42,345 bases of DNA from an uncultured Thermoplasmatales archaeon. GTDB taxonomy: Archaea > Thermoplasmatota > E2 > UBA202 > DSCA01. Within the stretch, counting starts at the first letter, position 1; every line of letters begins with the position of its first letter. Location of the stretch: positions 1-42,345 of the forward strand of contig CAZESS010000020.1 of the NCBI GenBank assembly GCA_964514975.1, in the 5' to 3' direction. The position numbers and the translations under genes are program-made. This document shows, in pieces, positions 1 to 42,345 of the stretch. The notes beneath the pieces are model-generated. The model searched no databases and was not told the DNA's origin. It was given only the letters and a program-made list of their open reading frames with translations.

Positions 1-319
1 GCTGCATGGTATTGATGTCGCCCACGGACACCTGTATCTCTTTTACACGGGTGCCCAGGGGAAACCGCATCGTGTGCGTCATGCGGGGCAGTATCGGCTC
101 ACCCGGATGCTGCACCGATGTGCAGCCATCAACATCGACCTGCAGCCAGCCATCCCCCGTTACCTCCGGCGCATCGAACGAAAACGTATACGACGCCGAC
201 GCCATCTCAGACCCGACGGCCGGCGACGATGTCTCCTGGCTAACCTGACCAGACATACCCGCCATCATGCCGCCGCCTGCAAAAATCGCTATGATTATGC
301 ATGCGAGGATTTTTTTCAT
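1..319 (-). CDS. Secreted protein, N-terminal part (signal peptide plus C25/gingipain-type propeptide); truncated by the window edge and absent from the ORF track
   Basis: Manual translation from ATG at 319 gives MKKILACIIIAIFAGGGMMAG...PGEPILPRMTHTMRFPLGTRVKEIQV, with no stop before base 1. It matches the propeptide of the C25 peptidase at 24101-26065 (SGEPMLPYRTKTMTLPLGT). Confidence 0.75.
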   Translation of the reverse strand, partial: MKKILACIIIAIFAGGGMMAGMSGQVSQETSSPAVGSEMASASYTFSFDAPEVTGDGWLQVDVDGCTSVQHPGEPILPRMTHTMRFPLGTRVKEIQVSVGDINTMQ

Positions 320-339
320 GTCATTGAATGCGAACGCAG

Positions 340-356
340 GATAAAATATTTATTGC
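340..356. promoter_or_regulatory. AT-rich TATA-like element between divergent genes
   Basis: GATAAAATATTTATTG lies in the 65-bp gap between the start at 319 (-) and the start at 385 (+). Confidence 0.45.
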
Positions 357-384
357 CACGGTCATTTACCGTCAGAGTGAAACC

Positions 385-3300
385 ATGGCATCCGGGATTA
401 ATCTAAAGAAGTGGGCCCTACCGCTGGTTATCGTAGCGTTTGTCCTCGTATTGTTTTTCAATACCTATTTCAATGCGACCTCAGGCATCGCCGTCAACGA
501 GGATGCCACCTCTCTGACGGAGAAGTTTTATCTGTCCGGGCCCGACCCCTATTACAACGCCCGGCTTATAGAGGAAACCCTCGAGAGCGGGGAATACGCC
601 TATCTGGGCGGTGAATACGGCACCACTGACCCATTGCTGAATTATCCGCTGGGTCGTTCAGGCGGCCGTCCACCCCTGTTCAACATGATAACCATGGGTG
701 TCGGCGGACTGCTCTCCCCGGTCATGGGGGAGGTTGACGCTCTGGGCTTCGCGATGCAGTTCCTGCCGGCGCTGTATGGCGCCCTGCTCGTGTTCCCGGT
801 GTACGTGATTGGCTCCCGGCTGTTCGACTGGAAGGCCGGTCTGGTGGGCGCGTTCATGGTTGCTCTGATACCCATCCATCTGGGCTCCGGCCACGGCTCC
901 GCCTTCTCGCTGTACGACCATGACTCCCTCGTGCTGCTGCTCACCACGACGACCATGATGTTTCTGACGCTGAGTCTCACCGAGCGGCATGACAGGAAGT
1001 CGATGCTGTATGCCTTCATGGGTGGGGTGTCCATCGCCGCGATGTCCATGACCTGGGTGTCCGGCCAGTATATCTATGCCCTGGTTGCCGTCTATGCGGT
1101 GGCGCAGATGTTCGTCGACATCGTGTCCTCGCGCATCAACCTCCGCGTTCCCCGGACGGTCAACATCGCTCTCCTTGGCGGCTACCTCGTGGCGTTGCCC
1201 TTCTTTATCTACAGGCAGGGCCTGGCGATGACGACGGAGCTGGCGGTCATCCTTGGCGTGGTGGTGTTCAGCGGCATCTACCTGTGGCTGCGCAGGCAGA
1301 ACATCCCCTGGGTGGTGTCCATCCCCTCGATTTTCGGGCTGGGCGGCATCGCGCTCGTGTTTCTCTACCTCATCCGGAACACGACCATCGGGGTGCTCCA
1401 GCCGTTCACCCGCATATCCGACATCATCTACGGCGCCGGCATCTACGGCAAAAAGGTATCGGCGACCATCGCCGAGGCGAGCACGTTCGACTTCAGCCGG
1501 AACGTCATGTCCTTCGGGCCGGTGCTGTTCTGGCTCGCCTGGGCCGGGTTCGTATTGCTCGCCTACCGGGTCTGGAAGGACCGGTCGCGCCGGGGCTACT
1601 TCCTCCTCATCATGTGGCTGCTCGTCGAGACATGGCTGCTGAGCACCGCCGGCCGTTTTCTCAACAACCTTGTGCCCATCATGGCGATCCTGGGAGGCTG
1701 GGTCCTCTGGATGACCATCGACAAGCTCAACTTCAAGGACATGGTGTCCACCATCAGGGGCGTCGGCGGCGGCTGGTATGGCTTCAAAAAGGGCGTCAAG
1801 ATACGGCATGTCGCCGGCGTGGTCTTCATCGTGTTCTTCGTGTTCGTGCCCAACGGCTGGATGGCGTTCGACGCATCGCTGCCGTCGACCATGAAACAGG
1901 ATTTCGACAGCGATAAGCTCGGTGCATTCGGCCTGGGCCTGCACACCGAGGAATACTGGACCGACGCGTTCGGATGGCTCGAGCGGCAGGAGCAAAACAT
2001 GAGCAACGTCGACAAGCCAGCCGTTATCTCCTGGTGGGACTACGGGTTTTACGAGGTCGCCATCGCCAAGCATCCGACGGTGGCCGACAACTTCCAGGAC
2101 GGCATCCCTCCCGCCTCGAACTTCCAGACCGCTGAATCGGAGCAGGCAGCCGTGTCCATCTGGCTCGTCCGGCTTGCCGAGGGAGACATGCAGGAACACG
2201 ACGGCGAGCTGTCAGCGGAGCTCAAAGACGTCTTCGACGAGCACCTGGGCGACCACAGCGACGACCTGGTCACCATCATCGAGACGCCGAAGGAGTATGT
2301 CAATACCACCTACGACGACATCATCAGCAAGCAGTACGGCGGCGAAAAATACCGGGTGCGCGCCGAAAACGCCCGCTACCATGATGCTACGAGCCTGCTC
2401 ACCGGCAACCTCACCGACGAGGAGCTCACCTGGCTGTACCACGACGTGCAGGACGTCACCGGCAACAGCATCCGCTACTACGCCGTCGAAGGCTACGACG
2501 TCAACATCTTCAACGTGTTCACCTTCCTCGCCGACAAGGGCACCTTCGGCTACGAGACCAGCGAGGACAGATACTTCAACCTCTGGTACACCAACGAAAG
2601 CGGCCTCAGGTTTACTCCCGAGGAGGTCAGAAACATGACGCAGCAGGAGCGCCAGCAAATCGGTCAACTGACGCCGCACCAGGAGCGGAAGCAGCCGTTC
2701 TACAACAGCATGGTGTACCGCTCCTATCTTGGCTCATCCGTGCCCAAACAGATATTCGAAAACCAGACAGAGAACCAGCAGTACCTCCAATACCTGTACA
2801 TGCTCATGCGGCCCACCCAGGGATTCAAGCATTTCTCCGTGGAATACGTCTCGCCGATGGACGACCAGCAGTCCCTCTACTTCGCGCGAGGCCAGCTCTG
2901 CCGGGGCTGCCCCGCCGTCGTCATCGCCAAATACTACGAGGGAGCCCGCATCAACGGCACGCTGGTGAGCGAGGGCGAACCCGTCGACGGCGCCACGGTA
3001 ACCGTCCAGCAAACCGTCACCATGTTCAACCAGTCACGGTCAATCTCACATGACAGCACCGTCACCGACGCCAGCGGCCATTTCTCCGTCATCGCGCCCG
3101 CGGGCAACATCTCCCTGTCCATAAGCCAGGGCAGCGGACAAAACCAGGTGCAGATAAAAACCATCACGTTCAACGGGACGGGAGAGCGAGCGCCCATCAC
3201 CGAGGATGAGGCCATGCGCCGCGGCGACTGGCGGCGCGATCTCGGCGTCATCTCCATCCAGAAGGGCTCCGTCGAAGGTATGGCCTACTGGGACAAGGAC

Positions 3301-3837
3301 GGCAATAACAAGTACAACGCCAGCGTCGACGAGCCAATGTCGAACGTCGACATATCTGTCGGCGGAAAGAGCACCTCCACCAATGCACGCGGCGAATACA
3401 GCATAACCTCGCTGCTGCCCGACACCTACACGATGAGCGTGACCAGGAACGGCTACGAGGTCACCTCCTCGAAACAGGTCGGCATCAAGCCCAACCAGAC
3501 GATAACCAAGAACCTGTCGCTGGCACCGGCAAAGGTAACGGTGAGCGGCGCAGCCTGGCTGGACCTGAACCACAACGGCAGACGCGACGCCAACGAAACC
3601 GTGCCCAACGTCCCCATCGGTTTCACAGTGCTCAGCGCCCCCGACCAGAACGCCGAAAACACGACGGCTGAGGCCAACGAAACCGGATACTACACAAAGA
3701 ACCTCTCGCCGGGTACCTACCGGGTATCCGTCAACGCCACCTCAAACGGCACCCGCTACGTGTACAGCCACACCATCACCATCGACATCGGCGACGCACC
3801 GCGCACCCTGAACATCGAGATCGCCCGGGCGGACTAG
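385..3837 (+). CDS. aglB: Oligosaccharyltransferase AglB/STT3 with C-terminal beta-sandwich (carboxypeptidase-regulatory/SdrD-B-like) extensions
   Basis: Multi-TM N-terminal half with DPYY, DHD and TIAE motifs, then the WWDYG motif and ADNFQ. Start placed at ATG 385 (MASGIN). Confidence 0.93.
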   Translation: MASGINLKKWALPLVIVAFVLVLFFNTYFNATSGIAVNEDATSLTEKFYLSGPDPYYNARLIEETLESGEYAYLGGEYGTTDPLLNYPLGRSGGRPPLFNMITMGVGGLLSPVMGEVDALGFAMQFLPALYGALLVFPVYVIGSRLFDWKAGLVGAFMVALIPIHLGSGHGSAFSLYDHDSLVLLLTTTTMMFLTLSLTERHDRKSMLYAFMGGVSIAAMSMTWVSGQYIYALVAVYAVAQMFVDIVSSRINLRVPRTVNIALLGGYLVALPFFIYRQGLAMTTELAVILGVVVFSGIYLWLRRQNIPWVVSIPSIFGLGGIALVFLYLIRNTTIGVLQPFTRISDIIYGAGIYGKKVSATIAEASTFDFSRNVMSFGPVLFWLAWAGFVLLAYRVWKDRSRRGYFLLIMWLLVETWLLSTAGRFLNNLVPIMAILGGWVLWMTIDKLNFKDMVSTIRGVGGGWYGFKKGVKIRHVAGVVFIVFFVFVPNGWMAFDASLPSTMKQDFDSDKLGAFGLGLHTEEYWTDAFGWLERQEQNMSNVDKPAVISWWDYGFYEVAIAKHPTVADNFQDGIPPASNFQTAESEQAAVSIWLVRLAEGDMQEHDGELSAELKDVFDEHLGDHSDDLVTIIETPKEYVNTTYDDIISKQYGGEKYRVRAENARYHDATSLLTGNLTDEELTWLYHDVQDVTGNSIRYYAVEGYDVNIFNVFTFLADKGTFGYETSEDRYFNLWYTNESGLRFTPEEVRNMTQQERQQIGQLTPHQERKQPFYNSMVYRSYLGSSVPKQIFENQTENQQYLQYLYMLMRPTQGFKHFSVEYVSPMDDQQSLYFARGQLCRGCPAVVIAKYYEGARINGTLVSEGEPVDGATVTVQQTVTMFNQSRSISHDSTVTDASGHFSVIAPAGNISLSISQGSGQNQVQIKTITFNGTGERAPITEDEAMRRGDWRRDLGVISIQKGSVEGMAYWDKDGNNKYNASVDEPMSNVDISVGGKSTSTNARGEYSITSLLPDTYTMSVTRNGYEVTSSKQVGIKPNQTITKNLSLAPAKVTVSGAAWLDLNHNGRRDANETVPNVPIGFTVLSAPDQNAENTTAEANETGYYTKNLSPGTYRVSVNATSNGTRYVYSHTITIDIGDAPRTLNIEIARAD

Positions 3838-3839
3838 CC

Positions 3840-4181
3840 ATGCGGTACGAGGAGTTCAAACGATACCGGGAGCAGATGAACCAGAAAATCCTCGATATGG
3901 GCGACCGCGATACCAAGCGGTTTTTCGCCCTTGACACGTCGGTGTACCACGACAAAGAGTTGCCATCGAGGACCAAGGAGCTGCTCGGGCTCGTCGCCTC
4001 CACGGTGCTGCGCTGCAATGACTGCATCCTGTACCATCTCGACCGGTGCATCCAGGAAGACTACAGCAACGCGGAGCTCTACGAGGCGCTGAACGTCGCG
4101 CTGGTCGTTGGTGGCTCAATCACCATCCCGCATGTCCGGTATGCCTATGACATGATCGACGATATACGGGAAAAACAGTAG
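3840..4181 (+). CDS. Carboxymuconolactone decarboxylase/AhpD-family protein
   Basis: L-x-x-R-T-K-E-L...RCNDCILYH (CxxC-x3-H), then E-A-L-x-V-A...GGS. Confidence 0.85.
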   Translation: MRYEEFKRYREQMNQKILDMGDRDTKRFFALDTSVYHDKELPSRTKELLGLVASTVLRCNDCILYHLDRCIQEDYSNAELYEALNVALVVGGSITIPHVRYAYDMIDDIREKQ

Positions 4182-5240
4182 CTACCTCGTGACGATGGTG
4201 ACAACGTCGCCGTCCTTCACCACATGGTCAAGGCCGACCCGCTGTCCCGGGAAGGCCGCCGACGGTCCCCACACGGATGCATAGCGAAAGTTTTTCTCGA
4301 ATGCACGGTGCACCTCGCGGCAGACATCGGCTATCTCGGCACCTTTTTTGACAACGAGCGGCCGCTCCATGTCCGCCGTGCCATGCTGCGGCTTGAGATA
4401 CACCCGGGCGACATCGAGCTTTTCGAAAATCTGCTGCCGGAGCCTGTCGAGCCCCTCTCCGGTTTTCGCGGATATCGGGATGCCCTCCCCACAGCCTTTG
4501 TGGATGTCTATCTTGTTGCATGCCACAACAGAGGGAATGTACACGCGGTTGTCTGACAGCGCGTCGATGAACTGCTCCGCGTTGACCGGACCACGGATGG
4601 ATATATCAGCGTTGACCAGGTATTCCTGGGCGATGCTCCGCGCCGTCTGCTCGTCGAGCGCCGCCTGCCTGGACAGCTCGACATGGATGCCGCCGCTGCC
4701 CTTCTTTTTTATCGAAACCGCCGGCGGCCGCTGGTTGAGCCGGATGCCCGACCGGTAGAGCTCCCGATGGATGCGCTCGAGCTGGGCGGGCTGTCCCGCA
4801 TCGACCAGGATGAGGATGAGGTCGACGACGCGGGCCATTGAAATGATTTTTTTTCCCTCGCCTCTGCCCTCAGAGGCGCCATGGATGATGCCGGGAAGGT
4901 CAAGCAGCTGTATCTTGCAACCCTCGTAGTCCATCACACCCGGCACGATCTGCGTCGTCGTGAAATCATAGTCGGCGGTCTCGCTCTGTGCGTTGGTCAG
5001 CCGGTTGAGCAGCGTTGACTTGCCGACCGACGGGAAGCCAACCATGCCGACCGTTGCATCACCGGTTTTTTTGACGGCGAAGCCGCTGCCGCCGGAGCTC
5101 TTGGCCGACCGCTCGGCTTTTTTGTCCCGCAGCCGGGCGAGCTTGGCCTTCAGCCGGCCGATGTGCTGCTGTGTCGCCTTGTTGTACGGCGTCTCACGTA
5201 TCTCCCGTTCTATCTCCTCGATGTCCTCGTCGATACCCAC
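4182..5240 (-). CDS. DRG/OBG-family GTP-binding protein with TGS domain
   Basis: N-terminal TPYNKATQQHIGRLKAKLA, G1 GFPSVGKS, G3 DLPG, G4 NKID, and C-terminal TGS (GQRVGLDHV..DGDVV). Confidence 0.93.
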   Translation of the reverse strand: MGIDEDIEEIEREIRETPYNKATQQHIGRLKAKLARLRDKKAERSAKSSGGSGFAVKKTGDATVGMVGFPSVGKSTLLNRLTNAQSETADYDFTTTQIVPGVMDYEGCKIQLLDLPGIIHGASEGRGEGKKIISMARVVDLILILVDAGQPAQLERIHRELYRSGIRLNQRPPAVSIKKKGSGGIHVELSRQAALDEQTARSIAQEYLVNADISIRGPVNAEQFIDALSDNRVYIPSVVACNKIDIHKGCGEGIPISAKTGEGLDRLRQQIFEKLDVARVYLKPQHGTADMERPLVVKKGAEIADVCREVHRAFEKNFRYASVWGPSAAFPGQRVGLDHVVKDGDVVTIVTR

Positions 5241-5287
5241 GGCTGCTCAAATACGCCGCCATACATAAAAATTATGCCCCGCCAGGG

Positions 5288-5938
5288 CTACGATTCCTGC
5301 TCCTGCAGCTCCGCATAATAGGGACAGCGCTGCCGGAGCAGGCAGCGCTCGCATTCCGGGTTCCGGGCATGACATATCTGGCGGCCGTGCGCGATGAGCA
5401 TGTTTGAGACCTCATACCATCGCTTCCAGGGATAGCGCTCCATCAGATCCCGCTCGATTTTTTCCCGCTTTTCATGCTCGGTGAGGCCAAGGCGCTGCGC
5501 CAGCCGCATGACATGGGTGTCCACGACGACGCCCTCGTGGACGTCGTACGCCTCGCTCATGACGACGTTGGCGGTCTTCCGGCTCACCCCGTGCAGCTCC
5601 ACCATGTCCTCCATCCGGTTGGGCACCTCGCCGTCGTGCTCCTCCACGATACGCCGCGCGCTTTTTTTGATGTATTTTGCCTTGTTCCGGTAAAAGTTGA
5701 CGCTGTTGATTGCTTCCTGCAGCTCCTCCAACTCGGCGCTGGCATATGCCTCCACACTCGGATATTTTTCGAACAGCTTTGGCGTTACCTTGTTGACCTG
5801 CTCGTCGGTGGTCTGCGCCGAGAGAATCGTCGCGACGAGCAGCTCCATCGGCGTCTCATAGTTCAGCGCCGTCCCCGTCACATCGGGGTATTCCTCCCTA
5901 AGCACGTCGATGACGTCTCTTTCCTCGCTTTCAGCCAT
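5288..5938 (-). CDS. nth: Endonuclease III (HhH-GPD glycosylase with 4Fe-4S cluster)
   Basis: LLVATILSAQTTD, HhH LHGVSRKTANVV, VDTHV, and C-x6-C-x2-C-x5-C. Start is 5938 or 5947. Confidence 0.93.
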   Translation of the reverse strand: MAESEERDVIDVLREEYPDVTGTALNYETPMELLVATILSAQTTDEQVNKVTPKLFEKYPSVEAYASAELEELQEAINSVNFYRNKAKYIKKSARRIVEEHDGEVPNRMEDMVELHGVSRKTANVVMSEAYDVHEGVVVDTHVMRLAQRLGLTEHEKREKIERDLMERYPWKRWYEVSNMLIAHGRQICHARNPECERCLLRQRCPYYAELQEQES

Positions 5939-5970
5939 AGTAGGCATGTAACACCGGGGTGTTTTTCTCT

Positions 5971-5986
5971 TTTTTGCCACCCGAAA
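5971..5986 (+). repeat. Left copy of 16-bp direct repeat TTTTTGCCACCCGAAA
   Basis: Identical to 8071-8086; marks the switch to AT-rich sequence. Confidence 0.9.
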
Positions 5987-6142
5987 TGACATGTTGGCAC
6001 TTTGTTAATCTAGAGAATTTAAGCTGTTAAAAGAATGTGGGATATATAGTTTGATTTGAAATTGGTTTATAAGGATTTTTTGAATAGATGAGAAAATACG
6101 AAATGGCACCTATCAGTGTCCATCAACTATGAAGGTTTACCC

Positions 6143-6907
6143 TCACTTTTTTTCAAATTCCTCCCATTTTTGTTCTGATACCTCAGATAATACATCGTAT
6201 AATTCGTCAAAGGTATTATCATCGCCCAGGTAATTCCACATTTCCGCGCCTAGAAGTACTTGTTTTTCAAGGTCCATAATTCTTTTGGTGAAGCCCCAAT
6301 TATATTCTTTTCTTGTTACATAGGGATTATAGTGGAGGGCGTAGAATGCTTGGTTTGCATTGCTAATGGACAAATATTGCAACATTTTTGCCTTAGTTGC
6401 CTCGGTTTGATCTAAATTTGGTTTGGGCGATTTTATTTCATAATATAGTGGACCATTTTCATGGTCTCCTACATAAAAATCTAATATTATCAGTGTGTCA
6501 TCCACTTCTCCTGTCTTCGCTTTTTTGATTTCAGCCATTTCTTTATCGTGGTTAGGTATTCTTTCTTTATTGCCTACTTTACCTCTCAACTCTCGGCATA
6601 TCCTATGTATTTTTCTCTCTGCTCCTTTATCTAATTTACAAGTGTAGGGATACTCAAGTTCCACCTCATTATATGTATCTCCAGCGATAATTTTTGCGAG
6701 TTTTGGTACGAATGATTGTCCGATGCTTGTTACTACGGACCTTTCTTTCAATGCCGCTATCGCGGCTTCCGGCGTAAAAAAGATGCTGTGCCAAGGATAT
6801 CCTTTTTTGATGGTTTCATAATCAACATCTAAATTGAACAGGGTATTTTCAAAAAAAGATTCCGTTAAACTTACTATCTCGTTAATCGTGGCATTGCTGA
6901 AGCTCAT
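6143..6907 (-). CDS. Type II restriction endonuclease, TdeIII/MjaII family (PD-(D/E)xK fold)
   Basis: PWH, RSVVTSIG, D...EIKSPKPNLDQ, YNPY and GAEMWNYLG..TF..L motifs; adjacent to an MTase. Confidence 0.8.
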   Translation of the reverse strand: MSFSNATINEIVSLTESFFENTLFNLDVDYETIKKGYPWHSIFFTPEAAIAALKERSVVTSIGQSFVPKLAKIIAGDTYNEVELEYPYTCKLDKGAERKIHRICRELRGKVGNKERIPNHDKEMAEIKKAKTGEVDDTLIILDFYVGDHENGPLYYEIKSPKPNLDQTEATKAKMLQYLSISNANQAFYALHYNPYVTRKEYNWGFTKRIMDLEKQVLLGAEMWNYLGDDNTFDELYDVLSEVSEQKWEEFEKK

Positions 6908-6969
6908 AGAAGAAAATGACGGGCAAACTTTTATAAATTAGGTGTCATTTAGGGTAATAAGGTGTCACT
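6908..6969. promoter_or_regulatory. Divergent promoter/operator: palindromic TATA box with inverted and direct repeats
   Basis: TTTATAAA at 6930-6937; inverted pair AAATGAC (6914-6920) / GTCATTT (6944-6950); direct pair AGGTGTCA at 6940-6947 and 6960-6967. Confidence 0.6.
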
Positions 6970-7140
6970 ATGGGTATATTGTATTCGATTCCGGTAACTG
7001 TGGTTAGTAACAATGGCGCCATGAAGTGTACCATCCCAAAGAGCATTGCTGAAAAAATGAAGTTAAAAAAAGGAGACGGGATTATTTGGACTTTGTTCGA
7101 TGACGGAAAGGTTGAAGTATCAAAAGAAACTATCAAGTGA
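6970..7140 (+). CDS. AbrB/MazE/SpoVT-family DNA-binding protein, 56 aa (not in ORF track)
   Basis: Manual translation: MGILYSIPVTVVSNNGAMKCTIPKSIAEKMKLKKGDGIIWTLFDDGKVEVSKETIK. It has the TIPKxI...L..GD.I.W...G.V swapped-hairpin signature, and its TGA overlaps the MTase GTG (GTGA). Confidence 0.82.
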   Translation: MGILYSIPVTVVSNNGAMKCTIPKSIAEKMKLKKGDGIIWTLFDDGKVEVSKETIK

Positions 7141-7952
7141 TACCCATGGAGACCTCAATGGAATTTTACATAGGTGACTGTCTTGAAAAATTTGCTCGGA
7201 TTGAGCCTGAAACTGTTGATATGGTGTTTGCCGACCCACCATATAACGTCGGTAAAGAGTATTATGGTGATGATGTCGATGACAACCGATCGGATTATTT
7301 TAAATGGATGGAAAAATGGATGACAAAATGTTATGAGGTTTTACGGCCTGGTGGGGCAGCATATTTTATGAATGCACCAAAAAAATTTGGCCGGCAAGAA
7401 GCTGTTATAAAATCCGTTGGTTTTGATATCTCAAGTTATATTGTTTGGATGCGGCGGAATCCTGCACCGGCGAAGAATACTTTTCCAAACATTCATTCTG
7501 ACATTCATTATTGTATAAAGCCCGGCGGAAAGCGGTATTTTGATGCCTCGGAATTGATACCGTATGAAATCCGGAGAGAAGATGGAATAGTTGGAAAAGA
7601 TCATAGGCCCTATGACGTCTGGCTTGATATTCCTAAACTTGTCCCCGGATTTATGGCTCAAGATGAAGTGGTTATGAAGCCTGGAAAGAAAAAGGCGATG
7701 TTGCTTCCTAATCAATTGCCGGAAAAGTTGGTGTGGCGATGTGTTAGAGCGAGTACGAAACCGGGAGATTTAGTAGTTGACCCTTTTCTCGGTGTTGGTA
7801 CGACTATGAGGGTGTGTGGTAAGCATAACCGGAATTTCATTGGTTTTGAAATTAATGAGGAATACAAGCCGTTTTTAGATAAACAAAAGAAAATATTAAA
7901 CTCGTTGCCAGATAAAGAAACAGAAAATGAATTGAAACAAACCACTCTTTAA
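7137..7952 (+). CDS. Site-specific DNA amino-methyltransferase (m6A or m4C), beta class
   Basis: GDCLE, catalytic FADPPYN near the N-terminus, PEKLV, and SAM-binding DPFLGVGTT...GFEIN near the C-terminus. Confidence 0.92.
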   Translation: MIPMETSMEFYIGDCLEKFARIEPETVDMVFADPPYNVGKEYYGDDVDDNRSDYFKWMEKWMTKCYEVLRPGGAAYFMNAPKKFGRQEAVIKSVGFDISSYIVWMRRNPAPAKNTFPNIHSDIHYCIKPGGKRYFDASELIPYEIRREDGIVGKDHRPYDVWLDIPKLVPGFMAQDEVVMKPGKKKAMLLPNQLPEKLVWRCVRASTKPGDLVVDPFLGVGTTMRVCGKHNRNFIGFEINEEYKPFLDKQKKILNSLPDKETENELKQTTL

Positions 7953-8070
7953 TCAAGAACACAGTATGTGGTTTCGCGGCTGTCGAACCGAATATGGGGA
8001 GAATGAAGTCTCAGTATCATATCTTTTACGGTTAGTGGTGTTAGCGGCATCAAAAGCATGGATTGTACAA

Positions 8071-8086
8071 TTTTTGCCACCCGAAA
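8071..8086 (+). repeat. Right copy of 16-bp direct repeat TTTTTGCCACCCGAAA
   Basis: Identical to 5971-5986; GC-rich sequence resumes immediately after it. Confidence 0.9.
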
Positions 8087-8179
8087 ACGCTATCTAGCGC
8101 CGTCCCGATAGATAGGTATGGAGCGCTGCCCGCGCTGCGGCCGTCATCATGATGGGCGGTATCCCTGTCCCTGGTGTGG

Positions 8180-8725
8180 CTACGACGAGCGTGTCCGTGT
8201 CATCTGGTAGCCCTGGGTTTGGCGGAGTGCCATGTCTATTAGTTTTCCCTCTGCCAGCGATGCAGCGACCATGACGGCCATGAGCACTCCGACATAGGTG
8301 ACGCCGAAATAATATATCATGATCGGCAGCAGTGGAATCTTGACCGCCCGGTTGTAGAGAAACGTGGCGCTCAGGCCGGGCCGCATGCCCTTTTCCTGGA
8401 GGTCCCGGAGCAGCGGATACCATAGGTAGATGGGCCCATGGCTGATGATGCCGGCCAGCGAGGCGAGCAGCCATCCTTTCGCTCCTGATTTGGCGCCGAG
8501 ATGTCTGGCGACCTGCTGTGGCCGGAGCAGATAGTTGACCAGGACCATCATCGCTATCACGAGGGCGAGCACGGGCAGGATGCCGTACAGGATGCTGCCG
8601 CTCGTTTGGAGCGCCTGCCATGTCGCCGTGCTGTCCAGCGCGTAGGAGACAATGTACATCCCGATGACGATGCCCAGGAAGACGAGGCCGGAGCGCAGCA
8701 TTGCCGGCCCGCGTTTTCCTTTCAT
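8180..8725 (-). CDS. Permease (DUF318/ArsP-like), second half of a split pair
   Basis: Hydrophobic helices; LG..SG..GWLLA..AGIISHGPIYLWYPLL..L..KG motif. ATGA overlap with the upstream half. Confidence 0.75.
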   Translation of the reverse strand: MKGKRGPAMLRSGLVFLGIVIGMYIVSYALDSTATWQALQTSGSILYGILPVLALVIAMMVLVNYLLRPQQVARHLGAKSGAKGWLLASLAGIISHGPIYLWYPLLRDLQEKGMRPGLSATFLYNRAVKIPLLPIMIYYFGVTYVGVLMAVMVAASLAEGKLIDMALRQTQGYQMTRTRSS

Positions 8726-9156
8726 GCGACCACCCCGGCGATGGCCACGGTTATGGCGGATACGAGCAGCGCCAGCAGGAAGCTCAGGATGGTGCGGAGC
8801 AGGGCGAACCGCCGGCCCAGCGTGCCTATCTCTGCCGGGAGCTGCACGACGCCGACGGTGACCCAGGCGACGATGAACGCGGTCACCGCGAACAGGCTTA
8901 CCCCGCTGTCCAGCAGTTCGCCGCCGATGACGTAGCTGGTGATGGGGTTGCCAGCCGAGATGCTGCCGATTGCCGCGCCCATCGGAACGTCACGCAAGAC
9001 ATCGCCGGTGAACACCGCGGCGACCATGTCTCCCGTTACGTATGTCTTGAACAGGCCGAGCAGGAGCACCACGCCCAGCAGGACGGGCAGTGTCATGGCG
9101 AACCCCCGCAGTGCCTTTATCGTTGCTGCGTGGAGACGCTCCATCCGGCTATCCAT
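8722..9156 (-). CDS. Permease (DUF318/ArsP-like), first half of a split pair
   Basis: GAAIGSISAGNPITSYVIGGELL..GVSLFAVTAFIVAWVTVGVVQLPAE...LG.RFA..R. Start set at ATG 9156, which overlaps the radical SAM stop. Confidence 0.78.
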   Translation of the reverse strand: MDSRMERLHAATIKALRGFAMTLPVLLGVVLLLGLFKTYVTGDMVAAVFTGDVLRDVPMGAAIGSISAGNPITSYVIGGELLDSGVSLFAVTAFIVAWVTVGVVQLPAEIGTLGRRFALLRTILSFLLALLVSAITVAIAGVVA

Positions 9157-10108
9157 CGTCGCTACCCCGCGTGGTTCCTGGGAGCGCCCGCACGTAGAAT
9201 CGCTGTCCCTGGTAGTCAACCGGCCTGATGTCCCCGTGCTGCTGCAGGTATTCCACGACGTTCCAGCCCGCGTCGCTGTCCATGAGCAGCTGCTCGAGCT
9301 CCTTCTTTCGCATGGGATGCACCGCCAGGATGGCCATGACATGTGCGGCGATGGTGTCTCCGGCGGCGAAGCGCTCGGGGCTGTAGCCGGTGAGCTCCTC
9401 CACCGTGAGCCCATGCTGTTTGAACGTCGCGTAGGCCATCGCCCGCGTTGTTGTCCCTGGCGGCCTGACCCATGACATGGCGGGCGGCCGCGTCGGCACA
9501 GCCAGGTAGGCGGTCGAGGGTTCCAGCAGTGCGACATGTCCGGCGATGGCTTCCAGCTCGCCTGCCCCGTCGTTTACCCCATTTACCAGCATGGTTTCCG
9601 TTGTCAATGTTCCCTCATAGCTGTCTGCGAACCGCTGCCAACCCTTTTGTATGTGCGAGTAGTCGAGCCCGGGGTGGGGATGGTTTACGCGCTGCCATGT
9701 CTGCGTGCTGCCTGCATCTATTTTTATGGAAACCCAGTCTGCCTGCATGAGCGCCAACCGGACGTTTTTCTGCCAGAGCAGCGATCCGTTGGTGATGACC
9801 GCCACCGGTATGCCGATAGATCGGAGCAGCCGTATGGTTTCGCCCAGCCCGGTATCGAGCGTCGGTTCGCCGTCGGGCACCAGGGTGATGTAGTCGATGT
9901 CAGCGGTATGCCGGGATGCCAGGCTGTTTTTGACCATGGTGGCGATGTCCTCGGGCGGATAAAACGTCTGCCGTTCGAGATGCTGCGGTGCGGCGCCCAG
10001 CTGGCAGTACATGCAGGAATAGGTACAGGTCTTGGCGGGAACGTTGTTGACACCCAGGCTCTGTCCAAGGCGCCGGGATGGCACCGGGCCAAAAACAGGG
10101 TCATCCAT
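9149..10108 (-). CDS. Radical SAM protein of unknown function
   Basis: FGPVPSRRLGQSLGVN, CTYSCMYC (CxxxCxxC), DGEPTL, ITNGSLL, ETMLV.GVND. Confidence 0.9.
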   Translation of the reverse strand: MDDPVFGPVPSRRLGQSLGVNNVPAKTCTYSCMYCQLGAAPQHLERQTFYPPEDIATMVKNSLASRHTADIDYITLVPDGEPTLDTGLGETIRLLRSIGIPVAVITNGSLLWQKNVRLALMQADWVSIKIDAGSTQTWQRVNHPHPGLDYSHIQKGWQRFADSYEGTLTTETMLVNGVNDGAGELEAIAGHVALLEPSTAYLAVPTRPPAMSWVRPPGTTTRAMAYATFKQHGLTVEELTGYSPERFAAGDTIAAHVMAILAVHPMRKKELEQLLMDSDAGWNVVEYLQQHGDIRPVDYQGQRFYVRALPGTTRGSDDG

Positions 10109-10733
10109 GTTTTATCGCCTCCAGCACGTGCAGCACCGCCTCCTCCGGGTCGATGTTCTCATATGTGCCATCTGCGTCGACGCCCAGCCGGTAGTCATCC
10201 CGCAGCATGGTGAACCGGCCGGCCACCGCCGCCATCAGCTTGTCATGCTCGGGATGCTCGATGTGTCGCTGCACGTAGGAATCAGCTCGGCGGTAGCGCT
10301 CCCGGAAGTATGCCGTTGCAGGGTTGAGCGTCAGAGCGATGAGTCGGCCGTACGGCCTGAGGATGCGCCGTGCCTCGTCGAGCGCTTTTTTGTAGTCGGC
10401 GATAAATTCCAGCGACGTGATAAATATGATGGCGTCAAAGATTGCGTCGGGGAAGGGAAGCGCTTCCGCCTGTCCCTGCACCACCGGCATTGTTTGTGGT
10501 GTATGATGTAGCATCGCCGCGGATGTGTCGAGCCCGGTTATCGTGAGGTCTGGCCGGCGTTCGAGGAGTTTTTGCTCAACGGCGGCGGGGCCGCATCCGA
10601 TGCTCAGCGTCCTGCTGTATTGTCGGAGCATGCCGTCGAGCAGGGCTGCCTCCGCCTCGGCGATTGCCCGTCCCTGTGCCGTCCGGTAAAAGGAGAGATA
10701 GTCTGTGGCCTCCGCCTCACCGGCCCGGGTCAT
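10101..10733 (-). CDS. Class I SAM-dependent methyltransferase
   Basis: LSIGCGP, GLDTS..ML, AEALPF.D..FD, RILRP.GRL. Start at ATG 10733 overlaps the upstream TGA. Confidence 0.88.
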   Translation of the reverse strand: MTRAGEAEATDYLSFYRTAQGRAIAEAEAALLDGMLRQYSRTLSIGCGPAAVEQKLLERRPDLTITGLDTSAAMLHHTPQTMPVVQGQAEALPFPDAIFDAIIFITSLEFIADYKKALDEARRILRPYGRLIALTLNPATAYFRERYRRADSYVQRHIEHPEHDKLMAAVAGRFTMLRDDYRLGVDADGTYENIDPEEAVLHVLEAIKHG

Positions 10734-11596
10734 GGCTCCTCGAGCCGCTGCTGTACCTGCTGCCACAGGTCGGCAATGCGCTCGGCTGTTGCTCCATTGT
10801 CGTATTCTACGATGGTTTTTCCCTGCACCATGGCTTTTGTCATGGTCTCGTCATAGGGAACCCGGCCGAGTATGGGGACGTCCATTTTCTGGCAGTATGC
10901 GGCGATGTCGTCGCTGTTTTCCATGTTGATGTCGTGCTTGTTGATGCATACCGCGGCGGGTATGTCGAAGTGCGCCGCCACGTTGAGCACCCGTTCGAGG
11001 TCGTGGATGGCCGACAGCGTGGGCTCTGTAACCACGAGCACGAGGTCGACCCCGGTGATGGCGGCGATGACTGGGCAGCCGATGCCCGGCGGCCCGTCGA
11101 TGATAACCAGGTCTCTGTCGTGCTCCTCGGCGAGATTGCGAGCCCGTTCCCGGACCATGGTGACCAGTTTGCCGGATGCCTCCTCGCCGGCGTAGAGGCG
11201 GGCGTGGGCCATCGGCCCGAACCGCGTCGACGACGTGAAGGCCTGCCCTGCGGTGCGCGGCTGCATCTCGACGGCGTCGACGGGACAGACGTATGTGCAC
11301 ACGCCGCATCCCTCGCAGGCCGCGGGCTGCACCACAAATGATTCATCGATGGCGTCGAACACGCAGCGCTTGCGGCACCGTCCGCACGACGTGCATGTGT
11401 CGCTGTCAATCGAGGCGACGGGGAGCCCGATGAAATCCATGGTCTGCTCAATCATCGGGTCGAGCAGCAGGTGGAGGTCGGCCGCATCGACGTCGCAGTC
11501 GGCCAGGACGGCGTCGCTCGCGAGAGCGGCGAAGGCCGCGGTGATGGATGTCTTGCCGGTGCCGCCCTTGCCGCTGATAACGGTGAGCTGCCTCAT
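10730..11596 (-). CDS. MinD/CbiA-superfamily P-loop ATPase with inserted 2x[4Fe-4S] ferredoxin
   Basis: SGKGGTGKT, DCDVDA, CTSCGRC...C and CEGCGVC...CP, DGPPGIGCP, VTEPT. Confidence 0.92.
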   Translation of the reverse strand: MRQLTVISGKGGTGKTSITAAFAALASDAVLADCDVDAADLHLLLDPMIEQTMDFIGLPVASIDSDTCTSCGRCRKRCVFDAIDESFVVQPAACEGCGVCTYVCPVDAVEMQPRTAGQAFTSSTRFGPMAHARLYAGEEASGKLVTMVRERARNLAEEHDRDLVIIDGPPGIGCPVIAAITGVDLVLVVTEPTLSAIHDLERVLNVAAHFDIPAAVCINKHDINMENSDDIAAYCQKMDVPILGRVPYDETMTKAMVQGKTIVEYDNGATAERIADLWQQVQQRLEEP

Positions 11597-12423
11597 CTAT
11601 TCACCTCGTTCTGGATGCGCTGCCAGAGCCCGCGGAATCGCTGCTGCCACTGGCTGTGCCGGGAGGCGAATGCCTCGCCCATGGAGTACATCCTGGCTAT
11701 CTCGGTGCTCTGGGGAATGCGAAGCAGGATGGGGATGTCATGTTCCCGGCAGAAGTCTTCGACGCCTGCGTTGCCGATGCCGTTGCGGTTGATGACGACG
11801 CCGAAGGGTATTGTGAGCTGCTGCATCACGTCGACCATGAGCTCGAGGTCGTGTAGTCCGAAGGGTGTCGGCTCGGTCACCAAGATGCCGTAGTCCGCGT
11901 CCTGCACGCTTTCGATGACCGGGCAGGAGGTTCCGGGTGGTGCGTCGATGATGACGTCGCCGTGCAGGTCGTGTTTGAGTGTCCTGATGAGCGGTATCGC
12001 CTGTATCTCCCCGACGTTGAGCAGGCCATGTGAAAACGATATGTTTCCGGTGGTGCCGTGTTCGAGGACGCCCACGGACCGATCCTCAAATGATATGGCG
12101 TCTCTGGGGCAGACGAGCTGACAGCCCAGGCAGGCATGGCAGAGCTCGGGGAACACGAGCACCTGTCCGGGGACGACGGCGAGGGCGTTGTAGGCGCAAA
12201 AGGAGGCGCAGTCGCCGCAGTAGTCACATCGCTCGTCGTCTATCTTGGGCACCCTGACGGTGACATCCTCCTGGCTGGTTATGTCTGCCTGCATGAACAC
12301 GTTGGCGTTGGGTTCCTCGACGTCGCAGTCTATAAAATGCACGTTGTCGATGCTGAGAGCGAGGTTGGTCGCTACAGTTGTCTTGCCGGTGCCGCCCTTT
12401 CCACTTGCCACCGCTACGATCAT
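11593..12423 (-). CDS. MinD/CbiA-superfamily P-loop ATPase with inserted ferredoxin (paralog)
   Basis: MIVAVASGKGGTGKTT, DCDVEEPN, CDYCGDC...C, CHACLGC...CP, DAPPGTSCP, VTEPTPFG. Start at 12423. Confidence 0.92.
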   Translation of the reverse strand: MIVAVASGKGGTGKTTVATNLALSIDNVHFIDCDVEEPNANVFMQADITSQEDVTVRVPKIDDERCDYCGDCASFCAYNALAVVPGQVLVFPELCHACLGCQLVCPRDAISFEDRSVGVLEHGTTGNISFSHGLLNVGEIQAIPLIRTLKHDLHGDVIIDAPPGTSCPVIESVQDADYGILVTEPTPFGLHDLELMVDVMQQLTIPFGVVINRNGIGNAGVEDFCREHDIPILLRIPQSTEIARMYSMGEAFASRHSQWQQRFRGLWQRIQNEVNR

Positions 12424-12427
12424 GGCA

Positions 12428-12814
12428 TCAGTGGTGATGGTTGCCGTCCTTGCCCTGGAAGGCATGACGGGTGCATGCGTCTCCCGCGTCGGCGGATTGC
12501 AGCTCGTCGGCTCTGAACGCCTGGATGGTGTCGCGGACGGTGCCCCTGGCGCCGATGCAGACGTCGATGCCGAGGTCGGTGAACATCTGGATGGCACGTC
12601 GGCCGAGCCCCCGGCAGAGCATCACGTCAACCCCGTGATTGGCGAGCAGCTCAGGCGGGTAGCCCGTGCCCCCTTTGTGATGGCTGGTGTTGTCTATGAC
12701 TGTGACCTCGTCGCTGTCGAGGTCGACGATGGTGTAGGTGGGCACGCGCCCGAAGTGCTCGCCGACCTGCTCGTCGAGCCCCCGGTCGCCCATCGTTGGA
12801 ATCGCTGCTTTCAT
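12428..12814 (-). CDS. NifB/NifX (MTH1175/Orange-protein-like) family protein
   Basis: HFGRVP.Y.IVD, N...H..G.G, GVDVMLC.GLG.RA. The C-terminus carries C and HHH. Confidence 0.88.
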   Translation of the reverse strand: MKAAIPTMGDRGLDEQVGEHFGRVPTYTIVDLDSDEVTVIDNTSHHKGGTGYPPELLANHGVDVMLCRGLGRRAIQMFTDLGIDVCIGARGTVRDTIQAFRADELQSADAGDACTRHAFQGKDGNHHH

Positions 12815-13188
12815 CGTCGCCCTCTGCCCATGCCGAAATGGCTGCCCACGCTGGCCTCTGTCGCTGCCTCGAGATCACCGTTTTCGTATCGGTGGAGCGC
12901 TTCCCGTGCGGTGCCCGTGGCGCCGACGTATATGTCGATGTCTGCCGCCCGGAGCGTCTGGAAGGCATTGGGGCCGATGTTACCGGTTATGATTGCGTCC
13001 ACACCTTCTCTGGCGAGCTGCTGCGCTGCCTGGATGCCGGCACCGCCCCGTGCCTGCGAGCTGCTGTTGTCCATCCTCTCGGTTTCCATGGTGTCCTGGT
13101 CGACGATTAGAAACGCCGGGCAGCGTCCGAAGCGCTGGGCGACTTGGTCGTCCAGCGTGCTGCCGGTCGTCGAAATAGCTACTTTCAT
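12811..13188 (-). CDS. NifB/NifX (MTH1175/Orange-protein-like) family protein
   Basis: MKVAIST...RFGRCP.F, GGAGIQAAQ, ITGNIGPNAF..L, ending in V.SHFGMGRGRR. Start at ATG 13188 after GGGAG. Confidence 0.9.
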   Translation of the reverse strand: MKVAISTTGSTLDDQVAQRFGRCPAFLIVDQDTMETERMDNSSSQARGGAGIQAAQQLAREGVDAIITGNIGPNAFQTLRAADIDIYVGATGTAREALHRYENGDLEAATEASVGSHFGMGRGRR

Positions 13189-13226
13189 GTCTCCCTCATT
13201 TGCTTGTGGATACTTAACGTTTCGTA

Positions 13227-13403
13227 TTACGCCCGGGTCATCGGAGCGCCGCAGCGCGGACATTTCTTGGTGTTGCAGGGCACCCCTGGCTCATGGGGTG
13301 CAGTGTGGCCGCAGTTCGGGCAGCGGCACTGTCCCGGCCTGCCGTATCCCCCGCCGCGTCCTCGGCCGCCGCCGGGTGGCCCGGTTCCGTCTCCTCCTGG
13401 CAT
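13227..13403 (-). CDS. Small Gly-rich protein with Cys-rich zinc-ribbon (CxCxxC...CxxxxCxxC)
   Basis: [19 protein letters not shown]...CRCPNCG...[14 protein letters not shown]; located within the operon. Confidence 0.78.
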
Positions 13404-13415
13404 TTGATGCACCGC

Positions 13416-13766
13416 TTATTCTTCCGATAGCTGTTCGATGCGCTCTCGCAGTCCGGCGAGTTCTTCTTCGAGCCGCTGGATGGTGTCTTGCAGGTATGCT
13501 TCCTCGCTTTCTCGCTGTTCCTGTGCTGGTTCCGCTCGTTCCGGCGGGTAGTATGGCCCCGGGTAGGGCTCCGGTGGATAATATCGCCATCGCCGTCCCC
13601 TGCCGAATCCGCGTCCGAATCCTCTGCCGTAGCCACGTCCTCTGCCCCCGCCGCCGCGCGGTACGCCCCTGGTAAAGCCGGGGCTGTCATATCCGGCGCA
13701 GTACCCGAGCGCTCTCCCGGTTCTGGGGCCCCGTCCTTCGGGGCCGGTTCTATCTCCTGCTGGCAT
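13416..13766 (-). CDS. DUF5320-family protein
   Basis: MP.GD.TGP.G.GP.TGR.LGYC.G, GRG(Y/F) repeats, and a C-terminal coiled coil (EEAYLQDTIQRLEEELAGLRERIEQL). Confidence 0.85.
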   Translation of the reverse strand: MPAGDRTGPEGRGPRTGRALGYCAGYDSPGFTRGVPRGGGGRGRGYGRGFGRGFGRGRRWRYYPPEPYPGPYYPPERAEPAQEQRESEEAYLQDTIQRLEEELAGLRERIEQLSEE

Positions 13767-13835
13767 TATATCACGTTGGAATATATAGAAATAAATATAT
13801 AAATTTTTTGCACAATTTTTATATAAAATATGCTA
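13767..13835 (-). promoter_or_regulatory. Very AT-rich promoter region upstream of the DUF5320-NifX operon
   Basis: Several TATA-like strings (minus-strand TTTATATATTT about 30 bp upstream of the ATG; palindrome TTTTATATAAAA). Confidence 0.55.
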
Positions 13836-13871
13836 AAGCAGCACTGTCATGCTGGCTCCTTGTCCGCACCG

Positions 13872-14999
13872 CTACGCGCTTCCGACGACGACATCTGACG
13901 AAAGCGGCAGCACCCGCCGCTTGGCCACCACCAGCCAGTCACCTGCTCCGGCGCGACGCATCGTCATCCCCGCCGGTGGCATGCCGGCCCCGGCAGCCCA
14001 GGCCACGGCACGGCGGAGCATCCACCAGTTGTACGAGGGCGACGACAGCGTCCCGTTGCTCCAGTTGTAGACAAACCAGGTAAACGGCCCGGCGCGGGGG
14101 CGAACAGGAAACTCCTCGACATGTCCGCCGAACCACGTCGGCTTCTCCGGATGCGGGCCAAACAATGCCACCCTGCCGTCGCCATAGGTCGATGCGACAG
14201 CGGCATACTGCCCCCTCACGTCGGTGGACACGTTCGCCGCAATCTCCCAGCCGCCGCGCCACCGCCAGAAATGCAGCGGCGCTACCTCCATCGGCTCCTC
14301 CGCATAGATGGCCAGCGGCACAACCGGTCCACATCCGCCACATGGCACGTCGGCGGGAACCATGCCCGGGCCGCCGCCGTAGCGCATGCTCCGCCGCTCC
14401 CCATACCATCCCGCAAAAACCGGGTGGCCAGAATCAACGATGGAAACGTCGACGGGCGGCATGCCCATCTCCCAGTTCGCCTTCCAGAGATACTGCCACT
14501 CCTGCCGCTGCTGGTCGTTCACCCACACATTGGCGATGCCGAGCGTCGACACGTTCAACACGGCGTTGACGCTCCATCGCTCACGGAAGCCCATCGACGC
14601 CAGATTCGCGCCGCCGCAGATACCCACATAGTCACCCCCATCAGCCACGAAATCGCGGACGGCGGCGCGCCATCGCGGGTCGGCCGCATCCACATAAGGA
14701 CGGCCGCTCCCCGGGATAACCAGCACGTCAAAACTCGGTGCATCGAGCGACGGCGTCCCCCGGCCGAGCACCTGCCGCCTGCCGATGATACTCGTAACTA
14801 TCTCATACCGGGTGCCATCGTCCTGCCATGCACAGTCGAGTGCCCGTTCCACCTCGACGGCGTAATCATCGATGACCGAGGTATAGATGGCGACCCGTAT
14901 CTCCACACTGTCAGCGGCACCATGCGCCATCATGCCCTGCGCCACGGGAGCGGACATGCACAGCAGCACGAGGCAGGCCAGGCAGAGCCATCGCTCCAT
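13872..14999 (-). CDS. Secreted class I glutamine-amidotransferase-like (BPL-N type) protein
   Basis: Signal-peptide-like N-terminus, FDVLVIPG, nucleophile elbow YVGICGGA, and GPHPE. Confidence 0.75.
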   Translation of the reverse strand: MERWLCLACLVLLCMSAPVAQGMMAHGAADSVEIRVAIYTSVIDDYAVEVERALDCAWQDDGTRYEIVTSIIGRRQVLGRGTPSLDAPSFDVLVIPGSGRPYVDAADPRWRAAVRDFVADGGDYVGICGGANLASMGFRERWSVNAVLNVSTLGIANVWVNDQQRQEWQYLWKANWEMGMPPVDVSIVDSGHPVFAGWYGERRSMRYGGGPGMVPADVPCGGCGPVVPLAIYAEEPMEVAPLHFWRWRGGWEIAANVSTDVRGQYAAVASTYGDGRVALFGPHPEKPTWFGGHVEEFPVRPRAGPFTWFVYNWSNGTLSSPSYNWWMLRRAVAWAAGAGMPPAGMTMRRAGAGDWLVVAKRRVLPLSSDVVVGSA

Positions 15000-15031
15000 A
15001 CCATGCAAAAGCAAGGTGGTTTAAAAGCCTA

Positions 15032-16282
15032 TCAATGCGAGCCGTCAAGATAGGCAGCCACGCGCTCAAACCCCTCCCGGATGGCCTCCGGCTGCTCCAC
15101 ATGGGGACCATAGCTGATGCGGACGCCCTCACGGAGCGTGTCGCCGAACCCCTTGCCCGGGATGAACAGCACCCCCGTGTTCTTGAGAACGCGCCTGACA
15201 AATGCGTCGCCGTCCTCGCCGACCTTCATCAACGTGTACAGGCCGCCCTCCGGCGTCAGACAGGGCATCCCCAGATGCTCCCGTATCTCACGGACGGTTA
15301 TCTCGGCAGCCCGGCGATATGCATCCCTGCTCTCCGCAAGATAGCGCTCCAGCGAGCCATCCTCGAGCCCCCTGGAAATGTAGTCGGTCATCGCCTGCTG
15401 ATGCAGCGAGTCCGGACACAAAATCGAGCACTGCTGCGCCCGCTCAAGCCCGTCGACCACGTCCTCATGTGCCTCGATCCAGCCCAGGCGGCGGCCCAGA
15501 CCCCGGCACCATTTCGAGTTCGAGTTCACCGCCACAAGGTGCGGATGATCGCGGGGGCTCCACGAAAAATAGGCGGGCGGCGTGTCAAAGCACTGGGTCT
15601 TGTACGCCTGGTCGAGCACCAGGTACATGTCATGCTTCTCGCAGAGGTCCATGCATGCCTCGACGACCGCCTGCGGGATAACCTGCGACGATGGATTATC
15701 GGGCGCAGGAATGACCATGACGCGGGGAAACTCCGCGGCACATATCTCGGTGCAGCGCTCGATGACCTCGTCCACCGAGGGAATGTACTCCCAGGTCTCC
15801 GGGTCGAGCACGGGCACGCGCAGCAGCCGGCTCCCCGGCAGCGTCATCTCGATCTGTCCCATATAGTTGGCATAGGTCGGGTCAAGCAGCACGACATCGT
15901 CGCCCGGGTCGGCAATGGTCACCAGCAGGTCATGGGTCAACTGCGTCGACGACTGGCCCACGATGACGTTTTCCTCGCCGAGGTCGACATCGAACAGCTC
16001 CTTTTCCATGGCGGCGATGGCCGCCCGGCAGTCGTCAAATCCCAGCGTCGGGCTGTACTTGCCCGAGCCATGGAAGCGCTCGCGGTCTGCGCAGATGTCA
16101 TGATAGGCATCGCGGAATCCCTCGGGGGCATGATGGCCGACCCATCCGCCGCCATACGAAATCACGTCGTCGGGGTCCAGCCCCATGTTGATGATGTTCT
16201 TCCGGCTCGCCATCTTCATGATCTGCCGGATGGGCGACGGCTTCTCCCGCATAGCCTGCAAAAGCGACGACAGCTCTGGCAT
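15032..16282 (-). CDS. PLP-dependent aminotransferase, class I/II
   Basis: DPTYANY, PDNPS, DQAY, SNSK...GRRLGW, PG..FG...RISY. Confidence 0.9.
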   Translation of the reverse strand: MPELSSLLQAMREKPSPIRQIMKMASRKNIINMGLDPDDVISYGGGWVGHHAPEGFRDAYHDICADRERFHGSGKYSPTLGFDDCRAAIAAMEKELFDVDLGEENVIVGQSSTQLTHDLLVTIADPGDDVVLLDPTYANYMGQIEMTLPGSRLLRVPVLDPETWEYIPSVDEVIERCTEICAAEFPRVMVIPAPDNPSSQVIPQAVVEACMDLCEKHDMYLVLDQAYKTQCFDTPPAYFSWSPRDHPHLVAVNSNSKWCRGLGRRLGWIEAHEDVVDGLERAQQCSILCPDSLHQQAMTDYISRGLEDGSLERYLAESRDAYRRAAEITVREIREHLGMPCLTPEGGLYTLMKVGEDGDAFVRRVLKNTGVLFIPGKGFGDTLREGVRISYGPHVEQPEAIREGFERVAAYLDGSH

Positions 16283-16321
16283 GAAAAACGGTATGCCCAC
16301 AGCCAAATATAACTCTTTGCG

Positions 16322-17662
16322 CTATCCCACCAGCCCGGCGACCCTGCCTTTATACCGGCCGGCGAGCTCTTCCGCCCGTTCCTGCTCCGTCGCCTCGACA
16401 TAGACCCGGATGATGGGCTCCGTGCCAGACGGGCGCACCAGCACCCAGGCATCAGCATACATGACCTTGGCGCCATCCGTCGTATCCACCTTGCGCTGCT
16501 CCCCATCGACAAACGCCTGCATGACAGCCTGCTTCTGCTCGTTGATACAGGGCACCTTTGTTTTCACCAGCGCATAGCTCGGCACCTCGTCGGCCAGCGC
16601 CGACAGCGGCATGTCGCGAAGCGCCATGATTTCTAGCACCGCGGCGGTCGCCATCCCGCCGTCGCGGCAGTACTGATGCCCCGGGAAGATGAGCCCACCG
16701 TTTTCCTCGCCGCCGAACGTCGCATCCATCTCGATCATCGCGCGGGCCACGACGGGTGAACCCACCCTGGTGTAACGCACGGTGCCGCCCCGGGCCGTGA
16801 CCATGTCCTCCACGCAGCTCGACGTGGACACCGGCGTGACCACGACGCCGCCGTGCCGCTCAACGGCATGTGCCGCGGTGATGGCCAGCGTTTTGTCACC
16901 AGAGACATAACAGCCGTTCTCGTCAACGAAGATGGCGCGATCGGCGTCCCCGTCATATGCGACGCCGAGGTCCGCGTCGCCGCTTTGCACCAAGCCGATG
17001 AGGTCCCCCAGGTTTTCCTCAACTGGTTCGGCGTCACGACCGGGGAAGGTGCCGTCGGGTTGCGCGTTGAGCGTGACGACCCTGCAGCCGAGCTGCCGCA
17101 GCAGATAGGGGTAGGCGACACAGCCGGCGCCGTTGCCGCAGTCGGCGACCACGGTGAACTGCTTCTCGGCTATCGCTGCAGCATCGACCATCCCGGCGAC
17201 GCCGTCCAGGTAGCCGCCGATGGCCGCAACCGACTGCACCACGCCGACATCATACCAGGCGGCGGTCGTCCAGTCCCCATTGAAATACACCTGCTCTATC
17301 TGTTCCTCCGTCCCCGCATCGAGCTCGGTGCCGTCACCTGCAACGACCTTGATGCCGTTGAACTCCGGGGGGTTGTGCGACGCGGTGATGATTACGCCCC
17401 CGGCGAGATCATGCCGCCGGACATAGTACTGCAGCGCCGGCGAGGGTACCATGCCCGCATCATATACATTACATCCGGTGGACGTAACGCCGGCGACGAC
17501 GGCCTGCTTCAGCATGTCGTTGGACGTCCTGGTGTCGGTCCCGATGGCCACGTCACCGTCAAAAAAGCTGCCGGTGGCCCGGCCGAGGTTGAGCGCCAGT
17601 TCCACGTTCATGCCGTCGTTGGTGACGCCGCGGACGCCGTTCGTTCCAAACAAGCGGGGCAT
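16322..17662 (-). CDS. Phosphohexomutase (phosphoglucosamine mutase/PMM-PGM)
   Basis: FGTNGVRG, TASHNP, DGDADR, GEENGG, RPSGTEP. Confidence 0.93.
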   Translation of the reverse strand: MPRLFGTNGVRGVTNDGMNVELALNLGRATGSFFDGDVAIGTDTRTSNDMLKQAVVAGVTSTGCNVYDAGMVPSPALQYYVRRHDLAGGVIITASHNPPEFNGIKVVAGDGTELDAGTEEQIEQVYFNGDWTTAAWYDVGVVQSVAAIGGYLDGVAGMVDAAAIAEKQFTVVADCGNGAGCVAYPYLLRQLGCRVVTLNAQPDGTFPGRDAEPVEENLGDLIGLVQSGDADLGVAYDGDADRAIFVDENGCYVSGDKTLAITAAHAVERHGGVVVTPVSTSSCVEDMVTARGGTVRYTRVGSPVVARAMIEMDATFGGEENGGLIFPGHQYCRDGGMATAAVLEIMALRDMPLSALADEVPSYALVKTKVPCINEQKQAVMQAFVDGEQRKVDTTDGAKVMYADAWVLVRPSGTEPIIRVYVEATEQERAEELAGRYKGRVAGLVG

Positions 17663-17692
17663 GCTCTCGTAACGTCGCCGCGTTATAAAAAT

Positions 17693-18715
17693 TTAGCCGT
17701 CTTTCAGGGGATTGCCGATCTGTTTTTCGGGATAGCCATCGGGCTTCGACCTGCTCCACACCGCCATGTCGACGACGCTGTCACCGGCCTCGACATCTTC
17801 GTTGTCGCCGACCACCGCGTTGTGCACCGTTGCCCCGGTGCCGATATGGCATCCCTCGCCGATGACGCAGTTGTACAGCGACGCATCACTGCCGACGTGA
17901 ACGTCGTCAAACGCGACGCATCGCTCCAGCGTTGCCCCTGATGCAATGAACACGTTGTCGCCCAGGCAGCTCTTTTTCAGGGTGCCGTCGACCGACGAGC
18001 CAGGCCCCATGTAATAGGGCATGTTTTTCCGCTCGAGCAACGTCACGTTCACCTCGATGTAGCTGCTCGGCCGCCCAACATCTATCCAGAAGCCGTCGAA
18101 CCGGTAGCCGTAAAACGGCCTGCGGTCAGTGATGAGGCCGGGGAAGATGTCGTTCTCCATGGACACCATCTCGCCGGCCGGGATGCGGTCGAGCACCTCC
18201 GGCTCGAGGCAGTATGCCCCGGCGTTGATAAGATTTGACGGCGCTTCTCCCTGCCGTGGTTTTTCCACGAAATCGGTGATGCGGCCGTCGGGCTCTACGT
18301 CGGCGACCCCAAACGCCGATACGTCGTCAACCGGCCAGAGAGATATCGTGGCGGTTGCATCCCTGGCGCGGTGAAAGTCGATGAAGCGCCGGAAGTCAAG
18401 CGACGAGATGATGTCGCTGTTCAGCACCAGAAATGTGCCGTCGATATATTTTTCTGCATATTTCGTTGCACCGCCCGTGCCCAGCGGCTCCGGCTCCTCG
18501 TTGATGATGATGTCTCTGCCGACGTCGTCAAAATAGTCCTGTATCTGGCCTGTGCGGTAGTTCGTCGCCAGGATGACCTCGGTGCCATGGGGAAGCTGGT
18601 TCATCAGGTGATGAATCATCGGTCTCCCCAGGATGGGCAGCATCGGCTTCGGCCGGGTATATGTCAGCGGAGCCAGCCGGGTGCCAAACCCGCCGGCGAG
18701 CACGATTGCCTGCAT
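17693..18715 (-). CDS. NDP-sugar synthase (mannose-1-phosphate guanylyltransferase-like) with left-handed beta-helix
   Basis: MQAIVLAGGFGTRLAPLT..RPKPM, PLGTGG, FVEKP, NAGAY, WIDVG, and hexapeptide repeats. Confidence 0.92.
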   Translation of the reverse strand: MQAIVLAGGFGTRLAPLTYTRPKPMLPILGRPMIHHLMNQLPHGTEVILATNYRTGQIQDYFDDVGRDIIINEEPEPLGTGGATKYAEKYIDGTFLVLNSDIISSLDFRRFIDFHRARDATATISLWPVDDVSAFGVADVEPDGRITDFVEKPRQGEAPSNLINAGAYCLEPEVLDRIPAGEMVSMENDIFPGLITDRRPFYGYRFDGFWIDVGRPSSYIEVNVTLLERKNMPYYMGPGSSVDGTLKKSCLGDNVFIASGATLERCVAFDDVHVGSDASLYNCVIGEGCHIGTGATVHNAVVGDNEDVEAGDSVVDMAVWSRSKPDGYPEKQIGNPLKDG

Positions 18716-18819
18716 GGATGGAGAAGCCGCCCGGCCCTTAAAAAGTTGTTCCCCGGAGCGATAACACACCGGAGCGATACAAACAGAAAAATATATCTAA
18801 AACAAAGCATTGCGGCAAT

Positions 18820-19218
18820 ATGCGCCACAAACTCCTCACCGGTGTCATACTGCTGGCCATATGTCTCAGCATGCTTTCCCTGCAGGCAGCCGGGCAAAAC
18901 GAAACCGGCGACGAATGGAGCTGGGAATGGATGGGCTTCGCCGGCCTCGGGGTGTTCATATGCTTCATCCCTATCGTAGCGGTCATCATCGCCATCGCCA
19001 TCGGCGTCTGGATGTACCGCGATGCGGAGCGGCGGGGAGAAAACGGCGCCCTGTGGCTCATCATCGGTATCATCGGCGGCATCATCTGGCTCATCGTCCG
19101 CCCCGATATCGGAGCGAAAAAGAAACAGCGGCACGGCGACCGCCACTGTCCGTCATGCGGCCGCAGCATCCCGTTCGACGCGAAGGTCTGCCCCTACTGC
19201 GGCGCCGACGTCGAGTAG
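18820..19218 (+). CDS. Membrane protein with C-terminal zinc ribbon
   Basis: Signal/TM segments, WMYRDAERRG, and CPSCGRSIPFDAKVCPYCG. Confidence 0.8.
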   Translation: MRHKLLTGVILLAICLSMLSLQAAGQNETGDEWSWEWMGFAGLGVFICFIPIVAVIIAIAIGVWMYRDAERRGENGALWLIIGIIGGIIWLIVRPDIGAKKKQRHGDRHCPSCGRSIPFDAKVCPYCGADVE

Positions 19219-19256
19219 CCAACCTTTTTAAACACCGGGCTATTTGCCCCTCCAGC

Positions 19257-20498
19257 ATGACCGAGCCGAGCCTGGACAGCACACCCGTCATCGAGACAGC
19301 GCGGAGCCTTGCAGCACGACAGCTCTGCGACCACTGTCTCGGGCGGCAGTTCGCACAGGTAGAGCACGGCCATACCAACAGGGAGCGCGGCATGCATCTG
19401 CGCGACATACTCGACCTGCAGCCCGTTCAGCCCGAGGACTGCTGGCTCTGCCACGGTCTCATGGACGACATCGAGCTTTTCGCCGAGCTCGCGCTGGAAT
19501 CCCTGGAGCCCTATGAATATGACAGCTATCTGGTCGGCAGCCGCATCGCCGAGGACGTCGAGCGATGCGAGGCGCAGCTCAGCCAGCAAACCGGGCAGGG
19601 CGAGCCCATGAAGCGGGAGATAAACCGGGAGGTCGGCAAGATCATGGAGGAGGAGACCGGCAAAACGGTGGTGTTCGAAAAACCCGACATCACGGCCATC
19701 GTCGACACCCGCTTCGACCATGTCGAGCTCGACGTCCGCCCGCTGTTCATCCGCGGCCGCTACCGGAAGCTGGAGCGCGGCATCCCACAGACAAAATGGT
19801 ACTGCCGGAAATGCCACGGCGCCGGCTGCGACTACTGCAACGGCCGCGGCAAAATGTACGATAGCAGCGTCGAGGAACTCGTCGCCCACGAGGTCATGGC
19901 CGCTACAAGGGGAAGCGACGAGGCGTTCCACGGCGCCGGCCGGGAGGACATCGACGTTCGCATGCTCGGCACCGGGCGCCCCTTCATCCTCGAGGTAAAG
20001 GAGCCCCGCAGGCGACATCTCGACCTGGAGGAAATCCAGCGTGACATCAACACGCATGCGAATGGGCGGGTGGAGGTCTCCGGGCTGCGTATGGCATCCC
20101 GCAACGAGGTAGCGGCTATCAAGGAGGCATCCTGGAGCAAGACCTACCGGGCCGCGATATCGCTGGACGAGAGGGGAAAAATTAATGAAGCAGTGGGTGC
20201 ATTACGGGGTACATATATAAATCAACGAACGCCATCTCGTGTAGCCCATAGAAGGGCGGACAGGGTACGAAAACGGAAAATACTCGATATCGCCGTGGAG
20301 CAGCACGATGCCGGCGAGGCGACGCTACGCATAACAGCCGAGTCGGGCACATACATCAAGGAGCTCCTCACCGGCGACAGCGGGCGCACGCAACCCTCGT
20401 TCAGCGAGCTGGCGGACACAGCCGTAGAAGTTAAAAAACTCGACGTCATAGACATAGGTGATAAAGATGGCGAAAAGGTCCAAGGGAACAAGAAGTAA
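19257..20498 (+). CDS. pus10: tRNA pseudouridine(54/55) synthase Pus10
   Basis: LCDHCLGRQF, CWLC, GRYRKL.RGIPQT.W, HGAGREDIDVRMLGTGRPF, QRTP.RV.HRRAD, GTYIKEL..GD.GRT.PS. Start is ATG 19257; the longer track ORF overlaps the upstream gene. Confidence 0.95.
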   Translation: MTEPSLDSTPVIETARSLAARQLCDHCLGRQFAQVEHGHTNRERGMHLRDILDLQPVQPEDCWLCHGLMDDIELFAELALESLEPYEYDSYLVGSRIAEDVERCEAQLSQQTGQGEPMKREINREVGKIMEEETGKTVVFEKPDITAIVDTRFDHVELDVRPLFIRGRYRKLERGIPQTKWYCRKCHGAGCDYCNGRGKMYDSSVEELVAHEVMAATRGSDEAFHGAGREDIDVRMLGTGRPFILEVKEPRRRHLDLEEIQRDINTHANGRVEVSGLRMASRNEVAAIKEASWSKTYRAAISLDERGKINEAVGALRGTYINQRTPSRVAHRRADRVRKRKILDIAVEQHDAGEATLRITAESGTYIKELLTGDSGRTQPSFSELADTAVEVKKLDVIDIGDKDGEKVQGNKK

Positions 20499-20757
20499 GA
20501 CGCGACATGTCTTCAGGAAAAAACCGCGTGAACGCGGCCTCAGCCCCATCACCCGGGCTCTGCAGCAGTTCGAAGACGGCGATCGGGTGTCCGTCGTGAT
20601 AGACCCGTCCGTGCACAAGGGCATGCCCCACCGTCGGTTCCACGGCAAAACAGGCTACGTGGCCGGCAGGCAGGGCACCTCCTACCTGGTGAACGTGCGG
20701 CAGGGCAACGCCCTCAAAACCGTCATCGCGCGGCCAGAACACCTGCGAAAGGAATAA
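20467..20757 (+). CDS. rpl21e: 50S ribosomal protein eL21 (L21e)
   Basis: KRSKGTRSKTR, DPSVHKGMPHRRFHGKTG, RPEHL; AGGTGA SD upstream. Confidence 0.96.
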   Translation: MAKRSKGTRSKTRHVFRKKPRERGLSPITRALQQFEDGDRVSVVIDPSVHKGMPHRRFHGKTGYVAGRQGTSYLVNVRQGNALKTVIARPEHLRKE

Positions 20758-20758
20758 C

Positions 20759-21073
20759 ATGAAAATCGTATCTCTGGCAGAGGTAAAAAACAAGCTCATC
20801 AGCATCAGCAGCGAGCGCGAGGAGCTCACCCGCGAGCAAAAGATAGCGCTCGACCACAGCGAGCACGTGGTCACGCTGTCGGCCACCAAGACGATAGAGC
20901 TGGTCCGTGACCTGAAGGAGCTCGAGCGCGTCAGCAAGAAACAGGCATACAAGATAGCCGACACGCTGCCGGAGATCGAGGACGAGGTCATGGCTCTTTT
21001 CACGAAGGAAACATTCGTCCCCTCGAAAGAGGAACGACAGCGCATCCGCGACATCGTGTGGCAGTATCTCTGA
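20759..21073 (+). CDS. rpoF: RNA polymerase subunit F (Rpo4)
   Basis: SLAEVK..L, ELT.EQK.ALDH, AYKIAD.LP...DEV; conserved position between rpl21e and DUF655. Confidence 0.88.
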   Translation: MKIVSLAEVKNKLISISSEREELTREQKIALDHSEHVVTLSATKTIELVRDLKELERVSKKQAYKIADTLPEIEDEVMALFTKETFVPSKEERQRIRDIVWQYL

Positions 21074-21081
21074 GGGACACC

Positions 21082-21633
21082 ATGGAAGATTATGTCTACA
21101 TTTTGGATTACCTGGCTGCTGGCACGCCAGGCCACCGGCGGGAATCCAGCGCATACGGCGTCGGCGAAAGCCAGTTCACCCTGCTCGAGCTGCTGCCCAG
21201 ACATGACGTGTCGCTGGTTATCGGCGAGCGCGTCTACGTCGGCAAGGACAAGGACAAACGGGAAAAAATATCCAAGGTAAAGGGCCGCGTCACCTACGAC
21301 GAGCTGACCGCCGCGGCACACGGCGAGCTGCTCTACATCATCATCGACATCGTGAAGGACAACGAGGAACAGTTCGTAAAATTTTACAACGAATGTCCAT
21401 CCATTTCAACCCGATATCATGCGCTCGAGCTGCTCCCCGGCCTGGGCAAAAAAACCATGCGGGAAATCGTCAACGAGCGCCGGAAGCAGCCGTTCGAGAG
21501 CTTCGAGGATATCGCGGACCGGGTCACCCACCTCACCCATCCGGAAAGACTGGTCGCCAAGCGCGTCGAGGAAGAACTCCACAATTCCGACCAGAAATAC
21601 CGTCTTTTCACCCGGCCGCCGCTGAAAAAATAG
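21082..21633 (+). CDS. DUF655-family predicted RNA-binding protein
   Basis: EDYVYILDYL, GE..FTLLEL, H.LELLPGLGKK (HhH), PF.SFEDI..RV. Confidence 0.92.
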   Translation: MEDYVYILDYLAAGTPGHRRESSAYGVGESQFTLLELLPRHDVSLVIGERVYVGKDKDKREKISKVKGRVTYDELTAAAHGELLYIIIDIVKDNEEQFVKFYNECPSISTRYHALELLPGLGKKTMREIVNERRKQPFESFEDIADRVTHLTHPERLVAKRVEEELHNSDQKYRLFTRPPLKK

Positions 21634-21634
21634 C

Positions 21635-22381
21635 ATGCGCCGCGGCCAGCATTTTTTGGTCGACGACCGCGTTGCCGAGCGTCAGGTTGGCTATGCGCAG
21701 CTCAGCCGTGATGATGTCGTACTGGAAATCGGCGCTGGGAAGGGCGCGCTCACCAGGCATCTCGCCCGGGCCGCTGGTCGGGTTATCGCCATCGAGATAG
21801 ATGTCGACCTGGCCGCCGGTCTTGAGCATATGGACAACGTCGAGGTGCTTCGATGCGATGCTCTGGCGGTTGACTTCGACGCGCTGCAGTTCACCAAGGT
21901 GGTCGCCAATCTTCCCTACCAGATTTCATCGCCCGTAACCTTTAAGCTGCTCGAGCAGGACTTCGAGCTCGGCGTGCTCATGTACCAGAAGGAGTTTGCG
22001 GAGCGCCTCGTTGCCGTGCCGGGCAGCGATTCCTATGCCCGTCTTTCGGTGATGGCGCAGTATGCCGCCGACTGGGAGCTGCTGGAAACCGTGTCGCCGG
22101 GTGCCTTTTATCCCCGTCCCCGTGTTCGCTCGGCCATCGTCCGGATGACGCCCCGTGAACCGTTGTTTTCCGTTGTCGACGAGGCCATATTTGCCGACGT
22201 GGTCAGAGCCCTGTTCTCCCATCGGCGTAAAAAGATACGCAACGGGCTGCTGGCCGCCGGCCTTGTTTCCCGCGACCAGCTCGGCGAGGTGCCCTATGTG
22301 CACCGGCGGGCTGAGGACCTGCTGCCGGCCCAGATAGGCGCGATAAGCGACGCGGTCGCCGTGTTCGGGGGGAACGGATGA
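21635..22381 (+). CDS. rsmA: 16S rRNA adenine dimethyltransferase RsmA/KsgA
   Basis: GQHFL.D, LEIGAGKG.LT, ANLPYQISS, QKEFAERL, F.P.P.V.S, F.HRRK. Confidence 0.95.
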   Translation: MRRGQHFLVDDRVAERQVGYAQLSRDDVVLEIGAGKGALTRHLARAAGRVIAIEIDVDLAAGLEHMDNVEVLRCDALAVDFDALQFTKVVANLPYQISSPVTFKLLEQDFELGVLMYQKEFAERLVAVPGSDSYARLSVMAQYAADWELLETVSPGAFYPRPRVRSAIVRMTPREPLFSVVDEAIFADVVRALFSHRRKKIRNGLLAAGLVSRDQLGEVPYVHRRAEDLLPAQIGAISDAVAVFGGNG

Positions 22382-23403
22382 AACAGCGGGTCAAAACCAT
22401 TTTGGTGCATGCACCCGACGGCGTCGACGCCATCGTCATCATGAACGGTGCGTTCGCCGACCCGACGTTTTTCTATGTCACCGGCTACTGGAACGGCCTT
22501 TTCGAGCGCTCGGCGGCTATCCTCTATCCGGATGGCGGAATCGAGGTCATCTGCCCGGAGCTTGAGGCCACAGCGGCCGGCCCGGATGCACACGTGTACC
22601 ATGACAGAGAAGAAAAACGGGACCTGTTCGAGAAGCTGCTCGCTGCGGACACCATCGGCGTCAACGCCTCCATGATATCCCATCGTGATGCAACCTGGCT
22701 GCAGGAAATCCATCCCCATGGGTCCTTCGTCGACGTTTCAGATGCCATCCGGCAGGCCAGGATGGTGAAAGACGGGGAGGAGATAGCCACCATCCGCCGT
22801 GCATGCAACATCGCCGCCGAGGTTGCCGATATGCTGCCGGATTTCCTCGTGACGGATGTATCGGAGAGCCAGGTGCTCGCCGAGGTACAGTATGCCCTGG
22901 CGCAGCGCGGGGCCACGCCGTCGTTTCCGCCCATTGTCGCCTTTGGTCGGCATTCGTCGCTGCCGCATTACACCACGGGCGAGACAGCGCTCGCATGGCC
23001 GGCGCTCGTTGACTTTGGCGCCCGCTATCACCGATACTGCTCCGATGTGACGAGGACCTTTGTCGGCTCCGATGAGCAAAAAGAGGCACATGGGACGGTG
23101 TGTGAGGCCCAGCTACATGCATTGGACATGATGGAGCCCGGGGTGCTGGCGCGGGATGTCCATGCCGTGGTCGATGATTTTTTCACCGGGCGAGGGTATC
23201 CGTCGCTGCCGCATTCGCTGGGGCATTCCCTCGGGCTTGAGGTCCATGACGGCGTGTCGCTCGGCAGGGAAAGCGACCTTGTGCTGCGGGAGGACATGGT
23301 CGTCACGGTTGAGCCGGGCGTCTACCTCGAAGGCAGGTGGGGCATCCGGGTGGAGGACGATGTGCTCGTTACCGCTGACGGCGTCGAGGTGTTAACCCGA
23401 TAG
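22378..23403 (+). CDS. Xaa-Pro aminopeptidase/dipeptidase (M24)
   Basis: PH, DFG...YCSD.TRT, HSLGHSLGLEVHD, TVEPGVY, GIRVEDD. Confidence 0.93.
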   Translation: MKQRVKTILVHAPDGVDAIVIMNGAFADPTFFYVTGYWNGLFERSAAILYPDGGIEVICPELEATAAGPDAHVYHDREEKRDLFEKLLAADTIGVNASMISHRDATWLQEIHPHGSFVDVSDAIRQARMVKDGEEIATIRRACNIAAEVADMLPDFLVTDVSESQVLAEVQYALAQRGATPSFPPIVAFGRHSSLPHYTTGETALAWPALVDFGARYHRYCSDVTRTFVGSDEQKEAHGTVCEAQLHALDMMEPGVLARDVHAVVDDFFTGRGYPSLPHSLGHSLGLEVHDGVSLGRESDLVLREDMVVTVEPGVYLEGRWGIRVEDDVLVTADGVEVLTR

Positions 23404-23500
23404 CGTTTTTTGAGACATGCCCCATTGTCTCTGGCTTTCCCGGGTAAAAAAATAGTATGTATTTAAATATTGGGATATGGTATGTATATGGAGGGAAACC

Positions 23501-23753
23501 ATGCCAGCAACACCCAATAAGGCGGAAATGAAAAAGACGATAGCGGTGGCTGTCGGTGGAGCCTTCGGTTTCATCATAGCCCTGATATGGCGAGACATCA
23601 TCATCATCGGCCTGATGAACATGGCGGGCTCAACGTCGACAACTTCGAGGATGCAGCGGGTGCGGGCCTGGCCGTCGTGGCCACCATCATCATAACGCTG
23701 ATATGTGCCTCGGCATCTACTATATCTCCCGCTGGGGCGGCGTCGAAGAATAG
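23501..23753 (+). pseudogene. DUF5654-like small membrane protein interrupted by two single-base losses (pseudogene or sequencing error)
   Basis: GGAGG SD before ATG 23501; AFGFIIALIW motif. Adding one G at 23626-23628 and one C at 23708-23709 yields a continuous two-TM protein ending ...LICALGIYYISRWGGVEE* (TAG at 23751-23753), followed by a T-rich tract. Confidence 0.7.
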
Positions 23754-23834
23754 AGATACCGGACACCTTTCCTCCCTTTTTATTTTCCTCGTTGTATCAT
23801 CGTGAAAGACATGCCCGATGGATGTCCCCCCCGT

Positions 23835-24002
23835 ATGCGCCATTTGCTGCTCCTGCTGTTCGTTGCATTATCTGCATGTGGTGCGCTGGCCGTGTTCCTG
23901 AGCCTGTTTTTAATGGGCGTCCTCCTCCTCGTTGCCTCGCTCGTGTTCCTCGCAGTGCTGGTCGCCTATCTCCTGTATCCGTTTTTCATGCAGCTTTTTT
24001 AA
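23835..24002 (+). CDS. Hypothetical small hydrophobic protein (two TM)
   Basis: MRHLLLLLFVALSACGALAVFLSLFLMGVLLLVASLVFLAVLVAYLLYPFFMQLF. The stop follows a T6 run, so the true end is uncertain. Confidence 0.45.
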   Translation: MRHLLLLLFVALSACGALAVFLSLFLMGVLLLVASLVFLAVLVAYLLYPFFMQLF

Positions 24003-24057
24003 GCGTCTACCACGATGGCGTGGCGGGAATACCTCGGGTACACGTATGGATTACTTG

Positions 24058-24095
24058 AACAAAAAAAAAATGGAAAAGAGGGGAAGGGAAAAGAG
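24058..24095 (-). terminator. U-rich archaeal terminator after the C25 peptidase
   Basis: Minus strand reads CTCTTTTCCCTTCCCCTCTTTTCCATTTTTTTTTTG just after the stop codon. Confidence 0.6.
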
Positions 24096-24100
24096 CGGTT

Positions 24101-26065
24101 TTACTGGTAGCCGCCGATTTGCAGGGATGGGTCGCCGAGCAGGACCCATTCCTCGACCGTCTTCGCATCGATTTTGTTCTGCATGGGCGGGAACTTGTTG
24201 ACATAGTGCCGCAGGGCGGTGCCGTGGACCTCGCCGAGTGTGAGGTCGGTGTTGTTGCTGTATATCTTGAAGAACTCGCTGTCGATGAAGCCGCCGTAGA
24301 ACTGCGTCGCATCGGGGATGCCGTCGCCGTTGTTGTCGCCGATAGCCCCGTAGCCCAGACCGGTGCTGCCGATGGTCGCGATGGAGCCCTTGCCGAACCC
24401 GCGGGTGAGCCACCAGCTCCAGCATTCAGGAGGTATTTCTCCCTTGTAAAGGTATTCCTGCCAGTGGCTGTAGCCCTCGTATATCTTCAGAAGGTTGAGC
24501 ACGCTGACGTTGAACTGGCTGTTGTGGCAGCCGCCGACCACGCAGACGGGATACATGCCCTCGTTGGACAGTTTCATCATGTCCTGCAGCCGCAGTCCGT
24601 CAATCCAGGTGTCCTCCTCCTTCGGCGGATGGGTTGCCCATCCCATCGGGTTGCCGTGCCCCTCGAAGCTCAGGAGGCCGCATCCCTCGCTGACCGCGTT
24701 GACCACGTCCTCAGGTCCACTCAGGGTGCCGTCGGAGGTGTACAGCTTGGTGACATCGAAGCCTGCATCCTCGACGAAGCCCGCTGACTTGGTCACGGTT
24801 ACCTCACCGTCGATGTAGGGGTCGCTCTGGGCGGGGAACGTGTCGCCGGCAACGCCGACGAAGCGTTTGAACCAGTCGCTGCCCGCCGCCGTGGTCTCGT
24901 AGGAGATGATCTTCTCCACCATTTTTTCGACCTCGTAGCTGTTCCGGCAGGCCAGCCGTCCGACAAAGACGTCGGGATAGCAGTCAAGCTCGTCTTTCTT
25001 AAACCCGCTCCATTCTGCATAGATGCCGTTGTCGTTGCTGTCCCAGGTGGCAAAGACCTCCTCGCCCTCCTCGTACTTGTAGATGTCGGCAAAATAGAGG
25101 TCGCTGAGATAGCTGGTCTCCCAGTTGCTCTGATCATCGAGATGTGCATACCGCACGGGACACCACCATTTCTCCTGCATCAGGCCGCCGTTCCGGCCGC
25201 CGACCAGCATCACATATTTGATGCCCCAGTTGTCGAGCGCGTCCTTGATAAAGTATTTGACCTGCTCTGCATCGTTGGCACCCTGCGCACTGAAATAGGC
25301 GCCGTTGTAGATCTCGGTGAGGGTGACATGCTGCGTTGAAATGCCATTGTCCTGCTTGTGCTGGACCAGGGGCTGCAGCGCATCGGTGAACTCGCCAGGT
25401 GCGATGATGACCATGTCATAGGTGTCCGCGCCGGCCGGTGCCGTCTGCTTTTCCGGCGCTCGGTAGGAAATGTCGACCTGTATCTCATCGGTGTAGGTCA
25501 CGGTGTCCCCCGCCGGGGTGTACTGCGCCGGGTAGAGCCGGAGGGTGAGGAAGAGCGTTCGGCCGTCGCTGTTACGCCCGACGCCGACATGCCAGTCTCC
25601 CCAGGTGCCGGGGTATGCGTCGCTGCTGTCGTAGACGCTGCTCTCCCGCTGTACCGGGTCTGCCTGTTTCATGTTGGCAGTGACCGCCGTCGGTGCGGGA
25701 GCGATGGTTTTCGGTACCTGCATTTCATATGTCGCCCCGGGCTGGACATCGACGTGTATGTTGTCCGTGCCGAGCGGGAGCGTCATGGTCTTGGTTCGGT
25801 AGGGAAGCATCGGTTCTCCGCTGACGGTCAGCGTGGTACTGTCTCCGGTGTTTATGGTCGCATAGTGGCCGGTGCTGTCAACGTCAATGGTGGGTGCTGA
25901 AAAGTGAAACGTTTCCTCTCTGGTCGTGATATCGCTGTCGCTGGTTTCAGCGGCCCCGCTGCCGGCAGGTGAAACAGTCGCCGTGTCCGTCGGCTGCAAT
26001 CCGACAAGGACGCCGCCGCTTATCGCAAAGAGTGCGACAACCAGTATGGTTAATAGTTTTTTCAT
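24101..26065 (-). CDS. Secreted C25 (gingipain-like) cysteine peptidase with propeptide
   Basis: Signal peptide MKKLLTILVVALFA, propeptide, YVMLVG, SDLYFAD, PDVFVGRL, catalytic GHG and GGCHN, and LLGDP at the C-terminus. Confidence 0.92.
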   Translation of the reverse strand: MKKLLTILVVALFAISGGVLVGLQPTDTATVSPAGSGAAETSDSDITTREETFHFSAPTIDVDSTGHYATINTGDSTTLTVSGEPMLPYRTKTMTLPLGTDNIHVDVQPGATYEMQVPKTIAPAPTAVTANMKQADPVQRESSVYDSSDAYPGTWGDWHVGVGRNSDGRTLFLTLRLYPAQYTPAGDTVTYTDEIQVDISYRAPEKQTAPAGADTYDMVIIAPGEFTDALQPLVQHKQDNGISTQHVTLTEIYNGAYFSAQGANDAEQVKYFIKDALDNWGIKYVMLVGGRNGGLMQEKWWCPVRYAHLDDQSNWETSYLSDLYFADIYKYEEGEEVFATWDSNDNGIYAEWSGFKKDELDCYPDVFVGRLACRNSYEVEKMVEKIISYETTAAGSDWFKRFVGVAGDTFPAQSDPYIDGEVTVTKSAGFVEDAGFDVTKLYTSDGTLSGPEDVVNAVSEGCGLLSFEGHGNPMGWATHPPKEEDTWIDGLRLQDMMKLSNEGMYPVCVVGGCHNSQFNVSVLNLLKIYEGYSHWQEYLYKGEIPPECWSWWLTRGFGKGSIATIGSTGLGYGAIGDNNGDGIPDATQFYGGFIDSEFFKIYSNNTDLTLGEVHGTALRHYVNKFPPMQNKIDAKTVEEWVLLGDPSLQIGGYQ

Positions 26066-26187
26066 GGTAGCCCTCGGTCTACCTAAATGATGGTTCCTTA
26101 TAAGGTTATCGGTGGCCGCCATCCGGTCATCTCTCCTGTCAGCACCACTAATTTTATAAATGGGCGGGCAATGTAGGCGGTGTTATC

Positions 26188-26697
26188 ATGTCACGAAAAC
26201 CAGCATGCATGTACAGGCAAATCCGGGGCCGTCCCACCACCCGGAAGGAATACATGGGCGGCGTTCCTGGACTCCGTATCACCCAGTTCGACCTCGGCAA
26301 CCGGCAGGCCGATTTCCCCATCGCATTGTCAGCTATCGCCGAGGAGCGATGCCAGATTCTGCACCGCGCCCTCGAGGCATCCCGTGTAGCGGCCAACAGA
26401 TACATCGTCAAACGCGCCGGCAGGCTGAACTACCATCTCAAGGTCCGCATCTACCCGCACGTCGTCGTCCGGGAAAACAAGCAGGCGACCGGCGCTGGCG
26501 CCGACCGTGTCTCACAGGGCATGCGAAACGCCTACGGCAAGCCCGTCGGCACGGCGGCACGCGTCGAACCCGGCCAGAAACTCATCACAATATATACCAC
26601 TGAGGCAAACGTCGACCATGCACGGACGGCGCTCAAACGCGCGAAGGCCAAGCTGCCCTGTCCCTGCCGCATCGAGATGGAAACGACGGACAAATAG
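26188..26697 (+). CDS. rpl10e: 50S ribosomal protein uL16 (L10e)
   Basis: RKPA.MYR, TRKEY.GGVP, ALEASR..ANRY, YPH.V.RENKQATGAGADRVSQGMR.AYGKP.G.AARV. Confidence 0.97.
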   Translation: MSRKPACMYRQIRGRPTTRKEYMGGVPGLRITQFDLGNRQADFPIALSAIAEERCQILHRALEASRVAANRYIVKRAGRLNYHLKVRIYPHVVVRENKQATGAGADRVSQGMRNAYGKPVGTAARVEPGQKLITIYTTEANVDHARTALKRAKAKLPCPCRIEMETTDK

Positions 26698-26760
26698 GGC
26701 CGGAATGTGTCACTCGACAGCAAGGTTTTTGAATGTCCGCGTATTTAGGAGGTGAGATAT

Positions 26761-27084
26761 ATGGCATATGAAAGCGATGCGCAGTCGGATAACAGTCTCT
26801 CGGAGCGCCTGCAAACGGAGCTCGAGCTGCTGGAGCGCCACATCCAGATGCTGCAGGTCATCCGCGACGAGGGCCCCGTGGGCATCATCAAGCTCTCGGA
26901 GTTCACCGGGTTCCCGCAGCACAAGGTCAGGTACTCGTTGCGCGTGCTTGAGGGAGAGGGACTGATACGCCCCTCGCCGCGGGGTGCCACCATCACGGAC
27001 CGGGCGCCGGAGTTCATCATAGATTTCAAGGATTTGCTGGGGGAGATGGAGGACAAAATACGGGCGCTGCATCAAACGCTGTAA
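26761..27084 (+). CDS. Winged helix-turn-helix protein
   Basis: L.RH..ML..I..EGPVGIIKLS...G.P.HKVRYSLRVLE.EGLI.PS..GA; GGAGGTGA SD. Confidence 0.85.
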   Translation: MAYESDAQSDNSLSERLQTELELLERHIQMLQVIRDEGPVGIIKLSEFTGFPQHKVRYSLRVLEGEGLIRPSPRGATITDRAPEFIIDFKDLLGEMEDKIRALHQTL

Positions 27085-27086
27085 CC

Positions 27087-27160
27087 GCCGCGGTAGCTCA
27101 GTTTGGGAGAGCGCCAGACTGAAGATCTGGGTGTCGAGGGTTCAAGTCCCTCCCGCGGCA
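27087..27160 (+). tRNA. tRNA-Phe (GAA), intronless, CCA not encoded
   Basis: Acceptor stem GCCGCGG/CCGCGGC plus discriminator A; D arm GCTC..GAGC; anticodon arm CCAGA-CTGAAGA-TCTGG (GAA at 27121-27123); T arm GAGGG-TTCAAGT-CCCTC. Confidence 0.97.
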
Positions 27161-27175
27161 TTTTCTGCTCTGACC

Positions 27176-27859
27176 ATGAAACGAACCGACGTGGTTTCGA
27201 TGCTGTCCCTTGCGGATTCGTTCACCATCGTCAACGGCGTGTTGGGTCTTTTTGCCATGTTCCTGCTGCTGTCCGGTGACATGCGCTGGGCCTTCATTTT
27301 TATCATGCTGGCGGTGCTGGCCGACGGCCTGGACGGGGCGGTGGCCCGCCGCCTTGGCGGCTCCATCGGCGTGTATCTCGACCAGTTTGCGGACATGGTG
27401 TCGTTCTGTGCTGCGCCGCTGGTATTTGCCTATTACGCCTACGATGTCTCCTTTGTGCTGTCGGTGGAGCATGTGGCGTTTCTGGCCGGCGCCGGCCTTT
27501 TTTTGGTGTGCGGCATGCTGCATCTCGTCCGCTACCATGTGGGCGACGAGCCCTTCTTTGTAGGTATTACCACGCCGGCAGCGGCCATCGTGGTGGTGGC
27601 GCTGAGCCAGCTCATGGTGCCGATGTGGGGTGTTGCCGTGGCCATGTATATCATGGCGGTGCTCATGGTCGTCGGGGTGCCGTTTCCCCGGATACGGGGA
27701 TGGCTGTATCCGCCGTCGGTCGCGCTGCTTTTCCTCGCCGTGTTTTTTGGTACAATGGAGACATATCTGCTGCTCCTGGCAGGCGTTGTCCTGTACGCTG
27801 TTGCGGGGCCGCTCTGTCTCCTCCGGGATGCACCTCCTGGGGGTGAGGGAAAGCTATAA
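27176..27859 (+). CDS. CDP-alcohol phosphatidyltransferase (archaetidylserine synthase/PssA-like)
   Basis: ADSFT..N, D-G-x-D-G-x-x-A-R...G..LD..ADMVSF..AP, F.G..TP; multi-TM. Confidence 0.88.
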   Translation: MKRTDVVSMLSLADSFTIVNGVLGLFAMFLLLSGDMRWAFIFIMLAVLADGLDGAVARRLGGSIGVYLDQFADMVSFCAAPLVFAYYAYDVSFVLSVEHVAFLAGAGLFLVCGMLHLVRYHVGDEPFFVGITTPAAAIVVVALSQLMVPMWGVAVAMYIMAVLMVVGVPFPRIRGWLYPPSVALLFLAVFFGTMETYLLLLAGVVLYAVAGPLCLLRDAPPGGEGKL

Positions 27860-29893
27860 ATGAATACAGCCGGCTGAACCCCGTGGTACGGTCTGCCCGT
27901 TTTATCCTGGCGTTCATGGTGCTTCTCGTCGCCGGCGTTGTTCCCGCGTTCTGCGACGCGGATGTTCCATCGCAGTCCGGCCTGACCGCGCACGTGAAGG
28001 AGACCTACATGGTCGATATGCGCGATGGCGTGTCGCTTGCAACCGATGTCTACCTCCAGTATGCCGGTTTTCCGTCGCATGGCTCCGTTCTCATGCGGAC
28101 GCCCTATGACAAGGACACCATCACCCTGTTCCATCCACGATGGCAGGCCGGGGAGAACGCCGACCGGGGATGGCCGACCGTGGTGCAGGACATGCGGGGC
28201 AAACATGCATCGGAGGACGATGACAGGGTGCTGTGGAAGGCCCATGTCGATGGCCCGGACACACTGCAGTGGATGGCCGACCAGGACTGGTCAAACGGCC
28301 GGGTGGCGACCATCGGACGCTCGGCGCTGGGCATCGCGCAGTATTTCATGGCGGGTGCCGCTCCACCTGAGCTGTCCTGCCAGTTTGTGTTGTATGCAAC
28401 GCCTGACCTGCACCGCGACGCATTTTTTCAGGGCGGACAGTTTCGGAAAAAACCGACTTTGCGCCTGATTTAACATGCCTGATGGAGGGATGGCTGGAGC
28501 TCATGGGAAGCACACACGTGCTGCCGGAGGCGCTGCATCACGAAAACTTTTCCCGGGCATTCTGGGGCAACGTGTCGCTCGAGAGAAAATGGGGGCCATC
28601 GACGTTCCCGCCATCCATCTGGGCGGCTGGTATGACGTCTTCCTGCAGGGCACCATCGACGCCTTCACGGGCTACAACGACAGGGGAGCCGAGGGTGCTC
28701 GCGGCGCCTCCAAACTCATCGTTTATGGCCCATGGGCGCACGCCCGTGAGCTCCAGGTGCAGCAGGGCGAGATCACCTATCCGGCCAACGCGCTGGACAC
28801 GTTTTCCCTGGACATGTTCAGGGACATGATAGCGCAGTATACGGGTGACGGCCCCGACCGCTTTGACCGCTGGCCGACCGTCTCATATTACGTGATGGGG
28901 GACGTCGACAACGCCAGTGCTCCCGGCAACGAGTGGCGCTGCTCCGACGTCTGGCCGGTGCCCGCGGAGGAGACATCCCTGTTTCTGCACGAAAACGGCT
29001 CTCTGCTCGCGTCCCTGCCGGGCAGCAATGGAAGCCTGACCTATCACTATGATCCCGCGGACCCGGTGCCCACGGTGGGCGGCCAGAACCTGGCGCTCGT
29101 GCAGGATGCTGGTCCCTACGACCAGCGCCCCGTGGAGAACCGCAGCGACGTCCTCGTCTTTACGTCGCCGTCGCTGGAGGAGCCGCTGGAGGCGACGGGT
29201 CCGGTGAGCGCCCGGCTTCATGTTTCCTCTGACTGTGTTGACACCGATGTTACGGTGAAGCTGACGGACGTGTATCCCGACGGTCGGTCGATGCTCATCA
29301 CCGATGGCATCCTGCGGATGCGCAATCGGGACAGCCGGGAGCGATGGGGCATGATGCAGCCCGGCGAGACCTATGAGGTGACCGTGAACCTGGGCAGCAC
29401 CTCCTACATCTGGGGTGAGGGGCATCGCATACGCCTCGCCGTGTCGTCGTCCAACTATCCCCGGTTTCTTGCCAATCCGAACACCGGCGACGCTATCGCT
29501 CAGAACACGTCATACCGGATTGCGGGCAACACCGTCTATCTCGGACCGGCGCAGCCTTCGCGGCTCGTGCTCCCCGTCGTAGAGCAGCCACTGCTGGAGA
29601 CACCCCGTCAGGGCTATCTATATATCGGCGGGTGGGGGATAGCCCCGATTCCGACCAAGCTGTCGGTCATCCTGGGAAAAATGCCGGTGGAGGCGAACCC
29701 CGATGCAGCCTATGGCATCAACCATATAGAGCTCTACGTCAACGATGTTTTGCAGGCCGTCGATGACGAGGCACCCTTTCGATGGACGTGGGATGAGTCG
29801 GCCTGGGGAAGGCACGAGGTTAAAATCGTCGCATACAACATGCTGGGGACGACACGCTGCGGCACCCGGACGGTCTGGATGGCGAACCTCTAG
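27860..29893 (+). pseudogene. Secreted CocE/NonD (S15-like) hydrolase with C-terminal Ig-like domain, split by single-base losses (pseudogene or sequencing error)
   Basis: MRDGVSLATDVY, RTPY, QDMRG, GRSALG (Ser), GGWYD (Asp), GPWAH (His), DP.DPVPT.GG, SSNYPRF. The frames join if one base is added at the A6 run (28447-28452) and at the G5 run (28591-28595), and probably at AA 27863-27864. Confidence 0.85.
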
Positions 29894-29896
29894 CAG

Positions 29897-31897
29897 TTAT
29901 CCCCAGTGGGAGTCCTGGAAAAAGGTGAGGTCGAGATGTCCCCAGTCGTCGAAGTCGCCTCTGCCATGTGAGCCGTCCGAGTAGTCGAGTATCTGCCAGG
30001 CATACTGGTAGCTCATGCAGCTCAGATACCGGGCATATGTTATCTGTCCTTCGATGAACGGCAGCGGAAACGGGATGAGGCTGCTCTCGTTGTCGATACC
30101 GTGGTACAGGTCATGGAAGAGGCCCAGCGTGTGGCCGAGCTCGTGCATGAACACCGTGGCATGGACGTGGTCGCGGAACACCGCCGGTATCTCCTCCCTG
30201 TAGTACCGCATGCTCAATGCGAAGGAGTCGGCCTCGTCCCATCCGATGAACACGAAGCCGGGCATGGTCTTGAAGAGCGTGTCGGAGAGGATAACGTAGT
30301 GGAACACGCCTTTCCGCCAGTAGCCGGGCTCTCCGTTGAGGAAATAGGTCCAGTAGAAGTCCACCAGCGTGGCATAGTTGACATATCCCTCGTGCCGGAT
30401 GACGTCGCTGCCGCCCATGCACCCGTCGTCGATGTGAAGCGTGATGTTATGCCGGGCAAACGCCTCAACCATCTGCTGCTTCTTTTTCTCGGTGAGACCG
30501 TAGGAGGCGTTCATTATGTCTATCTCTATAAAGAGGTCCTGCCTGAAGGGATGTGAGCCCCATCCGTCGGTGAGATATTCCTCGACGTTGGACAGCCCGT
30601 CGTTGTCGGGGTCGAGCTGGCTGTGGTTGTCCCATCCGTCGGGGTCGTAGCCGTATCGTTCCTCCCACCAGTCGGGGACGCCGTCGCCGTCCGTGTCCTT
30701 CCCGACCGTCGCCGTCGCCATGTCGGATGCCGTGTCCCCGGTATGCACGCTGTCGAGCGACCGCTCTGCCGCCCCGTGCATCATATGATTCTCGGGCTCC
30801 TGGAGCCAGGGATACGTGTGCACCCGGAAGATACTGCCGTGCACCTCGTCAACCGGCCCCAGCCGGCTGCCCCACCAGTTGTACCGGGCGTCGCATGACG
30901 AGTTGTCAGCGGCGAGCGTGGAGACATAGTTGCTATGGAAGTTGGCATGCGTGACCGTGATGTCCCCCGAGGCTATCAGGTAGACTGCCACGTCGTTGGC
31001 ATAGACATCTGAACCCGTGAGCGAGCACCAGGTGCTCTCGCTGAAGCGCACGGCTATCTTGTTGTCATGAACATGGCACCCGTCCATCGAGACATCGACG
31101 CATTCCTCGAAATGAACGCCGAAGCCGCTGTCATGGATGTGGCATTCGGTGACGCTGATATCGCTGGAATACTCGGCGTAGAGGTTGGCCTGGTTTTCGT
31201 TGTTGCTGGACAGCGTCGAACGCTGCACTGATACATCATGAGCCGCCCGAAGCATAACAGCCGTTCCGCACTGCTCGCTGAACAGGTCGCGTATGTGGAG
31301 ATGACCTGTATCATGTGCCCATATCCCGATGCCGTTTTTGTAAAAGGTGCAGCTGGCCACGGTCGCGTCATGGCATGAGAGCAGCGAGACACCCTTTGCG
31401 ACATGCGAAAACGTGCAGTTGTCGACCAGGATGCGGGAAGCATTGTCGGCGAGCAATCCCTGACGGGCCTCTGCAAAGACACAGTCGATGACGGAAAGGC
31501 CGGCGAAGCGCGTGGATACCAGTGCATCATCTGGGCCGCCGCCGCTGCTCCACACCGTGAGCGAGTGCAACCGGACGTCAGGGGCCAGCAACCGGAACGC
31601 GGTGCCGTGTCTCTGCGCGTCAACGATGACGTCGGTCGATGCCCCGATGAGAGCGACAGACGAGGTAACGGTGACATGCTCCCGGTAGGTTCCCTCATAG
31701 ATGAACACCCTGTCGCCGTCGCTGCTGTCGTCGACGGCGGCCTGAATGCTGCTGTAGTTCCCGGGGTCGCTGCCCCCCACATACAGTGTGGCGCCGTCCG
31801 CTGCCGTCTGGGAGGGGGAGGCGGCATGGCGGGCCGCAACCGAGACCAGTGGAACGGCCACCATCACGGCGATGAGGGCGGCGACGCTCTTTTTCAC
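29897..31897 (-). CDS. Secreted protein: NosD-type right-handed beta-helix, Ca-binding DxDxDG repeats and metzincin-type Zn-protease domain
   Basis: Signal peptide; YVGGS.PGNYSSIQAAVD; parallel beta-helix repeats; DTDGDGVPDWWE and DPDNDGLSNVEEY; HELGHTLGLFH; Met-turn SCMSY. Confidence 0.85.
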   Translation of the reverse strand: MKKSVAALIAVMVAVPLVSVAARHAASPSQTAADGATLYVGGSDPGNYSSIQAAVDDSSDGDRVFIYEGTYREHVTVTSSVALIGASTDVIVDAQRHGTAFRLLAPDVRLHSLTVWSSGGGPDDALVSTRFAGLSVIDCVFAEARQGLLADNASRILVDNCTFSHVAKGVSLLSCHDATVASCTFYKNGIGIWAHDTGHLHIRDLFSEQCGTAVMLRAAHDVSVQRSTLSSNNENQANLYAEYSSDISVTECHIHDSGFGVHFEECVDVSMDGCHVHDNKIAVRFSESTWCSLTGSDVYANDVAVYLIASGDITVTHANFHSNYVSTLAADNSSCDARYNWWGSRLGPVDEVHGSIFRVHTYPWLQEPENHMMHGAAERSLDSVHTGDTASDMATATVGKDTDGDGVPDWWEERYGYDPDGWDNHSQLDPDNDGLSNVEEYLTDGWGSHPFRQDLFIEIDIMNASYGLTEKKKQQMVEAFARHNITLHIDDGCMGGSDVIRHEGYVNYATLVDFYWTYFLNGEPGYWRKGVFHYVILSDTLFKTMPGFVFIGWDEADSFALSMRYYREEIPAVFRDHVHATVFMHELGHTLGLFHDLYHGIDNESSLIPFPLPFIEGQITYARYLSCMSYQYAWQILDYSDGSHGRGDFDDWGHLDLTFFQDSHWG

Positions 31898-31928
31898 GTG
31901 AACAACATCGGCAGCTCCATTAAATGTG

Positions 31929-33389
31929 TTACCGTCCGCCGAGCAGCCACCGGAGCAGCCTGTCCAGCCACGATGGCTCCCGCTCGGTAAAATGAGCCGT
32001 GATTGATATGTCCTCGTCCACTGTCACCCGGGTTGTTGCCGCGCTGCCAGAGATGTCGCCCGACCAGCGGCTGAACGTGTATCCACGGGCGGGATGGGCA
32101 TGCAGCATCATTTCATACCCTGCAGGATAGCTGCCGCCTTCCGGCGCGACTCGTCCGCCGTCCCGGGGCTGCACCTGGACATGGAGCGTGTAGCTCCCCT
32201 TGCCGACCACCGGGGTGAAACGTACTTTTATCACCCGGCCGGGGTTCCAGGCGCCCGCCAGCACCACGTCTCCCGCCGCGTCAACGGCGACGCCCTTCAG
32301 GTAGTCGTTGAAGTTTACCCCGGAGGTGTTCACCGGGCCGAGGAAACAATCCCGTATCTTTTCTCCCGACGCCGCGTCATACAGCGCCGCATAGTATTCA
32401 TTCTTTGAAACATGCATGCCCGACGCAATGATGGTGCCATCCGGCAGCACCTCGGTGCCATACAGGAAGCCGTTGGTGTCGTCCCGTCGTTCCCACTCGA
32501 TGCTCATGTCGGACGACACCCGCAGGAGATATGGCGCGATGTCCTCGACCCGGGATGCATCCGTGCTGCCGACGACATGGAAGGAGCCATCGGCACGGCG
32601 GGCGATACCGGCTGCCGTGACGTTCCGGCTCGACGGGACAAGGTAGCGCGTCCAGACCCCCAGGCGGCCGCTGAACGTCGCGATGACCGGGCGGATGTCG
32701 CTTTCGAGAAAATAGCCGGAGACGACCAGGGTTCCATCCCTGGCAAGAACGGCATCGTGAAACCACAGATACCGGCCTTTTTTCCGGGTGCGTGTCCACA
32801 GCACGCGGTCGTCCGCACCAGAGAGTTTCATCGTGAGCGCCTTCAGCGTCATCCCGTCTGGCTGCAGCAGCGACGAGCCAATGCCGCCCTGTCCGACCAG
32901 ATAGATGTCGCCGTCGCCATCGACCGCTATGCCCATGGCATGGTTGAGCGCCCGGCGCATATATTCCCGTGACCAGATAACGGTACCATCCGACCGGTAT
33001 TTTTGCACCGCGATGTAGATGCGGAGCGGATCCGTCCGGCAGAACGAGCCAGCGACAACGACGTTGTCGTCTGGGTCGACGGCGATATCCATGAAGGCGC
33101 CATATCGTTCCCCGCCTGGCAGCGCCGCTTCCCCGCCGGCGCTCGGGGTAACCCGGCGGTACGTCTGGAGGTCCAGCGGTCTGGGCAGCGCCGTGTCCGT
33201 CCATTCAAGGTTGCCGTCGGGGCTGTATTTGGCGACCACGCCGTGTTCCTCGTCGGGTGCTATCCCGCATGCATAGATGGCGCGCTGGCTGTCGACTGCA
33301 ACATTGCTGAAACCCTTCACCCCGGCGTGGTCGCGCTGCCACAGGATATCCTGCTGGTATTCCATGGATGGATTCGGGCTGCGCGCCAT
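31929..33389 (-). CDS. Beta-propeller (SBBP-like) protein with C-terminal InlB B-type repeat
   Basis: Repeated I/V-A-V-D-x-x-x-x-I/V-Y/V-x-x-G and KY..DG...W units, A.PA.GYTF..WSGD, and GGAGG SD before ATG 33389. Confidence 0.78.
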   Translation of the reverse strand: MARSPNPSMEYQQDILWQRDHAGVKGFSNVAVDSQRAIYACGIAPDEEHGVVAKYSPDGNLEWTDTALPRPLDLQTYRRVTPSAGGEAALPGGERYGAFMDIAVDPDDNVVVAGSFCRTDPLRIYIAVQKYRSDGTVIWSREYMRRALNHAMGIAVDGDGDIYLVGQGGIGSSLLQPDGMTLKALTMKLSGADDRVLWTRTRKKGRYLWFHDAVLARDGTLVVSGYFLESDIRPVIATFSGRLGVWTRYLVPSSRNVTAAGIARRADGSFHVVGSTDASRVEDIAPYLLRVSSDMSIEWERRDDTNGFLYGTEVLPDGTIIASGMHVSKNEYYAALYDAASGEKIRDCFLGPVNTSGVNFNDYLKGVAVDAAGDVVLAGAWNPGRVIKVRFTPVVGKGSYTLHVQVQPRDGGRVAPEGGSYPAGYEMMLHAHPARGYTFSRWSGDISGSAATTRVTVDEDISITAHFTEREPSWLDRLLRWLLGGR

Positions 33390-33467
33390 TGTCCTCCCCC
33401 GGATGAAACGGGTACGGGCATATAAAGATAGGTGCCCTCTGGGATGGAAAATTGCTCCTCTATGGTG

Positions 33468-33683
33468 TTATTCGCTTTCGGATACCAGTGTTACGTTGAC
33501 CGCCTTTGGCCCGCGCCGCCCGTTTTTGACCTCGAATGCCACGGTCTGCCCCTCGCTCAGCGGTATGCCCGATGCTGTCTCGGATGCGTGGACGAACACG
33601 TCGTCCTTCATGCCTTCGGCGTCGATGAACCCGTAGGAGGTCAGCCATTTTTTTACCGTTCCCTTTTTTTCGATGCCTGTCAT
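33468..33683 (-). CDS. Cold-shock domain protein, 71 aa
   Basis: GTVKKW..YGFI (RNP1), DVFVH (RNP2), L.EGQ.V.FEV..G.RGPKAVNV. It is the C-terminal part of track ORF 33468..34277. Confidence 0.9.
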   Translation of the reverse strand: MTGIEKKGTVKKWLTSYGFIDAEGMKDDVFVHASETASGIPLSEGQTVAFEVKNGRRGPKAVNVTLVSESE

Positions 33684-33860
33684 TGTGGGTCTCCGGTGGG
33701 CAATGCCCCCTCCTATATGTATCTTTGCCGACCTAAACAAATATATACCCGCCACGATATTAAATGAACGGCGTCTGGCACCACATGCCGTTGTTGCGGT
33801 AGCGTGTGCTATGGCAGAAATTAAACAACTTTTTAAAGCATCGCCGCATTCATACTGAGA

Positions 33861-34405
33861 ATGGGTATTACACCAAAAATTGGCATCACCGGGATGCCCC
33901 GCGTCGGCAAAACCGAGGGCCTCATCAGCGTGGTCAAGCGGCTCGAGGACGAATACACCTTCGGCGGCATGGTCACCGATGCCATCGAGGAGAAGGGAGA
34001 GCGCGTGGGCTTCAAGGTGATGGACTGGCAGACCAAGCAGGAGGGCGTGTTCGCCCATGTGGACCTCGACACGGTCTACCGGGTCGGCAAATACCGCATC
34101 GACCTCAAGGTGCTGGAAAAAATCGGTGTGCCTGCCATCGAGCGCGCCGTCACGGACGAGGACACCGACATCGTCATCATCGACGAGGTCGGCAAGATGG
34201 AGCTGGAAAGCGACAAGTTCCGCGATGCTGTCCGCAGTGCGCTCGAGGAGGACAAACCCCTGCTGCTGACCCTGCACAAAAAATCAAGGGATTCGCTGCT
34301 CCAGGACATCCGCAACATGGACGACGTCCGCATCCTCGAGATTACGCCTGTCAACCGGAACATTTTGCCCTACAAGATAGACCGGCTGCTGAAAGAAGGC
34401 ATGCA

Positions 34406-34409
<4 letters not shown>
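33861..34409 (+). CDS. Nucleoside-triphosphatase (THEP1/NTPase_1 family)
   Basis: ITGMPRVGKT, GGM.T, RVGF, RVGKY, IIDEVGKMEL.S..F, NR. Confidence 0.92.
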
Positions 34410-38936
<4,527 letters not shown>

Positions 38937-38981
38937 GGCAAACTTTATCTAATCCTCCCAAATTAATGTATCGGTAATACC

Positions 38982-39230
38982 ATGGATACAACCACTGAAG
39001 GATTCATCCTGGCGAACAAGTTCAGAAAAGCAATCTTCATCGAGGTCGCCACCGGCGAGGATTCCCCCCGGGTCATCGCGAAAAAACATCATCTCGTCCC
39101 GCAGATGGTCGAAAGCGCCGTCGAGGACCTCAAGGAAAAAGACATCCTCGCCGAGGAAGATGGCACGCTGTCGCTCACCGAGCACGGAGAAAAAGTTTTT
39201 GCTGATATGCGTGGCCGCGACGTGCTGTGA
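38982..39230 (+). CDS. Small winged helix-turn-helix protein
   Basis: IAKKHHL....VE.AV.DL.EK.IL...G..SLTE.G. Confidence 0.75.
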   Translation: MDTTTEGFILANKFRKAIFIEVATGEDSPRVIAKKHHLVPQMVESAVEDLKEKDILAEEDGTLSLTEHGEKVFADMRGRDVL

Positions 39231-39231
39231 C

Positions 39232-39624
39232 ATGCGGATAACGGGCACGGTCACCACCGGGCAGAGCATGGGCGGCAGCTACATCACCAGGCCTGGGTAC
39301 CGGCAGCAGTTCCGGCAGCATTTCGGCATGCAGCCATATCCCGGCACGCTCAACCTCAGGCTGCACGGCAAAAACATCAGCCATTTCAAAACACTGCGGG
39401 AACAACCGGGTGTCATGCTTTCCGGTTTTCATGAAAATGGCAGGCATTTTGGGGCCGTGACATGTCATCCCTGCACGGTCGAAAACCAGGTAAACGGGGT
39501 CGTTGTCATCCCCAAAAAAAGCAGCTATACACACGTGATGGAAATCATCGCCCGGGTCTGCCTCCGCGACACACTCGGGCTCCAGGATGGCGACAGGGTC
39601 GCCGTGACCATACCCGGTCGCTAG
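39232..39624 (+). CDS. ribK: CTP-dependent riboflavin kinase (archaeal DUF120 family)
   Basis: ITGTV.TG...G..Y, Y..QF...G..PYPGTLN, EII....LR..L.L.DGD.V. Start at ATG 39232. Confidence 0.85.
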   Translation: MRITGTVTTGQSMGGSYITRPGYRQQFRQHFGMQPYPGTLNLRLHGKNISHFKTLREQPGVMLSGFHENGRHFGAVTCHPCTVENQVNGVVVIPKKSSYTHVMEIIARVCLRDTLGLQDGDRVAVTIPGR

Positions 39625-39779
39625 CTCAGCACGACCGAGGAAAAAAACACGTACTCGAAGTCATAATATTCGCTGCTCTCCATGACCTTCTCATGGCCGC
39701 AGTAGGAGCACACCCAGCAGGTTTTCCGGCCGAAGGCGAACTGCCGCATTACTTTGCTGCATCGCGGGCATACATGCAT
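39621..39779 (-). CDS. Small zinc-ribbon protein
   Basis: MHVCPRC...WVCSYCGHEK; GGGAGG SD and TTTTATA upstream on the minus strand. Confidence 0.65.
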   Translation of the reverse strand: MHVCPRCSKVMRQFAFGRKTCWVCSYCGHEKVMESSEYYDFEYVFFSSVVLS

Positions 39780-39836
39780 GTTTCCTCCCCACGCCGCAAG
39801 CACGCTGCAGCTATATAAAACCAGATGATTTTTTCC

Positions 39837-39860
39837 AAAAAAGAAAAAAAAAGAAAACAG
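39837..39860 (-). terminator. U-rich terminator
   Basis: Minus strand TTTTCTTTTTTTTTCTTTTTT follows the stop at 39872. Confidence 0.6.
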
Positions 39861-39871
39861 GGGAAGAGCAC

Positions 39872-40036
39872 TCAGGTGTTGGCGGCCAGCAGATACACGC
39901 GCATGAGCGCCTGAAGCTGCATTTCCTTTCCCTCCAGCAGGACGGGGTCATCGATGTCGTCCTGCTGCCCGGAAATAATTGCGATGGAACGGATGAGCGA
40001 TTTTTTCAGCATGCCGCTGACCTTGACCTTCATCAT
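39872..40036 (-). CDS. Hypothetical 54-aa protein
   Basis: MMKVKVSGMLKKSLIRSIAIISG...; ATGA overlap with the DUF11 gene stop and a U-tract downstream. Confidence 0.55.
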   Translation of the reverse strand: MMKVKVSGMLKKSLIRSIAIISGQQDDIDDPVLLEGKEMQLQALMRVYLLAANT

Positions 40037-42345
40037 TCCACTTCCCCGTAGACATACACATCGTTCCATTTCGGTTTCTCCCTGTTGCCCGCCCTGTCGA
40101 TGCTGTAGAACTCTATCTCGTATTTCCCGTAGGGTGAGTAGCCATAGCTCCTGCCGAGGTTCGCCAGGTTGATGCGCTCCCCGTGGTATTCCCGCCAGTT
40201 GAACAGCCGGTCCCATGCCTTGCTGTCGTTGTTCCAGCGCCAAATCCGATAATAGGTATGGTTCACGCCGGAGGCGCCCAGCGCCGGATGGTCGCGGGTT
40301 CTCAGCGTGATATCGGTGTCCTCGGGGATCATGTGCATGACATAGTGGATCAGGAAATGCACGTTTGTCACCTCGCCGTGGAAATGCTTCCAGGTCTCCG
40401 GTGGCTCGTTGACGACGGTGGTGTCCACCCGGGCGGTGTCCTCCGCCCCCTCCTGGCATGTCACATGGGCGATGTTTGTCAGGATGGTATCTGTGGGGGT
40501 GCCATATCTGACGCGGACGGTCACCGTGAACGAGACCGAGCCGCCGCTTTCAAGGTCGCCGAGATGCCAGACGAGGGTCTGGTTATCAATCGAGCTGGGC
40601 GATATCGAGGCAGCGAGATAGACCACCTCGTCGGGCAACGTGTCATCGACCACGACATTGGTTGCCGCGCCGTCGCTGGGGTTTATCACGGTGATGGTAT
40701 AGGTGAGCTCCGCCGTCGGCTCAATCATGTCGAGAGACGCGGTCTTCGTGATGACGAGCTGGTCGGCCAGCACAACCTGCGCCGTGATATCCGTCGGCTC
40801 GGTCACCGTCGCGGAAATACCCTCCTGCGAGGTGACGTTGACCGTGTTATATATCGTCGTCGGCGCGCTCCCGGTCACATAGATGTCCGCCACGATGGTG
40901 AACGAAACGCTCCCGCCGGCATGCAACGTCGCCAGCGTCCATGTGACAACGCCATCGCCGTGGCTGCCCTCGCCAGCGTCGGTTACCAGCAGGTAGCCCT
41001 CGTCGTAGTCGTCCACGACGGAGACATTGTGGGCGTCCATGTCACCCGTGTTGTTCACCCAGATGGTATATGTCAGCGTGCCGCCCTCCTCGACCGGGTC
41101 CGGGTTGTCCGATTTTTCAACCGTGAACACCGGCGCCGACTCCACCAGGGTCGTGAGCGATGCGTTGTCGCTGACACCCTCGCCGCTGGTTATCTCCACA
41201 TAGTTGACGAGCGCCGTCCTGTCGGAAAGCGGCAGGTCGACGGCAACCGTTATCGTTATCGTCGCAGACGAATGCGGAGCCAGCGTTCCGATCCTCCAGG
41301 TATTGTTGCCGCTGGACGGTGCAGGTATCGCAGACACAAACGAGGTATGCTCCGGATAGGTCTCGGTGACCGTCACGTTGGTCAGCGGGACATCGCTCGG
41401 GTTGAAATAGGTGATGGTGTAGACGAGACTGTCGCCCGGCGACGCGACCGCAGGCCCCTCTTTCCTGATGCCAACCGCCGGATAGACAACCCGTGTTTCC
41501 TCGGTCGTCCGCCCGGAGCCGGCGTTCCCGGAGAGATACCGCGCCACGTTCATAAGCATGCTCTGGCCGTTGTCAGCAACCGTGCCGGTTATCGTGACCG
41601 TTTTGCTGCCACCGGCGGGGATGGTTCCCAGCGTCCATCTGTCAGTGCCGGTCGACGGCATCGGCGAGGCAGATGTATAGACAAAGTTGGCGTCGTAGTT
41701 CTCAAGCACCCTGACATTGGTGGCCGGGGCGCCGCCGGTGTTCCGCACCGTGATGGTATAGGTCAGCGTGTCGCCCGTCTGCACCGGGTCGGGGCTATCA
41801 GACTTGCTGATGGACAGCGACGGTGGGTTGACCACTGTTCTATTGGTCGGGTCGTCTGTCGGTGGCGTATCAGGGTCATCGGTACGGTCGGTTTCGTTGC
41901 CGTAATAGGTTACCCCCTGGTTGGAAATGATTGTCCCGGAGGGAACCGGGTCGATGACCACCCTGAAAACCACCTGCAGCGAAGCACCGGTTGGAATAAC
42001 GCCGTTCCAGACGACCATGTCATGTGCCGCATCGTATCCAATGCCGTCAGTCAGGCTGTCGTCATTTGGAACGCCGTTTATGATGAGGGAGCCAGGCAGA
42101 TAGGCGGTATACTCAGGGATGCTGTCCTCAAATTCGTTGCCCGGCTGATTGGTGACATTGAGCGTGCCGATGTTATCAAGCCTGACATGATACTCAAGTA
42201 TGTCGCCCGGCATGAGCGGCGCACCGTTCACATCGATTGCTATCTTGGGATCATAGAGCTCATAGAAACGTGGCTCGGTGACGGTGACGGTGGCGGTGCT
42301 GGTGTTGGTGACGTAGCGACCGCTGGTGTCGGTGCCGTTCACCAG
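40033..42345 (-). CDS. Large DUF11-repeat surface protein (5' end outside window)
   Basis: Five repeats of K..S...V..G..L.YTI.V.N...A.NV.V.(D/E), then a C-terminal SGV..TYYRI...IEFYSID.AGN.E domain. Confidence 0.88.
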   Translation of the reverse strand: MVNGTDTSGRYVTNTSTATVTVTEPRFYELYDPKIAIDVNGAPLMPGDILEYHVRLDNIGTLNVTNQPGNEFEDSIPEYTAYLPGSLIINGVPNDDSLTDGIGYDAAHDMVVWNGVIPTGASLQVVFRVVIDPVPSGTIISNQGVTYYGNETDRTDDPDTPPTDDPTNRTVVNPPSLSISKSDSPDPVQTGDTLTYTITVRNTGGAPATNVRVLENYDANFVYTSASPMPSTGTDRWTLGTIPAGGSKTVTITGTVADNGQSMLMNVARYLSGNAGSGRTTEETRVVYPAVGIRKEGPAVASPGDSLVYTITYFNPSDVPLTNVTVTETYPEHTSFVSAIPAPSSGNNTWRIGTLAPHSSATITITVAVDLPLSDRTALVNYVEITSGEGVSDNASLTTLVESAPVFTVEKSDNPDPVEEGGTLTYTIWVNNTGDMDAHNVSVVDDYDEGYLLVTDAGEGSHGDGVVTWTLATLHAGGSVSFTIVADIYVTGSAPTTIYNTVNVTSQEGISATVTEPTDITAQVVLADQLVITKTASLDMIEPTAELTYTITVINPSDGAATNVVVDDTLPDEVVYLAASISPSSIDNQTLVWHLGDLESGGSVSFTVTVRVRYGTPTDTILTNIAHVTCQEGAEDTARVDTTVVNEPPETWKHFHGEVTNVHFLIHYVMHMIPEDTDITLRTRDHPALGASGVNHTYYRIWRWNNDSKAWDRLFNWREYHGERINLANLGRSYGYSPYGKYEIEFYSIDRAGNREKPKWNDVYVYGEVE

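Follow-up and report, generated by a model that had tools for sequence, protein, structure and literature searches.

A recombinase-free restriction-modification cassette between 16-bp direct repeats at a reused insertion site of an uncultured Thermoplasmatales archaeon

Described insertion slots and mobile R-M units

Systems in which gene sets lacking their own recombinase occupy defined chromosomal sites include the cis-mobilisable elements (CIMEs) of streptococci, which undergo accretion at the att sites of integrative elements, and integron gene cassettes together with integrase-less attC clusters, with integrons existing in archaea as well. Restriction-modification (R-M) complexes behaving as mobile units with direct repeats were treated by Furuta, Abe and Kobayashi in 2010 (PMC2853133), whose passages on such units separate a 'site-specific recombination' class from 'insertion with long target duplication', after Nobusato et al. 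2000. In those passages, the long-duplication class required repeats of more than 30 bp for the exclusion of site-specific repeats, the site-specific class had a nearby integrase or prophage, and no archaeal R-M system survived the screen with empty-site comparison. Related cases described in part elsewhere are the minimal mobile elements of Neisseria (Saunders and Snyder 2002; Snyder 2007; definition in PMC3787668) and the PluTI R-M element of Photorhabdus, presented as a putative mobile element with 16-bp terminal direct repeats (PMC2875022).

The locus described here lies in a stretch of 42,345 nt, called the window (contig CAZESS010000020.1 of assembly GCA_964514975.1), from an uncultured Thermoplasmatales archaeon (GTDB lineage Archaea; Thermoplasmatota; E2; UBA202; DSCA01), whose metagenome-assembled genome (G000) comprises 1,955,736 bases in 66 contigs and is 98.9% complete. 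It is an archaeal member of a broadly known kind of integrase-free insertion slot. As in the R-M units of the 2010 survey, so far as its passages define them, a small insert free of mobility genes carries complete R and M genes, its direct repeats correspond to a single copy where a relative has the site empty, and other genes replace it as alleles at the locus. The insert is also below 20 kb and contains no other mobile element, as in the long-duplication class. However, the duplication is exactly 16 bp, short of the more than 30 bp given for that class, and while the two copies are identical in the window, those of the related genome G001 are mismatched at 6 of 16 positions, with native sequence in the left one only.

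As in CIMEs, attL/attR-like repeats surround cargo without recombination genes, one copy is found at empty sites, the site is reused with the core on the element side, and the filled alleles are mosaics with one arm common and the other differing, as after tandem integration and deletion. Unlike CIMEs, the cassette belongs to an archaeal host and occupies a divergent promoter spacer instead of a tRNA or gene end, and neither a cognate recombinase nor an autonomous integrase-bearing element using the same att site was found in G000 or the related genomes G001-G004. Integrons likewise have recombinase-free cassettes with variable cargo at a fixed site; unlike integrons, the window holds a single cassette with no array and no intI, its repeat is host spacer sequence, and inspection by eye of 5987-6142 and 7953-8070 revealed no attC-type site (inverse core plus GTTRRRY). 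With minimal mobile elements, as far as their published definition goes, the locus shares different content between the same conserved flanking genes and recombination in the flanks, the latter seen for the filled allele of G002 only. Unlike those elements, which have no defined junction or repeat, the filled alleles all join the flank at a single base and have a 10-nt core in common, and the window has its 16-bp repeat. PluTI, as described in part, is similar in being R-M-bearing and bounded by 16-bp direct repeats, but its repeats are part of insertion sequences, whereas the window repeat is a genome-unique host spacer sequence without insertion-sequence similarity.

The cassette and its insertion site

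The 16-mer TTTTTGCCACCCGAAA occurs twice in the window (Table 1) with a start-to-start spacing of 2100 bp, and its identity extends over exactly 16 bp, with the outward and inward neighbouring bases of both copies differing. Allowing up to two mismatches, these copies are the only matches in the window, and none of 100 dinucleotide-preserving shuffles contained two or more; allowing one mismatch, they are the only matches in all 66 contigs of the genome. Matches with three mismatches represent noise, because their frequency in the genome equals that of a reversed-pattern control. Searches of five genomes for the core with up to three mismatches likewise gave matches at the frequency of the reversed control, and two 2-mismatch matches (G002:C304 and G004:C130) were rejected, both lying inside coding sequence. 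The repeat copies sit exactly at the drop in GC content from about 0.6 to about 0.37, the values being 0.58-0.62 left of the cassette, 0.34-0.44 within it and 0.59-0.66 to its right. Among 33 AT-rich islands of the genome (0.9-15 kb, away from contig ends, contig C6 excluded), an exact border repeat of at least 13 nt was found in the window's cassette only. Six other island repeats were discarded as self-overlap artefacts in islands below 1 kb, another as reflecting internal 55-nt repeats, and a 14-mer repeat on C10 as lying inside the island and not at its borders. A repeat-bracketed cassette at composition borders is hence confirmed, in agreement with the earlier note on this DNA, which had reported an exact 16-mer pair 2100 bp apart at composition flips; a common dispersed motif, named there as a contrary outcome, was not what the genome-wide search returned.

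Table 1. Positions in the window of the cassette, its repeats and the adjoining genes
Feature	Position	Strand	Basis
Endonuclease III nth, left flank	5288..5947	-	PF00730, PF00633, PF10576
Left 16-bp repeat copy, attL-like	5971..5986	.	Exact repeat; single variant copy at empty sites
Left inner end of cassette	5987..6010	.	18/24 identical to left inner end of G001 cargo
Type II restriction endonuclease, TdeIII family, 254 aa	6143..6907	-	RE_TdeIII PF09520, E 2.9e-42; PADLOC REase_II
Two tandem 20-nt repeats, each with AGGTGTCA	6936..6975	.	Divergent endonuclease / regulator-methyltransferase intergenic region
AbrB/SpoVT/MazE-fold DNA-binding protein, 56 aa	6970..7140	+	PF04014, E 2.5e-6, above cut-off
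Beta-class N4-cytosine/N6-adenine DNA methyltransferase	7137..7952	+	PF01555, E 1.8e-44; PADLOC MTase_II
Right inner non-coding end of cassette	7953..8070	.	Comparison with two other cargoes
Right 16-bp repeat copy, attR-like	8071..8086	.	Last 10 nt are CCACCCGAAA
Zinc-ribbon ORF CxxC...CxxC, 30 aa, right flank	8119..8211	+	Conserved in G001, G002, G003, L019, L084
Permease gene	8180-8725	-	Zinc-ribbon ORF converges on it

The 2,084 bp between the repeat copies contain three genes and no recombinase or transposase. Adjacent endonuclease and methyltransferase genes, both predicted to be full length, are consistent with a Type II R-M system. The endonuclease has 12 relatives at 53-80% identity and with 254-270 aa, against which it appears complete; P0002, among the closest at 80% identity, is located on a 5.5-kb contig. 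The methyltransferase ORF is listed from GTG at 7137, ATG at 7146 being the likelier start, and a DPPY motif is visible in its translation. The sequence GGNCC is depleted in the genome, for which this enzyme family would be a candidate cause. The small gene between R and M, whose stop overlaps the methyltransferase start region, has an AbrB/MazE fold in place of the helix-turn-helix of C proteins, and its match to the AbrB domain TIGR01439 (E 1.6e-5) falls below the cut-off. Its position and the tandem AGGTGTCA repeats suggest that its product is probably the controller of the R-M operon, with these repeats as a candidate operator. The same three-gene module, in the same order and with 72% DNA identity, is present in G012, a genome of another genus, which retains one perfect copy of the AGGTGTCA repeat at the same place. 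There the module adjoins a malic-enzyme gene and lacks the ends of the window cassette, so the R-M genes are the cargo and the ends the vehicle.

Wider searches yielded little else. Genome contigs searched with the endonuclease alone gave 22 pattern stretches, none confirmed, and a 13-sequence endonuclease alignment gave 80 loci, with one close (the G012 contig, 65%) and the rest 24-47% identical. None of 26 stretches from viral contigs was confirmed, the sole match in plasmid and phage collections was a 60-nt methyltransferase motif, and Rfam matched tRNAs only. The left inner end is unique in its own genome at up to three mismatches and has no copy in G001-G004 by BLAST; the right inner end has none elsewhere in these five genomes. 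Comparison of the left end with the reverse complement of the right gave no terminal inverted repeat (437 of 500 shuffles scored as high), and the same was the case for a second element tested (390 of 500). Elsewhere, the genome encodes nine tyrosine recombinases (PF00589) and one serine recombinase (PF00239), but no core- or arm-like sequence was found beside recombinase genes or at other places in G000 or G001-G004, and no trans-acting recombinase among the own-genome candidates could be attributed to the site. Since ends and core have no second copy in these genomes, an autonomous partner element is not known. No circle, joint or empty-site piece was seen among the contigs of four public runs, contigs being a form of data that drops rare variants.

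In the empty-site relatives, nth and the zinc-ribbon ORF, which has no family match in Pfam or NCBIfam, are divergent and separated by about 80 bp. Counted from the likely nth start (ATG 5947), the left repeat copy occupies nucleotides 24-39 upstream; it overlaps an A-rich box and, judged from this position, may overlap the nth promoter. A longer nth ORF reaching 5992 is, by the starts of the G001 orthologue, an artefact of the insertion. In other genera nth is not adjacent to the zinc-ribbon and permease genes, and comparison of the slot is therefore confined to the genus. The gene content described in the earlier note, namely an endonuclease, an AbrB-like gene and a methyltransferase only, agrees with the three Pfam matches within the cassette, and its lack of terminal inverted repeats and of a recombinase is upheld by the shuffle test and the gene content. 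A location away from tRNA genes also holds, the one tRNA of the window being at 27087-27160. As for the proposed interruption of a minus-strand run upstream of nth, the cassette does adjoin nth, but it lies between this minus-strand gene and the plus-strand zinc-ribbon ORF.

An assembly chimera can be excluded: in one public run, which may itself be the source sample, an independently assembled contig spans 5300-8800 without a break, and the data of another study include a 272-nt contig that crosses the right junction (7859-8130; 11 differences, 1 gap).

Empty and filled sites in relatives

Seven junctions could be read or located in relatives, drawn from G001-G004 and two metagenome loci, L019 and L084. 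The latter were obtained with a 17-nt degenerate nth pattern, which returned at least 120 stretches; of 80 compared by blastn, two were true relatives. Four of the seven junctions are empty (G002:C11, G003:C16, L019 and L084), each having one variant copy of the 16-mer at which both flanks abut precisely, and one (G004) has a 100-N scaffold gap at the site. The nearest relatives L019 and L084, with flanks 90-93% identical, are empty, and the insertion is therefore younger than their split from the window genome. G001 groups with G004 in the other sub-clade. The remaining two junctions have different cargo at the same nucleotide, bringing the filled alleles to three: in G001, about 1 kb with two ORFs lacking any Pfam, PADLOC or NCBIfam match, and in contig C249 of G002, at least 737 bp with a DsrE/DsrF-like gene. 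Empty sites with a single 16-mer copy and other content between the same borders are what the earlier note had predicted for relatives, and both were encountered. Its designation of the locus as a swappable defence-cassette slot stands with respect to reuse of the site by other cargo, but not as to defence, as neither the DsrE/DsrF-like gene nor the two unmatched ORFs are recognisable defence genes.

CCACCCGAAA marks the right junction of each of the three filled alleles, with 10 of 10 positions conserved, although the inner arms adjoining it are unalignable between the window and the other two; those of G001 and G002:C249 are 68% identical. The right inner end of the window cassette does not significantly resemble its counterparts in G001 and G002:C249 (281 of 500 shuffles as high). 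On the left, the first 24 inner bases of the window cassette and the G001 cargo match at 18 positions in register with the junction, at an anchored score of 11 against a maximum of 5 in controls (0 of 5947 control windows reached this score). A common left end with differing right arms is the mosaic expected from repeated recombination at one site. Unanchored local alignments of the cassette ends gave nothing significant, and a left-end pattern run across 39 genomes of the order hit the window only, a weak search because a 1-nt indel made it miss G001. Three further candidates were set aside: a 16/17 match of the window's right end with the G001 left arm was reached by 7 of 300 and, under other scoring, 102 of 500 shuffles; an identity dip near the junction, taken as a donor patch in the window's own flanks, was also present in the control pair G001-L019; and a motif, CTCTYGTTAATRAMCAGTTGGC, considered as att core of a second cassette family, recurs in ordinary intergenic regions of G001-G004 and for this reason may be a promoter-like element.

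The two junction copies of G001 match at 10 of 16 positions. The left is the native empty-site 16-mer of L019 and L084, while the right departs from it at 6 of 16 and ends in CCACCCGAAA; right at the crossover, the bases common to both are GAA only. In the G002 assembly empty and filled alleles coexist, and over a 1395-nt alignment they differ by 8 mismatches, all within 25 nt right of the junction. With this recombination patch in the flank, filled alleles are moved by homologous exchange as well. The 25-nt foreign patch is not what a simple exchange at GAA with the native site of G002 would leave behind; the G002 filled allele either came by flank recombination or the site is longer than 16 nt.

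A proposed attachment site and its alternatives

The reading preferred here, held at a probability of about 0.5, is that of an attachment site borne by the element and served by a recombinase in trans. The segment 5987-8070 would represent a horizontally acquired, self-contained Type II R-M operon on a small non-autonomous integrative cassette, with the endonuclease transcribed divergently from the AbrB-type regulator and methyltransferase. Its target would be an attachment site particular to the genus, located centrally in the spacer of approximately 80 bp that holds the divergent promoters of nth and the zinc-ribbon gene. The cassette would most likely have entered as a circle with its own copy of the site, this copy ending in CCACCCGAAA and followed by a conserved inner end starting TGA. 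A recombinase encoded elsewhere would then have recombined this copy with the chromosomal one by a conservative site-specific reaction, so that either border of the cassette received a copy; both flanking genes would thereby keep their upstream sequence, a predicted promoter-sparing effect. Once integrated, the cassette may be held by the usual addiction effect of R-M genes. In addition, filled alleles travel from one lineage to another through homologous recombination in their flanks. The window alone cannot separate a target duplication from an attachment site, because its two copies are identical. Of these two options, left side by side in the earlier note, the att-like one fits better in view of G001, with its native left copy, a right copy carrying CCACCCGAAA and a match of 10/16: fill-in duplication would give equal copies and a transposase a fixed length. 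Identity over 3 bases in one case and 16 in the other fits an element-borne site whose likeness to its target varies. On the other side, parsimony may assign the alternative site variant to the common ancestor of G000 and L019, so that one more conversion step would be needed. The filled alleles number only three and are linked by common pieces, a circumstance that counts against the attachment-site reading, as do the missing second copies of ends and core, the failure to tie a recombinase to the site, the lack of circles or joints among the run contigs and the foreign patch of the G002 allele.

A serious, though clearly less probable, alternative is one illegitimate insertion that duplicated its target, with homologous exchange afterwards: a linear R-M fragment would have entered at a staggered break with 16 bp duplicated, and the filled alleles would be descendants of one or few such events, moved by recombination in nth and on the permease side and with inner parts later replaced, as in a minimal mobile element. 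Descent from one insertion with subsequent exchange and internal replacement has to be kept in consideration, given the perfect duplication in the window without a mobility gene inside, the G002 patch in an otherwise identical flank as a direct sign of flank recombination, and the pieces common to alleles, namely the left 24 nt (G000/G001) and the right arm (G001/G002). R-M genes are known to insert in this manner from the cases in PMC2853133, and variable content between fixed flanking genes defines minimal mobile elements in the wording of PMC3787668. However, the left copy of G001 has the native sequence as far as the junction itself, its right copy being foreign, and flank recombination cannot have its crossover precisely where heterologous DNA begins. 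In the window, the cassette's right inner arm is unrelated to those of G001 and G002 and still meets the same core base, which requires a second precise event, and 16 bp is below the 30-bp threshold set by Furuta et al., in the passages on that class, to exclude typical site-specific repeats.

Campbell-type integration by general recombination of the host with no dedicated recombinase, in which circular DNA bearing at least 16 spacer bases from a previous host crosses over with the chromosome through short homology, is improbable. It would account for element-side copies resembling native spacer variants of other lineages, for a pyrimidine run before CCACCCGAAA in G001 and G002:C249 that resembles the native T/C-rich run, and for the window identity being a plain 16-nt stretch; but the parental sites of G001 would have shared GAA at the crossover and 10/16 overall, far too little for homology-driven exchange, and such crossovers should scatter, whereas every filled allele has its junction at one and the same base. 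Casposons make target-site duplications of 14-16 bp, close to the length observed, and the cassette is small and without its own enzyme; even so, a non-autonomous transposon or casposon-like element generating a 16-bp duplication is already largely refuted and very improbable, in that terminal inverted repeats are lacking by the shuffle tests above, no Cas1 homologue was found in the 98.9% complete genome, no further copy of the ends occurs in the five genomes of the genus, and the duplication is not of fixed length, being 16 nt in G000 and 3 exact or 10/16 in G001. A chance repeat or assembly artefact would have in its favour only that the genome is metagenome-assembled, and it is already refuted, with next to no probability left to it, by the shuffles (0/100), by empty sites aligning exactly to one repeat copy and by the two contigs that span the region and bridge the right junction.

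The attachment-site reading can be extended, tentatively and with doubt prevailing, to a dedicated gene-capture site, where the nth/zinc-ribbon spacer with the core CCACCCGAAA plus TGA would be loaded and swapped by a chromosomal recombinase in trans with recombinase-free cassettes of two or more vehicle kinds, without silencing either gene. As part of the same tentative reading, these vehicles would be the R-M cassette of the window and a small-cassette family with conserved 53-nt and 64-nt arms that is also present at other loci, including beside tRNA.

The finding is not surprising in kind. However small defence or accessory gene sets move between archaeal chromosomes without an integrase, the process is poorly understood, and this locus provides four empty sites, three cargoes, a two-allele population, a 10-nt core and one unequal junction pair. 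Because these comparative states are unusually complete, attachment site and target duplication become testable against each other here. The locus also illustrates cleanly, in a natural setting, that a permissive landing site can lie between divergent promoters, and should the dedicated capture site prove true, it would be an archaeal counterpart of the integron or of CIME-type accretion, built from different parts.

The R-M operon between nth and a conserved zinc-ribbon ORF

The R-M operon of the window is a real, recent and precise insertion into a reusable, genus-specific site. It lies between two copies of TTTTTGCCACCCGAAA, and because the bases adjoining these copies differ, repeat identity amounts to exactly 16 bp. 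With up to two mismatches the window holds no third match, and two matches arose in none of 100 dinucleotide-preserving shuffles; with up to one mismatch the same two copies are the only matches in the genome (1,955,736 bases in 66 contigs, 98.9% complete, the window being the entire contig C20). GC content is 0.58-0.62 in the left flank, 0.34-0.44 in the cassette and 0.59-0.66 in the right flank. Thus, the exact repeat at composition flips described in an earlier note was indeed observed, and the genome scan it proposed added no further copy. Among 33 AT-rich islands of 0.9-15 kb surveyed in this genome, only the cassette island carries an exact repeat of at least 13 nt at both borders; the other positive rows were traced to self-overlap (six artefacts), to internal 55-nt repeats of one island and to a 14-mer located within its island. 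Contig C6 was excluded from this survey due to its uniformly low GC. This 91-kb contig, with GC of about 0.44-0.46 throughout versus 0.577 for the genome, may represent a plasmid, some other large foreign element or a contaminant introduced by binning (stated contamination 2.9%). To the left of the repeat and overlapping it, a 17-mer was noted that has one exact second copy elsewhere in the genome and 13-14-nt parts recurring on several contigs, perhaps a promoter-type A/T box that is common in the organism.

That the arrangement is an artefact is exceedingly improbable; positions 5300-8800 are spanned unbroken by an independent contig of one public run, possibly the source itself, and the right junction is bridged by a 272-nt contig from a different study. 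In public runs X2 and X4, compared as contigs, matching DNA comes from two sources: a salt-lake metagenome from another study contains, besides this contig, a 263-nt contig identical to 6978-7240, both at low depth, and a marine run contains relatives of the flanks with 85-95% identity and part of the endonuclease gene with 88% identity.

The 2,084 bp between the repeat copies hold three genes, without any recombinase, transposase or inverted ends, which on gene families and end comparison upholds what the earlier note had said. The tandem repeats in the divergent spacer are a plausible candidate operator of the 56-aa protein, which would then be the putative controller, and with an AbrB-fold protein where a helix-turn-helix controller is usual, the R-M control module would be an uncommon one. 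The same three-gene module, with 72% DNA identity over 1,740 nt and one perfect copy of the 20-nt repeat, is present in a genome of another genus of the family (G012), where it adjoins a malic-enzyme gene and has non-coding ends that lack homology to the ones in the window. The closest endonucleases are 12 proteins with 53-80% identity, all metagenomic.

Features of the cassette, of its borders and of small elements in related genomes
Feature	Location	Strand	Description
16-mer TTTTTGCCACCCGAAA	5971-5986; 8071-8086
17-mer TTTTTCTCTTTTTTGCC	5961-5978; G000:C8:10525-10541		G000, genome of the window
Type II endonuclease	6143-6907	minus	TdeIII family; PF09520, E 2.9e-42
Two tandem 20-nt repeats with AGGTGTCA	6936-6975		62-bp divergent endonuclease / regulator-methyltransferase spacer
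56-aa AbrB/MazE-fold protein	6970-7140	plus	Divergent from endonuclease; PF04014, E 2.5e-6
N4/N6 methyltransferase	to 7952	plus	Directly behind AbrB/MazE-fold gene; PF01555, E 1.8e-44
Second-family member	L004:2764-2815 and 3571-3634		G001
Second-family member	L224		G002:C249
Second-family member	L231:1500-1552 and 2296-2359		G002:C14
Second-family member	L228		G004:C102
Second-family member	L230:97-160		G004:C103
Second-family member	L251:3277-3329		G003:C21
Motif CTCTYGTTAATRAMCAGTTGGC	G001:C38:488-509; G002:C36:964-985; G003:C1:68894-68915; G004:C102:930-951; G001:C58:14981-15002

Occupancy of the junction in related genomes

The left neighbour of the cassette is nth and the right one a plus-strand zinc-ribbon ORF of 30 aa, which is conserved; hence the insertion separates divergently transcribed genes. 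Of the earlier description, which had overlooked this ORF, nth as a neighbour stands, and the interrupted run of minus-strand genes is too simple a view. In empty sites, the spacer is about 80 bp with the 16-mer at its centre. After insertion, one copy stays with each flanking gene at an unchanged distance from its start and both promoters would therefore be spared, judging from position. The insertion also creates an in-frame upstream ATG, so that the listed nth ORF has 234 aa and begins inside the cassette (5992; region 5939-5992); nth orthologues start at ATG 5947 or 5938.

Using a 4.5-kb query in 61 genomes, the flanks were found to abut in two of the four other genomes of the genus, with a 19-nt overlap and one variant 16-mer copy in G002 (contig C11) and a 16-nt overlap in G003 (C16), defining empty sites. 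Two of 80 metagenome contigs, among the matches listed for the nth pattern, are true relatives (L019 and L084), both empty. In G001, the junction holds other AT-rich DNA, about 1 kb in length, whose two ORFs (144 and 70 aa) had no match in family searches. In a second G002 contig (C249, 2,184 bp), whose assembly does not reach the left junction, a third cargo of at least 737 bp stands before the right flank and includes a DsrE/DsrF-like gene (PF02635). Overall, four of seven related junctions are empty, two have other cargo and one is unreadable, counting the metagenome ones among the matches listed; single-copy empty sites and different cargo at one junction are what the earlier note had named as support for a swappable slot. 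The unreadable junction, in G004 (C28, ~8221-8320), is a 100-N scaffold gap exactly between nth and the zinc-ribbon ORF, a break that would be expected if this population, too, carries an insertion or is polymorphic. Flank identities group the window's genome with L019/L084 and G001 with G004, leaving G003 and G002 outside; the site is thus empty in the closest relative (L019/L084), and G001 belongs to the other sub-clade.

Junction mosaics and the origin of the insertion

At the right junction, CCACCCGAAA directly precedes the flank in all three filled alleles, and empty sites have in its place GGCCGGAA (L019, L084), ACCGGAA (G003) or ATCCAAA (G002). The left copy in G001 is the native 16-mer of L019/L084 with cargo immediately after it, and consequently the two G001 copies match at only 10/16 positions. 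A single insertion with target duplication, followed by homologous spread, would suit the equal copies in the window, but fill-in duplication should yield equal copies in G001 as well, making this reading unlikely, albeit the strongest of the alternatives. At the G001 crossover the two parents have only GAA in common; homology-driven Campbell integration is considered improbable. A transposon-like element is more doubtful still, since a transposase yields duplications of fixed length and here 3 versus 16 bases are involved, a difference that fits an element which would carry its own version of the site.

The cargo arms are shared in different pairs. The first inner bases of the window cassette and the G001 cargo are alike at 18/24 positions in register with the junction (anchored score 11 versus a maximum of 5 in 5947 control windows), and their right inner arms are unrelated (281/500 shuffles reached an equal score). 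In G001 and G002:C249, the right inner arms are alike over about 150 nt with 68% identity (E 2e-20), and a block of core plus flank is identical at 38/38 positions. Such a mosaic with one core is as repeated recombination at a single site would produce. As for the flanks, C249 and the empty C11 allele are identical over 1,395 nt save eight mismatches, placing both alleles in one population; all eight lie 4-25 positions from the junction, where C249 equals G001, so the filled allele came with a short foreign flank piece. This pattern is not what a plain GAA crossover with the native G002 site would leave; either the filled allele was imported by flank recombination or the functional site reaches some 25-38 nt rightward. 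No donor patch was found in the window's own flanks, where the identity drop near the junction also occurs in a control pair.

With a probability of about one half, the preferred reading is a non-autonomous cassette that would bring its own site version and be integrated at the chromosomal site by a recombinase acting in trans, with filled alleles later spreading by recombination in the flanks. Nine matches to tyrosine recombinases and one to serine recombinases were found in the window's genome, all on other contigs, and Cas1 is absent from this 98.9% complete genome. The core and cassette ends have no further copy in this genome or in G001-G004, and no relative turned up in viral contigs, plasmids or phages, which leaves the recombinase a postulated one. 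An integron cassette was discounted by inspection, and a casposon was also rejected.

The genus also harbours another family of small, AT-rich elements without a recombinase (second family); its left core (53 nt) and right core (64 nt) are conserved, the right one containing a 9-bp hairpin followed by GGTTCTTTCC. The arms enclose different cargoes: a pair of unknown ORFs, a DsrE-like gene or a CPBP/Rce1-like membrane protease. The protease cargo, with both arms, is found at different loci in G002 and G004, directly 3' of tRNA-Ile in the latter. The nth-junction cargoes of G001 and G002 are members, nested in slot-specific sequence measuring ~25 nt on the left and 55-85 nt on the right. An nhmmer search of the window's genome detected no member, and Rfam gave no match. 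Motif CTCTYGTTAATRAMCAGTTGGC has one to two copies per genome in G001-G004 and none in the reversed control or the window's genome; it is intergenic, with one copy just after tRNA-Ile and one inside the G001 cargo, and may serve as a promoter element or as an attachment site.

Relation to known systems and restriction-site depletion

In its working the cassette presumably comes closest to a cis-mobilisable element, differing in being without a known partner. Furuta et al. 2010 distinguish three classes of repeat-flanked R-M units, namely site-specific recombination, long-target-duplication insertion (>30 bp) and chance, and by their account no archaeal R-M system passed the screen (PMC2853133). 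Apart from repeat length the cassette broadly agrees with the long-target-duplication class as described there, and with 16 bp against >30 bp it is not filed under that class. It resembles minimal mobile elements, as defined in PMC3787668, in variable content between fixed genes and in flank exchange, and unlike them has a fixed junction and core. New here is the archaeal case, the kind of insertion being already known.

In the whole genome GGNCC, which we take to be the TdeIII recognition site, is specifically depleted (observed/expected 0.65, maximal-order Markov model), versus 1.01 for GCNGC, 1.11 for CGNCG and 1.09 for CCNGG. This depletion suggests that the lineage has been exposed to such enzymes for a long time, since before this insertion arose.
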